From contig JAYNIA010000006.1 of assembly GCA_038108555.1 (NCBI GenBank), forward strand, positions 12,874-76,873: 64,000 bases of DNA, given 5' to 3'. The notes beneath the pieces are model-generated. The model had not been told where the DNA came from and ran no database searches. It saw only the letters and a program-made list of their open reading frames with translations. Shown here piece after piece: positions 1-64,000 of the stretch (positions are counted from its first letter, which is position 1; every line of letters starts with the position of its first letter). Made by a program: the position numbers and the translations under genes. This DNA comes from Nitrospinota bacterium (GTDB lineage: Bacteria; Nitrospinota; Nitrospinia; Nitrospinales; VA-1).

Positions 1-235
1 AATATTGTGTTAAGCGTTGGTTTCCCTTTTGAGTAAACTTTGCCTTGAAACTATCTGCGGTGTAATAAAATCCTGCATGCAGAACCCCGCTGTTCCGACC
101 ACTTGCATGGAGGCCGAACCCATCTTCCTTTTCTATTATTAAGATTCGGCTATTTGGATGTCTTTTTTTAAGTTCGCGAGCAATGCAGAAACCAATGATT
201 CCACCACCGATAACCAAAAAATCACATTTGTCCAT
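1..235 (-). CDS. lhgO: L-2-hydroxyglutarate oxidase / FAD-dependent oxidoreductase, N-terminal part (runs off window start)
   Basis: Manual translation from ATG at 235: MDKCDFLVIGGGIIGFCIARELKKRHPNSRILIIEKE...HASGRNSGVLHAGFYY; GxGxxG dinucleotide motif plus the LhgO SGRNSGVxHAGxYY signature. Not in the ORF track. Confidence 0.85.
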   Translation of the reverse strand, partial: MDKCDFLVIGGGIIGFCIARELKKRHPNSRILIIEKEDGFGLHASGRNSGVLHAGFYYTADSFKAKFTQKGNQRLTQY

Positions 236-474
236 TGTTGGATCCGGAAAAAGTTGATATTGCCTGTTAAAGCATATTTTTATTTGATTCAATAATCAAG
301 TTTCATCAGGCCGTTACTATGTCAGGAAGTTAATTTTCAGGGCCTTGAATTTTATAAAGGATTTGTACATTAAACTTCGGCCTTCATTTATTTTGACTCC
401 TGTTTTTTGCTTCAAATGCAGGTATCCGTTTGGTAATATGCAGCCCTAATTGTCACCCAATTTTGAGGCCTGTG

Positions 475-1341
475 TTGCGTAAAAAAATTATCGAGCTTAT
501 CAATACCAAGCCGGACCTTCCTCCCCTCCCGGAAATTCTTTTAGGATTCCAGAAATTAATGAACGACCCTGATTGTGAAGTGCAGGATGTTTACCATCTT
601 CTAAAGACAGATCCGGTATTTTCGGGATGAATAATCACTCTGGCAAACAGTGCGCTGTTTGGTTCGGGCAAGGATGTGACTCGAAACCTTGAAGATGCAG
701 TTGTTCGTTTGGGGATGCAACAGGTTATGGATCTTGTTTACGCATTGGAATTGCCCCGCACATTTAGAAAAAGTAAAGCCTTTGATCAGGTGGAGTTTTG
801 GAAACATTCGTTGGCAGTGGCTTTTATATCCAGATCATTGGCCAAAAAGGTTCTATCCGATTTCGAGGACTGGGAGGCAGCTTTCCTGTGCGGGCTAATG
901 CATGATGTGGGAATACTTGTGTTGGACAATGTTATACCCGAAGAATATTATAAATTTCTTACCTTAAAGGATTTAAGTTCATCTGACCAACCCCTTGAGG
1001 CTTTGGAAAAAGATCATTTTAAAATTGATCACAGCGAAGCGGGTGCAGCGTTTATGAAAAAATGGTGGGCGATTTCCGAAAAAGTGGTAACGGCAGCGGC
1101 AGCCCATCATGATCCCAGGCCTTCAAAAGATAAAGAAATGGATCTTGATCAATTGGTTGCCACGGCGAATCGAATAGCAAATCATCATGGAATAACCCAC
1201 CCAGTCATGACCGCTTTTGAAGATCCCCCCGAAGAAGGTTACCTGGATAATCTAAAAATTACTCAGGAAGATCTGGATATTGTAATCGATACGACCAAAA
1301 TGGGGTTGTTAGCAGCAGAAACAGTATTTAGAGGAAACTAG
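475..1341 (+). pseudogene. HDOD domain protein interrupted by an in-frame TGA at 628-630
   Basis: Track ORFs 430..630 and 676..1341 share a frame; reading through gives LPPLPEILL...KTDPVFSG*IITLANSALFG...AVVRLG...FWKHSLAVA...GLMHDVG, a continuous HDOD domain. Probable start TTG 475 after GAGG. Confidence 0.75.
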
Positions 1342-1370
1342 GCTGTTTGATTCGAGAACCTCAACTGGGA

Positions 1371-1568
1371 ATGAAACGGAGAATTTCAGGGTTCCATCAG
1401 GACGAAGAATCTTTCTGGGTGGCCAGGCTGGAATGCGGCCACAACCAGCATGTCAGACACAATCCCCCGCTGATTTCCCGTCCCTGGGTAAATAGTGAGG
1501 CAGGAAGGCAGGAACATATAGGCACCTATCTTAATTGTAAATTTTGTGAAACCGAATCGCGGTCCTGA
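1371..1568 (+). CDS. DUF3565 family small putative Zn-binding protein
   Basis: GFHQDEExxWVAxLECGHxQHVRHNPP...RPWV...LNCKFC pattern; ATG at 1371. Confidence 0.8.
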   Translation: MKRRISGFHQDEESFWVARLECGHNQHVRHNPPLISRPWVNSEAGRQEHIGTYLNCKFCETESRS

Positions 1569-1570
1569 GT

Positions 1571-2245
1571 TTATTCGGGGCTGAGGCTTCCATTATCCCA
1601 TTTTCCGGAATAAACATTTCCATTGGCAAGAACATAAACGCCATGACCGTGTGGTAAATCGTTCATAAACTCGCCGCGGTAACTGTCCCCATTGGCGTAG
1701 AAATAAACCCCCTGTCCATGCAGCATATCATCTAAGAAGGTTCCTTCATATTTATCACCATTGTCGTAAACCAGTTTTCCCAGTCCATTGGGTTTGCCGT
1801 TTTTGAACTCTCCGGTATAAACATAGCCTTGAGTGCAGGTAAAGATACCTCGCCCATGCATTTGTTCATTAAGCATTTGGCCTGCATATTTATCTCCATT
1901 AGGCCAGGTAAAAGTGATAAACCCGGGAACTTTTTCTTTTTCAGGGGTTGGACTGTCTTTCGGCTGGGTTTTATTTCTTTCCTGGCGGGCTTTTGTGAAT
2001 GGAGTTGATTTTTCTTTCCATTCTGAAGAACGGGTGAATTTTCTCTTTAAATGGGCTTCCGTCAGCTTTTTATACGCAACTGTGATTTCCTGAAACTTGT
2101 CATGTGCTTTTTTCTGTAACCGCTCGGATTCAATGGGAAATCGGTCGGGATGCCAGAGTTTGACTTGTTTTTTATAAGCCTTTTTTATTTCATCCAGCGA
2201 TGCGCCGGGTTTTAGCTTAAGAACAAGAAAATATTTTTCTATCAT
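1571..2245 (-). CDS. DnaJ (J) domain plus MORN-repeat protein
   Basis: N-terminal J-domain (EIKKAYKK...WHPDRF...FQEITVAY) followed by about five YxGxxxxxxxxGxG MORN repeats. Confidence 0.85.
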   Translation of the reverse strand: MIEKYFLVLKLKPGASLDEIKKAYKKQVKLWHPDRFPIESERLQKKAHDKFQEITVAYKKLTEAHLKRKFTRSSEWKEKSTPFTKARQERNKTQPKDSPTPEKEKVPGFITFTWPNGDKYAGQMLNEQMHGRGIFTCTQGYVYTGEFKNGKPNGLGKLVYDNGDKYEGTFLDDMLHGQGVYFYANGDSYRGEFMNDLPHGHGVYVLANGNVYSGKWDNGSLSPE

Positions 2246-2302
2246 GATGAGTCAGAAAAAATGGGATTTTGTTTTTATAATTTTTGAAATGAATTCAAAC
2301 CA

Positions 2303-2602
2303 TTAATGGATGAACCATTCATCTGTTCCTTCGTGTCCTTCATGATGTTTTTTGTCCATTTCCCACGCGTGCAGGACATAATCAATGCTAAAGGATTCCT
2401 GAGTTACAGGATTTCTTAAGTCAAAATAACGATAACCCCGGTAGTCAGGATAAAAATTCTCAATGCTCAAAGGTTTGCAGGTCATGCCTTTGGCCACGGC
2501 TTCCTTTTTTAATTTTTCCCAGTGATCAGAATCAGGAGTCTCCACAACTATTCCAGAACCTTCTTTTTGCAAAAACATTAAATATCTATTGCCATCGCTC
2601 AT
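2303..2602 (-). CDS. hypothetical protein
   Basis: 99-aa ORF filling the gap, co-directional with its neighbours, natural composition; His-rich C-terminus. Confidence 0.65.
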   Translation of the reverse strand: MSDGNRYLMFLQKEGSGIVVETPDSDHWEKLKKEAVAKGMTCKPLSIENFYPDYRGYRYFDLRNPVTQESFSIDYVLHAWEMDKKHHEGHEGTDEWFIH

Positions 2603-2705
2603 AATTGTCTCAATACTACTAATTCCTATTGCCTTTTAATGCCATTCAGTATTTTAGAATGATATTTTCTTTGTAAAACCTATTCAAGGTTAAAAATAAT
2701 TTGAT

Positions 2706-3581
2706 CTATTTGGAATTGATGCAATCCTTTAGGGCTGCTTCCCAGGAAGGCATTTCAACGGAAAAAACCTTTTTAACTTTTTCGTTGCTCAGTCGGGAAT
2801 AGGAAGGCCGGGTCGCGGGAGTGGGGTATTCGGAAGTAGGTATCGGGATCAACTGAATGTTTTTCGTTGTTTCTGATGAATTAAAAATTTGTCTTGCGAA
2901 TCCATACCAACTGGTTTCCCCCTGACAGGTCAAATGATATATTCCAGACAGTTCAGAATTTTTGGATTCCAGCCAGTTTTCCTTTAAACATTGTTGAATT
3001 ATTTTTTTAGTTTGTTGGGCTACGGAACGGGACCATGTGGGAGCTCCTATCTGGTCGTCAACGATTCGAAGTGTATCTCTTTCCGCCAGCCTTAGCATGG
3101 ATAGTAAAAAATTTTTCCCCTGAAGGCTGTAAATCCAACTGGTTCTTAAAATTAAAAAAGGAATACCGGCTTCAGTAATGGCTTTTTCCCCCGCCAGTTT
3201 TGTTTTTCCATAAACGCTTAAGGGATTGGTAGGGTCTTCTTCCCTGTACGGAGTTTTGGAATGCCCATCAAAGACATAGTCTGTGGAGTAATGGATCAAT
3301 CCCGCGCCAACTTTTTTTGCTGCGTTTGCCATCAGCCCTGGGGTCTTTCCATTAATCATCATCGCCAGGTCAGGTTCCTCTTCTGCTTTATCAACTGCAG
3401 TGTAGGCCGCAGTGTTGATAATCAGATTGGGTTTTATTTCAAGGATTTTGGATTCAATTGATTCGGGATTGGAAAGGTCCAGTTCATTGCGGTCTACCGT
3501 GACAAGAGTTCCTAAATCGCTAACAAGATTTTTTAATTCCCCGCCAATCTGTCCGGTTTTTCCTGTGAGAAGAATTTTCAT
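2706..3581 (-). CDS. rfbD: dTDP-4-dehydrorhamnose reductase
   Basis: GKTGQIG, AAYTAVDKAE, STDYVFDG, YGKTK, VDDQIGAPT, PTPATRPSYS motifs. Confidence 0.95.
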   Translation of the reverse strand: MKILLTGKTGQIGGELKNLVSDLGTLVTVDRNELDLSNPESIESKILEIKPNLIINTAAYTAVDKAEEEPDLAMMINGKTPGLMANAAKKVGAGLIHYSTDYVFDGHSKTPYREEDPTNPLSVYGKTKLAGEKAITEAGIPFLILRTSWIYSLQGKNFLLSMLRLAERDTLRIVDDQIGAPTWSRSVAQQTKKIIQQCLKENWLESKNSELSGIYHLTCQGETSWYGFARQIFNSSETTKNIQLIPIPTSEYPTPATRPSYSRLSNEKVKKVFSVEMPSWEAALKDCINSK

Positions 3582-3628
3582 AAAGAAGGGTGGAATTCGG
3601 CTTTGCTGTTTGGGGTGAAAATTTTTGA

Positions 3629-4504
3629 TTACGACTTCGAAATCATTCGAGTTAAATATTGACCGTACTCGTTTTTCTTCAGGGTGTGGGCGAGTTTGGC
3701 AACATCATCTGTGGAAATCCATCCTTTGCTGAAGGCGATTTCTTCAGGACAACAAACCATAAGTCCCTGACGTTTTTGTATGGTTTCAATAAAGTTGGAT
3801 GCATCCAGCAATGAGTTGTGTGACCCGGTATCCAACCAGGCAAAGCCTCGACTCATTCTTTCAACGGACAATTGGCTTTGCTGCAAATAGACACGATTTA
3901 CATCGGTGATCTCCAGTTCACCTCGGGCTGAGGGTTTGATAGAGCCGGCGATATCAACCACCTGGTTGTCGTAAAAATATAAACCTGTAATTGCGTAATG
4001 TGATTTGGGTTGGGTGGGTTTTTCTTCGACGCCTATCACCCTGCCGTTATCATCAAATTCAGCAACACCGTAGTTTTCAGGATCTTTTACCCAATAACCA
4101 AAAACGGTCGCTCCTTTTTCCCGCTTTTGAGCCGTTTCCATTAAGTCAGGAAGTTCTGTTCCATAAAAAACATTATCCCCTAGAATAAGACTGCAGCTTT
4201 CATTCCCGATAAAATCTTTGCCAATGAGGAAGGCTTGCGCTAATCCATCGGGACTGGGTTGAATGCCATAGGAAATATTGACTCCCCATTGTTTCCCATC
4301 TTTAAGTAACTCTTGAAACAAGGGTTGGTCTTGAGGAGTTGTGATAACAAAAATATCACGAATGCCCGCCAGCAATAGGGTGCTAAGAGGGTAGTAAATC
4401 ATGGGCTTGTCATAAAGCGGCATCAATTGTTTACTGACCACCTGGGTCAGAGGATAAAGTCGGGTTCCTGAACCTCCCGCCAGTATAATTCCTTTATTGA
4501 TCAT
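3629..4504 (-). CDS. rfbA: glucose-1-phosphate thymidylyltransferase
   Basis: [46 protein letters not shown]. Confidence 0.97.
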
Positions 4505-4516
4505 ATTGAGTGTTCC

Positions 4517-5578
4517 CTAAATTTTTTCAAGTCCGAGTCGTTCGCCCCTATAGGCTCCGGACATGACCCGGCTAACCCAGTCCTCATTTTCCAGATACCA
4601 TTGCACCGTTTTACGGATTCCTGTTTCAAATGATTCCTGCGGTTTCCAGCCCAACTGGTTTTGGATTTTGCTTGCATCAATGGCATAGCGCCTGTCATGA
4701 CCCGGTCGGTCGGTTACATATTTGACCAGGCTGTTGTGGGGAAGATGTTTGGAATCGGGGACCAATTCATCCAGAATTTTGCAAAGAGTCTGGACAACTT
4801 CTAAGTTGGTTTTTTCATTATGTCCTCCAATATTATAAACCTCTCCTGCTTTTCCATTTTCCAGGACCTGCAAAATGGCTTTGCAATGGTCTTCAACGAA
4901 CAACCAGTCGCGCACCTGTTTGCCGTCTCCATATACAGGAAGAGGATCGCCTTTAAGCGCATTGTGAATCATTAAAGGAATTAATTTTTCAGGAAACTGG
5001 TACGGTCCATAATTATTTGAACAATTCGTGGTCAGCACAGGCAAACCAAAAGTTTTAAAATAGGATCGTACCAAATGGTCGGAGGAAGCTTTAGAGGCCG
5101 CATAGGGTGAATTTGGGGCATAGGGAGTTTCTTCCGTGAACAGTCCGGTTTCTCCCAGTGAACCATAAACTTCATCAGTGGATACATGGAGGAAACGAAA
5201 TTTTTCCTTTTGGTCAGGATTTTTTGAAGCCAAATATTTTTTTGCGGTTTCCAGTAATTCAAACGTTCCGATTACATTGGTCTGGATAAAATCTCCTGGA
5301 GCGTCTATAGATCGGTCCACATGTGATTCCGCCGCAAAATGAACAACGCAATCGATTTCATTGGATTCAAAAATTTGGTTGAGATTGTCCCGGTCGCAAG
5401 TGTCTCCCTGTATAAACGTGTAATTGGGATCATTTTCGACAGACACCAATGTGTCTAAATTCCCTGCATAGGTGAGTTTGTCGTAGTTTATGACCTTGGC
5501 CTGGCCCGACTTCATCAGGTTTAAAATAAAATTGCCCCCTATGAAACCGGCACCGCCTGTAATAAAAAAATTTTTCAT
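4517..5578 (-). CDS. rfbB: dTDP-glucose 4,6-dehydratase
   Basis: TGGAGFIG, AAESHVDRSI, STDEVYG, YAASK, DRPGHDRRY; start taken at MKNFFITGG (5578). Confidence 0.97.
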   Translation of the reverse strand: MKNFFITGGAGFIGGNFILNLMKSGQAKVINYDKLTYAGNLDTLVSVENDPNYTFIQGDTCDRDNLNQIFESNEIDCVVHFAAESHVDRSIDAPGDFIQTNVIGTFELLETAKKYLASKNPDQKEKFRFLHVSTDEVYGSLGETGLFTEETPYAPNSPYAASKASSDHLVRSYFKTFGLPVLTTNCSNNYGPYQFPEKLIPLMIHNALKGDPLPVYGDGKQVRDWLFVEDHCKAILQVLENGKAGEVYNIGGHNEKTNLEVVQTLCKILDELVPDSKHLPHNSLVKYVTDRPGHDRRYAIDASKIQNQLGWKPQESFETGIRKTVQWYLENEDWVSRVMSGAYRGERLGLEKI

Positions 5579-5722
5579 TTCTGTAAAGTTCGGTGTTAAA
5601 ACAAGAAGTGCAGGGAATGCCATCTTTTCGGAAGTATAAGCGTTTGAATCTGTATTTTCAAGATAATGCACCTCCCCTGTTTTACCGATATATCGACATA
5701 ATTCATCTCAATCTCAAATTAA

Positions 5723-6703
5723 ATGCCCTCTTCAATATCTATAGCGGTAATAGTTGTTAACTGGAATGCTGGCGATTACCTGAAAAAATGCTTGCAAAGC
5801 CTGAAAACGCAAACGCTAAAGCCCACCCGGGTAATCGTGGTAGATAATGCAAGCACGGATGAATCAATTGTTGGACTGGAAGATGAGTTTGATGATTTTG
5901 AAATAATAAAACTGGAGGAAAATACCGGTTTTGCTTTTGCCAATAACTTTGCAGTTAAAAAAGCTGAAGATTGTGAATGGATTGCCTTTTTGAATCCAGA
6001 TGCATTTGCGGCTCCTGACTGGTTGGGAAAATTAGCCGAGGCGACCGAGAAGTTTCCGGCGTGTGGTTCCTTTGGCAGTCACATGCTTCGTCATGGAAGT
6101 AATAAGATGGATGGGACCGGTGATGTCTATCATGTTTGTGGATCGGCATGGAGACGCGACCACGATATCCTGGCTTCAAGGGTAAATAGAGAAACCGGTG
6201 AAATTTTTTCTACCTGCGCCGCAGCCTCACTGATTCGAAAAGATCTTTTTGTTGAATTGGGAGGATTCGATGAAAACTTCTTTGCCTATTTTGAAGATGT
6301 GGATTTAGGATTCCGGCTCCAGTTAAAGGGGTATGGGAGTATTTATGTTTCTGATGCAGTGGTGGAACATGTAGGTTCCGCGACTACCAGCAGGTACAGT
6401 GACTTCGCTATATATCACGGTCAGAGAAATTTAGTTTGGTCGTTTGTGCGTAATATGCCCAAGATAGGGTCTTACCTTCCCCAGCATATTCTATTTAATC
6501 TTGCAGCAATCGTTTGGTTTACCCTGAAGGGCAAACCTGGCCCGGTGTTAAAAGCCAAGTGGCATGCAATAAAAGATTTGCCGCGCGTGTGTAAACTGCG
6601 AAAAAGCACACAACGAGAACGGGTTTTGCAAGGCTCGGAAATTTTAAATAAAATGAATCAGGATTTTTTAACGCCTTATTCTCCGCGAAAAAAAGAACTG
6701 TAA
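5723..6703 (+). CDS. GT2 family glycosyltransferase (rhamnosyltransferase-like)
   Basis: VVNWN, VVDNAS, NTGFAFANN, LNPD, GGFDENFFAYFEDVDL. Confidence 0.9.
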   Translation: MPSSISIAVIVVNWNAGDYLKKCLQSLKTQTLKPTRVIVVDNASTDESIVGLEDEFDDFEIIKLEENTGFAFANNFAVKKAEDCEWIAFLNPDAFAAPDWLGKLAEATEKFPACGSFGSHMLRHGSNKMDGTGDVYHVCGSAWRRDHDILASRVNRETGEIFSTCAAASLIRKDLFVELGGFDENFFAYFEDVDLGFRLQLKGYGSIYVSDAVVEHVGSATTSRYSDFAIYHGQRNLVWSFVRNMPKIGSYLPQHILFNLAAIVWFTLKGKPGPVLKAKWHAIKDLPRVCKLRKSTQRERVLQGSEILNKMNQDFLTPYSPRKKEL

Positions 6704-6705
6704 TT

Positions 6706-8754
6706 TCAGGAAGAAATTTGAGATAGCAAATTATTGATTTGCATTTTTAATGCAGGGTTTTGCGTCAGGGAATAAGCCTGATTCAAATGAGACCTTGCGA
6801 TTTCCATGTTCCCATTCGAGTCAATGATCAACTTCCCCAGATTGTAATGGGAATCGGGAAGCTTCGGATTCAGCTTTAAAGAACGTTCAAATTCTGAAAA
6901 TGCAGGTTCTGGTTGACCCATGCTCAAGTAAAGGATCCCAAGGTTGTTGGACGCTTTTGCTTCAATTTCCGGAGTACCTTTAATATTTTTGAAGGCTTCT
7001 ATGGCAGACTGATATTTCCCCATTTGCTGGAAAATTTTTCCCAGGAGTAACAACCCATTTGCAGATCCTGGGTTTGCAGCAAGAAATTGATTCAAAAATT
7101 TTTCTGCCTCAGAAAAATGTTTTAATTCATAATTCACCTTGGCTAGGCTGAAATTCAAGCTAACGGGCATGGCATAACCCCAACGAAACTCCGTGTACCG
7201 GTCATAAGCCTTTTCCAATGTGGTTTTAGCTTTTTGAAACCATCCTCTTGAAGCGTAATAAGTCCCCAAATTGAGATAGCCCAGTGGAACGGTGGAATTC
7301 AGCTCAATGGCTTTATTAAATTCTTTTTCAGCCAGTCTGAAGTTTTTGTTTTGAGCATGAATGCTTCCCAAGTTGCTATGAGCAAAAGATTTGTAAAAAT
7401 CGGATGCGTTTGACCGCGAAAGTTTCACCAGGGTGATGAGGGCTTTATCGTGTTCTTTGCTTTCCAGGTAAAAGTGGCTCAAGTTGTGTAAAACTTTTAA
7501 ATCGGAGGGGGATTTTTTCAGTGTGTCTTCCCAAAGGGAAATATTTGATAGGTAGGTCGAGTTTCTTTTAATAATCAGCGAACCCTGAAGGGTCAGGAGC
7601 AATATGAGCAGGACAAATCCTTGCTTGATTTGGGTAGATGGTTTCCCAATTACAAAAATACTGTAAAAGGCAGATGAAACCAATAACGTTGGGCCAATGC
7701 CCGGGAGATAAAGATTCCTTTCGCTTAGCAAATCGGCCCTGGGTAAAAAACTGTTGGTAATTGAAATTGTCAAAATAAACCAGAGAAGCGAGAAGGGGAC
7801 GACAGCAGGCAGTTTTTTGAAATTTTTAATGATAATCACAACTAATGATAGCCAAATCAGAACCGGAAGCCATTGAAAAAGGCCATTGATGAACCAGTTC
7901 TCGGTGAAGTCATAATCAAAAATTAGATTGATTGGAAAAAAACAAAGTTTAAATGCGTAGCTTATGATTTGAGCCTGGGAAAGGGCGTAGCTGAAGTCCA
8001 GTTTCGCGGCCCATTTTAGTATCAATTGTTGCAGGGGAGGCTGATAGAAAAATAATGCGATCAGGGAAAAGGCAATAGGAAGGTATAGAAAGGCCAGCCG
8101 GTTTTTAAGGGGAGCCCAGCGGTCATTGTTCATAAAGCATAGATCATACAAAATTATAATTGCGGGCAGGGTTATGCTGGTTTCTTTGCAAAGGAGGGCT
8201 GTACAAAAAGCCGCAAGAACCAAAAAGTAAAAAAAGAGAGCTTTGCCTGAAAATTTTTTCAGGCTTCCTACCGCAAAAACAAGGATGGACAGTAAATAAA
8301 AAAAACCAGACATACCGCTGGCCCGACCGGATAAATAAGTGACGGTTTCGGTGTTGAGCGGATTAATTGCAAATATTATGGCGGTCAGTCCGGCAATACC
8401 AAATGCATCTTTTCCTTTCCACGGGGTCCCATTATCCAGAGTGATAAATAAAAGAAAAAATAATGTCAGAGAGGTTAGGAAATGGAAAGTAATGTTGACT
8501 AAATGATATGCGAAAGGGTCGAGTCCGCTTTGGTTTTGGTTGATGCTAAAGCTTAGGAAAAAAAGGTGCCGGTATTGAATGGGAGAAAAACCCTCGTAAG
8601 AACCCTCTCCAGAACGATTTATCTGTTGTAAAACCGCATGGTCATCAAAGTTAAGAGGAGAGTTCAGCGTGTTCGCATAAGTGACAAGGATCAAAACCAA
8701 CAGGCTGGCGCTCAGGTAAAAAAAAGATGTTTTCGATTTTACAGGCTCAGCCAT
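6706..8754 (-). CDS. TMTC-like GT-C membrane glycosyltransferase with C-terminal TPRs
   Basis: First TM followed by NSPLNFDD; YHLVN; NPLNTETVTYLSGR; KE; ERNLYLP; W-x-D then TPR repeats (SNLG, LNLG, NNLG, YNLG). Confidence 0.8.
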   Translation of the reverse strand: MAEPVKSKTSFFYLSASLLVLILVTYANTLNSPLNFDDHAVLQQINRSGEGSYEGFSPIQYRHLFFLSFSINQNQSGLDPFAYHLVNITFHFLTSLTLFFLLFITLDNGTPWKGKDAFGIAGLTAIIFAINPLNTETVTYLSGRASGMSGFFYLLSILVFAVGSLKKFSGKALFFYFLVLAAFCTALLCKETSITLPAIIILYDLCFMNNDRWAPLKNRLAFLYLPIAFSLIALFFYQPPLQQLILKWAAKLDFSYALSQAQIISYAFKLCFFPINLIFDYDFTENWFINGLFQWLPVLIWLSLVVIIIKNFKKLPAVVPFSLLWFILTISITNSFLPRADLLSERNLYLPGIGPTLLVSSAFYSIFVIGKPSTQIKQGFVLLILLLTLQGSLIIKRNSTYLSNISLWEDTLKKSPSDLKVLHNLSHFYLESKEHDKALITLVKLSRSNASDFYKSFAHSNLGSIHAQNKNFRLAEKEFNKAIELNSTVPLGYLNLGTYYASRGWFQKAKTTLEKAYDRYTEFRWGYAMPVSLNFSLAKVNYELKHFSEAEKFLNQFLAANPGSANGLLLLGKIFQQMGKYQSAIEAFKNIKGTPEIEAKASNNLGILYLSMGQPEPAFSEFERSLKLNPKLPDSHYNLGKLIIDSNGNMEIARSHLNQAYSLTQNPALKMQINNLLSQISS

Positions 8755-9802
8755 GTGGATGATTTTTCTCTTTTCGTTTTAATATTGCTACAAAAGCCGC
8801 AACATTGATGACCATAAACACAAAATAAATTGGAATTAAGTTTGGTATCAGGTTGATGTTGTAAACCGTGGTCAATGCTGTCAGGTCAAAATAAAATCCT
8901 ATTACAAATAGGATAGTTATTGCCTTAACGGGTGAAAGGCCAAGTTTCCCAAGGCGGTGGTGAAAATGCTCTGCATCTTTTAGGAAGGGACTGGTACCTT
9001 TAAAGATTCTCCGAAAAAATGCAAAAGTGGTGTCCAGGATAGGAATCAACAGGGTAATCATCGGGATGAGGTAGTAAATTTCATCGGTGTAGCCCTGGTT
9101 CAGAGGGAGCAGGGTAATTACGGAAATTAAAAGTCCCAAAGGCAGACTTCCTGTGTCTCCCAGGATTATTTTGGCCGGTGGGAAATTAAAGATGAAAAAT
9201 CCTAATACACTTCCTGCCAGGATTACTGCCAGAAACGAAGCACCTATGATTTGCCGTTCCAGATAAACGAAGACCAGGGTGAGGCAGGAAAAAAATATAA
9301 TCCCCGGTGCCAACCCATCCATTCCATCAATCAGGTTTATAGCGTTTGTAATACCCACGATCCATAAAATGGTCAGTAAAATGGAAAAATTCCCGAGTTC
9401 AACCAAGTCTCCGATTCGCTCAATCTGGAATCCGCATTTATATAGAATACAGGCAATGATAATTTGCACGGCTAGTTTCAGTCTTGCGGTACATTGGGTG
9501 ATGTCGTCGTAAATACCAAGAATCATCATGGTGCCCGTGCTTACGGTGACAACGGTCAGTAAATATAGGTGTTCAATCATTCCCATAATTTGGAAGAACC
9601 AGAGGGTTGTCAGGAAAGACAGGACCACCGGCACTCCGCCAAAAGATTTTTTTGGGTTTTCTGTGTGGGCGTCGGCGGGATTTAGGGTGAAATCAAAAGG
9701 GGCCTTTATAATTAACCACGTGACAGCTATGGATAATATCAGGGCGATAAAATACCCAATGAGGTAAACCTCGCCAGAAATGGGGAAAGATTCAAATTTC
9801 AT
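8747..9802 (-). CDS. MraY/WecA family polyprenyl-phosphate HexNAc-1-phosphate transferase
   Basis: GIYDD, NAINLIDGMDGL, FNFPPAKIILGDTGS, DAEHFHH; multi-pass membrane protein. Confidence 0.9.
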   Translation of the reverse strand: MKFESFPISGEVYLIGYFIALILSIAVTWLIIKAPFDFTLNPADAHTENPKKSFGGVPVVLSFLTTLWFFQIMGMIEHLYLLTVVTVSTGTMMILGIYDDITQCTARLKLAVQIIIACILYKCGFQIERIGDLVELGNFSILLTILWIVGITNAINLIDGMDGLAPGIIFFSCLTLVFVYLERQIIGASFLAVILAGSVLGFFIFNFPPAKIILGDTGSLPLGLLISVITLLPLNQGYTDEIYYLIPMITLLIPILDTTFAFFRRIFKGTSPFLKDAEHFHHRLGKLGLSPVKAITILFVIGFYFDLTALTTVYNINLIPNLIPIYFVFMVINVAAFVAILKRKEKNHPHG

Positions 9803-10650
9803 TTAAAATGGTTGATGGAGAGTTGCGTGATTCCTCTTAAAAGGATGAAAAAATTGATGGCTCCTCGAACCAAAAAGTTTTGCCTGTGGTGTTTTTTGAA
9901 ATAGTGCATCATTCCCAAATGGCGCTGGACGATCACCCGGATAGAGGTTTTGCTGTTGCTGGTAGATATTTTATGAACAACCGTTGCATCGGGAAAATAG
10001 AGCACTTCCCTTCCCGCTTGATTTATCATGCGGCATAAATCTACATCTTCATTGAATAGAAAATAGTTTTCATCAAATCCGCCCACTGCTTCAAAGGCTT
10101 TTTTCGAAACCATTAGGCAGCAACCTGAGAGCCAGTCGACTTGTCGAATTTTATTATGATCGAAATCAAACATCAAATATTGGCTCGTGAACCTGTTATT
10201 CGGAAACAAGCGGGAAAGGATGGAATATCGATTGAAAAGGCCGGTCCAAATAGTGGGGTATCGTCTACAGGAATATTGCAAACTTCCATCTGGGTTGACC
10301 ACCTTAGGGCCCAGGGCTCCAATTTCAGGGTGAGATTGGACGTGGCGGCACATTGAGGCCAGCGCATCTTCGCTTAATACAGTATCTGGATTTAAAAAAA
10401 CTAAAATATCTCCTTGGGCAATTTTGGCTACCTGATTATTGGCTTTGGAAAAACCTACATTTGAGGAGTTGGAGATAAACTGAGTTTCCGGAAAGGAGGT
10501 CTTTAGGCCCTCAAGTCCAGGATCATTCTCACTATTATCAACAACAATTACCTCAAAAGTTATTCCGCGAACCGTTTTGTAAATGGATTCCAGGCAATCA
10601 TTTAAGGGTTCGCTATTATTATAATTTACAATTATGCAGGAAAGGTCCAC
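9799..10650 (-). CDS. GT2 family glycosyltransferase (WbbL-like)
   Basis: IVNYN, VVDNS, NVGFSKANN, LNPD, VDWLSGCC, GFDENYFLFNEDVDLC; GTG start. Confidence 0.9.
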   Translation of the reverse strand: MDLSCIIVNYNNSEPLNDCLESIYKTVRGITFEVIVVDNSENDPGLEGLKTSFPETQFISNSSNVGFSKANNQVAKIAQGDILVFLNPDTVLSEDALASMCRHVQSHPEIGALGPKVVNPDGSLQYSCRRYPTIWTGLFNRYSILSRLFPNNRFTSQYLMFDFDHNKIRQVDWLSGCCLMVSKKAFEAVGGFDENYFLFNEDVDLCRMINQAGREVLYFPDATVVHKISTSNSKTSIRVIVQRHLGMMHYFKKHHRQNFLVRGAINFFILLRGITQLSINHFK

Positions 10651-10873
10651 TTTGCATGCCGGTTGTTGCTAAAAGGTAGGGCTTGAAAAAACGAGCTTTC
10701 TGACCTCTGATTATTGCCCAATTTTCCATTAATTTCAATGGGATTGCCCGTTGATCCCCTGCTTCTAACCCTCAAGTACTTTTCCTAAAATGCCGATTGG
10801 GATAAGATGATGGGGGAAATTGCAATAGATCCGGAGAGAAAACAGAAAGCTAATGACTGGAGAGGAAAATTAA

Positions 10874-12013
10874 ATGGGAAAAAGAGTATTGGTAACAGGA
10901 GGGGCAGGTTTTATAGGGTCCCATACTGTCGATGAATTGATTGCTCAAAATTACGAGGTTCGGGTTTACGACAATCTCAATCCACAAGTGCATGGAGAAA
11001 ACCCGGAAAAACCCGATTACCTGCATCCGGGTGCAGAATTTATCAGGGGAGATGTTCGAGACCGTGATCATTTATTTCGAGCCATTAAAGATGCTGATCT
11101 CATTATCCATGATGCGGCAGAGGTGGGTGTGGGGCAATCCATGTACTCTATCGACCAATACATTTCCACCAACGTTCAGGGAACAGGAGTACTTTGGGAT
11201 ATCCTGGTGAATGAAAAACATAATGTGGAAAAGGTTCTGGTGGCCAGCTCTATGAGTCTTTATGGAGAAGGTTCCTACGAATGCGAAGAGCATGGCAAGA
11301 TTTCTCCCAAACCCCGACCCGATAGTCAATTAGCTGAAGGACAATGGGAGATGCTTTGTCCAATATGCTCCATGCCGGTAACTCCCTTACCCACGGATGA
11401 AAATAAGGAGCTCGACTGCACATCGGTTTATGCGCAAAGTAAAAAAGATCAGGAGGTGTATTCCCTAATGATTGGTAAGGCACATAATATTCCCACAGTG
11501 GCTTGTCGCTATTTCAATTGTTATGGTCCCCGTCAATCCTTAAACAATCCTTATACCGGTGCAGCAGCCATTTTTTGTTCTGCAATAAAAAATGACACGC
11601 CACCTCTGATCTATGAAGATGGAAACCAGCGCAGGGATTTTATACATGTAAAAGACCTGGTGCGTGGCAAACTTCTTTTATTGGAACAGGCAGATTATGG
11701 TATCTTCAATATTGGAACAGGAAAACCTTTTTCCATCCTTGACCTTGCAGAAACACTTATTGAGCTTTGTGGAAAGTCATTTAGGCCGGATGTGATTTAC
11801 AAGTTTCGCAATGGTGATATACGAGACTGTTATGCCGATATATCAAAAATAAGTGAATTGGGTTTTAAACCTCAATATTCACTAAGAGAAGGATTGCAAA
11901 ACCTCATCGACTGGAGTGATGGGCAAAAAGCGGTTTCTAAAGTAAAAGACGCCCACCAAAAATTGGTTGATAAAGGACTGGTTCTCGAAACCCAACCGGT
12001 TCCCAGCAAATAA
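10874..12013 (+). CDS. NAD-dependent epimerase/dehydratase (WbiB-like NDP-sugar 4-epimerase)
   Basis: TGGAGFIG, AAEVGVGQSMY, SSMSLYGEG, Cys/His-rich insert (C..HG...CPIC), YAQSK, YGPRQSLNNPYTG. Confidence 0.85.
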   Translation: MGKRVLVTGGAGFIGSHTVDELIAQNYEVRVYDNLNPQVHGENPEKPDYLHPGAEFIRGDVRDRDHLFRAIKDADLIIHDAAEVGVGQSMYSIDQYISTNVQGTGVLWDILVNEKHNVEKVLVASSMSLYGEGSYECEEHGKISPKPRPDSQLAEGQWEMLCPICSMPVTPLPTDENKELDCTSVYAQSKKDQEVYSLMIGKAHNIPTVACRYFNCYGPRQSLNNPYTGAAAIFCSAIKNDTPPLIYEDGNQRRDFIHVKDLVRGKLLLLEQADYGIFNIGTGKPFSILDLAETLIELCGKSFRPDVIYKFRNGDIRDCYADISKISELGFKPQYSLREGLQNLIDWSDGQKAVSKVKDAHQKLVDKGLVLETQPVPSK

Positions 12014-12087
12014 ACTGCTTTTTTACCACAAACCCTGGAATCAATTCCTTTATTTCAGGTATATCCACAAAAAATCAGGGATAGGAA

Positions 12088-14307
12088 ATGTCAAAACGTA
12101 GTGCTCTATATTTTGGGGGAATATTCATTTTCACCTTTTTATTACTCACTCCCCTGGGTGTTTTTAACTCTTGGGTTCCCCCTAATATTCATAAAGGCTA
12201 TTACTCCGTCACAACCATCGATGCCGGGGATGACAGTGGTTACTACGCTTTCCTGCGCTCCACCCTGATTGATGGTGATCTCGATTTTTTTAATGAAAGA
12301 AATTACGCCCACGCTGAAAAAATCAATCCTACAGGTTATGTATTTAATAATTGGCAGATGGGGCAGGCGATTCTGTTTTTGCCATTTTTCCTCATAGGGC
12401 ATGCGCTGGCCCATTTTTACCAAAGCCTCGGTTACCCGGTGTCCACCGATGGTTATTCCGCTCCTTATTACATCTCTACTGCGGTAGCATCGGGCACCTA
12501 TTTGTTTGCAGGTTTATTTTTTGTATATCGAACTTTGCGTATGTATGCGCGAAAACGGGTCAGCATGTTGGTGGCAATTTCCGTTTGGCTGGCTTCTCCT
12601 TTGATATATTTTTCGTTCATTCGGCAACGAATGGCTCACACCTCCGAATTTTTCCTCGCTTCCATTTTAATTTTTATATGGATCCAATACCGGAAATCCA
12701 GAGAGCCAATGCATTATGCCGTGATTGGGGTCATACTGGGTTTGCTATCTATGACGCGGGTTATCAATATTGCTTTTTTTGCATTGTTTGCCGTAGACCT
12801 TCTATGGGAATTTCGTAAAGATTGGAAAACCAGCCCGGGTCAAGCCTTTAAGCAAACGTCCCTACTGGCGGGAACCCTGGGAGGATTCTTTTTCCTAACG
12901 ATGTTGCCACAAATTTATTGCTGGTACCAATTGAATGGAGTTCCATTTCCTCCACGGCATATGAAATTTGCCGGGGAAGGTTTGACAGGGATCAGTTTGG
13001 GCCCGCTATTTGAAAATCTGTATACCCTGTTTTTTGATGCTAAATGGGGATTGTTGTTTTCCATGCCACTCGCGGTTTTGGCTTTGATAGGTTTTTTCCT
13101 AAAAGACAGTTTTTCTAAAAACCTGCGCCCGGGTTTACTGGCGTATCTAGTCGGAATTTTTGGAATCATCCTGCTATATCCTGAAGACTCAGCCTCCTAC
13201 GGCCACCGTCATTTGATCTCCGCTCTTCCCGTATTTGCGATTGGACTGGGGATTTTGTTTCAACGTTTCTCAGGGGACAAGCCAAAGATAATAAAAACGG
13301 GTCCCTTCCTTTTTTGCCTGATAGCAATTCTGCTCCAGTTTTCCATGCTAGTTCAATATAAAGTGGTGTTGCCTTATAACCATCCAGAGTTTTCTTTAAA
13401 AGCCATTGGATCTACTTTCGATTTGGTTTCTGGGCACCCTCAACTATTGCTGCGTTCGAGCAATTTTTTCAATGTGATTTTTTTGGACCTTCCAGATTCC
13501 TGGGGTTATAGGGATGGAATGTTTCTTTTACTGTTTCCTTTATACCAATTGGTATCAGTTGCACTCGTCATTTTTTTATTCCATAAGGGATTTAAGGAAA
13601 AAGGGTTTTTGCCATCGATTCTGAGTCCCCGTACCTTTGTTATAAACAGCTCGATTTTAAGTGTGTTTTTGATGGTTGTGATTGGTTTTGCAGCCCCGAC
13701 CAAACCGGAAACGGAAATACAGTCCCGCTTAAAATACCTGGAGGCCTCGAAGAATGGAGAAATGCTTTTTAAGGGAGGGCAATTGGATGCCTCGCGCATT
13801 GCATTTTCTGAAGCCTCCCAGTACCTGCCTGTTGCCTGGAAACCCTATTTCCGAATTGGACAAACCTGGCAATCGCAGGGAAACCTCAATGAAGCGAATA
13901 AGAATTTGAGAATGGCGTTAAGATTCAATCCGGGATTCAGTCCGGGGTTGACCATGCTGGGAAACAATTTAAAAAGACTTGGAAAAGGGCCTGAGGCTGA
14001 AAAAGTTCTTCGTGAGGCCATTCGAAGCTGGCCCCATAATAAATATGCCTATGATTCGCTGGCTCATGTGTTGGCCACCCTCAACAAAAGGCCCGAGGCC
14101 ATACAAATGCTAAAACATGCTATAAGTATAGATCCGAATTATGGGGTTGGGCATGCAAATTTAGCCATGATATATTCCAGCCTCAAGGAAAACCAAAAGA
14201 GCCAGGAACATCTGAACCGTGCCATTCAGCTCGGGGTCCAGGGTCCGGTCATTGATCGAATTAAGTCCATTATTAATGGGAAGGCTCAAACTAATTTGAA
14301 AAAATAG
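12088..14307 (+). CDS. GT-C-like multi-pass membrane protein with C-terminal TPRs
   Basis: First TM then GDDSGYYAFLRS..IDGDLDF; about 12 TM segments; SYGHRH; TPR-like helices in the last ~190 aa. Confidence 0.75.
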   Translation: MSKRSALYFGGIFIFTFLLLTPLGVFNSWVPPNIHKGYYSVTTIDAGDDSGYYAFLRSTLIDGDLDFFNERNYAHAEKINPTGYVFNNWQMGQAILFLPFFLIGHALAHFYQSLGYPVSTDGYSAPYYISTAVASGTYLFAGLFFVYRTLRMYARKRVSMLVAISVWLASPLIYFSFIRQRMAHTSEFFLASILIFIWIQYRKSREPMHYAVIGVILGLLSMTRVINIAFFALFAVDLLWEFRKDWKTSPGQAFKQTSLLAGTLGGFFFLTMLPQIYCWYQLNGVPFPPRHMKFAGEGLTGISLGPLFENLYTLFFDAKWGLLFSMPLAVLALIGFFLKDSFSKNLRPGLLAYLVGIFGIILLYPEDSASYGHRHLISALPVFAIGLGILFQRFSGDKPKIIKTGPFLFCLIAILLQFSMLVQYKVVLPYNHPEFSLKAIGSTFDLVSGHPQLLLRSSNFFNVIFLDLPDSWGYRDGMFLLLFPLYQLVSVALVIFLFHKGFKEKGFLPSILSPRTFVINSSILSVFLMVVIGFAAPTKPETEIQSRLKYLEASKNGEMLFKGGQLDASRIAFSEASQYLPVAWKPYFRIGQTWQSQGNLNEANKNLRMALRFNPGFSPGLTMLGNNLKRLGKGPEAEKVLREAIRSWPHNKYAYDSLAHVLATLNKRPEAIQMLKHAISIDPNYGVGHANLAMIYSSLKENQKSQEHLNRAIQLGVQGPVIDRIKSIINGKAQTNLKK

Positions 14308-14313
14308 AATGAC

Positions 14314-14481
14314 ATGATTGATGAAATCGATTATTTCCCCAAGCGGGAAAGGCATAATAAAAAGAAAAAGGTTGATTCCGAATGGGATAACCTGAAGAAG
14401 CAAAAAAGCCGGCAGAACGAAAATCCCCCCAAGCCCCCCGATTCTCCCGAAAAAAAACCGCAAGAAAAAAAGAGAAATTAG
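14314..14481 (+). CDS. small Lys/Pro-rich hypothetical protein (55 aa)
   Basis: Manual translation MIDEIDYFPKRERHNKKKKVDSEWDNLKKQKSRQNENPPKPPDSPEKKPQEKKRN*; starts 6 nt after the upstream stop; below the ORF-track cutoff. Confidence 0.55.
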   Translation: MIDEIDYFPKRERHNKKKKVDSEWDNLKKQKSRQNENPPKPPDSPEKKPQEKKRN

Positions 14482-14573
14482 CCAAAACCCCTCCAGATTG
14501 TATATACTGCACAGATTCATCTACGTATAATGTTTATCAATTTACCGCTCAAAGTTCTCAGGAGTTTTTTGTC

Positions 14574-15860
14574 ATGCGTTTTAGTTTAGATTCTAAATAT
14601 CAATGTCTTCGATGGGCTGTTTTTCTCCTGCTCCTTTTTCCTGCGTCCGTGTTTGCAAGTGTCCAGGAAGAAACGTCAAAAGGCGATGCCGCTTTTAAAC
14701 GGGGTAAGATGAAAGAAGCAGAAAAATACTATTCTTCAGCCCTTAAAATGGATCCCGATAGTTGGCGTATTATGCGGGGTTTGGCGGAAACAAAATTCCA
14801 ACTGAAAAAGTACAGAGAAACCAAGCAGATTGTGGACCGCATCCGGGCCATGAAGATCATCAAAAGAAATACGGTTGTAGTAACTTTACAAGATGGTCAG
14901 ACATTTGAAGCAGAAATCGTAGATGAAAATGTTGTTCCGCCTGACGATGGCAGAAACAATATGAGAAATTATGTGGATGGCGAAGAAGCAAAGCCAGTCC
15001 TGCATTACCGCCTCTTCAATTTGAAAACGGGTAAAATGCACCTCATCCCGCATTCAGATGCTCAATTAAAATATAAAGGTGTTCCACGCCGTGTTTACGA
15101 CTATATGACCGAATTGCATTACAAGGTGGAAGATATTTTGATTGGTATGGAAAGCGAAAAAGGTCCGGTTGAAATGGTGGAAATTAAAGGTGGCTGTTTT
15201 CAGATGGGAAGTAACAAGGGAGCGGCTTCAGAAAGGCCGGTTCATGAAGTTTGTCTGAAATCTTTCCAAATGGATAAATATGAAGTCACCCAGGGAAGAT
15301 TTCTGGCGGTCATGGGTCATAACCCCGGACGTTTTAAAGGTGCCAATAATCCCGTTGAAAGAGTTACCTGGCACGAAGCGAAAGAGTTCTGTGAAAAGAC
15401 CCATAAACGACTTCCTACTGAAGCAGAGTGGGAATATGCGGCGCGTGCCGGAACGACTACGGAATATTATTGGGGAGATGAGTTTCAGGGAGGCAAATCC
15501 AACGTGTGTGATAGTACCTGTGACATGAATATAAGTGTGAAAAATGTTACGGATGGGTATGAATTCACGGCTCCTGTCGGTTCGTTCCCACCCAATCCCT
15601 GGGGTTTGCATGATATGGCAGGGAACGTATATGAGTGGACTGCAGATTGGATGGATGACAAGTATTACATGAAAAGCCCCAGAGACAATCCAAAAGGGCC
15701 GGAGCGGACAAATCCTTCAGATCGAAAGGGAGGGGGAGTTCGAAAAGTGCTCCGAGGAGGTTCTTTTGCAAGTGACACTGACAGTCAACGGTCCGCAGCC
15801 AGGAAAGGGTTTGTAGTTGATTACCGGATTGACCTTTTCGGTTTCCGTTGTGTCTTTTAA
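14574..15860 (+). CDS. secreted TPR + FGE-sulfatase (SUMF1) domain protein
   Basis: Signal peptide, N-terminal TPR, then FQMGS, ERPVHEV, YEVT, RLPTEAEWEYAARAG, PNPWGLHDMAGNVYEW, RGGS, GFRC. Confidence 0.88.
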   Translation: MRFSLDSKYQCLRWAVFLLLLFPASVFASVQEETSKGDAAFKRGKMKEAEKYYSSALKMDPDSWRIMRGLAETKFQLKKYRETKQIVDRIRAMKIIKRNTVVVTLQDGQTFEAEIVDENVVPPDDGRNNMRNYVDGEEAKPVLHYRLFNLKTGKMHLIPHSDAQLKYKGVPRRVYDYMTELHYKVEDILIGMESEKGPVEMVEIKGGCFQMGSNKGAASERPVHEVCLKSFQMDKYEVTQGRFLAVMGHNPGRFKGANNPVERVTWHEAKEFCEKTHKRLPTEAEWEYAARAGTTTEYYWGDEFQGGKSNVCDSTCDMNISVKNVTDGYEFTAPVGSFPPNPWGLHDMAGNVYEWTADWMDDKYYMKSPRDNPKGPERTNPSDRKGGGVRKVLRGGSFASDTDSQRSAARKGFVVDYRIDLFGFRCVF

Positions 15861-15885
15861 ATAGAAGTAGGGAAAAACCTGTTCC

Positions 15886-15922
15886 AAAAATCCTGCTCCT
15901 GAAAAGGGGCAGGATTTTTTTT
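15886..15922. terminator. bidirectional intrinsic terminator
   Basis: AAAAATCCTGCTCCT-GAAA-AGGGGCAGGATTTTTTTT between convergent genes. Confidence 0.85.
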
Positions 15923-15928
15923 GCCGTC

Positions 15929-17443
15929 TTATTTTAATTGATCCTTGATGATTTTCCCTGTGGCGGTTTTTGGGAAGGTCTCATAGAACTCGATCAGGTC
16001 GGGGATCATGAAGGCCGGTAAATTTTTTCGGCAAAACTCTTTCATTTCCTGTTCCGTAGCCTGAGCCCCTTCACGCAAAACGATGCAAACCTTTACTTTT
16101 TCCCCCACACGTTCATCAGGTATACCCACGGCAGCAACCTCTGCAGGTGCGGGGTGACCCATCAATACGTTTTCAATGGCTAGCGGGGATACATTTTCAC
16201 CGGCACGAATGATGAGGTCTTTTTTCCTGCCAGCAGAAATATAAAGCCTGCCTTTCTCATCCAAATGTCCCAGATCCCCGGTTTTGAGCCAGCCATCCGG
16301 TTGAATAGTTTCTCGGGTTTCATCCTGTCGTTTCCAATATCCGCTCATGACTGTTTTGCCACGAACCAGAATTTCTCCAATCTCGCCCTGATTCACTGTT
16401 TCCCCCGATTCGCTAACAATGTTTACCTCTACGTTCGGCAAAACAGGTCCTACGGACCCGGGAACACTGCCATCACGCATGCGGTTGACGGCGATCACCG
16501 GTGAGGTCTCTGTAAGCCCGTATCCTTCAATGACTGTCACGCCGAGGGTTTCTTCAACTTTTTTCAAAAGGGTTTCCGGTAAAGCGGCCCCTCCCGAAAT
16601 GCATGTGTGCAATGAAGAAACGTCATAGCCTCCACGTGAATAAAGGTCAACCAGAAACGAATAAATAGTAGGCACTAGAGGCAAAAAGGTCGCCTTATGA
16701 GTTGCTATGGCAGTCAGAATCGATTTGGGTTGAAATTGTTTGAGTAGAATTAATGTGGCACCCACGCGGCAAAAAACCAGGGCCATAATGTTGCCAAATG
16801 AATGGAACAGGGGAAGGGCGACAATCGCACTGTCTTCTGCAGAAATATCCAAATGCTCCAGGAACCCCGAACAGTTTTCATCAAACTGGTCTTCGTTAAG
16901 CATTACCCCTTTGGGTTTTGCAGTAGTGCCTGAAGTATATAGGATGGCGTCCGGAATCCCGGCTTCCCTTTCGTGTTTTCGATACGCGTTTTCCTTATTG
17001 CCGGATTTTAAAAAATCATCAAAGTGAAGAGTCCCGTCCCCCACTTGATTGATGTCGGCCGGGCCAACCAGGATTTTATTTGGAAAAAACTTAAAAAATG
17101 GACTGACCTCAGGTTTCACAAATGCGGAATCAACAACGAGGGTGTCGATACCGGCATCCTGGGCGATGAATGCAAGATCTTCAGGTTTCAAAAGAAAATT
17201 AAAAGGAATGAAAGGAATTCCTTTTAACAGGCAGCCGAACATGGCAATGAGATGTTCTTTCTGATTCAAACAAAGCAGCCCTACCTTGCTGTTTGCATTG
17301 AGTGGCAACTCAGAGAGGCCCGCTGCAAATGCCTCTACCTGATCGCAAAGTTCACGATAGGAAACCGTGCAATCTCCATCAATAATAGCAGCGGCCTCTG
17401 GCTGAATTTCTGCGTGAGATTTTAAGTAATTATAAAAAAGCAT
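15929..17443 (-). CDS. fadD: long-chain fatty acid--CoA ligase (AMP-binding)
   Basis: YTSGTTAKPKG, LPLFHSFG, EGYGLTETSP, TGDLG, PKTATGKI. Confidence 0.85.
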   Translation of the reverse strand: MLFYNYLKSHAEIQPEAAAIIDGDCTVSYRELCDQVEAFAAGLSELPLNANSKVGLLCLNQKEHLIAMFGCLLKGIPFIPFNFLLKPEDLAFIAQDAGIDTLVVDSAFVKPEVSPFFKFFPNKILVGPADINQVGDGTLHFDDFLKSGNKENAYRKHEREAGIPDAILYTSGTTAKPKGVMLNEDQFDENCSGFLEHLDISAEDSAIVALPLFHSFGNIMALVFCRVGATLILLKQFQPKSILTAIATHKATFLPLVPTIYSFLVDLYSRGGYDVSSLHTCISGGAALPETLLKKVEETLGVTVIEGYGLTETSPVIAVNRMRDGSVPGSVGPVLPNVEVNIVSESGETVNQGEIGEILVRGKTVMSGYWKRQDETRETIQPDGWLKTGDLGHLDEKGRLYISAGRKKDLIIRAGENVSPLAIENVLMGHPAPAEVAAVGIPDERVGEKVKVCIVLREGAQATEQEMKEFCRKNLPAFMIPDLIEFYETFPKTATGKIIKDQLK

Positions 17444-17547
17444 GGTTTATCTATATAAGTAATTCAAAAATAATAAGCCATTATAATCAAAAATTTTAAA
17501 GAATTGATAAAAGAGAGTATGGGCTTTTTTTTCTGAGGCATTTTGGG

Positions 17548-18429
17548 TTAAGACCGATATCGGCAAAAGAATCCGTTTGGAAGATTGAGTCCGGTAGAGG
17601 TATCGGGGATGAACATTTCTCCAGTTTCAAAATGACCCTTTGAAGTGGAAGGGAGATAGGTCCGCAACATATTTTCCAATGTAAGAGAAGAGAATCCCGG
17701 AGAGTGTGTCGTAAATAGCAGAAAAGCAGGGGAATCTGTGAGAATATTCCTACAGGCTTCCATGAATTCAGAAAGTTTGGTTTCGATCTGCCAGACTTCC
17801 CCTTTGGGTCCGCGTCCGAAGGAGGGTGGATCCATAATAATCGCTTCATATTTATTTCCCCGGCGGTGTTCCCTCTGCATATATTTCAAGGCATCTTCGA
17901 CGATCCATCGAACCGGTCGATCCCCCAAACCCGATAGTTCCAGGTTCTGGCGTGCCCAGTTGACCGAGGCTTTTGAAGCGTCTAAATGAGTGACATGGGC
18001 CCCCGCTGAGGCCGCTGCGAGGGTGCTGGCTCCGGTATACCCAAAAACGTTAAGTACTTTGATTTCTTTGCCGTTAAGCAGTTTAAGCTGGTCTATTATC
18101 CAAAGCCAATTGGGGGCCTGTTCGGGAAAAATTCCGATATGTCCGAATCCGGTGGGTTTGACGTTGAAAACGATGTCGCGGAATTTAATTTCCCACCCGT
18201 TTTCGGGAAGTTTGGAAAAAATTTTCCATTCGCCACCCGTATCTTTGCCCTTGAAATATTTATATTCCCCCTCTGCTTTTTTCCATTCTGAAGCAGGAAG
18301 GGATTTTGGCCAAAGGGCTTGTGGTGCTGGACGGCAAAATCGATGCGGACCAAATTGTTCAAGTTTTTGAAAAGAACCGGTATCCAATAATTGATACTCA
18401 AAATTGTCTAAAGGGTAAACGCTGCTCAT
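17548..18429 (-). CDS. class I SAM-dependent methyltransferase (RlmI/YwbD-like)
   Basis: FGHIGIFPEQ, VLNVFGYTG, HLDAS, MDPPSFGRGPKGEVW. Confidence 0.85.
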   Translation of the reverse strand: MSSVYPLDNFEYQLLDTGSFQKLEQFGPHRFCRPAPQALWPKSLPASEWKKAEGEYKYFKGKDTGGEWKIFSKLPENGWEIKFRDIVFNVKPTGFGHIGIFPEQAPNWLWIIDQLKLLNGKEIKVLNVFGYTGASTLAAASAGAHVTHLDASKASVNWARQNLELSGLGDRPVRWIVEDALKYMQREHRRGNKYEAIIMDPPSFGRGPKGEVWQIETKLSEFMEACRNILTDSPAFLLFTTHSPGFSSLTLENMLRTYLPSTSKGHFETGEMFIPDTSTGLNLPNGFFCRYRS

Positions 18430-18476
18430 GGTTGCGGTTTAAAATCTTTATTCGCTCTTGTGATAAAATTTAGTAA

Positions 18477-19841
18477 ATGAAGAATTATATCAGAAAATTG
18501 AATCGCAATCGTTGCGCTTCCCTTTGTCTTGTTTTGTTGATTTTTACCTCTTGTTTTCCTGCCGAAAAAGAAAAACCAACAGTTGAGAAAAAAGATTTCT
18601 CTCTTCCGGTTCAAATTGGGAAAGTTGTTTATATGAATCTGGCCGATGAGGTGCGTGCTTTCGGTAATATCGAATCAGGACAGGAACTGGCAGTTTCACC
18701 AGAAATAAAGGGCCGTGTGGCAATGGTTTTAGTTGAAAAAGGACACAAGGTAAAAGCCGGTGACCTGATTGCGCAAATTGATCCGGGGGATTATGAGCTT
18801 GTCCTGGAAAAGCTCTATGCGGACTTCTCTTCCTCTGAGGAGGAATTCAAAAAAGCCCGGGAGGGATTACGCCAGGAGGAAAAGGAAAGGTTGGAGGCGC
18901 AAACACGGGCTGCACAAAGTTCTCTGAAACTTGCCAAAGTAGAATTGAAGAGAACAAAAAACCTTGTCGAAAGAAAAGTTCTTCCCCAATCTGAACTGGA
19001 TGATGCGGAAGATAAAATTCGCCAGGCCAGTGAAACATTGAAAGCGAGCCAGGCGGAACAGGCAGCGGGAATGACTTCTCGCGTAGAGGAGATAGAAAAA
19101 CTGGGGTCTGAAATCGATGCCATTCGAAAACAGATCGAGGTAGCTGAAAACAACCTTTCAAAAGTAGATGTTTTGGCTCCGTTTGACGGAGTGATTATTA
19201 CCAAAGAAATTGACCAGGGGGCCATTGTTAGTCCGGGAACGGTTATTGTTTCTATGATTAGCTCTTCCAGATTTAAAGCTGTTCTTGAAATTCCGCAAGG
19301 TTACCGAAATAAATTAAACAAACTGAGAAAAGCCGATTTTTTCGTGAAGGAGTTGGGGTTGCGATTCAAGTACAGCAAAAACCTGAAGCGGATGATTCGA
19401 GTGATTCCCGATTCGAAAATTTTTTCCGGAAATATTAAAGTCCAAATCGATTTGCAAAATCCTGATTCGTCTTTGTATTCGGGTTTGACCCTTGAGAGTA
19501 AATTGAGTTTTGGAGTGCGCAAAAATGTCCTTAACGTTCCAGCCATTTCTTTGGTGAAAACCGAAAAGGGAACGGTGGTATATATTGTAAAAAATAAAAA
19601 AGCACACCCGGTTCCTGTGAAAGTTTTCCAAGAGCACGATGGATTTGTTGAGATCAAGGATACTACGCGTCAGTTAAATGCGGATGCAAAATTGATAATG
19701 AGAGGATCAGGGGCCGTTTTCCCGGAGGCCACCGTATTCATAACTAATCCCGAATCGGGTATGGAAACACCGTTAAACTCCGCATCCAAAGATAGTGGCA
19801 TGGAAAAACCTAAAGCTTCTGCGAAAAATCCGAAAAGCTGA
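18477..19841 (+). CDS. RND efflux periplasmic adaptor (membrane fusion protein)
   Basis: Lipobox (FTSC), lipoyl half-motifs (VKAGDLIAQID; APFDGVI), long coiled-coil hairpin; coupled to the downstream permease by TGATG overlap. Confidence 0.9.
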   Translation: MKNYIRKLNRNRCASLCLVLLIFTSCFPAEKEKPTVEKKDFSLPVQIGKVVYMNLADEVRAFGNIESGQELAVSPEIKGRVAMVLVEKGHKVKAGDLIAQIDPGDYELVLEKLYADFSSSEEEFKKAREGLRQEEKERLEAQTRAAQSSLKLAKVELKRTKNLVERKVLPQSELDDAEDKIRQASETLKASQAEQAAGMTSRVEEIEKLGSEIDAIRKQIEVAENNLSKVDVLAPFDGVIITKEIDQGAIVSPGTVIVSMISSSRFKAVLEIPQGYRNKLNKLRKADFFVKELGLRFKYSKNLKRMIRVIPDSKIFSGNIKVQIDLQNPDSSLYSGLTLESKLSFGVRKNVLNVPAISLVKTEKGTVVYIVKNKKAHPVPVKVFQEHDGFVEIKDTTRQLNADAKLIMRGSGAVFPEATVFITNPESGMETPLNSASKDSGMEKPKASAKNPKS

Positions 19842-22800
19842 TGAAACTTATAGACCAATCAATTAGAAATTATCATACGGTTACGGTCATAATTGTTATG
19901 GCGTTGGTGGTGGGTGCTTTATGCTTTCAAACCCTTCCGAGACAGTTGACTCCTACTGTGGATAAACCCCAAATCGAAGTGAAGACCGAGTACCTTGGTT
20001 TGTCCCCCAATGAAGTAGAACGCAACATCAGCCGGCGTCTGGAAGAACAGCTTGAGTCTGTCGAGGGGATGAAGAAGATGACCTCGACCAGTCAACACGG
20101 ATTGAGCACCATCAACCTTGAGTTTGAATGGGGCATTGACAAAAATCTTGCTGTGCTTGATGTGAATAATAAATTGCAGCAGGTGAAAGACCTTCCTATT
20201 AATGCAGACAAACCCACGTTGCGGTCGATATCCAGTGATAACTCCAGTCCCATCATGTGGATCGTATTTGACAAACCCGATGAGAAGATGCCGGATCTGA
20301 ATCAGAACTATATGTACAAAATCGGGGAGGATATTATTGTTCCTTCTTTAAGAAGGATTAAGGGGATTGCAGATGTATGGCATTTCGGAGGTGAGGAGCG
20401 CGAAATGCGTGTCGAGTTTAATCCCTACAGCCTGGCACGGCTGCGGTTGACTTATAAAGAGGTGATAGATCGTCTCACGGAAGAAAACCAGAATACCCGT
20501 GCCGGGTTTCACGATGAAGAAAACCGGGCTTATACCGTTCGCGGGCTGGGTGAATTTATAAATCCGGAAGACATTCTTGATACGGTTATAAAAAGGGATG
20601 GTGACCGGACCATCCGGGTGCGTGATTTTGCAACGGTGGTCGATGGTTACCAAAGAACCGATTCCCTGGTGCGTATCAGCGGAAATTTATCAAACGCATT
20701 TGGAGTGATTCGCAAAGCGGGTGCCAACGTTGTAGAAACATGTAACCTCGCGGCCGAACGGGTTAAAGTTTTAAATCAGGAACTGCTGAATCGCGGAATT
20801 CCCCTAAAGTTAAAAATTGTTTACAAGGATGTAGATTACATCGATGAGGCAATGCGCCTTGTAAAATCGAACCTCGGGTTGGGTGCCGTCCTTGCGGTTG
20901 CTGTTTTGCTGGTCTTTCTTGGGTCAGCGCGGTCATTGTTGATCGTTGCGATCAGCATTCCCGTTAGTCTGGTGTCCGTTTTTATTATTTTGAAAATGTT
21001 AGGGCGAAGTATCAACATCATTTCGCTCGCAGGTATGGCCTTTGCCGTAGGCATGGTGGTAGATAATTCTATTGTGGTCCTTGAAAATATTTATCGCCAC
21101 TTAACCATGAAGAAGGGGGTTTTAAAAGCTGCCTACGATGGGGCCTCCGAAGTGTGGGGAGCTGTGTTAGCTTCGACATTGACAACTTTGGCGGTGTTCC
21201 TTCCTATTGTGTTCATTGAAGAAGAAGCCGGGCAAATGTTTCGCGACATTGCAATCACGATCAGTGGTTGTATCGCGCTTTCATTATTGGTGTCTATCAC
21301 CGTTATTCCCACTCTGACCACTTTGTTGATCCGGTTGAAACCGGGCGAGGAATACAAACCGGGATTCTTTCACCGCACCTTGTTCCGTCCTGTAGTGTTG
21401 ATAGGTAAGGGAATCGGAAATGCCTATTCCGGATTGATGGCTCGTATACTCCATAATTCTTTTTTCAGTGTTTTGATGCGAATAGGAATTCTTGTGGGTG
21501 TTTGCTGGATGCTGTGGTATAGCGGCCAGGTTTTGCCTAAAAAAGATTATCTTCCCTATGGAAATACAAATATGGTGTTCATGATGATTGAACCAGTTGC
21601 AGGAACACCTGCTTCAACCAACATGAAATATCTGGCGGAATATGAAAAAAAGATTGTCAACATGGAAGATGTAAACAGAAACTTTTTGGTTTTTTCTCCC
21701 AGGTTCAATGGCGGCGGAGCCATCATTGAAAAAGATCTGGCACAGGGACAACGGGGAGAAGTAAAGATGGCTGTGAAGGCAAATGAAATGGGAGGCGATA
21801 TTTTTGTCATTCCCGGATACCGGTTTGCATTTGCCGTACAGCGTCCTATTTTCCGCTCTGCGGATAAAACATTTGAGGTGGAAATTACCGGACCTGAAAT
21901 TCTCAAGCTGAAAGATATTGCCATGGGTTTGATTGGTAGAATCTCTGGAATCTCGGGTGTCCATTCGGTGCGCCCCGAATTTAAATTTGGAAACCCGGAA
22001 CTTCGATTCATTCCCAGAAGGGAAGATGCGGCAAGGTTGGAATTGGGAATGAAGGAAATAGGAGATATTGTTGAGTCTTTAAACGCGGGAAAATATTTAG
22101 GTGAGTTCAACGACCGGGGCGAGCCTATTGATTTTGTCCTGGTCCAGAAAAAGGACGATAAAAAACTGGGCCTCGAAGATTATCGCTCTCTCCCCATTTG
22201 GACAGACCAGGAATTAATGACCCACCTGGGTCATCTGGCAGATATTGAGATTGATGCCGGTCCCGCCAGGATAGACCATATAGGAACGGAACGGGCGATT
22301 AAACTCCGGGTGCAGGTGCGAAAAGATATACCCATGCAAACCGTCATCGATAATGTGGAAGAAAAAGTATTGGGACCGACCCGGCTTACTTTGAATGAAG
22401 AGTTTGGCTTGAGGATCGGAGGTTCTGCGGATGAATTGGCTTCTACAGAGAAATCCCTGGCGAATAGTTTCGCCTATGCCGTAGGATTCATTTATCTTCT
22501 CCTCGTCGCCTTGTTCTCATCTTTTATCCGTCCTTTTATTGTTATGCTTACCGTGATCCTTGCGGTTTCAGGGTCTTTTCTGGGAATCACCTGGAACAAC
22601 TGGTACCAGAGGGGAAACATACTGAGCATATTGGAGGAATGGAAGGTTCCAAATGCACAGGCGATGGCCGAAGGTTGGAACTGGATTACCTTCGATATCC
22701 TCACTCAGTTGGGTGTGGTTATCCTGGCTGGAATTGTTGTGAACAATGCTATCTTGATCGTCCATCAAATGCTGAACAATATTAAAGCCGGGATGGAAGA

Positions 22801-23089
22801 GAGACAAGCGCTGCTGGTTTCCTGTGAAACCCGACTGCGTCCCATCATGATGACGGTTATATCCAGTGTCTTTGGAATGATTCCGCTCGCCTTTGGTGAA
22901 GGTGCCGGTACGGAATTGTACCGGGGAATGGGGACTGCATTGATAGGCGGTTTGAGCATATCAACTCTTTTTACGTTGTTCCTCGTTCCTGTTCTTATAT
23001 CGCTTGCTATTGATTTAGGAATTCACACCACAAAAGATGACCTGGTGAAAGATTCGCTGCAATCGAATCCGGAACCCAATCCTTCATAA
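19841..23089 (+). CDS. RND efflux permease (AcrB/AcrD/AcrF family)
   Basis: 1082 aa; GMVVDNSIVVLENI, GIVVNNAIL, RLRPIMMT motifs. Confidence 0.95.
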   Translation: MKLIDQSIRNYHTVTVIIVMALVVGALCFQTLPRQLTPTVDKPQIEVKTEYLGLSPNEVERNISRRLEEQLESVEGMKKMTSTSQHGLSTINLEFEWGIDKNLAVLDVNNKLQQVKDLPINADKPTLRSISSDNSSPIMWIVFDKPDEKMPDLNQNYMYKIGEDIIVPSLRRIKGIADVWHFGGEEREMRVEFNPYSLARLRLTYKEVIDRLTEENQNTRAGFHDEENRAYTVRGLGEFINPEDILDTVIKRDGDRTIRVRDFATVVDGYQRTDSLVRISGNLSNAFGVIRKAGANVVETCNLAAERVKVLNQELLNRGIPLKLKIVYKDVDYIDEAMRLVKSNLGLGAVLAVAVLLVFLGSARSLLIVAISIPVSLVSVFIILKMLGRSINIISLAGMAFAVGMVVDNSIVVLENIYRHLTMKKGVLKAAYDGASEVWGAVLASTLTTLAVFLPIVFIEEEAGQMFRDIAITISGCIALSLLVSITVIPTLTTLLIRLKPGEEYKPGFFHRTLFRPVVLIGKGIGNAYSGLMARILHNSFFSVLMRIGILVGVCWMLWYSGQVLPKKDYLPYGNTNMVFMMIEPVAGTPASTNMKYLAEYEKKIVNMEDVNRNFLVFSPRFNGGGAIIEKDLAQGQRGEVKMAVKANEMGGDIFVIPGYRFAFAVQRPIFRSADKTFEVEITGPEILKLKDIAMGLIGRISGISGVHSVRPEFKFGNPELRFIPRREDAARLELGMKEIGDIVESLNAGKYLGEFNDRGEPIDFVLVQKKDDKKLGLEDYRSLPIWTDQELMTHLGHLADIEIDAGPARIDHIGTERAIKLRVQVRKDIPMQTVIDNVEEKVLGPTRLTLNEEFGLRIGGSADELASTEKSLANSFAYAVGFIYLLLVALFSSFIRPFIVMLTVILAVSGSFLGITWNNWYQRGNILSILEEWKVPNAQAMAEGWNWITFDILTQLGVVILAGIVVNNAILIVHQMLNNIKAGMEERQALLVSCETRLRPIMMTVISSVFGMIPLAFGEGAGTELYRGMGTALIGGLSISTLFTLFLVPVLISLAIDLGIHTTKDDLVKDSLQSNPEPNPS

Positions 23090-23095
23090 AACAGA

Positions 23096-23773
23096 TTAGA
23101 TTTTTTCTGATGGCCAGTGAGAAGGGGGCGATGCTTCCACGCAAACTTCTTCTTTGCTGACAGGGTGTTTGAACATCAGACGATGTGCGTAAAGTGCGAT
23201 TTGCCTTTCGGGAAGAGAGGTGGTCGCGCCATATTTTTTGTCCCCGTAAATGGGATGTCCAATGAATGAAAGTTGCGCCCGTATTTGATGAAACCTTCCT
23301 GTGTGCAGTTGGATCTCCAGCAGGCTTTTATCTTCACAGTTTTCCAATGTTTTGTATTCCAGCTCCGCATGTTGAGTATCTTTTCCGGATCGTTTGAAAA
23401 CGGTAGTCTTGAGCGATTTTTCTTTCCTCAGGTGGTGCGTGAGGGTCGCTTGTTTGGGATCGGGAGTTCCTTCCACAACAGCCCGATAAATTTTTTGTGT
23501 GGTCTTCTCACGAAACTGTTGGGATAAACGGGAAGCGGCTTTGGAAGTGCGCGCAAATAAAACCACACCGGATACATTTCGATCTAGCCGGTGAACCAAT
23601 CCCAGAAACACATTACCCGGCTTGTTAAATTCATCTTTAATCCATTTTTTAACCAGATCCATTAAGGATTCGGAACCGGAATCATTTGCCTGGGTTAAAA
23701 TTCCCGGAGGTTTGCAAACAGCGATTAAATGATTGTCCAAATAGAGGATGGATAATTCATTGGGGTGGGGCAA
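23096..23773 (-). CDS. RluA family pseudouridine synthase
   Basis: KPPG, VHRLDRNVSG, TGRFHQIR, GHPIYGDKKYG. Confidence 0.93.
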   Translation of the reverse strand: MPHPNELSILYLDNHLIAVCKPPGILTQANDSGSESLMDLVKKWIKDEFNKPGNVFLGLVHRLDRNVSGVVLFARTSKAASRLSQQFREKTTQKIYRAVVEGTPDPKQATLTHHLRKEKSLKTTVFKRSGKDTQHAELEYKTLENCEDKSLLEIQLHTGRFHQIRAQLSFIGHPIYGDKKYGATTSLPERQIALYAHRLMFKHPVSKEEVCVEASPPSHWPSEKI

Positions 23774-24425
23774 TCTTAAGGTCCTTTACATCGGTGAGTT
23801 TTAAGCCGTCACTTCCTACGATGCCTCCTGAGACAACGTACTTGATACCATCTTCGATGGACATGTCCACTTCCGTAAGTTCTTCAGGCGGGGCGAAGAT
23901 TAGAAACCCGGAGGTAGGGTTCGGCATCGTCGGCACAAAAACATTGAGTACGTCTTCGTGAGTGTAATCCTGTACTTCGCCACGGGCTGAGCCGGTGACA
24001 AATCCAATCGCCAGCATTCCCCGGCGGGGAAATTCAATCAAAACCACTTTGCGAAACGCACTGGTATCTGCATGGGCGATCGATTGCACCACCTGCTTCG
24101 AACCTTTGTAGATTCGGCGGACAAAAGGAATTTTCTCAACAATTTTTTCACCCAAATGGAGAAACCGTTTTCCAAAAAAGTTGGTGGTGAACCATCCGAC
24201 CAAGAGAACAATAAGCAAGGTAATGACCAGCCCGAGTGCTGGAATCCGGTATCCTTCAGGAATCGGTGCCCCCATATCGATAAGCATTTTTGTGAAAACT
24301 GGTGACAGGGCATCGAGATTCTTGAAAAGGAACTGTAATATGAAATAAGTTAGTGCGATGGGAAGGGTGATCAACAACCCGGTGATAAAAACATTTCGAA
24401 TTCGGCGTTGCAGTTTTTTAAACAC
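23757..24425 (-). CDS. DUF502 family membrane protein
   Basis: Two N-terminal TMs, IPFVRRIY, VVLIEFPR, VFVPTMPNPTSGF, VSGG. Confidence 0.9.
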   Translation of the reverse strand: MFKKLQRRIRNVFITGLLITLPIALTYFILQFLFKNLDALSPVFTKMLIDMGAPIPEGYRIPALGLVITLLIVLLVGWFTTNFFGKRFLHLGEKIVEKIPFVRRIYKGSKQVVQSIAHADTSAFRKVVLIEFPRRGMLAIGFVTGSARGEVQDYTHEDVLNVFVPTMPNPTSGFLIFAPPEELTEVDMSIEDGIKYVVSGGIVGSDGLKLTDVKDLKIAPPQ

Positions 24426-24558
24426 GGTGCCCGCTCGGTTAACTGGAAGGGAATTTAATTTTCGACTGGTTAATACAAAAATTTTCTAAAAGTTTCATTA
24501 TATTATATAGGGAATGGGCGTTAAGGCAATAGTGCCGGAATGAAGGTAGGATTTACAC

Positions 24559-24586
24559 TTGACAGGAGCCGTATAATCGCTAATAT
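24559..24586 (+). promoter_or_regulatory. sigma70-type promoter for the tRNA
   Basis: TTGACA (24559-24564), 16 nt, TAATAT, about 35 nt upstream of the tRNA. Confidence 0.55.
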
Positions 24587-24620
24587 CAATCCGTTAGAGT
24601 TAAATAAATGAAAATATACT

Positions 24621-24693
<73 letters not shown>

Positions 24694-24701
24694 TATTTTT
24701 T

Positions 24702-24734
24702 AAAGGGCTTGGTCAAATTGACCAGGCCCTTTTT
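24702..24734 (+). terminator. intrinsic terminator after tRNA-Ala
   Basis: AAAGGGCTTGGTCA-AAT-TGACCAGGCCCTTTTT. Confidence 0.85.
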
Positions 24735-24867
24735 ATATTTGTTTAAATGGTTTGGTTGTGAAAATTAGCAATTTATCATTCATCTGAAATGCTCAATATA
24801 AGTTGGTTTCAGATGAGCTGGTAAGACAGATGCGGGGAGATAGATTTAGGGAGTTGGTTCCTGGTGG

Positions 24868-25275
24868 TTAAAATTTCCAAAACTTAAATATAATGGTCAG
24901 GCCCAGAATCAGTATGCCGAGGTTGGACAAAATTACAGCCGCTCCGGCAATATCTTTAATTTTCTTAATTTCAGGGTGGATTTTGGGGTGCAAAAAATCG
25001 ATCAAGGATTCTATAGCGGTATTTAAAAGTTCTAATGATATAACAAAAAGAAAAGCGATGATCGCCATGCACCACCATAAAACTGGCGGATTCGAAATTA
25101 CTAGAACCCCCAGCATCAAAATAAATCCTATAATTTGGTTTCTAAAACTCTTCTCTTCTTTCCAGGCAGTTTGAATTCCTTCCATGCCCAAAACAATCCT
25201 ACTTATAATAGTCCCATCTTTAGGGGAGTAGTCTTTGGTGAATCGACGAGTTTCCAGTTTTATAGATTTTGACAT
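24868..25275 (-). CDS. dgkA: diacylglycerol/undecaprenol kinase (DgkA family)
   Basis: GI..AWKEEKSFR, LELLNTAIESLID, KKIKDIAGAAV; start taken at MSKSIKLE. Confidence 0.85.
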   Translation of the reverse strand: MSKSIKLETRRFTKDYSPKDGTIISRIVLGMEGIQTAWKEEKSFRNQIIGFILMLGVLVISNPPVLWWCMAIIAFLFVISLELLNTAIESLIDFLHPKIHPEIKKIKDIAGAAVILSNLGILILGLTIIFKFWKF

Positions 25276-25468
25276 GAGTAAATTATACAAAAATAATTTC
25301 ATAAATCTTGTTAAATTTGTAGGGAAAGGTCGAAACCCAAATAAATTAGTTGTTATTATTTTTTTAAATTCCTGCTCTAATCTGATTCCCAAAGCGAATA
25401 TTTGCAGTTTTTTAGGAATTTAGCAATAGTATTTGGGTAAATGGAAAATAAACAATGAAAGTTGGAAA

Positions 25469-26458
25469 ATGAAAAAAGTCAAGTATTTTGCGCTATTTGC
25501 AGGCCTATGTCTGTTGACGGTCATCATCATATTACAGGGTATTGGTGAAGTTTTAGGAGTTTTAACCAGGGTTGGTGGACACGTTTTCTATCTTTTCATT
25601 TATTTTATATTTCCTTTAGGTTCCACCGTTTTGGCAACCTATATTCTGATTCCCAAACGGCGAAGGCCAGAGCCCGGAAACCAGTGGTTTGGAAATTTAT
25701 TGGTCAATTCAGTGAATTGGTTATTGCCAGTGGCTCAGATCGGAGGCTGGATCGCCAGAGTCCATTGGCTTTCAAGAAGGGGGATGCCCGTTACCCTTGC
25801 AGGAGCCAGTTCTTTTGTGGACCTGACAATTCAGGCTTTTGCCCAAAGCCTGGTAGGGATTTTAGGGCTGATTCTTTTAATATTTCTATTTTGGCAGGAA
25901 AAAACACTTATTTATTCCGGCATTTTGATCGCTGTTCTTCTTTTATCAGCTGTCTATGTTTTATTTAAGATTCAAAAAAAAGGATTGTTTTTTTACCTGA
26001 AAAAATTTTTTAAAAGCGCATCTTTTGGGCGGGAGTTGGCTAAATATGTAGAAAACTTTCAGGAGATTGATCTGGAGGTCAAGGCCCTGTATTCCAACCG
26101 GAATAGGGTAATTATTTCAGTTTTATTCAGGTTTCTTGCACGAATGTTATTAGCGGGTGAAATATTTATCGTATTTTATATTTTGGGCCATCCCATAAAC
26201 TTTCTTGATGCAATATTTTTGGAAAGCCTTGGGCAAACGATCAGGGCGGCTTCGTTCCTGGTCCCCGGATCCTATGGCATCCAAGAGGGAGGGTATGTTG
26301 TTCTTGGCATAATGCTTGGGCTTCCAACAGGTTATTGTCTTGCAATGGCACTAACCAAAAGAGCCCGCGAATTATTTTTAGGAGGATTTACACTCTTTTA
26401 TTGGCAGTGGAGGGAAGGAAAGAGCATATTAAAATTCTCAGAAAACAAGCTTAGTTAA
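25469..26458 (+). CDS. lysylphosphatidylglycerol-synthase TM domain / HpnL-like putative flippase
   Basis: NWLLPVAQIGG, FLVPGSYGIQEGGYV, KRAREL; multi-pass membrane protein; ATG 25469. Confidence 0.8.
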   Translation: MKKVKYFALFAGLCLLTVIIILQGIGEVLGVLTRVGGHVFYLFIYFIFPLGSTVLATYILIPKRRRPEPGNQWFGNLLVNSVNWLLPVAQIGGWIARVHWLSRRGMPVTLAGASSFVDLTIQAFAQSLVGILGLILLIFLFWQEKTLIYSGILIAVLLLSAVYVLFKIQKKGLFFYLKKFFKSASFGRELAKYVENFQEIDLEVKALYSNRNRVIISVLFRFLARMLLAGEIFIVFYILGHPINFLDAIFLESLGQTIRAASFLVPGSYGIQEGGYVVLGIMLGLPTGYCLAMALTKRARELFLGGFTLFYWQWREGKSILKFSENKLS

Positions 26459-26494
26459 TAAAAAAACAGGATTGATATTTAGAACGAAATTAAG

Positions 26495-28294
26495 GTGAAA
26501 AGTCCTTCGACTTCAAATAATCTAATGCCCCCAGTAAATTCAAATGCCTTTAGTTTTCGGAATGTCTGCCTTGTCTTTTCATTCTTTGCGTTGACCGTAA
26601 TTGTGTTCTTTAATTCCCTGGGAAATGATTTTGTTTTTGATGATACCCATTACATTAAAGAAAACTATTTGATAAAAGCTCTGGATCTTCCGGGCTTGTG
26701 GAATATTTTTTCATCATTTTATGTTTGGGATTACCTCCCTTTAACTTTTGTCTCATTCGGCATAGATTACGGGTTGTTTGGTTTGGACCCTGCCGGTTAC
26801 CACCTCACCAATTTATTGCTTCATTTTGTTAATTCCTACCTGACTTATAGATTGGTTTTCCACATTACCCAGTCTGGGAAAATTGCCCTATGGACTGCAA
26901 TTATATTTTTGACACATCCTATTCAGGTGGAAAGTGTGTCCTGGATTTCGGAAAGAAAGAATCTGCTCTCATTTGCATTCTTTGCCGGTTCGTTTATTTG
27001 TTACCTGCGGGGAGATTCCCGGAAACTGTCTCTGGTTTTATTTGGTATGGCATGTTTGTCTAAGTCATCCGTGGTAATCCTTCCTTTATTGCTGATAATT
27101 TATGACATTTCATTTAATGAAAAAAAGATAATGAATGCTTTGGTGGATAAGGTGCCATATTTCCTGATATCTTTGGTAAGTGCTGCTTTAACCTTACTTT
27201 CCCATTCGACCGGAGAAACTATAAAAGAGCATTCCGACCAAAACCCGCTTTTTACCTTTTTCAGCATGTTGGCTGTTTTAAAAGAATATATTCTTAAAAT
27301 ATTTCTCCCGGTCAACCTGAACGTTTGGTATCCAAGTCAAATTTATAAAAGTTTTTATGAGCCGCAAGTCATGATTTCGGCAATAGTGATGACGGTTTAT
27401 TTTGTCCTGCTTTGGTGGGGCTATAAAAATAAGCGTATTGTTTTTTTCGGTTTGGCCTGGTTTTTAATAGCTCTACTACCCAATTCGCAAATAGTGCCTA
27501 TGGAGATAATAATGGCTGACCGCTTTCTTTACATTCCTTTAGTGGGGTTTTCCATCGCATTGGGTTCAATGATCCGTGGCTCCAGGAAAAAAGAAGGGTT
27601 ATTGATTGTGTCCGTGTTAGTGCTGATTTGTTTGTTGAGCGTAAATCGAAATTCAGTTTTTAAAAATGATTTTTTATTATGGAAAGACAGCGTCGCAAGG
27701 AACCCGAATAATACATTTTCTTTGATGTTCTATGGGGTAAGCCATTGGGAAAAAGGCGACCATGATCATGCATTGGAAAGCTTAAAACAGGCAAAAATTA
27801 TTGAACCCGCTAATGAAAAAGCGGCCCTTTATTCTGCGCACATATATAAGGAAAAAAAAGAGTGGAACAAGGCAGAAGCTCTTTATAAGGAGTTGGCGAG
27901 GAAGCACCCGAAGAATGCAAAATATTTAAACCACCTTGCCGTATTTTGGGATAAACGTGGGAAAACAAAAAAAAGTATTGAAACTATAAACCAGGCTATC
28001 AAGCTGGATCCTGAACTTGGATTGGCTCATTTTAATCGTGGGGTTTTTCTGAATAAGGTGGGAGATTCCAAAGGAGCTCTGGATTCTTTTAAGAAAGCAG
28101 TTGTGTTGGAACAGAATTGGGCGCATGCCCATCATACATTGGGGATGTTTTATATTAAGCGAACCGATCGTCCCGAATTTGGAATAAGGCATTTAAACCA
28201 AAGCCTCCGCCTCGACCCGGACCAGCCGCAGGCTGAAAAGATTCAGCAAACCCTTTTTTCTATTTTGTTTAAAAAGCCAAAATATCCTAATTAA
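26495..28294 (+). CDS. TMTC-like GT-C membrane glycosyltransferase with TPRs
   Basis: NDFVFDD, YLPLT, YHLTNLLLH, HPIQVESVSWISERK, SK, ADRFLYIP, LWKD then TPRs. Confidence 0.85.
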   Translation: MKSPSTSNNLMPPVNSNAFSFRNVCLVFSFFALTVIVFFNSLGNDFVFDDTHYIKENYLIKALDLPGLWNIFSSFYVWDYLPLTFVSFGIDYGLFGLDPAGYHLTNLLLHFVNSYLTYRLVFHITQSGKIALWTAIIFLTHPIQVESVSWISERKNLLSFAFFAGSFICYLRGDSRKLSLVLFGMACLSKSSVVILPLLLIIYDISFNEKKIMNALVDKVPYFLISLVSAALTLLSHSTGETIKEHSDQNPLFTFFSMLAVLKEYILKIFLPVNLNVWYPSQIYKSFYEPQVMISAIVMTVYFVLLWWGYKNKRIVFFGLAWFLIALLPNSQIVPMEIIMADRFLYIPLVGFSIALGSMIRGSRKKEGLLIVSVLVLICLLSVNRNSVFKNDFLLWKDSVARNPNNTFSLMFYGVSHWEKGDHDHALESLKQAKIIEPANEKAALYSAHIYKEKKEWNKAEALYKELARKHPKNAKYLNHLAVFWDKRGKTKKSIETINQAIKLDPELGLAHFNRGVFLNKVGDSKGALDSFKKAVVLEQNWAHAHHTLGMFYIKRTDRPEFGIRHLNQSLRLDPDQPQAEKIQQTLFSILFKKPKYPN

Positions 28295-29532
28295 TTTTGT
28301 GTGTGCTTAATAGGACCCACAGGTGTTTCCTTTAAATAGTGGCTGAAAGTGAAATACAGCTGTTGCATGGCAAGTGGAGAAAAAACCGTTGTAAGCGCAA
28401 TGACAATCACCATACCCGCGTAAATTTCGTTGCTGAAGATTTCACTTTCCCTCCCCAATTCAGCAAAGATGAGTCCCACCTCTCCGCGCGGTACCATAGC
28501 GGTTCCAATGATCCACCGCATGGGCCACGATTCCCTGATGAACCAGGGACCCATTAATTTCCCCACAACCGCAATAACCAAAAGTGTCATAGAAAATGCC
28601 CATATGAAAGGAGAGCTCCAATCGATTTCACGAAGGTTGAGTGACATTCCTACCATGACGAAGAAAATGGGGGTGAACAAATGAATGATGGATTTCATTT
28701 CTGTTTCTATACGTTCGGCGAACGATGGGTCGGCATGCAAGGCGACCCCAAAGGGTAACAAGAAGCGTCTGGATAATGCTAACCCTGCTGCAAATCCGCC
28801 GAGCAGTTCCGGAGCTCCCATCAGATGAGCGAGCCATGCGAAAAGCAGGACCAGGGAAACGATGGTGGTGGGAATCAAACCAGGAATTTCCGTAGTTGTG
28901 TTCACATGTTTGATAATGGTGGACATTAGCTTGGCCGCCACCGGTGCAAGGAAAAAAAAGACTGCCACGAACGATATCACTTTCCCTGCATTGCCCAGTG
29001 TGACACCTCCACCCACCGAAAACTCGTAAAGTAATGCTAGAAGGACAACTCCCATAACATCATCCAGAATTGCCGCTCCTAAAATGATTTGTCCCTCTGT
29101 GGAGTGATGGCGTTTGAGATCGGAAAGCACCCGGGCAGTGATGCCGATACTCGTTGCAGTAAGGGTTCCGCCTATGAATAGAGATACCAGGAAATCGAGG
29201 CCGAAAATCCAATAGCCGACGCTAAATCCAAACAGGAGAGGAATTGCAAAACCCGTGACAGCCACTATTAAGGACTTTCTGCCTGAACGTGTCAACTGTT
29301 GAAGATCGGTTCCCAGGCCAACTTCGAATAAGAGCAGAATGATGCCAATCTCAGCCATGAGTTGGATAGCTTCTATGGGTTCTATCCAACCCAGCAAACT
29401 GGGGCCAAGCACCACGCCAGCGATAAGCTCTCCGATGACAGAAGGTCCTTTTAGCCTGACGGTCAACTCTGCAAAGACACGTGCAGTAAGAAGAATAATT
29501 AACAGGATAAGAAAAAAATCGTGGGCATGCAT
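28291..29532 (-). CDS. cation:proton antiporter (CPA2, Na+/H+ exchanger family)
   Basis: GELIAGVVLGP, ATSIGIT, AAILDDV, PIFFV, MVPRGEVGL. Confidence 0.92.
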   Translation of the reverse strand: MHAHDFFLILLIILLTARVFAELTVRLKGPSVIGELIAGVVLGPSLLGWIEPIEAIQLMAEIGIILLLFEVGLGTDLQQLTRSGRKSLIVAVTGFAIPLLFGFSVGYWIFGLDFLVSLFIGGTLTATSIGITARVLSDLKRHHSTEGQIILGAAILDDVMGVVLLALLYEFSVGGGVTLGNAGKVISFVAVFFFLAPVAAKLMSTIIKHVNTTTEIPGLIPTTIVSLVLLFAWLAHLMGAPELLGGFAAGLALSRRFLLPFGVALHADPSFAERIETEMKSIIHLFTPIFFVMVGMSLNLREIDWSSPFIWAFSMTLLVIAVVGKLMGPWFIRESWPMRWIIGTAMVPRGEVGLIFAELGRESEIFSNEIYAGMVIVIALTTVFSPLAMQQLYFTFSHYLKETPVGPIKHTQN

Positions 29533-30227
29533 TAAAGGTCCAAAATTGTTTTTTGAACATCGGGAGTTTTTGAAGAGATTTTAGTTGCCCCTCCCTTCTT
29601 AAAACGAAAATCACAATGATCGCACCCATCGGCAAGGGTTTGTGTCCGGGTAAGTCCCCAGCCAAGGGCATCACTTAGCGCAATATCAGACATGCAGACA
29701 TAAGGGGCAAATTCTTCACCTCCATTATTTTTCAAGAAATTAAGATTGCCACATTGGAGATAATTAACACCAAAGTCAAAATCATCTTCATCACCAATGA
29801 GGTACTCAATTTCAAAGTCTCCAAAACGACCTATTTCTCGATTTTTTGCGCGCCTTTTCATTAAGGTCATCGTGATTGGAGAAAACATAAAATATTTTAT
29901 GATCCATTTTTTCCATTTGGGTATAGTTTTCATTCTCAGCTTAAGAGCTTCGTGACACAATTCCCAGGCTTCCTTCGTTGATTTGCCCAGTTTCTTCATG
30001 GCTTTATAGACAGCAAGTTCCTGGGCTGTAATGAGGAGGAATTGGTTAAGAAATTTTCCTTGAATTCCTTTGATATAGGGGATCTTTGGGATTAGTTTTT
30101 CATATTCTTTAAAGCATTCAACCTTCAAACTTTTTGCGATCTTCGTCCCAAAGCGTGTAGTCAACACTGTTTCTAACAAGGTGGCGGTGAAATTTAAGTC
30201 TTTCAAAAGCGCTTCCTTGTTTGGCAT
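29532..30227 (-). CDS. L-2-amino-thiazoline-4-carboxylic acid hydrolase-like protein
   Basis: C-terminal YLQCG...VCMSD...LTRTQTLADGCDHCDFRF. Confidence 0.75.
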   Translation of the reverse strand: MPNKEALLKDLNFTATLLETVLTTRFGTKIAKSLKVECFKEYEKLIPKIPYIKGIQGKFLNQFLLITAQELAVYKAMKKLGKSTKEAWELCHEALKLRMKTIPKWKKWIIKYFMFSPITMTLMKRRAKNREIGRFGDFEIEYLIGDEDDFDFGVNYLQCGNLNFLKNNGGEEFAPYVCMSDIALSDALGWGLTRTQTLADGCDHCDFRFKKGGATKISSKTPDVQKTILDL

Positions 30228-30393
30228 GCCATTATCCTTCTTTCTGCATACATTTATTACGATTTACTATAATTTTAGACCTGGGTGAGGCGGACTTTAT
30301 TCCCTTTAGGGTTAGAAAATAAAAGGAATATTCCTAATTTTTATTGGGTCTTATCTATAGATGGATGCTGGGAAGAGGAAAGGGGGATAGTTT

Positions 30394-30636
30394 ATGACGA
30401 TCGAAATTATTCGTGAAATTTTGGGTTGGTGTATTGTAATTAATTTGGGAATTTTATTGTTTTGGTGGCTGTGCTTGATGTTGGCTCATGACTGGGTATA
30501 TGGGTTTCATAGCAAGTGGTTCAAACTGTCGCTGGAAAAGTTTGATGAAATCCATTATCAAGGTATAGCGATTTACAAAATAGCCATTTTTATCACCAAT
30601 ATTTCTCCTTACTTTGCATTTAAGATTGTCGGATAA
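30394..30636 (+). CDS. DUF6868 family small membrane protein
   Basis: GWCIVIN.GIL..W, HSKWF, FDEIHY, YK...N..PY pattern; GGGGA RBS. Confidence 0.75.
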   Translation: MTIEIIREILGWCIVINLGILLFWWLCLMLAHDWVYGFHSKWFKLSLEKFDEIHYQGIAIYKIAIFITNISPYFAFKIVG

Positions 30637-30661
30637 ACCATTTGTTGTGAAAATTTGCTGT

Positions 30662-31273
30662 TTATTTCGAAAATCCATTTTCCAACACAATATCATCCAG
30701 TGGTAACTGGCCTGGCTTGGGCCAGGCATCCTTTGTTCCCTTCCCAATGGCAACCATGGGACCCATCACATGATCTTCTGGCAGGCTGATGAGTTTAGCT
30801 ACTTCGTTAATGTCAAAACCGATCATCGGGCATGAGTCATATCCCATAGATTTTGCAGCCAGCATCAGGGTTTGCATTGCCATGCCAATGGACCGTTGTG
30901 CCTCATCACGTTGTAGCCAGTCACGCCCCTCGTGGAAAGGTCCCATCCAATTGACCAGCAGGTCGGCAACCTCCTTGGGTGCGTTTTCCCAGTAGCGTTG
31001 GGGATTTTTCTTCCATGCCTGGGTATCTGCAGTCATGAGAATGAGTAGAGAAGCATCGGTCATTTGAGATTGGTCGTTACCAAATTCAGTCCGTATCTTT
31101 TCCCGTAATTCAGGATTTCGAAGTATCACAAATCGCCAGTGTTGAATATTGAAGCTCGTGGGTGCTTGAATAGCTGCTTCAAGCAGTCGGCTTTCTTCTT
31201 CGGGAGTCAATTTATGATTCGGGTCAAAGTGCTTTACAGCCCGACGATTATAAATGGCCTGAAAGGTATCCAT
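30662..31273 (-). CDS. nitroreductase family protein
   Basis: RRAVKHF, APTSFNIQHWRF, GYDSCPMIGFD; GGAG RBS. Confidence 0.92.
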   Translation of the reverse strand: MDTFQAIYNRRAVKHFDPNHKLTPEEESRLLEAAIQAPTSFNIQHWRFVILRNPELREKIRTEFGNDQSQMTDASLLILMTADTQAWKKNPQRYWENAPKEVADLLVNWMGPFHEGRDWLQRDEAQRSIGMAMQTLMLAAKSMGYDSCPMIGFDINEVAKLISLPEDHVMGPMVAIGKGTKDAWPKPGQLPLDDIVLENGFSK

Positions 31274-31481
31274 GATGATTCTCCATTTAAGGTGATTTCT
31301 GCATATTGCGATAACCGCATTATAAAGGTTTTTCGGAATAAATCGGGTAGGAATAAAAATGCTGGGAAAATGAGGGTAGGTTTAAATTGATTCCCTCAAT
31401 TCAGACCGTTAAAATATGAATTCAGGCTAATAATCGATTAAAAAAATATGGGATTACTTTTCTATTATGCTCGAGAGAAAT

Positions 31482-32069
31482 ATGAAAAAGATTAATGTGA
31501 TTGGAATGTTTTTTGCCGTTTTTCTGGTAAGCGGATGCGCCAGTAATGGATATCAAACTGCACGAGATGCGTTTGATAGAGGGGACTATGATACTGCAGT
31601 AAAAGAATTTAAAGCCCTTGCCGATCAGAATGACCCAAAAGGACAATTTGGGCTGGCCATAATGTACGACCTGGGAGAAGGTGTGCCGCAAAGTTCTGAG
31701 AACGCTTTTAAATATTACAAAGCGGCTGCAGAGCAGGGGTATGCTGATGCTCAAAATAATCTGGCAGCGATGTACGATGAGGGAGAGGGGGTTGAAGTCG
31801 ATCATAAGGAAGCCTTGAAATGGTATAGGCTTGCAGCTGAAAACGGAAATAAGGATGCTCCCAATAACATCGGTGTAATGTATATGATTGGCCTTGGGGT
31901 GCCACGAAATTTTGCGGCTGCCCATAAATGGTTTACGCTTGCCGGAGCTAGTGATGTGGAAGCAAGAAGTAATAAAAAATTCTGTGAAACTCGACTAACT
32001 CCTGACCAAATTGCAGAATCCGAATTATTCGTAAAGGAGTGGAATCAAAAATTTAGAAAGGCTAATTGA
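31482..32069 (+). CDS. Sel1-repeat lipoprotein
   Basis: Lipobox VSGC; repeats of AQNNLAAMYxxGEGVxxDxxEAxKWY..AAE.G. Confidence 0.88.
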   Translation: MKKINVIGMFFAVFLVSGCASNGYQTARDAFDRGDYDTAVKEFKALADQNDPKGQFGLAIMYDLGEGVPQSSENAFKYYKAAAEQGYADAQNNLAAMYDEGEGVEVDHKEALKWYRLAAENGNKDAPNNIGVMYMIGLGVPRNFAAAHKWFTLAGASDVEARSNKKFCETRLTPDQIAESELFVKEWNQKFRKAN

Positions 32070-32114
32070 ATCTATATCTTGTCATTCATTTGATTTAATG
32101 AAAGAAGGGTTTTC

Positions 32115-32597
32115 GTGATTTCCAGATTTTTGGTTTTAACTATTGTTTTTTTCATTGCCTCCGTTTCTTATGCAAATGAGTTTGATGAGGGATTGGAGGC
32201 TATCCATGAAACAAATTACGAAAAAGCTCTTGAAATTCTGGTTCCCCTCGCCACAAAAGGACACGCAGCTTCGCAGTATAATCTGGGGGTTATGCATGAG
32301 TGGGGGAATGGGGTCCCCAGAGATAATGTTCAGGCCATGAAATGGTATGCACTTTCGGCGGAACAGTCTCATAAGGATGCGCAAAATAATCTGGGTGCAA
32401 TGTATAGCAAAGGGGAGGGTGCACAGCAGAACTTTGTTGAAGCCCTAAAGTGGTTTGTTATATCTGCGGATAACGGGAGCGAAGCGGGCAGAAAGAATAT
32501 TGATATTGTCGAGAAAAGAATGACTCGGGAACAAATCACCCGGGCCAGAAAACTTGCCAGAGAGTGGAGTAGAAACCACCCGCGAAAATGGAATTGA
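32115..32597 (+). CDS. secreted Sel1-repeat protein
   Basis: Signal peptide; SQYNLGVM, AQNNLGAMY repeats; C-terminal MTREQI..A..LAREW. Confidence 0.88.
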   Translation: MISRFLVLTIVFFIASVSYANEFDEGLEAIHETNYEKALEILVPLATKGHAASQYNLGVMHEWGNGVPRDNVQAMKWYALSAEQSHKDAQNNLGAMYSKGEGAQQNFVEALKWFVISADNGSEAGRKNIDIVEKRMTREQITRARKLAREWSRNHPRKWN

Positions 32598-32612
32598 GTT
32601 TAAATCCAAATT

Positions 32613-33368
32613 CTATTCATTGTTTTGATAAGAGTTTAATCTGTTTATTAGGTCATTGCCTTCTTTAATTTGGTCGGGCATATCAGGGTCATTTTTTACG
32701 GTTCTTGCCAGTTCCAAAAACTTGCCCAGAGTTCCTTTCGCCTTTGCGTAGTAGCCGTTATCAAAATAGATCTTTCCAAGATAAAAAAGGTTGTCGGCAT
32801 GGTGGGGAGCCAGGGTTACTGCTGTTTCCAGATGGAAAATGGCTTTATCCGAATCGCCTCCAAGGAAAAATGGAAGGGCGTTGTAATACACTCCTAAAAA
32901 CCGGTGCGGACCTGCGTACTCAATATTTGGGTTAATCTTTATAACTTTTTCCATAGAAGATTTTAAAATGTCACGATTGCTCAGGGAACTGAAGATCCCT
33001 TTTTGCACGCTTATATTTCCCAGACATAATCCCATATGGTAAATATTTTCCGCTGAAGTTTCTTCAATTAATATTCCTCTATTTGCAGTCTCTAAACATC
33101 GTTCGAATAAACGCATTTTTTTCTTTTTATCCGAGGTCCTTTTTGCAATTCGAAAATAATTCCGGGCGAGTCTCCAGATCAACTCAGGCTCGTTTGGAGA
33201 GGATTTTGTTAATTTTAGAATCTGTTTTTCAAGATCTACAAATTCCTGTATGGAATTTGCATTGAAATATTGGGAATCAATATTTTTTAAGGTGGAGGAA
33301 GTCATTCCCGTCAAAAAAACGGCCGCAATCATTGCTGCAAGGGATCTGACAATGGTTGTTCTGAACAT
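32613..33368 (-). CDS. secreted TPR-like protein (TatT/RMD-like helical repeat)
   Basis: Signal-like N-terminus; WRLARNY, AGPHRFLG..Y..LPFFLGGD..KA..HLE.A pattern. Confidence 0.7.
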   Translation of the reverse strand: MFRTTIVRSLAAMIAAVFLTGMTSSTLKNIDSQYFNANSIQEFVDLEKQILKLTKSSPNEPELIWRLARNYFRIAKRTSDKKKKMRLFERCLETANRGILIEETSAENIYHMGLCLGNISVQKGIFSSLSNRDILKSSMEKVIKINPNIEYAGPHRFLGVYYNALPFFLGGDSDKAIFHLETAVTLAPHHADNLFYLGKIYFDNGYYAKAKGTLGKFLELARTVKNDPDMPDQIKEGNDLINRLNSYQNNE

Positions 33369-33412
33369 GATATATTGTCGCATAGAAATCCAAAACATAA
33401 ATTACATATCGG

Positions 33413-35320
33413 ATGGACAAAACTGAAAAAAAGCAAGCTGAAATGAGTGATTATGACTTCCATTTATTTAATGAGGGTAATCATTTTCGTCTCTATAACT
33501 TTCTCGGGGCTCATCCCGCCCTGGAGGATAATGTTTCAGGTGTGCGTTTTTCGGTATGGGCTCCTAATGCCGAAAAAGTTTCTGTGATTGGAGATTTTAA
33601 TGGTTGGAATGCGGATTCCCACTCCATGTCGCCTCAAAACGAATCTGGAATATGGTCTTTATTTATTCCCCAGCTAAAGGAGGGAGAAATTTACAAATAT
33701 CATATCCGGTCTCGTTATCAGGGCTACGAAATTGAGAAGGCAGATCCATTTTCGTATTTTAATGAGGTTCCTCCTAAATCGGGTTCCATTGTCCAGCCAT
33801 TGGATTATTCCTGGAACGATGAAGACTGGATGAAGGAAAGGAAAAAGTTTAATGATATCAAAACCCAGCCGGTTTCAATTTATGAACTTCATCTAGGTTC
33901 GTGGAAAAAACATGATGCGGTTCGGTCTTATAGCTATCGCGAATTGGCGCAGCCTTTGTCAGACTATGTCAAAAAAATGGGATTCACTCATGTGGAAATT
34001 ATGCCCGTCATGGAGCACCCATTTTTTGGTTCCTGGGGATATCAGACAACGGGATATTTTTCTCCAACGAGTCGATATGGAACGCCACAGGACTTAATGT
34101 TTTTAATTGATACGTTGCACCAAAACGAAATCGGCGTGATTTTGGATTGGGTTCCTTCCCACTTTGCAGTAGATGGGCATGGTCTTTCATTTTTTGATGG
34201 CACCCATCTTTACGAGCATAAAGATTTGAAGAAGGGATGGCACCCTGACTGGGGAAGTTATATTTTTAACTATGGGCGAAATGAGGTTTTAAGTTTCCTG
34301 ATCAGCAACGCACTTTTTTGGCTAGACCGTTATCATGTGGATGGCCTGCGGGTGGATGCTGTAGCTTCCATGTTGTATCTGGATTATTCCCGGAAGGATA
34401 ATGAATGGATTCCCAACAAACATGGTGGAAATGAAAATTTAGAGGCCATAGATTTTATTAAGAAGCTCAACGAGGAAATTTATAAGGAATATCCAGATGT
34501 CCAAACCATAGCGGAAGAATCTACCGCATGGCCCGGGGTTTCGCGCCCCACTTATCTAGGAGGCCTGGGATTTGGATTAAAGTGGGATATGGGATGGATG
34601 CATGATGTCCTTTCCTATATGGGAAAAATTCCTGTTCTTCGAAAATACCACCATGACCAGTTAACCTTTCGTTCCCTTTACGCCTTCAGTGAAAATTTTG
34701 TTCTGTCTTTGTCTCATGATGAAATGGTGCATGGAAAGGGGTCATTAATTAATAAAATGAGTGGGGATACCTGGCAAAAATTTGCCAATCTCCGCCTTTT
34801 ATTCGGTTATATGTTTGCTCAGTCTGGGAAAAAATTAATATTTATGGGTGGTGAATTTGGTCAGTGGGAGGAATGGGATCATGACTCAAGCCTGAATTGG
34901 GAGCTTCTTAAAAAGCCGGAACATTCTGGTTTGCAAAAATGGGTCCAGGACCTAAACCGGATTTATAGGGACTATCCCTCCCTCCACTCAAAAGATCTGG
35001 ACGAACAAGGGTTTGAATGGATCGATTGTGGAAATGTAGAGGAAAGTATTCTAATTTTACTAAGAAAGGGAGATGAAAAATCCGAGCCTATGGTGGTCGT
35101 TCTAAACTTCACACCTGCCCCACGTTTTAAATATAGAATTGGAGTGCCCAGGGAGGGACTTTGGAAAGAAGTCTTAAATAGCGATGCTCATGATTACCAT
35201 GGGAGCGGGGTCGGAAATCTGGGAGGTGTGGAAAGCGATTCAGTTCCGTTTCATGGGCAACCTTATTCCCTTGAAATCACACTTCCCCCTTTATCAGCGG
35301 TTTTTCTATCCAGAAGCTAA
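33413..35320 (+). CDS. glgB: 1,4-alpha-glucan branching enzyme (GH13)
   Basis: FSVWAPNA, IYELHLGSW, SWGYQ, DWVPSHF, DGLRVDAVASM, AEEST, LSHDEMVHGK. Confidence 0.96.
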   Translation: MDKTEKKQAEMSDYDFHLFNEGNHFRLYNFLGAHPALEDNVSGVRFSVWAPNAEKVSVIGDFNGWNADSHSMSPQNESGIWSLFIPQLKEGEIYKYHIRSRYQGYEIEKADPFSYFNEVPPKSGSIVQPLDYSWNDEDWMKERKKFNDIKTQPVSIYELHLGSWKKHDAVRSYSYRELAQPLSDYVKKMGFTHVEIMPVMEHPFFGSWGYQTTGYFSPTSRYGTPQDLMFLIDTLHQNEIGVILDWVPSHFAVDGHGLSFFDGTHLYEHKDLKKGWHPDWGSYIFNYGRNEVLSFLISNALFWLDRYHVDGLRVDAVASMLYLDYSRKDNEWIPNKHGGNENLEAIDFIKKLNEEIYKEYPDVQTIAEESTAWPGVSRPTYLGGLGFGLKWDMGWMHDVLSYMGKIPVLRKYHHDQLTFRSLYAFSENFVLSLSHDEMVHGKGSLINKMSGDTWQKFANLRLLFGYMFAQSGKKLIFMGGEFGQWEEWDHDSSLNWELLKKPEHSGLQKWVQDLNRIYRDYPSLHSKDLDEQGFEWIDCGNVEESILILLRKGDEKSEPMVVVLNFTPAPRFKYRIGVPREGLWKEVLNSDAHDYHGSGVGNLGGVESDSVPFHGQPYSLEITLPPLSAVFLSRS

Positions 35321-37740
35321 TGTCGAGAAAATATATTTGTATCCACGCCCATTTTTATCAGCCTCCAAGGGAAAACCCCTGGACTCAGGAAATTGAAATC
35401 CAGGATTCCGCAGCTCCATATAAAAATTGGAATAAAAGAATCACGGAAGAATGCTATGCACCCAACGCAAAAGCCCGAATACTCGATGAAGATTTAAGGA
35501 TTAAAAAAATTGTAAACAATTATTCGAGGATAAGTTTCAATTTTTCTCCTACACTTTTGAGTTGGCTTGAATCGAATTCTCCTGAGACTTATCAGGCCAT
35601 TCTTGATGCGGATAAGGAAAGTCAAAAACTATTTTCCGGGCATGGTTCAGCCTTGGCCCAACCCTATTATCACATGATAATGCCTCTGGCTAAATCTTCC
35701 GACAAATTGACTCAGATAATTTGGGGGATAGAGGATTTTAAACTCAGGTTTAAGAGAGAGCCTGTCGGGGTATGGTTGCCAGAAACGGCTGTGGATATCG
35801 AAACCCTCGATTTTCTTGCAAATGAAGGCATTCGTTTTACGGTGCTTGCGCCTGGCCAGGCCAAGAAGATAAGAAGCAGTGAAAATTCGAACTGGATGTC
35901 GGTGAATGAAGAAACTTTGGATACAACACGTCCATATAAACAGAAACTTCCATCTGGGCGGGAGATAAGTATTTTTTTCTATAATAAAAATGTGTCTCAC
36001 CAGGTTGCATTTGAGAATCTGCTCAGCAATGGAGATAAATTTTTTAATAACCTGATTTCGCAGTTTTCAACTGATAGTGGAAAGACGGAATTGGTCCATC
36101 CAGCAACAGATGGTGAAAGTTATGGGCACCACCACAAATTCGGTGAAATGACTTTGGCCTATACGTTGGACCGGTTAATGAACCATGACTCCTATTCCCT
36201 GGTAAATTATTCGAAATATTTGGCCGACTATCCGGCAACCTGGGAGGTGGGAATACTGGAAAATACATCCTGGAGCTGTGCGCATGGAATTGAGCGTTGG
36301 CGAAGTGATTGTGGTTGCCATACCGGGGGAGAGGAAGGCTGGACCCAAGCCTGGAGGAAACCATTGCGAGAAGCTCTTGATGAATTGCGAGAACAGCTAG
36401 ATAAGAAATTTGAAGAAACATTGAACCCGTTATTAAAAAATCCCTCTGAAGCTAGAAATGAATTTGTCCAATTAATACTTCATACGGAGAGCGTAGAAAA
36501 GTTTTTAGGTAAACATGCTTCCTTCAGGTTGGATGCCTCCAAAAAAATAAAAGTTTTAAAATGGATGGAGATCCAACGCCATGCCATGCTGATGTACACT
36601 AGTTGCGGTTGGTTCTTCAACGATGTGTCAGGAATTGAGACAGTGCAAATCCTTCGCTATGCCTCGTATGCTCTGGATTTGTATTCGCAGTTAGATGGGG
36701 TTTCTTTGGAATCCTCTTTCATAGAAACCTTGAAAAAGGCTCGAAGTAATATTCCTAAGTGGAAAAGCGGGGATTTTATTTATAAAAAAATGGTGGAATC
36801 CACTCGGGTTGCAAACGAACAAATTTTTACCTGCGGTTTGGCGGCAAACCTACTTAAGAAGTCAATCCTGGAGATTCCTGTCGGCTCCAATTCCGTCTTA
36901 AATATAAGTAGTGATAAAACTTCTAGCGGTAAGTATGAAATTATTTTTGGTAAGGGAGATATTGTAAAGGACAATACTTTAGAAAAAGTTTCCATGGATT
37001 ATTTTGTTCTTCATGACGGCGATGGTGATTACAAGATATTTGTATTGCCAAGTGTAGAAAAAAATAAGGAAATCCGTGAAAAAATTTTGTCAGTGTTTGA
37101 GAAGAAGGGTTATAAAGAAACTTTGTCCTTACTTTTGGAGAGCTTTGGTCCCCCCTGCTACCCGGATCGAAAAATATTTCATAAATTTTACGACAACCTT
37201 GCAGATGAGATTGGGCAGGAATTTTGGGCTAAAAATAGAAATTTAAAAAAAGAAATGTTTTCATTCCAGAAAAACTTGCTGCTCCTTCATAACAGGTTGG
37301 ATACACCGCTTCCCTCAGACTTCGATAAATTTTCTGGGTTTTTCCTGATTGAGCAATGGAAGGAAATTTTAAATTCTCCTGAGAATTCTCTGGAGAAAAT
37401 ACAGCATCTGATAAAATTTTCCAATGGGAACTCCCTGGACACCCTGGAATTTAAATCCATTTATCAGGAAAGAATAAAACAGGTAATCAAAGATATTGAA
37501 AAACACCCTGAAGATATGGAAAAGCTAGATTGCTTGAATTCACTGCTGGGATTATTGGATTTTATTCCAATGAAATTAAATTTGTGGAATGCCCAAAATG
37601 AAGTTTTTAAAAAGGTCATTCCTCAATACATGGAATTAAAGAAAAGAAAATCGGATGGTGAACAAAATGTGGACGAATGGGTTGATAAAATCGAATCTGT
37701 ACTGAATTATTTAAATATTAGTAAAAAAGTATCTTTATAA
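35320..37740 (+). CDS. GH57 / DUF3536 glycoside hydrolase
   Basis: HAHFYQPPRENPW, WLPET, ATDGESYGHH, SWSCAHGIERW, MYTSCGWFF; TAATG coupling to glgB. Confidence 0.9.
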   Translation: MSRKYICIHAHFYQPPRENPWTQEIEIQDSAAPYKNWNKRITEECYAPNAKARILDEDLRIKKIVNNYSRISFNFSPTLLSWLESNSPETYQAILDADKESQKLFSGHGSALAQPYYHMIMPLAKSSDKLTQIIWGIEDFKLRFKREPVGVWLPETAVDIETLDFLANEGIRFTVLAPGQAKKIRSSENSNWMSVNEETLDTTRPYKQKLPSGREISIFFYNKNVSHQVAFENLLSNGDKFFNNLISQFSTDSGKTELVHPATDGESYGHHHKFGEMTLAYTLDRLMNHDSYSLVNYSKYLADYPATWEVGILENTSWSCAHGIERWRSDCGCHTGGEEGWTQAWRKPLREALDELREQLDKKFEETLNPLLKNPSEARNEFVQLILHTESVEKFLGKHASFRLDASKKIKVLKWMEIQRHAMLMYTSCGWFFNDVSGIETVQILRYASYALDLYSQLDGVSLESSFIETLKKARSNIPKWKSGDFIYKKMVESTRVANEQIFTCGLAANLLKKSILEIPVGSNSVLNISSDKTSSGKYEIIFGKGDIVKDNTLEKVSMDYFVLHDGDGDYKIFVLPSVEKNKEIREKILSVFEKKGYKETLSLLLESFGPPCYPDRKIFHKFYDNLADEIGQEFWAKNRNLKKEMFSFQKNLLLLHNRLDTPLPSDFDKFSGFFLIEQWKEILNSPENSLEKIQHLIKFSNGNSLDTLEFKSIYQERIKQVIKDIEKHPEDMEKLDCLNSLLGLLDFIPMKLNLWNAQNEVFKKVIPQYMELKKRKSDGEQNVDEWVDKIESVLNYLNISKKVSL

Positions 37741-37759
37741 ATAATTAATTCTCAAATAA

Positions 37760-39250
37760 ATGGAAAATAAGAGAAAAAGTGGAATCCTGTTGCATATAAC
37801 CAGCTTGCCCTCCCGTTTCGGAATAGGAGATTTGGGGCCCGGGGCTTACCGTTTTGTCGAGTTTTTACAGCAGGCGGACCAAAAAATTTGGCAGTTTTTG
37901 CCTTTAAATCCCACAACAGTGGGAGACTCTCCCTACTTCAGCCCTTCTGCATTTGCCGGTAATTATTTGTTAATCAGTCCCGAAAAAATGGTCGAGGACG
38001 GATGGCTGAATGCATCTGACATTGATAATGTTCCTGCTTTTTCTGATGGGAAAGTTGAATATGAGAAGGTTGGAAAGTGGAAACAGCGGTGTTTGAATAT
38101 TGCATTTGAGCGCGCTGCAGATTTGAATGGAAATTATGAAAAATTTTGTTTTGAGAATAATTTTTGGCTGAATGACTATTCCATATTCATGGCACTGAAG
38201 GAACATTTTGGCGGTACTGCCTGGGTGGACTGGCCGGAAGAATATAAGAAAAGAGATGCTGCCGCATTGAGTGATGTGAAGGGAAAATTGCGGATGGAAA
38301 TTGAGTTTGAAAAATTTACGCAATTTCTGTTTTTTGAACAGTTGAAAAGTTTGAAAGCGTTTTGTAATGAACACGCGGTCAAAATATTTGGAGATATGCC
38401 AATCTATGTCACTCATGACAGCTCGGATGTCTGGGCTAATCCGGAAATTTTTAAGCTTGATGAAAAGGGAAACCCTTGCCTGGTGGCAGGAGTTCCCCCT
38501 GACTATTTCAGTGAAACCGGGCAGCTTTGGGGGAACCCGGTTTATAACTGGGAAGCGTTAAAAAAGGAATCCTACAAATGGTGGATGCAGCGGTTAAAAT
38601 TTAATCTGGAAAAAATGGACTTGATGCGAATCGATCATTTCCGGGGGTTCGTTGCTGCATGGGAAGTGCCCGCTGGAGATGAAACCGCAGAAAATGGAAG
38701 CTGGAAAACTGTTCCAGGATCAGATTTTTTTTCAAAGGTGATGGATCAATTCCCCGATGCGTTAATTGTGGCGGAAGACCTTGGCATTATTACAGAAGAT
38801 GTTCGTCAATTGATGGATCATTGCGGTCTTCCTGGAATGAAGATTCTGGTCTTTGCATTTGATTCAGATTTGGAAACCAACCCCTATCTTCCCCACAATT
38901 ATTCAGAGAATTGTGTGGTATATACCGGAACTCACGATTGCAACACAGTGAGGGGTTGGTTTGAAAATGATTTGCAACCCGAACAAAGATCAAATTTGTT
39001 TGAGTATCTGGGGAAAAAAGTATCTGCTGATGAAATTTCAGGGGAATTGGTTTGCCAGGCGATGAACTCAAAAGCCCGCTATGCAATTTTATCTATGCAG
39101 GATGTTTTGGGATTAGATGGAGATGCACGTTTAAACTTCCCGGGAACGAAAGAATCCAACTGGCAGTGGCGGATGTCCGCATCAAGCCTGACTCCAGAAT
39201 TGTCCGAACGATTAGCCCTTTTGGTTCGCGAGTCTGGCCGGAGCGGGTGA
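37760..39250 (+). CDS. malQ: 4-alpha-glucanotransferase (GH77)
   Basis: SGILLHITSLP, AGVPPDYFS.TGQLWGNP, RIDHFRGF, AEDLG, YTGTHD. Confidence 0.96.
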   Translation: MENKRKSGILLHITSLPSRFGIGDLGPGAYRFVEFLQQADQKIWQFLPLNPTTVGDSPYFSPSAFAGNYLLISPEKMVEDGWLNASDIDNVPAFSDGKVEYEKVGKWKQRCLNIAFERAADLNGNYEKFCFENNFWLNDYSIFMALKEHFGGTAWVDWPEEYKKRDAAALSDVKGKLRMEIEFEKFTQFLFFEQLKSLKAFCNEHAVKIFGDMPIYVTHDSSDVWANPEIFKLDEKGNPCLVAGVPPDYFSETGQLWGNPVYNWEALKKESYKWWMQRLKFNLEKMDLMRIDHFRGFVAAWEVPAGDETAENGSWKTVPGSDFFSKVMDQFPDALIVAEDLGIITEDVRQLMDHCGLPGMKILVFAFDSDLETNPYLPHNYSENCVVYTGTHDCNTVRGWFENDLQPEQRSNLFEYLGKKVSADEISGELVCQAMNSKARYAILSMQDVLGLDGDARLNFPGTKESNWQWRMSASSLTPELSERLALLVRESGRSG

Positions 39251-41707
39251 AGGATTTGCTGGATCGATACCCCATATATCTTTAGCGTATTCTGCTACAG
39301 ATCGATCGCTCGAGAAATAACCCATATTTGCGGTATTTAATATGGATTTTCGAGTCCACGAATCTGAATCCTGATATTCCCTGGCGACTTTTTCATGGCA
39401 TTCCAAATAGGATTCCAAATCAGCAAGGACCAGATAATGATCGTTATGACTGAAAAAATAGTCAGAGATGGGTTGGAATAATTCTGGTATATCGGGTGAG
39501 AAAAACCCGTTTCGTATCTGGTCGAGAGCTTCTTTGATTTCCGCATTGTTTTGGTAAATTCCCCTTGGGTCGAAACCCTCGTGCTTTTTCTTTTGCGCTT
39601 CTTCTGCATTGAGGCCAAATATAAAAATATTTTCTTCGCCGACCTCCTTTAAGATTTCTACATTGGCCCCATCGAGTGTTCCAATTGTTAGCGCTCCATT
39701 CAAAGCCAGTTTCATGTTTCCCGTTCCTGATGCCTCCATCCCTGCGGTGGAAATTTGTTCAGATAAATCTGAGCCGGGAATAATGACTTCGGCCACACTC
39801 ACGGAATAGTTGGGGATAAAAATCACTTTTAACCTGTCTCGGATGGCAGGGTCGTTATTGGTTTTTTCTCCAACGGCATTGACAAGTTTGATAATCAGTT
39901 TAGCCATGGCATAACCAGGAGCCGCTTTTCCTGAGAAAATTTTGGTGTATGAACCGGTAACACTGTCCGGGTTTTTTACCAGGCGATTATATAAAATGAT
40001 GCAATGTAAAATATTTAACAACTGCCGTTTGTACTCATGGAATCGCTTGATGTGGACATCAAAAATGGAACCCTGATTGACAGTGATTCCTAGTCTTTCT
40101 TGTATAAGGCTGGCAAGTCTTTCCTTGTTTTTTCTTTTTACCTCTCGCCATTTTTCGCGAAAGGCCGGATCTTCGGCTTTGGGTATAAGCGATTGAAGTT
40201 TGAAAAGATCTTTTACCCATCCGTCACCAATATTCTTATTAATTAAATCGGAAAGGTCGGGATTGCAGGATTTTAACCATCGTCTTTGCGTGATTCCATT
40301 GGTTTTGTTGTTAAAACGTTCTGGGTGCAACTCGTAAAAATCACGGAACACATCTTTTTTAAGAATGTCTGAGTGAATTTCCGCGACACCATTTAAGGAA
40401 TGGCTTCCGATGATCGCTAAATGCGCCATGCGAATAGATTTTGAAAACCCTTCTTCAACCAGCGACATTCGCCGGACGCGTTCAATGTCATCTGGAAACT
40501 TTTCTCGTACTTCTTTTAAAAGGTGATCGTTTATTTTGTAAATAATTTGTAAATGTCGCGGTAACAGTTCCTGCATCAAATCAAGTGGCCATTTTTCCAA
40601 TGCCTCGGGGAGAACCGTGTGGTTGGTAAAACCAAAAGTAGGTACCGTGATATTCCAGGCCTCGTTCCAGGAAAACTTTTCTTCATCTATCAGGATGCGC
40701 ATAAAGTCTGCAATTGCCAGGGCGGGATGGGTGTCATTCATTTGAATGGCGACCTTTTCCGGAAAAAGAGAGAAGTCAGAATGCGATTTTTTAAATCTTC
40801 TGATGATGTCTTGCAATGAAGCAGAGACAAAAAAGTACTCCTGCTTCAGCCTTAATTTTTTTCCATTGCGGTTTGCATCACTTGGGTAAAGGACTTTGGA
40901 AATTATTTCGGTGTTGTGTTTATCTTTCAGGGCTTCAAAATAGTCTCCTTCATTGAATAGTTTGAGATCCAATTCCAGATCCGAACGCGCTCCCCACAAT
41001 CTTAAATTGTTGACGGTCTGATTTTTATAACCGGGTACCGGGATGTCAAATGGCATGGCCATTACCCGGGAGGTATCGACCCATTTGTATTCGGGTTCTC
41101 CTCTTGAGTTGAGAGTTGTTTCAACTCTTCCCTCAAATTGAACCGGATAGAGGAACCGGGGACGGGGGATTTCCCAAGGGCTGCCTCGCCGCAACCAATT
41201 ATCAGCCGTTTCCACCTGGTACCCATTAATTATTTTTTGATAAAAAATGCCGAATTCATATCGAATTCCATAACCCCATACGGGGACACCCAGGGATGCA
41301 AGCGATTCCATAAAGCAGGAAGCGAGTCGTCCGAGACCACCATTTCCCAACCCTGCCTCTATTTCCATTTCCTCTAGTTCGCCCAAATCATAACCCAGTT
41401 CTTTCAGGGCTTGGCTGAACTCATCGTAGAATCCCAGGTTGATCAGGCTATGATTGAGCAGACGGCCTATCAAAAATTCCATAGAAAGGTAATAAACTCT
41501 TTTAGAGTCATTTTCATAATAGGAATGCTGGCAATCCAACCATTTCTTGATCAGGCGATCCCTTACGGATAAAGCAAGGCTGGTATAAAGATCCCTCTTT
41601 GTAGCTGATAAGGTGTCGTCAGCAAGTGAATATTTAAGGTGAAACTCAAAGGATTTTTTTAAGGCTTCTACGCTGGTTTCGTCTGCCCAGTCCTGATTCT
41701 TTTCCAT
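39212..41707 (-). CDS. glgP: glycogen/maltodextrin phosphorylase
   Basis: GLGNGGLGRLA, QMNDTHP, KRFHEYKRQ, EASGTGNMK (PLP lysine). Confidence 0.97.
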   Translation of the reverse strand: MEKNQDWADETSVEALKKSFEFHLKYSLADDTLSATKRDLYTSLALSVRDRLIKKWLDCQHSYYENDSKRVYYLSMEFLIGRLLNHSLINLGFYDEFSQALKELGYDLGELEEMEIEAGLGNGGLGRLASCFMESLASLGVPVWGYGIRYEFGIFYQKIINGYQVETADNWLRRGSPWEIPRPRFLYPVQFEGRVETTLNSRGEPEYKWVDTSRVMAMPFDIPVPGYKNQTVNNLRLWGARSDLELDLKLFNEGDYFEALKDKHNTEIISKVLYPSDANRNGKKLRLKQEYFFVSASLQDIIRRFKKSHSDFSLFPEKVAIQMNDTHPALAIADFMRILIDEEKFSWNEAWNITVPTFGFTNHTVLPEALEKWPLDLMQELLPRHLQIIYKINDHLLKEVREKFPDDIERVRRMSLVEEGFSKSIRMAHLAIIGSHSLNGVAEIHSDILKKDVFRDFYELHPERFNNKTNGITQRRWLKSCNPDLSDLINKNIGDGWVKDLFKLQSLIPKAEDPAFREKWREVKRKNKERLASLIQERLGITVNQGSIFDVHIKRFHEYKRQLLNILHCIILYNRLVKNPDSVTGSYTKIFSGKAAPGYAMAKLIIKLVNAVGEKTNNDPAIRDRLKVIFIPNYSVSVAEVIIPGSDLSEQISTAGMEASGTGNMKLALNGALTIGTLDGANVEILKEVGEENIFIFGLNAEEAQKKKHEGFDPRGIYQNNAEIKEALDQIRNGFFSPDIPELFQPISDYFFSHNDHYLVLADLESYLECHEKVAREYQDSDSWTRKSILNTANMGYFSSDRSVAEYAKDIWGIDPANPSPAPARLANQKG

Positions 41708-41916
41708 CTTGGATTATTTATAGGGTTAATAGAGTTTTCAAAGGTAAAAATGGTGCGAGACAGTATTGATAATTTTTATACTATATTAAAATTTAAAAAA
41801 ATGCATGGGTTTGGTTAAAAGTGGTAAAAATGGTGGTGTATTGGATTTTTGCCGGGGAAACCTAAGCTCTTTTTTCCTGTAAAAAATAAAAATTAAATCC
41901 TTGGGAAGTTTATAAC

Positions 41917-42723
41917 ATGCGAAAGTTGCTTGCAAAGATAAAGGTTTTGATTTTTATCTTTTTTTTATGTTTTGGGGGATGTCAGATGAATTCTGACTCT
42001 GACCCGGTGCCGCTTGATCGGGTTGTGATTGCCATTGATGCCACTTTCATTCCCATGTCTTTTATGAACACTGAAAACGAATTGGATGGTTTTGAGGTCG
42101 ATTTAATAAAGGAGGTCGTTCGGGAGGCCAATTTGGAATACGAACTGGTGAATGTAGAATGGGGCGGATTATTCGGGGGTTTGATCACAAAAAAGTTCGA
42201 TTTAGTAATAAGTTCTGTGGGAATTATTGAAGAGAGAAAAAAAAGAATGGCGTTTAGTATTCCCTATTTGCAGAGTGGGGCGGCCGTATTGGTTAGAAAC
42301 GATATTGGAGAGGTTGGGTCTCTTGAAGAACTGGAAAAGTTAAACGCCCGGGTGGGGGTGCAAATTAATACCACTTCTTATTTCTTCCTGGAAAAATTTT
42401 CAGGGATAAATATTAAAACATTTGAAAAATTCGGTCATGCTGTGATCGATTTGGCTAACAAAGGGGTGGATGCGGTGGTGGGGGACTCGGTTCAGGTCAA
42501 TTACTTTTTTAAAAAGAATAAGGATTTGGAAGGACGGGCCCGATTCCTGGGTTCGAGAATGACATCAGAATTTTATGGAATTGTTATGCGAAAAGAAGAT
42601 GGCCGGCTAAAAAGTAAAATCGATTCAAGTTTAACTCGCCTTTTGAAAAACGGTACCCTGGAACGGTTGCATAAAAAATGGCAGTTGGGAGGGTTTGCAA
42701 CCGTCCCACATGTTTCCTCTTAG
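41917..42723 (+). CDS. amino acid ABC transporter substrate-binding lipoprotein (family 3)
   Basis: Lipobox FGGC; DATFIPM, GFEVDL, EERKKRMAFSIPY. Confidence 0.88.
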   Translation: MRKLLAKIKVLIFIFFLCFGGCQMNSDSDPVPLDRVVIAIDATFIPMSFMNTENELDGFEVDLIKEVVREANLEYELVNVEWGGLFGGLITKKFDLVISSVGIIEERKKRMAFSIPYLQSGAAVLVRNDIGEVGSLEELEKLNARVGVQINTTSYFFLEKFSGINIKTFEKFGHAVIDLANKGVDAVVGDSVQVNYFFKKNKDLEGRARFLGSRMTSEFYGIVMRKEDGRLKSKIDSSLTRLLKNGTLERLHKKWQLGGFATVPHVSS

Positions 42724-43991
42724 ATTATCAGGCAACCTGCAATGCACCCTGTAAGTAAAGTTGCGAGAAAGGCTGTCCACAAGGCCTGAAACCCTATCAG
42801 CGATATTTCGTTGGCTCGGGAAGGGACTAATGCGGTAAGTCCTCCCACAAAAATTCCCATACTTGAGATATGCACAAAACCGCATAAGGCATATGTCATT
42901 ATAGTCATCGAACGCAGAGAAAGGGTGGTTTCTGTTGCCTGTATGGATGCGAGTGAAAAGTAAGCCGATACTTCTGTTTCAATAAACCGGGAACCGAGAA
43001 TTTGTGAGGCGACTTGCCATTCTTCAGGTTTTAGTCCAAGCAATACAGAAAAAGGAAATGTGATCCACCCAAGCAGGCGTACTGCAGATAGAGGTTGTCC
43101 CTGAAAGTTTGGAAGGGAGCCCAGAATAAGATCGAATAAGGCCTCCAGACCCAAAACGATTATCAGGACCGTAGCGATCCCCACCGCCATTTTTACACCC
43201 TGAGTTCCACCGTCCACCAGAGCGCTCATTAAGCCGGAGTGTTGTGATTTATCGTTTTCTGAAATGCTGCCGAATGTTTCTGGTTGTTCCTGCTCTGGGC
43301 AAAAAAGCTTGCTGACCAAAATAGAACAGGGAATGGAAATCAGGGAGGCAGAAACAAGGTGCCCTGCAATATTGGGAAAAACTTTTTGCAGTGCAATGAC
43401 ATAGATTCCCATGACGGTGCTTGCAACCGTCGCCATCATGCAAGTCATCAAAGTTAATAATTCCGATCGCGTCATTCCCTGTAAATAAGGTCTTACGGTT
43501 AACCCGGACTCAATTCCAACAAATAAATTGGCTGACGCAGAAAGCGCTTCTGCTCCCGATAAGGAAAGGATTCTATGAAAGATTTTTGCGAATAGACGAA
43601 CAATTTTTTGCATGATCCCAAGGTGATATAAACCTCCCAAAAGTGCGGAAAAGAAAATCACTGAAGGAAAAACCTGGAAAGCAAGTACAAAACCAATGGA
43701 TGGAGTTCCGTCCGGCAGGGTTTGTCCGGGTCCCAAAGCAAGAGGACCAAAAAGGAACACTGCTCCTTTATGAGATGCGCTTAACAAAGAGATTAGGGTG
43801 TCATTTATCCATTGCAGGGCAGATCTTGATGCGGAAAACCAAAAAGTCAAAACTCCCAATACCCATGCAAGAAAAAGGCTTCCAAAAACAGTTTCTAGCT
43901 TTACCTTTTTACGTGCGCCCGTGACCCAGGCGATTTTCAAAAGAATGAAGAAGCCGCCAAACGAAACCAAACGATAATTAAAATCTTCCAT
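42720..43991 (-). CDS. NupC/CNT family nucleoside transporter
   Basis: AFQVFPSVIFFSAL, ANLFVG.E, TRSEL, YALCGF.H.SS. Confidence 0.9.
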   Translation of the reverse strand: MEDFNYRLVSFGGFFILLKIAWVTGARKKVKLETVFGSLFLAWVLGVLTFWFSASRSALQWINDTLISLLSASHKGAVFLFGPLALGPGQTLPDGTPSIGFVLAFQVFPSVIFFSALLGGLYHLGIMQKIVRLFAKIFHRILSLSGAEALSASANLFVGIESGLTVRPYLQGMTRSELLTLMTCMMATVASTVMGIYVIALQKVFPNIAGHLVSASLISIPCSILVSKLFCPEQEQPETFGSISENDKSQHSGLMSALVDGGTQGVKMAVGIATVLIIVLGLEALFDLILGSLPNFQGQPLSAVRLLGWITFPFSVLLGLKPEEWQVASQILGSRFIETEVSAYFSLASIQATETTLSLRSMTIMTYALCGFVHISSMGIFVGGLTALVPSRANEISLIGFQALWTAFLATLLTGCIAGCLII

Positions 43992-44053
43992 AAACAGGTT
44001 TTTGGGTTAGGGGAGGGGGTTGGTCATGGATTAGAATTAGAACTATTATTTGT

Positions 44054-45076
44054 TTGTATGGCTATTTTGTTTTTACTACGGAAAAATTTCAGGTTTTTGT
44101 TTTGAAAAAGAAAATTTCTTTGGTTTTTATCTGGGTCATTGTCGCATATTTTCTATACGAATTCTTTAAGACTGTTGATTTTGACCGGTTCTGGAAGGAA
44201 ATTGAAAACGCAAGTGCTGGATGGCTGGTGATAGCATTTATTTTTAATTTTTCAATTCTTATAGTTTGGACCTCATTATGGTCTGTTCTAATTCCCGGGA
44301 ACATTTTTGTTTCTTTTTCTAAATTATTTCAAGCAAACACCTTTATGTCCAGTTCCTGCAATACCCTTCCTTTTCCGGGGGGGCATGCGGTGGGTCTGGT
44401 TTTGTTGGCCAAGGTGGCAGAAATAAAACATTCTGTGGCGTTATCTATTTTGGCTCTCGATCAGATGATGGAGGGGATTGTCAAAGTGGTTGTCCTAACC
44501 CTTGCGGCAAACTTTTCTCCCTTGCCTGAGAAAATGCAACAGGGGATCCAGTTTTTTATTGTCCTGATCGTGATTTTTACAGGGTTCATGTTTTATGCTG
44601 CTCATAAAGTTCCAAACTTGAATATTTCAGATCGCGAGAAATCCTCTTCCCTTATTTTCAAGTTTAAAGAATTTCTTTCGCAATGGGCCGGGCATTTGGA
44701 ATTGCTAAAGAACCATAAAATATTTAGTAAAGGTTTGTTTTTGGCTTTGATGATGATGGCTCTGCAGACAATGGGAATTTGGGCCACACAAATGAGTCTG
44801 GGTCAAGAGCTTCCTTTTTGGGCAACTATTCTGGTGATGGCGGCTTTGAACCTTGCCACCATTTTCCCCCTGACTCCGGGTAATTTTGGAATTTATGAAG
44901 CCACCGCATTTTTAATTTATAAATTTTCAGGGTTGTCTCCGGAAATTGCATTGAGCCTGGCATTTTTGCAACACGTTTGTTTTCTAGTACCTATGGCAGG
45001 TACGGGATGGTTGGTGCTTTTGTTCCAATCTCTGAGCACCATGAGAGGGAAAAACAAGGATTTAGGCAATTTCTGA
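44054..45076 (+). CDS. lysylphosphatidylglycerol-synthase TM domain (UPF0104) putative flippase
   Basis: NTLPFPGG, PLTPGNFGIYE; multi-pass membrane protein; start may be TTG 44102. Confidence 0.8.
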   Translation: MYGYFVFTTEKFQVFVLKKKISLVFIWVIVAYFLYEFFKTVDFDRFWKEIENASAGWLVIAFIFNFSILIVWTSLWSVLIPGNIFVSFSKLFQANTFMSSSCNTLPFPGGHAVGLVLLAKVAEIKHSVALSILALDQMMEGIVKVVVLTLAANFSPLPEKMQQGIQFFIVLIVIFTGFMFYAAHKVPNLNISDREKSSSLIFKFKEFLSQWAGHLELLKNHKIFSKGLFLALMMMALQTMGIWATQMSLGQELPFWATILVMAALNLATIFPLTPGNFGIYEATAFLIYKFSGLSPEIALSLAFLQHVCFLVPMAGTGWLVLLFQSLSTMRGKNKDLGNF

Positions 45077-45417
45077 TATTGTTTTTGATGGATAGCTTCA
45101 AGCCTATGATTTTTTTGAATTAAATGTTTCAAAAAACTTGCCTTGCGATTTTATACGGATTTATTACAGACTTTCTAAGTAGTTTTTTTTGATCCATTTA
45201 AGTTAGGTAGGAAGGTGGTTTTATGTTAAGATTTGCTGTGAAAATGGGGGAAGGTGTCGTAGAAAATTTATCAGTAGAACCCTTAATGTAAATTAATTTT
45301 TACCAGGGGAAATTTGCTAGGATTTTACTGGAACGGTTTAATGTTCCAACGGCCCAGACCCTTAAGATTACGGGAAGAAATTTTTTCCCATTTATTTATT
45401 GTTGGAGGTTATTGGGT

Positions 45418-45618
45418 ATGGCTGAAGGAAAAGTAAAATGGTTTAATGACAGCAAAGGGTATGGGTTTATCGAATCAAGCGATGGCGAAGATTGTTTTGT
45501 TCATTTTTCTGAAATTCAGGGAGAGGGATTCAAAACTTTAAAAGAGGGCCAGGAAGTAGAATTTGAAAAAAGCATGGGGCAAAAAGGACCGCAAGCATCA
45601 AAAGTGATTCCAAAATAA
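45418..45618 (+). CDS. cspA: cold-shock protein
   Basis: [35 protein letters not shown]. Confidence 0.93.
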
Positions 45619-45635
45619 ATTTCTTGCGAAATTGC

Positions 45636-45671
45636 AAAACCGACAGGGCGCTAGGTCCTGTCGGTTTTTTT
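45636..45671. terminator. intrinsic terminator (probably bidirectional)
   Basis: AAAACCGACAGGGC-GCTAG-GTCCTGTCGGTTTTTTT between convergent genes. Confidence 0.85.
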
Positions 45672-45701
45672 GTTTAAACTCACCTTTTTTATTTTAGTTT
45701 T

Positions 45702-46664
45702 TCAAGACTCCTCAGTCTTGGAGGCAATCACAAACAAATTGAAACCATAGCCGGCAATGTCAAACAAGGGACCGAGGTAGGTAAGCGGATTTAAAGTATT
45801 TTTTATGTCTCTTTTTGCAGACCGAAGAAACCGATTTGCCAGGTCTTTGGGTTTTTCTGATTTGTCGTAGGGGATAAATCCCTTTGATTCCAAAAGTCCT
45901 TTTCTGGCTTTGTTTGTCTTCGTTGAAACAACTTTAAACCCTGCCTTCTTGAGCAAGTTGTTTAAACTTGCCCCGGAAAAAAAATAAAAATGTTGCAGGA
46001 TTTTATAACCCGTCCATTTTTCTTTTAGAAGGATGGCGTTCTTGACATTGGGTGTCCACATTACCAAAAGACCCCCGGGCTTCATTACTCGATTAATTTT
46101 TTTTAAACTTTCGAGAGGATTCCGCAGGTGTTCAATGAGGTCCCATAGAGTGACGACATCAAACATTTTTGGGTCATAATCAAGGGAATCATCCAAAGAT
46201 TCCAGTCGTATGCTTTCCAGTGCAAAGTGTTCCCGGGCATATTTAATATATTCTGGAAGAATCTCTAATCCATGGCAGTCCCAGCCTCTTTCTTTTGCGC
46301 AATTTAAAAAGAACCCCGCACCACATCCTATATCGAGTAAGGTTCCCTTTTGAGGGTAATGGTTTTCAATTAAACTCAGCCGTGAGTTATAAAGTTTTGA
46401 GTAGGATTTGATACGCTTTTGGCGTTCGAGAATATAATTGGAGTGAATTCCCGATTCATTATCATTTCCCGTCATTTCTTTCTGGTAGTTGTTTTTCATC
46501 TCTTCTACGGAGGGGAGGGGATTCACAAACTCCAAATGGCAATCCTTGCAGCGAACAACGATGGTATTATCATTCCGAATGCAGACCGGGTCAAAATTCA
46601 ATGATCCGCAGCAAATACATGGAATCCGATCACTTTTTGAAGATTCGAAAGCCGAGAGTAGCAT
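45702..46664 (-). CDS. class I SAM-dependent methyltransferase with N-terminal Cys cluster
   Basis: CICC...CKDC zinc-ribbon-like N-terminus; LLDIGCGAG; WDLIEHL; TPN. Confidence 0.85.
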   Translation of the reverse strand: MLLSAFESSKSDRIPCICCGSLNFDPVCIRNDNTIVVRCKDCHLEFVNPLPSVEEMKNNYQKEMTGNDNESGIHSNYILERQKRIKSYSKLYNSRLSLIENHYPQKGTLLDIGCGAGFFLNCAKERGWDCHGLEILPEYIKYAREHFALESIRLESLDDSLDYDPKMFDVVTLWDLIEHLRNPLESLKKINRVMKPGGLLVMWTPNVKNAILLKEKWTGYKILQHFYFFSGASLNNLLKKAGFKVVSTKTNKARKGLLESKGFIPYDKSEKPKDLANRFLRSAKRDIKNTLNPLTYLGPLFDIAGYGFNLFVIASKTEES

Positions 46665-46873
46665 TCTAACTGTCCTTTATAGTGTGCTGGCCAAGGTTTG
46701 CGGCTTTAAGGGAGAAATTATTAACTCTGGAAATTAACAGGAAAATGGAGACAGAATCAGAGGTATGGTAGGCCATTTATTTCCTGTTTGCAATATTCAA
46801 TGAAAGGCCTCAATGTGTGGTGTGTAAATGGTACAATTTATTGTTTAATTAACCCTGAAACTAGAGGTTGAAT

Positions 46874-48310
46874 ATGACTAAAGCCGCATTTACTCCTAAC
46901 GCAGGTGACAGCATTGTGGTTCGGTTAAAAATTGAAGGTCAGGCAAAAATTCTCCCTTTGGTAATGACTGAAATCGGCAGCCTTGAAGGACATATTGGCG
47001 CGGTGGATATTGTTCGGCCTCTTAAAAATGGGGGTTCCATTCGGGATATCAGTATTTATACATCAGGGGTTGAGCACGGAGAAAAAATTGTAGAAGCCAT
47101 AGGAAAAATTTCCGGAGTGGAGGTGGTTCAACATTCGGACAGGACATTTTTGGTTCACCTGGGTGGCAAAGTGGATGTTTCTTCAAGGAAGGAATTAAAA
47201 ACCCGCGATGATCTTTCCATGGCATATACACCAGGGGTTGGCAGGGTTTGCATGGCGATCCATAAAAAACCTGAAGATGTTTATAAGTTAACTATTAAAG
47301 GAAATACGGTTGCCATTGTTACCGATGGGACTGCTGTTTTAGGATTGGGAGATATTGGTCCTGAGGCTGCCATGCCGGTGATGGAAAGAAAGGCAATGTT
47401 GTTTAAGGAGTTTGCAGGTGTCGATGCATTTCCAATTTGTTTAAATTCGAAATCAACCGATGAAATTGTCCAGGTGGTTAAGGCAATTGCTCCAGGCTTT
47501 GGCGGAGTCAACCTGGAAGACATTGCTGCGCCACAATGTTTTGAAATTGAAAAACGGCTTCAGGAAGAATTGGATATTCCCGTTTTTCATGACGATCAAC
47601 ATGGAACCGCAGTAGTAGTTTCGGCAGCATTGATTAACGCTTTAAAGTATTTAGGAAAAAGCCATGACAAAGCAAAGGTTGTAGTTCTTGGTGCGGGGGC
47701 AGCTGGCACGGCTTGTACAAAAATGATCAAGCAACTGAAAATAGAGAATATTGTCGTTTGTGACCGGAAAGGTGCTATCAATAAATCCAGGGGTGATTTG
47801 AATGAAGCCAAGCAATGGTTTGCTGAAAACACCAACCCGGAGGGGTTGTCCGGCAAGTTAGGTGAGGTTATTGAAGATGCGGATCTCTTTCTGGGAGTTT
47901 CGGGTCCAGGACAGTTAACGGTTGAGGACTTAAAAAAAATGGCAAAGGATCCTGTGGTATTTGCTTTGGCAAACCCGATTCCGGAAATTTTACCGGAGGA
48001 AGCGGCACCTTATGTGGCGATCATGGCCACAGGCCGCAGTGATTATCCTAATCAGATAAATAATGTCCTTTGTTTTCCAGGACTTTTTCGTGGCGCTTTG
48101 GATTGTATGGCCACCCAAATTAATGAAGAAATGAAAATGGCCGCAGCGCAGGCCATAGCAGAATGTATTTCAACGGAATGTTTGCAACCCGATTATATTA
48201 TTCCCAGCGTTTTCGATACCAATGTTGTTAATAAGGTTGCTGAGGCAGTAATAAAAGCCGCGCGAGAATCGGGCGTTTCCCGAAGTCGAGGTAGAAAGAA
48301 ATTCGAATAA
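46874..48310 (+). CDS. NAD(P)-dependent malic enzyme with N-terminal ACT domain
   Basis: AYTPGV, TDGTAVLGLG, NLEDI, HDDQHGTA, GAGAAG, TGRSDYPNQINN; GAGG RBS. Confidence 0.93.
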   Translation: MTKAAFTPNAGDSIVVRLKIEGQAKILPLVMTEIGSLEGHIGAVDIVRPLKNGGSIRDISIYTSGVEHGEKIVEAIGKISGVEVVQHSDRTFLVHLGGKVDVSSRKELKTRDDLSMAYTPGVGRVCMAIHKKPEDVYKLTIKGNTVAIVTDGTAVLGLGDIGPEAAMPVMERKAMLFKEFAGVDAFPICLNSKSTDEIVQVVKAIAPGFGGVNLEDIAAPQCFEIEKRLQEELDIPVFHDDQHGTAVVVSAALINALKYLGKSHDKAKVVVLGAGAAGTACTKMIKQLKIENIVVCDRKGAINKSRGDLNEAKQWFAENTNPEGLSGKLGEVIEDADLFLGVSGPGQLTVEDLKKMAKDPVVFALANPIPEILPEEAAPYVAIMATGRSDYPNQINNVLCFPGLFRGALDCMATQINEEMKMAAAQAIAECISTECLQPDYIIPSVFDTNVVNKVAEAVIKAARESGVSRSRGRKKFE

Positions 48311-48440
48311 CATTATTTTGATTAGTATTTATTGATACAATCTGTGTGGTACCCTTATACAAGTTTCACCTTTAATTTTTCTGCGGATAATCTGGTCTGA
48401 TTTGCTCTCCAGGGTTTAACATTTCATTTTCCCAACATGT

Positions 48441-50831
48441 ATGAAATTTCTTCTTAGTTGGTGTTTTAAAAATATTACAAAAAAATTTCCTGGAACGGTT
48501 CTTCTCTTTGCTTTAATTTTAAGTGGATTCTCCATTTATTTGGCGGCAGATTTAAAATTCAATCCTAAAATGGATAACCTGCTTCCTCAGGATCTCCCTT
48601 TGATCGAGGAGTTTAATGAGGTTGTCAAAAAAACAGGGGGATCAGGACCTCTAGTTGTTGTGCTGGAAAATCTGGATCCCATTCAAGATTCCGAGGTTAT
48701 AGATCATCTGGCTGGATTGTTCCGAAAGATTCCTGGAACACAGTTTGTAGACTCCGAAATTCCAAAAAAATATTTAAAAAACAAACAGCTCCTTTTAATC
48801 CCTCGTCAGGATTTGGCGGCATTGGAAATTTTAATGGCAGAAGCCATCGATTATGCCCGGGGTCAGTTCGGGGGATTTTTGGAGGAGGAAGCATTTAATC
48901 CGGTAAAGCTGCGGAAACTGGCAAAAGATTACCAGATTTTTGATGAAATCGAACCGTATCACAAGGGGAAGCAGAAGAATAATTATTATATTTTTATAAA
49001 GGCCAGGGGGACGGTTACCGACACGGACTTTACCGAAAATTTTATAACCCAGGTCCAGGAGGTGATCGATAAAAGCGGTCTTGAAGAAAAGTACAAGGGA
49101 CTCAAAATAAAACTTACGGGTTCGATGATTGTTCGCTTGGAAGAGAATGAGTTCATCCAAACTGATTTGAAAAATGCTGCGATGATAGCTGCCGTTCTCG
49201 CAATGTCCATCATTTTTATTTATACCCGTTCCTGGTTTTCCATCCCCCTTATTATTTTCCCTCTCCTTTTATCTTTAACTTACACTTTTGCTTTTACCCG
49301 CTTGTTAATTGGGCATCTGAATATTATTTCCGGATTTCTTGTTGCGATTTTAATGGGATTGGGAATTGATTATGGAATCCATTTGTACATCCGTTTCAAG
49401 CAGGAACTGTTGAAACAGAAACCTATTCCAGAAGCTGTCGAAGTGGTGGTGACCCAGGTGGGCCGGTCTGGCTTGATTGCCATGCTCACAACCATGAGCG
49501 TATTTTCAATCCTCAGCTTTTCAGATTTTCAGGGGTTTTCCGAGTTCGGCCAAATAGCTACCCTGGGAATTGTATGTGCATTCATCACATACTATTTTGT
49601 TTTTCCGGCTCAGGCTCTTTTTTACGACAAAATTCATTGGCTGGGTAAACCCAAACCTCGGCTTTTTAGTCTGAAAATAGCCAATCTTTATGCTGCAACA
49701 CCCTTTTATCTTTCCATGTTTTTTGTCATGCTTTTGATATTCAGTTTGTTTCTCTTGCCAGGTGTTGAGTTTGAATATGATTTCCAGAAATTAAGAGGAG
49801 AATCACCCGCCAGCGATTATGAAACGGAGACAACCGATGATTTCGGTCTGGCATTTTCACCCACGGTAATTTTGACCCCTGAAAAAGAGAACCTTTATTA
49901 TATCCATGATGCTTTAGAAGAAATAAAAAGGGAAGGTGGAGAAAAAACGGTCATAGGAATTCAGTACTCCCTGAATTTGTTTAGCAAAAAGGAATATGAA
50001 TCAAAAAAGGAAATCATTTCACGGATACGTAATAACTTTGAAGAAAATAAAGACATCATTCGGTTTTCGCTAGGAAAGGAGAGATTTCGAAAATTTGAAC
50101 AACTTTTGAACGTGAAACCGTTTGATGATGCACAAGTACCCACAAGTCTTCAGAAAAAACTGAAGGCAGGAGAAGACTATCTGCTTCTCCTTTTTTCACC
50201 GGCAGACAAAAACTTCTTCCGCGTTGAGAATATTTATCAACTGGAAAGGGAGGTCAAAGCGTTAAAGGAAAGATTGAAAGAGGAAAATATCAAAACAGCC
50301 ATCTTGAATGAAAATTTAATTGCTGCCAAAGTTTTGGATTGGGTTAAAGAAAAAGGTCCCAAAGCCATGATCGTAGCATTTGGACTGGTGTTTTTTATTC
50401 TTTTAGTCGACTTGCAAAGTATCAGGTTGGCTTTAATAACCTTTTTGCCCTTGTTTACCGGGCTTGCTTTGACCGGTGCTTTGATGTCTGTCTTTAATGT
50501 TCGATTGAACTTTATAAATATTGTAATGCTCCCATCAATTGTTGGAATTATGATCGACCATTGTATTTATCTCAGTCATCATATTCTGGATTACTCTAAA
50601 GGTGCTTCTCTAAAATCATTGAAGGAAACCGGGAGTGCCATTATCTTATCGGCCTTGACAAGCCTCGCGGGATATGCCAGTTTAAATATTGCACACCATG
50701 CAGGAATAAATTCAATAGCAACCGTTGTTGAGTTGGGGATAATTACCTGTACCGTTTGCGCGCTTTTCATGCTTCCAGCACTTTTTGAATTTGGAAAAAG
50801 AAAATTTGCCTTTGTCCATCCTGAAAAATGA
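48441..50831 (+). CDS. MMPL/RND family transporter (HpnN-like lipid exporter)
   Basis: Two repeats of 1 TM + periplasmic domain + 5 TM; GLGIDYGIH and GIMIDHCIY motifs. Confidence 0.85.
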   Translation: MKFLLSWCFKNITKKFPGTVLLFALILSGFSIYLAADLKFNPKMDNLLPQDLPLIEEFNEVVKKTGGSGPLVVVLENLDPIQDSEVIDHLAGLFRKIPGTQFVDSEIPKKYLKNKQLLLIPRQDLAALEILMAEAIDYARGQFGGFLEEEAFNPVKLRKLAKDYQIFDEIEPYHKGKQKNNYYIFIKARGTVTDTDFTENFITQVQEVIDKSGLEEKYKGLKIKLTGSMIVRLEENEFIQTDLKNAAMIAAVLAMSIIFIYTRSWFSIPLIIFPLLLSLTYTFAFTRLLIGHLNIISGFLVAILMGLGIDYGIHLYIRFKQELLKQKPIPEAVEVVVTQVGRSGLIAMLTTMSVFSILSFSDFQGFSEFGQIATLGIVCAFITYYFVFPAQALFYDKIHWLGKPKPRLFSLKIANLYAATPFYLSMFFVMLLIFSLFLLPGVEFEYDFQKLRGESPASDYETETTDDFGLAFSPTVILTPEKENLYYIHDALEEIKREGGEKTVIGIQYSLNLFSKKEYESKKEIISRIRNNFEENKDIIRFSLGKERFRKFEQLLNVKPFDDAQVPTSLQKKLKAGEDYLLLLFSPADKNFFRVENIYQLEREVKALKERLKEENIKTAILNENLIAAKVLDWVKEKGPKAMIVAFGLVFFILLVDLQSIRLALITFLPLFTGLALTGALMSVFNVRLNFINIVMLPSIVGIMIDHCIYLSHHILDYSKGASLKSLKETGSAIILSALTSLAGYASLNIAHHAGINSIATVVELGIITCTVCALFMLPALFEFGKRKFAFVHPEK

Positions 50832-50972
50832 TTTTCTCCTTTCTGGCGATAGTATGAAAAATTAGAACCTTCCTGTCTGATTTTTTTTCAGATTTGCCAA
50901 ATGCAATTATTTGTAACGGGGATAACCATTGAAAGCTTGCCCTTTATTCTATTGAAGGTCCGAGTGAGAATT

Positions 50973-50988
50973 TGGCACAAAGTTTGCT
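50973..50988 (+). promoter_or_regulatory. sigma54 (-24/-12) promoter
   Basis: TGGCACAAAGTTTGCT; GG (50974-5) and GC (50986-7) separated by exactly 10 nt; intergenic. Confidence 0.7.
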
Positions 50989-51057
50989 CATAATAGTTTG
51001 AGCGAATTTGATTTATTAGGACCCCTAATCGAGTCTCCCCTTTTGAATGGCCTGAAA

Positions 51058-51252
51058 ATGATTGACCCTAAACCGGAAAAACTGGATAAAAAGGCAAATT
51101 TCTACAAAGTTTTAAATGAATATTTGGACCGGAAAATACAAAAAGAGAAGGACAAGATTGTAGAAAAATATTTTGATATAAACTCTCAGGAAAACCTGTT
51201 TAAAGGTTTTACGGTGAACCGATCAAAGTTTACCCCGTCCCGGAAAAAATAA
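51058..51252 (+). CDS. small hypothetical protein (64 aa)
   Basis: ATG 51058 downstream of the sigma54 site; charged, helical-looking sequence. Confidence 0.5.
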   Translation: MIDPKPEKLDKKANFYKVLNEYLDRKIQKEKDKIVEKYFDINSQENLFKGFTVNRSKFTPSRKK

Positions 51253-51378
51253 TCTTTAGCTTTTCCGCTCTACCCGTTCAATTTTTCAAAATTCCTGCCC
51301 ACATTTCCCTGATTTTGGTTTAATATTCCCAAGGTTCGACTGGGGTACACCAAAAAACAATTTTTTGGCAATCGATTT

Positions 51379-51627
51379 ATGATAAAGATATTTTTTTTTC
51401 TGGCAGTGTTTGCCATTTTAGGGTGTGGAGAATCTACGCAATTTGAAAGTTTTTCTCATGACACGGGAAAAGGAAAAGAAGAGTTCCAGGTTGATTCGGA
51501 GATATGCCTAAAAGAAAAGGACAAGTATAGTAATAAAATTCAGGGGCGGGAATTCGGGTTCGAAGGCCAGGATACAGGCTATCTCGGATGTATGAAAATT
51601 AAAGGTTGGAGCAAAAAATCGAATTAG
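51379..51627 (+). CDS. small lipoprotein
   Basis: Lipobox ILGC; two further Cys (IC...GCMKIKGW) suggest a disulfide. Confidence 0.7.
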   Translation: MIKIFFFLAVFAILGCGESTQFESFSHDTGKGKEEFQVDSEICLKEKDKYSNKIQGREFGFEGQDTGYLGCMKIKGWSKKSN

Positions 51628-51642
51628 AAAAAAAATGCCGAA

Positions 51643-52560
51643 TCAATTTTTTTGGTTCCAGGCCCTTTGAATAGAGGCTGTAGGTTGGTGAACCAGATGA
51701 CACATTTTGCATGATTGCTTGTTGATTTGTTCGATATTGGCCTTGAATACTTTTTCAGATGGTTCCCCTGTTGCAAACTCCTTCTTGATGGTTTGCAGTG
51801 CATTCATAACATCATCCCCAACAAAAAAATCTTTGACCGACACAGAGCTTTTTGTCCACTCGGAAACATGGCATTTTGAACAAACGGAACGTAGGCTAGT
51901 GAGCCTTTTGGTAAAAATTTCGAGTGATTTCCAGGCGTCTTGAACATTTTTTTGTTCAAAGTTTACGGTGATCCTCATTAAGGAATCTGAAAGCATTTTC
52001 ATATATTGAGGGTAACCGATTTCTTTTTCTTCAAAAGGATCCAGCACTTTTATGGTTTCTGTTGAAGGCCAGTGATATCTAACCCAAACGCTGGTGTTCT
52101 TTTTTAAATGGCAATTTGCGCAGGTTTCCTCAAGAGTTTCCGAACTTTCTCCAATTTTTTTCATGTCTTTATTCAGGATATCTTCCTGAAACTCCCGGGC
52201 CGCCTTTAGATTAAAGTCTTCTTCCCATTCTGGAACCATTTTTGAGGCTTTATTGTATTGGTCCAAAAATAGTTCCGTATTTTTTTCCGCAAGATCCCAG
52301 CGTTTTTTTTCAATATTGACAAATATTGAGGATAGGGAAGTGCTGAGTTTCTGCATTTGTATGATCCAATCCGAAGGCATCCCCGGTTCCGCATAATATT
52401 GATCCATGGATTTTGGCGGGGGAGTGACCCGAAAATCTGAAGATGCAGCAGGTTGGATAGAAAAAAAGAATAAAACCGAACTAAAAAAAATTGGTCCCAT
52501 CAATAGGGATTTTCCCAAAAACAAAATATTATTTTTCTTTGGGGTGTCGATTTGGACCAT
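51643..52560 (-). CDS. periplasmic triheme c-type cytochrome
   Basis: Signal-like hydrophobic segment; CANCH, CSKCH, CKMCH. Confidence 0.85.
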   Translation of the reverse strand: MVQIDTPKKNNILFLGKSLLMGPIFFSSVLFFFSIQPAASSDFRVTPPPKSMDQYYAEPGMPSDWIIQMQKLSTSLSSIFVNIEKKRWDLAEKNTELFLDQYNKASKMVPEWEEDFNLKAAREFQEDILNKDMKKIGESSETLEETCANCHLKKNTSVWVRYHWPSTETIKVLDPFEEKEIGYPQYMKMLSDSLMRITVNFEQKNVQDAWKSLEIFTKRLTSLRSVCSKCHVSEWTKSSVSVKDFFVGDDVMNALQTIKKEFATGEPSEKVFKANIEQINKQSCKMCHLVHQPTASIQRAWNQKN

Positions 52561-52597
52561 ATCGTTTTTTCGGGGGAGTAAATGCGAAAAGGCAAAG

Positions 52598-52813
52598 TCA
52601 GCATTTGATTCGGTAGAAGTAATCGCCCAGTTTGAACGGGCTCCCGGAGCGAACTACTCTTAGAAAGCATTTTTTTTTGTCTTCCGACAAATCTTCCAGA
52701 ACTTGCTCCCTTACTTCCTTGTAGGAAATCTCTTCCCAATGGCAGTGGTTGGCTGACCTTTCCAGTTGGAAACCTGAGATGTCCTCCATTTCAATATGAT
52801 TTTTATCTTTCAT
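52598..52813 (-). CDS. hypothetical protein (71 aa)
   Basis: ATG with AAGG upstream, co-directional with the cytochrome gene. Confidence 0.55.
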   Translation of the reverse strand: MKDKNHIEMEDISGFQLERSANHCHWEEISYKEVREQVLEDLSEDKKKCFLRVVRSGSPFKLGDYFYRIKC

Positions 52814-52935
52814 TAAACCTTATTTGTAATTTTTAAGATGCTTTATTATATTAAAGAATCCTGTTTATCCTAATTGTTTTTCACAATTGTTTTAAGCTTT
52901 TTTTGTTAAAAAATCAGGCATAAAAATGGAAAAAA

Positions 52936-53700
52936 ATGCTTTTAGTTATTGATGTTGGAAATTCGAATAATGTCATTGGATTGTTTTCGGGAGAAAAACT
53001 GCTCACTCATTGGAGAATCAGGACCGAGTGGAACAGAACTGCAGACGAATATTGGGTTTTGATTAAAGAATTCATCTTGTTGAACAATGTGGAAACAGAA
53101 ACCATTGATGATATTGTGATTGCCTGTGTGGTGCCACCTCTGGTTCCGATTCTTCAAAACATGGGAAAAAAATATTTTTCATGTGAACCCTTGATTGTTG
53201 GCCCCGGAATTAAAACGGGAATTTCCATTCTTTACAGGAATCCATCTGAAGTGGGTGCAGACCGTATCGTAAACTCCGTCGCTGCATATGAAAAATATGG
53301 TGGCCCGTTAATCATTGTCGATTTTGGAACCGCGACCACTTTTGATGTTGTGTCGGAAAAGGGGGAATATCTGGGAGGTTCTATTTTCCCCGGGGTTCAG
53401 ATTTCCCTGGAAGCCCTTTTTAAAAATACAGCCAAACTGCCTCGAGTAGATATGACCTTTCCGGAGAAAGTCATTGGAAAATCCACCGTAGAAAGCCTGC
53501 GTTCAGGTGCGGTCTATGGGTTTTCAGGGATGGTCGAGGCATTGGTGAAACAGATAAAAGATGAATTGGGCCAAAATGCCCATGTGGTGGCAACAGGGGG
53601 GATTGTTGATTGGATCACTACGGAAACATCAACTATAGATACCATCGATCCCTTTTTAACCCTGGACGGTCTCAGAATTATTTATGAAAAAAATAAATAA
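52936..53700 (+). CDS. coaX: type III pantothenate kinase
   Basis: IDVGNSN, VGADR, VDFGTATT, GGSIFPG, ATGG, LTLDGL. Confidence 0.95.
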   Translation: MLLVIDVGNSNNVIGLFSGEKLLTHWRIRTEWNRTADEYWVLIKEFILLNNVETETIDDIVIACVVPPLVPILQNMGKKYFSCEPLIVGPGIKTGISILYRNPSEVGADRIVNSVAAYEKYGGPLIIVDFGTATTFDVVSEKGEYLGGSIFPGVQISLEALFKNTAKLPRVDMTFPEKVIGKSTVESLRSGAVYGFSGMVEALVKQIKDELGQNAHVVATGGIVDWITTETSTIDTIDPFLTLDGLRIIYEKNK

Positions 53701-53717
53701 TTCATTTTTCTTTTTTA

Positions 53718-53802
53718 AACAAAAAACCCCGGCTATCCCAAACGCAGCGTTTCCAGTAAGAGGAGGAGACCGAAAACCATGAAATTTGGAATAACCGGGG
53801 TT
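53718..53802 (-). ncRNA. structured 3' UTR element / candidate sRNA-terminator with an anti-SD apical loop
   Basis: Minus-strand fold: 18-bp stem (53785-53802 with 53725-53742), internal loop, 9-bp stem, apical loop CUCCUCCUCUU, then a U-tract; four G:U pairs form only on the minus strand. Confidence 0.6.
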
Positions 53803-53812
53803 CAGGGGACGT

Positions 53813-54061
53813 TTATACTTTTACGACTCGCGATCCTTTCCTAATGAATAGACGTACCATTCTATGGTCGTCTTCAATGTCAGATATTCTGCACCCTTGG
53901 CTTTTTGCCCATTTCGTGAAATCTTCTGTGAAATTTTTCTTTTTATCCAAGATCAGCTCTAAAATTCCATTTTTCTTTACTCTTCTGAACTCTTCAGAAG
54001 CCAGCTGAAAGGCTTTAAAAAATGAAAGTCCTCGGATATCCAGTGTTCTAAACATTTCCAT
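53813..54061 (-). CDS. TusA/SirA-fold small protein lacking the CPxP cysteine
   Basis: TLDIRGLSFFKA aligns by eye to TusA TLDxxGLxCPxP; LELILD, DFTKWAKSQG, LFIRKG follow the family pattern; GGGAGGG RBS. Confidence 0.75.
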   Translation of the reverse strand: MEMFRTLDIRGLSFFKAFQLASEEFRRVKKNGILELILDKKKNFTEDFTKWAKSQGCRISDIEDDHRMVRLFIRKGSRVVKV

Positions 54062-54369
54062 AACAAATCCCTCCCTGTTTTAATCTGCTGTCAGGTCGTT
54101 TAATTTCAATAGAGCTATTTTATGTTTGCAATATTAAAAAGTAGTTAATCAGGCATTAATTTTTTTTAATATTTTAAGGTTCCCAAGTGAAGGTTCTCTT
54201 TTAAGCTGTTGAATAATTTGTCTTTTTAGGGGCTCACGTTGAAGTGAATGGGCAAGGATTTAATTAATCTGTTTATTTTCAATTCATATAGGATGCCGGT
54301 GCAGAATGAGATATAGTTATTAGCTTAAATTGAATGATATTAAAGTAAACAGGTTGTCAGGAGATATAA

Positions 54370-55314
54370 ATGGGTATTATTCGTGGAGGCGATGCAGAGT
54401 ACGAAGAATTTGAGCCTTCCTATGAGGAAAAAGCAGAAAAGCTTGAGGCAACTTTAAAATCTTTGCTGGAAGAGAATTCTGACTCTCTTAAACTTTCTGG
54501 AAAATATATAGCGACCGATGAGGTGAAAATTATTAGTAATTTTTCTCCCATGGGTTCTGTTAAGTCGCTCGACTTAAGTGATAATCAAATTAATGATGAG
54601 GCCTTGCAGTACCTTTTTGAATCAGAAACTCTTGGCGGGTTGGAAGAGCTTCAATTGCAGATAAATTTTTTAACCGGAAAAGGATTGAGTGAGCTTGCCA
54701 AATCTGAAAATGTAAAGCTGAAAAATTTAAAATCCCTGGTTCTTTCCGATAACCGGTTAAGCGATGCATCAATTGCAGAAATGTTTCTATCAAATAATTT
54801 TCAAAGTCTCGAATCCCTGAATGTGGGTTGGAATGAAGCGGGTAATGAAACAGCCAAAGCCCTTGGAGCAACCACTACATTTCCTAATTTAAAGAAACTG
54901 GAAATGGAGCGCAGCTACCTTGAGGAGGAGGGTTTCCGTGAATTTGTAAAAGGACAAGTTGCCGATCAACTGGAGGTTCTGGATTTGTCAGCCAACAAAA
55001 TCAATGATGAGTCTATGAAGATTATTGCGCAGGCTGAAAAATGGAAATCTCTTAAGACCCTTCGCTTATCACAAAATAGATTTGGTAATGAAGGCGCGAA
55101 AGCTTTGGGAGAATCTAGTTCATTAAGCGGACTCACCCAGCTTTATGTGGGAAGGAACTATTTTGATGCCGAGGGTGCCCAGGCAATTTATGAAAGTAAA
55201 GTGCTGAAAAATCTCAAGACCCTGGTGATTAAAGAGGATATTGATGAGGGGTCTGGACTGGTAAATTATTCGCGCCCGGAACTTCTTCGTCCGGACGACC
55301 CCAACGCAATCTGA
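54370..55314 (+). CDS. leucine-rich repeat protein (RI-like, about 27-aa repeats)
   Basis: Repeats LxxLxLxxNxIxxxxxxxL; AGGAG RBS; no signal peptide. Confidence 0.88.
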   Translation: MGIIRGGDAEYEEFEPSYEEKAEKLEATLKSLLEENSDSLKLSGKYIATDEVKIISNFSPMGSVKSLDLSDNQINDEALQYLFESETLGGLEELQLQINFLTGKGLSELAKSENVKLKNLKSLVLSDNRLSDASIAEMFLSNNFQSLESLNVGWNEAGNETAKALGATTTFPNLKKLEMERSYLEEEGFREFVKGQVADQLEVLDLSANKINDESMKIIAQAEKWKSLKTLRLSQNRFGNEGAKALGESSSLSGLTQLYVGRNYFDAEGAQAIYESKVLKNLKTLVIKEDIDEGSGLVNYSRPELLRPDDPNAI

Positions 55315-55321
55315 TCTGGAA

Positions 55322-55981
55322 TTAAAATATTTTCAGTTTTTCAAGTTTCGTCAATTTAGGGGAGTTTTTTAAAGCCTCTTTAGCTTCCTCCGACTTGATC
55401 CGGTTTCCACCCAGATGCAGATAATTTAAATTGCAAAGGTTATCTGAATTGGCAATGGCCATGGCTCCCTCATCACCGACCCGGTTATCAACCATATTCA
55501 AATGTTCTACTTTGGTCAAGTAAGGGGATTGTGCCAGTGCTTTTGCACCTTCAGCAGTAATTCCGTTACATTCAAGGTTTAAGGTTGTTACCTCTGAAAA
55601 AATGGGGGCTTGAGCCAAGATAGCCATGCCCTCGTTTCCTAGATCATTGGAACCCAGATGTAGATAATTCACTTTGGGAAGGATAGGTGAAGAAACAAGA
55701 ATTTTGAGACCTTCAGGTCCCAGTCTATTGTGCGTGATAATCAAACTGGAAATGGTTTTTATATATGGGAAGTTGGCGATTAACTCGGCAAGTTCCCGGC
55801 CATGATCTTCTTCGATTTTTCCGGTTTTTGAAAACAGGTAGGCGTCTTGAATTTTGAGGATCTTTTTATCTTTTATATTTTCGAAAAGGATTTTTTCCTT
55901 GGGTGAAAGCTTATCACCCTCGCCACCGTAGTTTTCACCGTCGTTACATAACTCTTCCCAGTTTTTTAATTTTTCTGCCAT
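55322..55981 (-). CDS. leucine-rich repeat protein
   Basis: YLHLGSNDLGNEG, TLNLECNGITAEG, HLNMVDNRVGDEG repeats; start at MAEKLKN. Confidence 0.85.
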   Translation of the reverse strand: MAEKLKNWEELCNDGENYGGEGDKLSPKEKILFENIKDKKILKIQDAYLFSKTGKIEEDHGRELAELIANFPYIKTISSLIITHNRLGPEGLKILVSSPILPKVNYLHLGSNDLGNEGMAILAQAPIFSEVTTLNLECNGITAEGAKALAQSPYLTKVEHLNMVDNRVGDEGAMAIANSDNLCNLNYLHLGGNRIKSEEAKEALKNSPKLTKLEKLKIF

Positions 55982-55986
55982 GAATC

Positions 55987-56451
55987 CTAACGTTTGAGTC
56001 TTTTTTCTCTTGCACAACCTGCCTGATTACCCATTCCGCAGGCTCTTTTATAATACTTGATAGCTTTGCTTTGCCTACCTTCTTTGTAGTTTAGGGTGCC
56101 CAGGTTATAGCAGGACTGGTCCTCTCCAGCTTCACAGGCCTTATCAAACATTTTGCGTGCTTGCTTGAATTGTTTGCTATAGGGTGTTCCCTTCATAGCC
56201 AGAAGGATGCCGCCATTGGTGCAACCTGTCATATAATCCCCATCGCAGGCTTTTTCATAAAATCCCAAGGCTGTTTTTAAATCTTTTTCAACCGTTCGAT
56301 ACCGCTCACCGGTTTTGAAACAGGCGGTTGCGTTTCCTTCTTTGCAGAGAGCTTCCAGTTTTTGATCAAAGGATAATTCTTCAGCGAGGGCTCCTGGAGC
56401 TAAAAATACAATCGAAAGCAAAACAATGAGTGCTTTATTTAAATATTTCAC
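55987..56451 (-). CDS. secreted Cys-rich Sel1-repeat protein (HcpA-like)
   Basis: Signal peptide; repeats KAC.......C..LG; GAGG RBS. Confidence 0.85.
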   Translation of the reverse strand: MKYLNKALIVLLSIVFLAPGALAEELSFDQKLEALCKEGNATACFKTGERYRTVEKDLKTALGFYEKACDGDYMTGCTNGGILLAMKGTPYSKQFKQARKMFDKACEAGEDQSCYNLGTLNYKEGRQSKAIKYYKRACGMGNQAGCAREKRLKR

Positions 56452-56696
56452 ATCTACCTCTTTTCGATTTTAGGTTGATGAAGGGAAATCCAAGTGGCTC
56501 AGTATATCATAATGTCCATAAATAAAGGGTTATTAAAGCCTTGGCTAAGGGCATTTCCTGATGTTTTTATCTTTGGTTTGCATCGGGAGGTGGTTTTTAT
56601 TAACCTTCACGAAACCTTTTAAAATGAATTGATTAGGTGGCTTGTCACCAGCTGATTTGATTCATATCCAAATCGTTGATCAATAGGTGCATTTTC

Positions 56697-57224
56697 GTGA
56701 ATATCGTATTGCTGGGTTATCGGGGTACAGGAAAATCAGTAATATCCAAAATTCTTTCTGAAAGGCTTCGTATGAGGCTATTCAAAATTGATAAAATGAT
56801 TACGGAGTCAGCTGGTAAATCCATTCCCGAAATTGTGGAACAAGACGGCTGGGAAAGTTTTCGAAAGCTGGAATCAAAAATTGTGGCGGACGTTTCTAAC
56901 AAAGCCAAAAACTGCATTATAGATTGTGGCGGCGGTGTTGTCTTAAATAAGGAAAATATAGTTAATTTAAAGAGGGAAGGGATTTGTGTCGTACTCACCG
57001 CCAGCCTGGAAACCATTCTCAAAAGAATTCGCCATGATCCCAATCGTCCTTCTTTTGGGGATGGGCTTAGCTTTGAAGAAGAACAGAAAAAAAATATTGC
57101 GGAGCGTGAAGAAAAGTATCGTGCCGCAGCAGATTTTACCTGTGATACATCAGATCGCCGACCCGGAGAGACGGTGAGAGAGATAACCGATTTTTTGAAA
57201 TCAAAGGGATGGATTAAAAAATAA
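56697..57224 (+). CDS. aroK: shikimate kinase
   Basis: GYRGTGKS Walker A, GWESFRKLE, DCGGG, RP, R...Y; GTG start. Confidence 0.9.
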   Translation: MNIVLLGYRGTGKSVISKILSERLRMRLFKIDKMITESAGKSIPEIVEQDGWESFRKLESKIVADVSNKAKNCIIDCGGGVVLNKENIVNLKREGICVVLTASLETILKRIRHDPNRPSFGDGLSFEEEQKKNIAEREEKYRAAADFTCDTSDRRPGETVREITDFLKSKGWIKK

Positions 57225-58033
57225 TGAGTCCCCTTTTTGAAAGCCTGGTCGTTAATAGCCTGACTATCCTTGCAGATGAGCCGGATGATTCTACTGCAAT
57301 GGTGTTGAATGAGGCTGAAACACAGGCGGAGTTGGAAGGCAACGAAAAAGCCATATATAGGCTGGACTTGAATGACAAAGAAGTCCTGCTGGAAGAACTG
57401 GAAGATTTGATGGCTTTCAATAAAACTCAAAAGGTCAAGGATCTTCGGCTGGATAAAAATGAGTTTTTTGACGAAGGGGTGGAACTGCTGGTCAATGCTC
57501 CAGCTTTAAAAAAGTTAATAACCCTTTCGCTGGCTTACAATAAACTTACCGATAGTGCTCTGAAAGCTATATCTGCATCGGAAAATATTGTGAATTTAAG
57601 GAAGCTCTTTTTGCAGGGAAACCGGATTGGTGCTGAAGGAATGAAAGCTTTAATGGCATCTGAAACGCTTTCAAATTTACAGCTTCTATATCTTAACCTC
57701 AATCCGATAGGCCCTGATGGGGCTAAAATTTTAGCGGGGCCTGGCAAAATGATGCAATTGGAAGAGCTATACCTTCAAAAAACTGGAATCGGAGAAAAGG
57801 GATTGAAAGACCTTTGTGAATCCGGAAATTTCAAAAACCTCAAGCTTCTTTCGCTGGCAGGTAACGGGCTGGATGATCATGCGGCCGAGTTGATATATCA
57901 TTCCACGGCTTTTCCTGAATTAAAAACGCTGGATTTGTACCACAATAAAATCAGCGATCAGGCAGTTGACCAACTTCGTAATTCCCCAAACCTCCCCAAG
58001 TTAACCGCTCTTCAGGCCGACTGGCGCAGTTAA
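57224..58033 (+). CDS. leucine-rich repeat protein
   Basis: Regular 27-aa repeats such as LRKLFLQGNRIGAEGMKALMASETLSN; TAATG-coupled to aroK. Confidence 0.88.
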   Translation: MSPLFESLVVNSLTILADEPDDSTAMVLNEAETQAELEGNEKAIYRLDLNDKEVLLEELEDLMAFNKTQKVKDLRLDKNEFFDEGVELLVNAPALKKLITLSLAYNKLTDSALKAISASENIVNLRKLFLQGNRIGAEGMKALMASETLSNLQLLYLNLNPIGPDGAKILAGPGKMMQLEELYLQKTGIGEKGLKDLCESGNFKNLKLLSLAGNGLDDHAAELIYHSTAFPELKTLDLYHNKISDQAVDQLRNSPNLPKLTALQADWRS

Positions 58034-58042
58034 TCCGGTTTT

Positions 58043-58672
58043 ATGGCTCAAAAACTTCCCGGGAAAAAGAGAATTCTTGCACATTTCGAAGCGAAAGACC
58101 CTGTGATGGCTTCGGTGATTCGGGAACTGGGTGCCTTTAAGTTGAGTCGTAACCTAAACTATTTTTTAGTTTTGTGTAAAGCCATTATCGCTCAGCAAAT
58201 TTCAACAAAAGCTGCGGAATCGATCACTCGCCGTTTCCAAAGTCTGTTTGAAAGTCAAAACCCAACACCTGCAAGAGTGGCAAAGATTTCTGTCTTGAAA
58301 CTCAGAAACTCGGGATTGTCAGGGCAGAAAGTAAAATACCTGAAAGACCTGGCAGCCCGATTTGAGGATGGTTCTATTCGACCCCACCGTCTCACGTATC
58401 AAACAAATGAAGAGGTGATTGAAATATTGACCGCAGTTTATGGGATCGGAACATGGACAGCAGAAATGTTCCTGATATTTTCTTTAAATCGAATGGACGT
58501 TTTGCCGGTGGGAGATCTGGGGCTCAGGGCAGGAGTAAAAAAGATATACAACATGCGCAGCTTGCCCTCTCCTAAAAGACTGCTTTCTCTGGGTAAAAAA
58601 TGGCATCCAATGGAAACTGTGGCAACGTGGTATGCTTGGCGAATACAGGATGCTGAAATTATAACTTATTAA
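58043..58672 (+). CDS. alkA: DNA-3-methyladenine glycosylase II (AlkA-like HhH-GPD)
   Basis: IIAQQISTKAA, GLSGQK, GIGTWTAEM, DVLPVGDLG. Confidence 0.9.
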   Translation: MAQKLPGKKRILAHFEAKDPVMASVIRELGAFKLSRNLNYFLVLCKAIIAQQISTKAAESITRRFQSLFESQNPTPARVAKISVLKLRNSGLSGQKVKYLKDLAARFEDGSIRPHRLTYQTNEEVIEILTAVYGIGTWTAEMFLIFSLNRMDVLPVGDLGLRAGVKKIYNMRSLPSPKRLLSLGKKWHPMETVATWYAWRIQDAEIITY

Positions 58673-58698
58673 GCTCATTAACCAGGGCAAAGACAATT

Positions 58699-59331
58699 AT
58701 GGATTTCATTGACGAAAAAATTGAAGATTATGCCTTCGATCACACCAGCTATGAAGGGGATCTGCTAAAACAATTGGAGGAAGAGACCTACGAAAAGCTG
58801 GAAATTCCACAGATGACGACCGGCAGGATCGAGGCAAGACTGCTAAAGCTGCTGGCGCGTCTGGCAAGTGCCAAACGGATATTGGAAATTGGCACCTTTG
58901 CCGGATACAGTGCCCTTTCAATGGCTGAAGCTTTGCCGGAGGGCGGGGAATTGGTGACCTGCGAAATGGACCCGGAAGCTATTGGAGTTGCAAAAAAATA
59001 CTTTAATTTAAGTCCGCATGGGAAAAAGATTACATTGATGGAGGGCCCTGCTTTGGATTCCCTGAAAAAGGTTTCAGGACCGTTTGACATGGCCTTTATT
59101 GATGCAGATAAGGAAAACTACAGCAATTATTATGAAACAATATTGCCATTGATCCGCTCTGGAGGGTTAATTGCAATCGATAATGTGTTATGGAGCGGTC
59201 GAGTGTTGGACCCGCAAGATAATTCTGACAAGGCGATCCATCAACTCAATGAACTGGTGGTAAAAGATGACAGGGTTGAGTCGGTTTTGCTTACCGTAAG
59301 AGATGGATTGAATTGTGTCATCAAAATTTAG
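58699..59331 (+). CDS. O-methyltransferase (caffeoyl-CoA/COMT family)
   Basis: LEIGTFAGYS, FIDADKENY, DNVLWSG, VRDG. Confidence 0.92.
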   Translation: MDFIDEKIEDYAFDHTSYEGDLLKQLEEETYEKLEIPQMTTGRIEARLLKLLARLASAKRILEIGTFAGYSALSMAEALPEGGELVTCEMDPEAIGVAKKYFNLSPHGKKITLMEGPALDSLKKVSGPFDMAFIDADKENYSNYYETILPLIRSGGLIAIDNVLWSGRVLDPQDNSDKAIHQLNELVVKDDRVESVLLTVRDGLNCVIKI

Positions 59332-59422
59332 CTTAGGTACCCAAGATATTGATCCCTGAGTAGGTCTGTGCTAGCGTATTGCAAATTGTTTATTTAATTT
59401 TATTTTTAGGAATTTGATCTCT

Positions 59423-59896
59423 ATGGCTGAAACACTAGGCAGTCTTGTCGATAAACTCTCAATTAAAAACTTACGGATCTGGCATCTAGATGAAGCGCTT
59501 GAACAGGAAAATGGATCGAACCAGGATGAATTAAAAGCAAAGCGCGACCTGGCAGACAAACAAAGGCAAAACCTTGTGAGCGAGATAAATGGGTTTTTGG
59601 CGGCTGCTTTAAAAGGGGAAGTGGTCATTCGTGATGAAAAAATTAAGTTGTATACCAACAAAAATGTTTCTTCATCGGATGGGATTGAAAAGCTGGGAGA
59701 AGCGGTAAGCGAGCTGGCTTTCAGAAATATCAAGCTCTGGCATTGTGAAGACGAGGTGAGGCGTACCGATTTGCCAGATGCGGAGATAGTAAAAATCAAA
59801 AGGCTGATTGATACCACCAATCAGGAACGCAATGACCTGATGGATAAGGTAGACGAGCTTCTCCAAAACCAGTCAGAGAAAACCGGGAAATCCTAA
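59423..59896 (+). CDS. DUF4254-like protein (apparently circularly permuted)
   Basis: Contains both DUF4254 half-motifs: ETLGSLVDKLSI..L.IWH and LWHCEDEVR...KRLIDTTNQERNDL. Confidence 0.75.
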   Translation: MAETLGSLVDKLSIKNLRIWHLDEALEQENGSNQDELKAKRDLADKQRQNLVSEINGFLAAALKGEVVIRDEKIKLYTNKNVSSSDGIEKLGEAVSELAFRNIKLWHCEDEVRRTDLPDAEIVKIKRLIDTTNQERNDLMDKVDELLQNQSEKTGKS

Positions 59897-60693
59897 AGGT
59901 AGGTGTCCAGCAACTCTTTCCTCTTCCGGTTATATTCTTCTTCATCCACCAGATTTTTTTCGTAAAGATCTTTTAAAAATTGTAACTTCTTTTCAAGGTC
60001 CGGGTCCGTTGGGGCTGTGTTCATTTTTTTCTCCGATCTGCTGGGTTTAGCCCTTCGAGTCCTTTTGGGTTGTTGTGGAGATGGCTCCCGGGTCATTTGA
60101 GGTTGCCTTGCTGTTTTTTTAGGTAAGATGGCTTGAATCCAGTTTTCCTGGGGGTCTGATCCGAGGAGATTTTTTACAGAATGGTAGTTTTGACCTCTTC
60201 CCGGAATCAATCTCCAATTACTTCCTCCAATGCCTATCAGGGAACGGGAAGAAAAGTCTTCTCCCTGGATAGAGAAAAATTTCCAATTTAAAACATTTCC
60301 ACTGGGAAAAACGACCCCTTCGGTAGCACCTTTGGGAGAGTCCAGTTCAAAATAAACGATTTTGTTTTTGGGGGTGTGGTTAATGGCCTTGGTGACAAGA
60401 CGTGCTGCTCGGGTTACATCTTCCGGAGTGAAAACGGGTTTCTTTTTTCCAAAAAGAGAAAGCTCTTCATATTTTAAGGAACTCAAATGGTAGCTTACTT
60501 GATCTTCAGATAGTTGGACCGAGCGCAATCGAATATTGGCTAAATCCTGTCCTGCTGCAGATTTGGCTTTATACATTATTGTCAGTCCATTTTTCTCAAA
60601 TGACTTTTCTCGAGTCATCGAGCAACTGATAGTTAGCCCTGGCAAGAGACTGGCAATCAGAAAAAAGACAATGATGCGTTTATTTATTTTCAT
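59893..60693 (-). CDS. lipoprotein with C-terminal SHOCT domain
   Basis: Lipobox TISC; C-terminal LQFLKDLYEKNLVDEEEYNRKRKELL. Confidence 0.8.
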   Translation of the reverse strand: MKINKRIIVFFLIASLLPGLTISCSMTREKSFEKNGLTIMYKAKSAAGQDLANIRLRSVQLSEDQVSYHLSSLKYEELSLFGKKKPVFTPEDVTRAARLVTKAINHTPKNKIVYFELDSPKGATEGVVFPSGNVLNWKFFSIQGEDFSSRSLIGIGGSNWRLIPGRGQNYHSVKNLLGSDPQENWIQAILPKKTARQPQMTREPSPQQPKRTRRAKPSRSEKKMNTAPTDPDLEKKLQFLKDLYEKNLVDEEEYNRKRKELLDTYL

Positions 60694-60701
60694 CCCATTA
60701 T

Positions 60702-61262
60702 TTAAAGTTTTTTTGCAACAAGAGATGCAAATGCCCGGGGGTCTTCATCCACTTCCCGGTATCTCAAGATCCGAAAATCATTGAATGCTTTTAGCAATTC
60801 ATTGTGTTCCAATACCCATTCTTTTTTAAAACTGCTGTATTTTAAATAGTCCACGTTAAACGTTTCGTAAAACAAAATGCCTCCGGACTTTAAAGTCTTG
60901 CGGATTTCCGGGAACAGCTTTCGGTCCAGAAAATTAAAACAGAGCACTAGGTCGTATTCATTTTGGGGTAAGGAGCTATTATCTAGATCGGTGCAAAGTG
61001 TTGATATCTTAACGTTTTTCTCCTTTGCGAGGTTCTGGGCTTTTGCCAGGCCTAACTCAGAAATATCCATGCAGACCACTTCATAACCCAAAGAGGCCGC
61101 AAATACGGAATTTCTTCCCTCGCCAGCGGCAATATCCAGCGCTTTTCCCTTTTTCGTGAGAAGGCAGGTGTTGGATTCAAGCCATTCACAGGGCTCTTTT
61201 CCGGTAATATAGTCGTCTTCCTTGAATTTTGAGTTCCATTTTTCCTTGTCTTTCAAAGACAT
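60702..61262 (-). CDS. class I SAM-dependent methyltransferase (TehB-like)
   Basis: DKEKWN, ALDIAAGEGRNS, FNFLDR; start at MSLKD. Confidence 0.85.
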   Translation of the reverse strand: MSLKDKEKWNSKFKEDDYITGKEPCEWLESNTCLLTKKGKALDIAAGEGRNSVFAASLGYEVVCMDISELGLAKAQNLAKEKNVKISTLCTDLDNSSLPQNEYDLVLCFNFLDRKLFPEIRKTLKSGGILFYETFNVDYLKYSSFKKEWVLEHNELLKAFNDFRILRYREVDEDPRAFASLVAKKL

Positions 61263-61363
61263 ATAAATACCTGAATTGAGGGTAAAAATGCGGTCATTAT
61301 AAGTCTGGGTCCTGGTAATAACAAGATGATCTGGAGCTTTGTTTTCAATAATTAAGGGAATTC

Positions 61364-61392
61364 TTGACATAGTCATTATTTTTTCATAAGAT
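61364..61392 (+). promoter_or_regulatory. sigma70 promoter of rplU-rpmA-obgE
   Basis: TTGACA, 17 nt, TAAGAT. Confidence 0.7.
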
Positions 61393-61464
61393 ACCCGTTT
61401 TACTTACTACCTTAACAACGGGCAAAATGCCTTGTCTACGGGTCGTTAATCAGGAGTGATGGGA

Positions 61465-61776
61465 ATGATCGCAGTGGTTCAAACGGGAGGCAAGCAATAC
61501 AAGGTCTCCGAGGGTGATGAAATCCAGGTTGAAAAGCTGGAAGGTAATATTGGGGATAGCATCAATTTAGACAAGGTCCTCATTTGTGGAGAAGGAGAGT
61601 CTGCAAAGGTGGGAACTCCTTTTGTAGAAGGTTGTTCTGTGGTTTGTGAAGTGACCGAGCAGTATCGAGATAAAAAGATAATCGTATTTAAAAAACATCG
61701 ACGAAAAAATTACCGCAGAAAAAATGGGCATCGTCAATCTATGACGCGCCTGAAAGTGACTGCGATAAACGCATAA
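61465..61776 (+). CDS. rplU: 50S ribosomal protein L21
   Basis: [23 protein letters not shown]....GHRQ; AGGAG RBS. Confidence 0.97.
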
Positions 61777-61794
61777 AACAGGGGAAAAAGGAAA

Positions 61795-62052
61795 ATGTCA
61801 CATAAAAAAGGGCAAGGAAGTACATCGAATGGTCGTGATAGTAGAGGCCAAAGACTAGGGGTTAAAAGATTTGGCGGACAGGCCGTCAAGGCAGGCGAAA
61901 TAATCGTTCGTCAACGCGGAACGCATTTTCACCCTGGCAATAATGTTGGGCTGGGCAGCGACTATACGATCTTTTCCAAAGTAGCGGGTGTTGTTAAGTT
62001 CGAACATAGAGATCGAAAAACACAAAAAATCAGTGTTTACCCGGCCAACTAG
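61795..62052 (+). CDS. rpmA: 50S ribosomal protein L27
   Basis: [29 protein letters not shown]. Confidence 0.98.
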
Positions 62053-63162
<1,110 letters not shown>

Positions 63163-63166
63163 TCGT

Positions 63167-64000
63167 TTATTGAATCAAAAAGTCCTGGAACTTGATTTTT
63201 TTGACTCGGGTTTCGCCCTCGATTTTGTTGTTGAAGGCGGTTTGTAAACGTTTTTGCAGTTTTTCTTTTACATAAAGAATATCGTTATAAAACTTTCGCT
63301 TTAAAAACTTTTCTACCGTTTGAACCGTAATTTGTTCAAACAAGGGCAAAGCACCTTGCACTACTTTTGCTCCTGCTTCATTATCGAAAGTAATCTCTAT
63401 TGTGAAGCTGAGAACACGGATATCGTTAACATCAAATGCTACAGGCATAATGGTTGCCAGTTTTACCATTTTGGCTTCTGGAGCCAGAGCGGCTTCAAGG
63501 CCTGCAGAATCCTCTTCCACCACTTCTACGGCTTTTGCTGCTTCCGAAAGGGTATCTGATTTCTTTAATTCCTGAGCCACATCCGATTTGGTGTCTTCCT
63601 GGGTCATACCAGGAACTTCGGGTTTTTTGGGTTCTTCGGCAGCCGTCGGTTTTTGTGCAGGAGCTTCCTCCTCCGGAGCCGGCATTTTGCTTTCATCTTT
63701 TTTAGGGGTTAACCCCTCTGGTACGGCCTCTTCTGTTTTTTCAACTTCGGCAAGCTCAGGGGGTGCAAATGTTTGCATGGCAAAATAAACTCCACCTGCT
63801 GTCAGTAAAATCCCCAGAGCACCTCCAGCCAGCATCATCTTTCCGGTTCGGGTAGCTGGAACAGAAATAGGGCCGATTTTTATTCTTTCATCAGAAGATT
63901 CATCTTCGTCTTCGTCATCTTCATAGTCATCATCAGCATAGTCGTCTTCTGAAATTCCCAGTTCAGCGGCTGCAGAATCTTCATCGTCTTCCTCCTCGTC
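63167..64000 (-). CDS. fliL: FliL family protein with long acidic N-terminal region (5' end beyond window)
   Basis: Frame open to 64000 (DEEEDDEDSAAAELG...DYEDDEDEDESSDE...), one TM, Pro/Glu linker, C-terminal KEKLQKRL...FN...VKKIKFQDFLIQ typical of FliL. Confidence 0.7.
   Translation of the reverse strand, partial: DEEEDDEDSAAAELGISEDDYADDDYEDDEDEDESSDERIKIGPISVPATRTGKMMLAGGALGILLTAGGVYFAMQTFAPPELAEVEKTEEAVPEGLTPKKDESKMPAPEEEAPAQKPTAAEEPKKPEVPGMTQEDTKSDVAQELKKSDTLSEAAKAVEVVEEDSAGLEAALAPEAKMVKLATIMPVAFDVNDIRVLSFTIEITFDNEAGAKVVQGALPLFEQITVQTVEKFLKRKFYNDILYVKEKLQKRLQTAFNNKIEGETRVKKIKFQDFLIQ

Follow-up and report, generated by a model that had tools for sequence, protein, structure and literature searches.

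A conserved hairpin RNA behind a gene for a Cys-less TusA-family protein in Nitrospinales, and its operator common with degP/htrA and sibling RNAs

A small gene for a Cys-less TusA-family protein in the order Nitrospinales (marine nitrite oxidizers) is followed by a hairpin RNA, which is under selection as a minus-strand structure throughout the order. The gene stands under an operator common with degP/htrA and with sibling RNAs, and the hairpin is complementary to the ribosome site of a porin. We lean, with somewhat more belief than doubt, towards the reading that the structured RNA at the 3' end of this short transcript is a trans-acting anti-Shine-Dalgarno (anti-SD) small RNA, one of several probable envelope-stress siblings, which would repress the porin. 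The order-wide structured RNA is real, and the regulon was undescribed before: in the literature searched, that outside subscription journals, no small RNA or regulon was found for Nitrospinales. The window is the whole stretch of 64,000 nucleotides analysed here, and the genome it belongs to is called the own genome (G000 in coordinates). The features of the locus are as follows.

53717..53802, minus strand: conserved structured RNA of about 86 nt with a U-tract at its end; candidate 3'-UTR sRNA and terminator
53785..53802, minus strand: 5' arm of the outer stem, 18 bp, partner 53725-53742
53725..53742, minus strand: 3' arm of the outer stem, from folding and covariation
53749..53777, minus strand: inner stem-loop, a 9-bp stem of 53777-53769 with 53757-53749
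53813..54061, minus strand: 82-codon open reading frame for a basic TusA-family (PF01206) protein without the CPxP cysteine
54068..54075, minus strand: Shine-Dalgarno sequence of the small gene, differing between members of the order
52936..53700, plus strand: convergent neighbour coaX (type III pantothenate kinase), outside the module

The hairpin begins 10 nt past the stop codon of the small gene. Its outer and inner stems are separated by an internal loop, the 11-nt apical loop CUCCUCCUCUU lies at 53768-53758, and the U-tract runs to 53717. The original prediction, made from the letters of the window, had placed the reading frame, both stems, the loop and the U-tract at these positions, and refolding the window recovered them all. 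The minus strand folds with -43.7 kcal/mol (z -4.9, with 0/200 shuffles as good) against z -0.7 and 44/200 shuffles as good for the plus strand. On the minus strand each of the four non-Watson-Crick pairs is a G:U pair, from which selection at the RNA level had been proposed; across 86 elements G:U occurs 65 times and A-C twice, and the functional strand is thus the minus one. The sense strand folds better in 76 of these elements. The 86 were counted from 101 distinct 3' regions, after 15 had been dropped by eye as lacking the hairpin or carrying a degraded one (those of g5, g6 and g12 together with five metagenome loci, two of them g1-like).

The proposed checks of covariation and of conservation both came out in favour of the structure. 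In a set of 38 diverse sequences, 91% of the outer-stem cells are paired and 17 of the 18 pairs of that stem are changed on both sides, and 84% of the cells of the whole hairpin are paired against 39-59% in slid controls. Double-sided changes are found in 25 of the 26 hairpin pairs. The pairing beats all 500 shuffles (0/500), a test which kinship of the sequences inflates. The outer stem conserves its sequence as well as its pairing. A covariance model matches 71 of 120 genomes, 35 of which were in its training set, and none outside the order. The full-length hairpin stands directly behind the gene in 69 of the 80 genomes that have the gene, in all four Nitrospinales families, and every full-length hairpin found is behind the Cys-less gene. 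The 11 remaining genomes are g5 (6), g12 (2), one degraded g6 copy and two truncated or contig-end cases. Rfam gave no match at gathering score in the window and none over the hairpin at E<=10 in 8 loci, only chance-level matches being returned. An origin from a repeat or MITE was considered and rejected, the element being single copy in the own genome. As separate observations, in two g1-like metagenome loci (L076, L077) the hairpin and its loop have decayed while the protein is still 87% identical, and many g1 and g9 loci have an apparent short hairpin in the 5' UTR of the small gene, just upstream of its Shine-Dalgarno sequence.

The most persistent part of the element is its loop motif. 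CCUCCU is present in 75/86 elements, the conservation foreseen for the loop, and the C-rich motifs are unpaired in 94% of cases across the 86; a similar 7-mer is found behind only 29 of 2653 genes of the own genome. The motif is held in the apical loop in g1, g9 and g4, on the 3' side of the internal loop only in several genera, and at both loop positions in the hairpins of family f4. A plain terminator has no need of a motif that persists through changes of its position and of the stems.

The transcript evidence consists of assembled RNA contigs of relatives. Contigs from two studies cover the gene with the hairpin and stop at the hairpin end, and 5' ends in four RNA runs lie at about 54089-54102; one X3 contig continues beyond the hairpin. 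They give a weak hint of a short monocistronic transcript of the gene and the hairpin. Hfq, on which CpxQ depends, is absent in 6/6 genomes searched; two RNase E/G genes and CsrA are each present in 5/5 genomes.

The protein of the small gene matches only one Pfam family, PF01206 (TusA), with E 1.3e-7, above the cut-off. It has D-x-R-G-L-S-F-F where true relatives of TusA have C-P-x-P. A cysteine missing in this assembly alone would have spoken against the original prediction; none of the 133 proteins retrieved has a Cys within six residues after DxRG, so it is not an assembly error, and 48 of the 68 aligned proteins have no Cys at all. The AlphaFold model (pLDDT 87.6) has the order beta-alpha-beta-alpha-beta-beta, which fits the TusA-type fold that had been expected. 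In a PDB sequence search the best matches were designed proteins, and the YedF-region protein 1je3 was matched with E 0.006; in the ESM Atlas, above 0.9, only clusters of its own family were matched. The protein is basic (median net charge K+R-D-E of +6), and D8, R10, G11 and R70 are invariant. Judging from the residues at the site, it cannot carry persulfide at the usual place, and databases nonetheless label the subfamily sulfurtransferase.

The gene is found in 80/120 Nitrospinota genomes, in all four Nitrospinales families, and in 0/18 genomes of five other families of the phylum; among the genomes searched it is restricted to Nitrospinales. A profile search against 1.84 billion representatives gave 36 matches, 27 of which reach E 2e-8, and the tail past that value includes true CPxP TusA proteins. 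Three fused forms were set aside, each being a single-contig match of chimeric appearance. The Cys-less protein is the sole stand-alone PF01206 protein in 5/5 genomes checked, and in 3/5 the domain also occurs inside an 800-residue frame. By its sequence it forms a separate, order-restricted TusA subfamily; the literature search on Cys-less TusA gave nothing on the topic. Among the neighbours we note three leucine-rich-repeat proteins clustered beside the small gene (54370-56017, 57224-58033), two of them confirmed by Pfam, and a secreted protein of 305 residues at 51643-52560 (minus) that has three CxxCH motifs and matches cytochrome c' only weakly.

Upstream of the small gene there is a repeat of TTAA boxes. 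It is given here with the genes found under the same operator elsewhere in the own genome.

54133..54170, minus strand: operator of four TTAA boxes spaced by 10, 11 and 11 bp, over the -35 position
54117..54122, minus strand: -10-like hexamer, 10 nt past the last box, consensus TA.AaT across loci
G000:C42:20297-21772 and 18848-20278, minus strand: tandem degP/htrA genes, with the operator before the first of the pair
G000:C50:1-683, minus strand: third htrA, behind dnaJ, with the operator before the gene
G000:C15:36288-36470 (L147, about 1520-1700), plus strand: candidate stand-alone sibling sRNA with the same operator and -10 box

The operator together with the -10-like hexamer would act as the promoter of the small gene. 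At least 14 of 16 points of the operator pattern are scored by 65/70 upstream regions of the gene. The exact pattern occurs 1-7 times per genome in 51/51 good Nitrospinales genomes, and its reversed form, used as a control, was not matched in the 51 genomes; with one mismatch allowed, the operator was found in 0/5 genomes outside the order. A weight matrix gave six matches in the own genome: the small gene, two HtrA/DegP genes, the C15 site, which has no open reading frame, and two doubtful ones. Further sites were fetched from 17 genomes, a subset of the 51. Of these 40 sites, 11 precede trypsin+PDZ HtrA genes, 16 lead directly into a pyrimidine-rich anti-SD leader plus hairpin, 7 stand, with no such leader, before members of a family of 51-68-residue frames, 2 stand before cytochromes c, and 4 belong to other genes or are broken. 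In two f4 genomes (L181, L183) the operator stands ahead of a class I cytochrome c that belongs to a multi-copy family, and in one g9 genome (L025) other sequence replaces the operator, the gene and the hairpin being retained.

The repeat geometry and the presence of degP lead us to infer an OmpR-type regulator and an envelope-stress signal. A TTAA motif of CprR and htrA may also exist in Campylobacter. The own genome encodes three OmpR-type regulators, and two of them are order-wide (51/51 and 50/51 genomes). One of these two, at G000:C2:73000-73665 (minus, L177), is accompanied by a HAMP sensor kinase, and its identity is 81-96% within the order and 54% beyond it; it is a candidate for the regulator that binds the TTAA operator. 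The second order-wide one lies at G000:C8:6781-7494. In the recognition helix, as tabulated for CiaR in PMC3091779, one of the two order-wide regulators is identical to CiaR in 7/13 residues and the other in 4/13.

The C15 sibling is about 120 nt long: an anti-SD seed at its 5' end is followed by a hairpin, then by a second C-rich linker, and a terminator closes it (z -3.0). It is conserved in the 30 loci fetched and in family f1, with counterparts in f2 and f3; Rfam returned only chance-level matches in 7 sibling loci. In the four RNA runs, which come from relatives and contain only 3-14% of the words, 0 contigs lie across it, an uninformative result. The siblings either stand alone or lead a different small open reading frame, and no TusA-like gene is attached to them. 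Six of the 16 anti-SD leaders are ahead of a 51-68-residue frame without a Pfam match. This basic family (start M..Y/H-P/E-V-K-V/I-F/Y) is under the same operator and has an anti-SD leader or a C-rich 3' tail; about 8 weak homologues are present in the own genome. As far as can be judged from sequence, the 51-68-residue protein with its leader or tail is a second module of a small protein plus RNA. Its loci are given in one line.

L182, L185, L192, L196, L199, L201, L202, L205, L206, L211, L214, L217, L218: loci of the 51-68-residue family

The distribution of hairpins and leaders is suggestive only of the two complementing each other across lineages. The four g5/g12 genomes examined, which have no 3' hairpin, carry two anti-SD leaders each; the five f4 genomes examined have no leader among the exact operator matches, but their hairpins hold two motifs and their small frame is followed by C-rich tails.

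The loops were then compared with the ribosome sites of 2668 genes of the own genome (2667 sites), obtained with a simple gene caller of our own. A perfect 9-nt match to the loop region is found in six of the 2668 genes, and two of the six encode outer-membrane proteins, a TonB-dependent receptor and the following porin.

G000:C13:718-2196 (L221), plus strand: alginate-export-family porin (PF13372), present once in most genomes, its ribosome site varying hardly at all across the order

The seed GUCUCCUCC (53762-53770, minus) is the exact complement of the ribosome site of this porin, which is present in 47/51 genomes and has the site UGGAGGAG in 39 of the 40 genomes fetched; GGAGGAG is present in only 10/2668 Shine-Dalgarno windows of the own genome. 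The 16S tail of the own genome is CACCUCCUUCU; the seed CUCCUCC departs from ACCUCCU of this tail in the way that fits the porin site. In family f1 the next letters after the site are AC, the partner of the GU that precedes the loop in most hairpins of g1, g9 and g4; in the other families the next letter is G, and f4 hairpins hold C there. The porin was singled out after the ranked list of targets had been inspected, which should be kept in mind for its ranks among the 2667 background sites: 25, 32, 21, 7 and 1 for the g1, g9 and g4 hairpins, 2 for the g17 hairpin, and 4-93 for 24 of 25 sibling seeds. The 16S tail ranks it 453 in f1 and 68-78 in other families. The hairpin seeds of g2, g8, g10, g11, g13 and g16 rank it only 118-594, and those of f4 46-320, no better than the 16S tail (68). 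In g4, alone among five genera tested, hairpin and porin form a 16-bp duplex through AUG (p<=0.0005, core fixed).

We consider the PF13372 porin the best candidate target, and no more than a candidate. The window's own hairpin does not pair significantly beyond the core (p 0.08 and 0.41); a genus-level permutation of hairpin-porin co-evolution in 14 genera was not significant either (p=0.11); and the start region of the porin (conservation 0.75) is nearly matched by those of rplL (0.70) and atpA (0.73), so the conservation of the site may reflect only high expression. For most sibling flanks, pairing beyond the core is likewise borderline or not significant. Genes with a signal peptide are not enriched among the top predicted targets (17/50 vs 25%, p=0.14), and our list of 30 putative barrel proteins is crude and noisy.

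We presume the following mechanism. An OmpR-type regulator would bind the TTAA boxes and switch on degP/htrA, the small gene and the siblings. The hairpin would end transcription and, as part of the intact mRNA or once cut free by RNase E/G, present its unpaired CCUCCU motifs; a pre-formed unpaired seed should need no Hfq. The motifs would pair with the GGAGGAG ribosome site of the porin mRNA and lower its translation, and other mRNAs with a strong Shine-Dalgarno sequence are probably also paired. The load of barrel precursors would thus be cut while DegP removes the misfolded ones. The TusA-like protein may be a co-regulated cytoplasmic effector, probably dispensable for the RNA.

The same RNA in the same regulon could act more broadly, as a damper of strong-SD mRNAs at large (porin, ATP synthase, cytochromes, ribosomal proteins). 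Gene by gene, the pairing energy of the seed follows that of the 16S tail (rho 0.76), several hairpins rank atpA at 17-86, and neither the lack of enrichment of envelope genes nor the permutation value for the porin speaks for a dedicated target. We still think this unlikely: the departure of the seed from the 16S tail and the long g4 duplex both favour the porin, and the porin mostly ranks far ahead of rplL, atpE and the EB_dh gene. The interaction could also be in cis, the 3' loop folding back onto the Shine-Dalgarno sequence of the small gene and limiting its translation. This would be akin to CpxQ, which lowers CpxP according to the portion of PMC4817254 used here, and in g19 the own site of the small gene ranks 8-9/2667. 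In the own genome it ranks 236/2668, however; it is poorly conserved (0.48), it shows no co-variation with the loop (p=0.45), and siblings devoid of a reading frame would be left unexplained, which makes such feedback very unlikely. We assign still less weight to the hairpin being merely an oversized bidirectional terminator or a 3' stabiliser between convergent genes. A U-tract is indeed present in 68/86 elements, coaX is convergent and the RNA contigs of relatives end at the hairpin, and termination is probably a second role of it. Yet the unpaired motif outlives changes of the stems, can lie in either of two loops and is found again at the 5' start of the sibling RNAs under the common operator; a terminator alone is highly improbable. 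Hardly credible at all is a function of the plus strand, where the loop would serve as a Shine-Dalgarno sequence for an antisense small frame or offer GGA motifs to CsrA. The window does have a plus-strand Shine-Dalgarno sequence followed by a 21-codon frame, and CsrA is encoded in the genomes checked (see above), but such a sequence with a start codon occurs in only 21/86 elements, with lengths of 3-101 codons, and the G:U to A-C ratio points to the other strand.

The partnership of protein and RNA deserves a separate comment, as the original prediction had the protein partner the RNA in the way CcaF1 partners CcsR. The basic Cys-less protein would bind, mature or escort the hairpin in place of Hfq, which could coexist with repression of the porin by the RNA. 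Its charge and invariant residues, the constant position of full-length hairpins behind its gene, the absence of Hfq and the sequence kept by the outer stem besides its pairing all agree with this, and the TusA fold resembles IF3-C. The eight g5/g12 genomes nevertheless retain the protein in the absence of the hairpin, and a sibling either is free-standing or precedes another small frame. As the protein persists without the hairpin and siblings exist without the protein, the partnership is unsupported, and we regard it as quite unlikely. Equally unlikely to us is the boldest combination, an order-wide Hfq-free envelope-stress circuit: one regulator would command DegP proteases and a mobile anti-SD seed, repeatedly re-housed (3' hairpin loop, 3' bulge, stand-alone 5' seed, leader or tail of the second small-protein family) and shutting the main porin, with the Cys-less TusA-fold protein as chaperone of all these RNAs. 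We retain the trans-acting anti-SD RNA directed at the porin as the preferred reading.

What the analysis yields is a new family of structured RNA with sibling sRNAs, an operator and the genes co-regulated by it, a candidate target that can be named, and the definition of a Cys-less TusA subfamily. Within TusA/SirA carriers (PF01206) the protein has the Pfam match and the same order of secondary structure in its model; CPxP is replaced by SFF, and without the cysteine it is not a member of the carriers.

The module had been likened to cuckoo RNAs, and this stood in part: there is a strand-specific 3'-UTR RNA with a conserved unpaired anti-SD sequence, while the partnership with the protein did not hold and the cuckoo motif CCUCCUCCC is present in 2/86 elements. 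According to the excerpts of PMC8034643 at hand, CcsR/cuckoo with CcaF1 has in common with our case C-rich anti-SD loops and a stress promoter, and its location also varies between taxa, either in a 3' UTR or in the 5' UTR of a small-protein gene. The same excerpts describe tandem two-hairpin units with CCUCCUCCC loops and an RpoH promoter, where we find one long nested hairpin and a repeat operator; the adjacent gene here is PF01206, not DUF1127. By architecture, motif and DUF1127 the hairpin is therefore outside cuckoo/CcsR. Two other small RNAs are of the same general kind. FoxI of Fusobacterium nucleatum, as presented in part of PMC9546586, is an Hfq-independent sRNA arm of an envelope-type stress response and represses membrane proteins; it is driven by sigma-E, in place of which we find an operator of DNA repeats with several anti-SD siblings. 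CJnc230/FlmE of Campylobacter jejuni, in the sections of PMC11187230 consulted, is a conserved anti-SD sRNA from downstream of a coding gene, processed from behind it, with a seed between two stem-loops and membership in the flagellar RpoN regulon; unlike there, the genomes here encode RNase E/G.

The common operator, the co-regulation of degP/htrA, the siblings and the porin candidate, all absent from the original prediction, make CiaR/csRNA and CpxQ the closer parallels. Cpx is the enterobacterial two-component envelope response, which limits damage by barrel proteins (PMC4817254). As in cpxP/CpxQ of that text, one presumably stress-induced transcript would give a small protein and a 3'-UTR sRNA, which in our case is a candidate; the protein here is cytoplasmic and of the TusA family, whereas CpxP is periplasmic, the seed is of the anti-SD type, Hfq was not found, and neither sequence nor Rfam gave a match to CpxQ. 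The CiaRH regulon of Streptococcus comprises htrA and several redundant anti-SD csRNAs, and the CiaR box is NTTAAG-N5-TTTAAG, 10 nt before -10, with an essential G (PMC3091779, in the part available). Relative to that part, both systems have a TTAA repeat of 11-bp period ending 10 nt before -10, htrA under the same box (here 11/40 fetched sites, plus 2 in the own genome) and several sRNAs with an unpaired anti-SD, sometimes anti-start-codon, sequence, some of them with two stem-loops around a single-stranded seed. In distinction from it, four boxes ending in T or C replace the two NTTAAG boxes, the phylum is diderm with a porin as candidate target, and the present member is 3'-UTR-borne, with its seed in the loops of one long hairpin. 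With a box that lacks the essential G and with no Rfam csRNA match for the hairpin, membership in csRNA fails. By analogy, the hairpin RNA most likely works like the streptococcal CiaR csRNAs or CpxQ, as a member of neither family nor of cuckoo. If this is true, a further phylum, one without Hfq, has arrived at the envelope-stress design of a protease plus sRNAs, apparently independently and in a manner reminiscent of the streptococcal CiaR/csRNA system.
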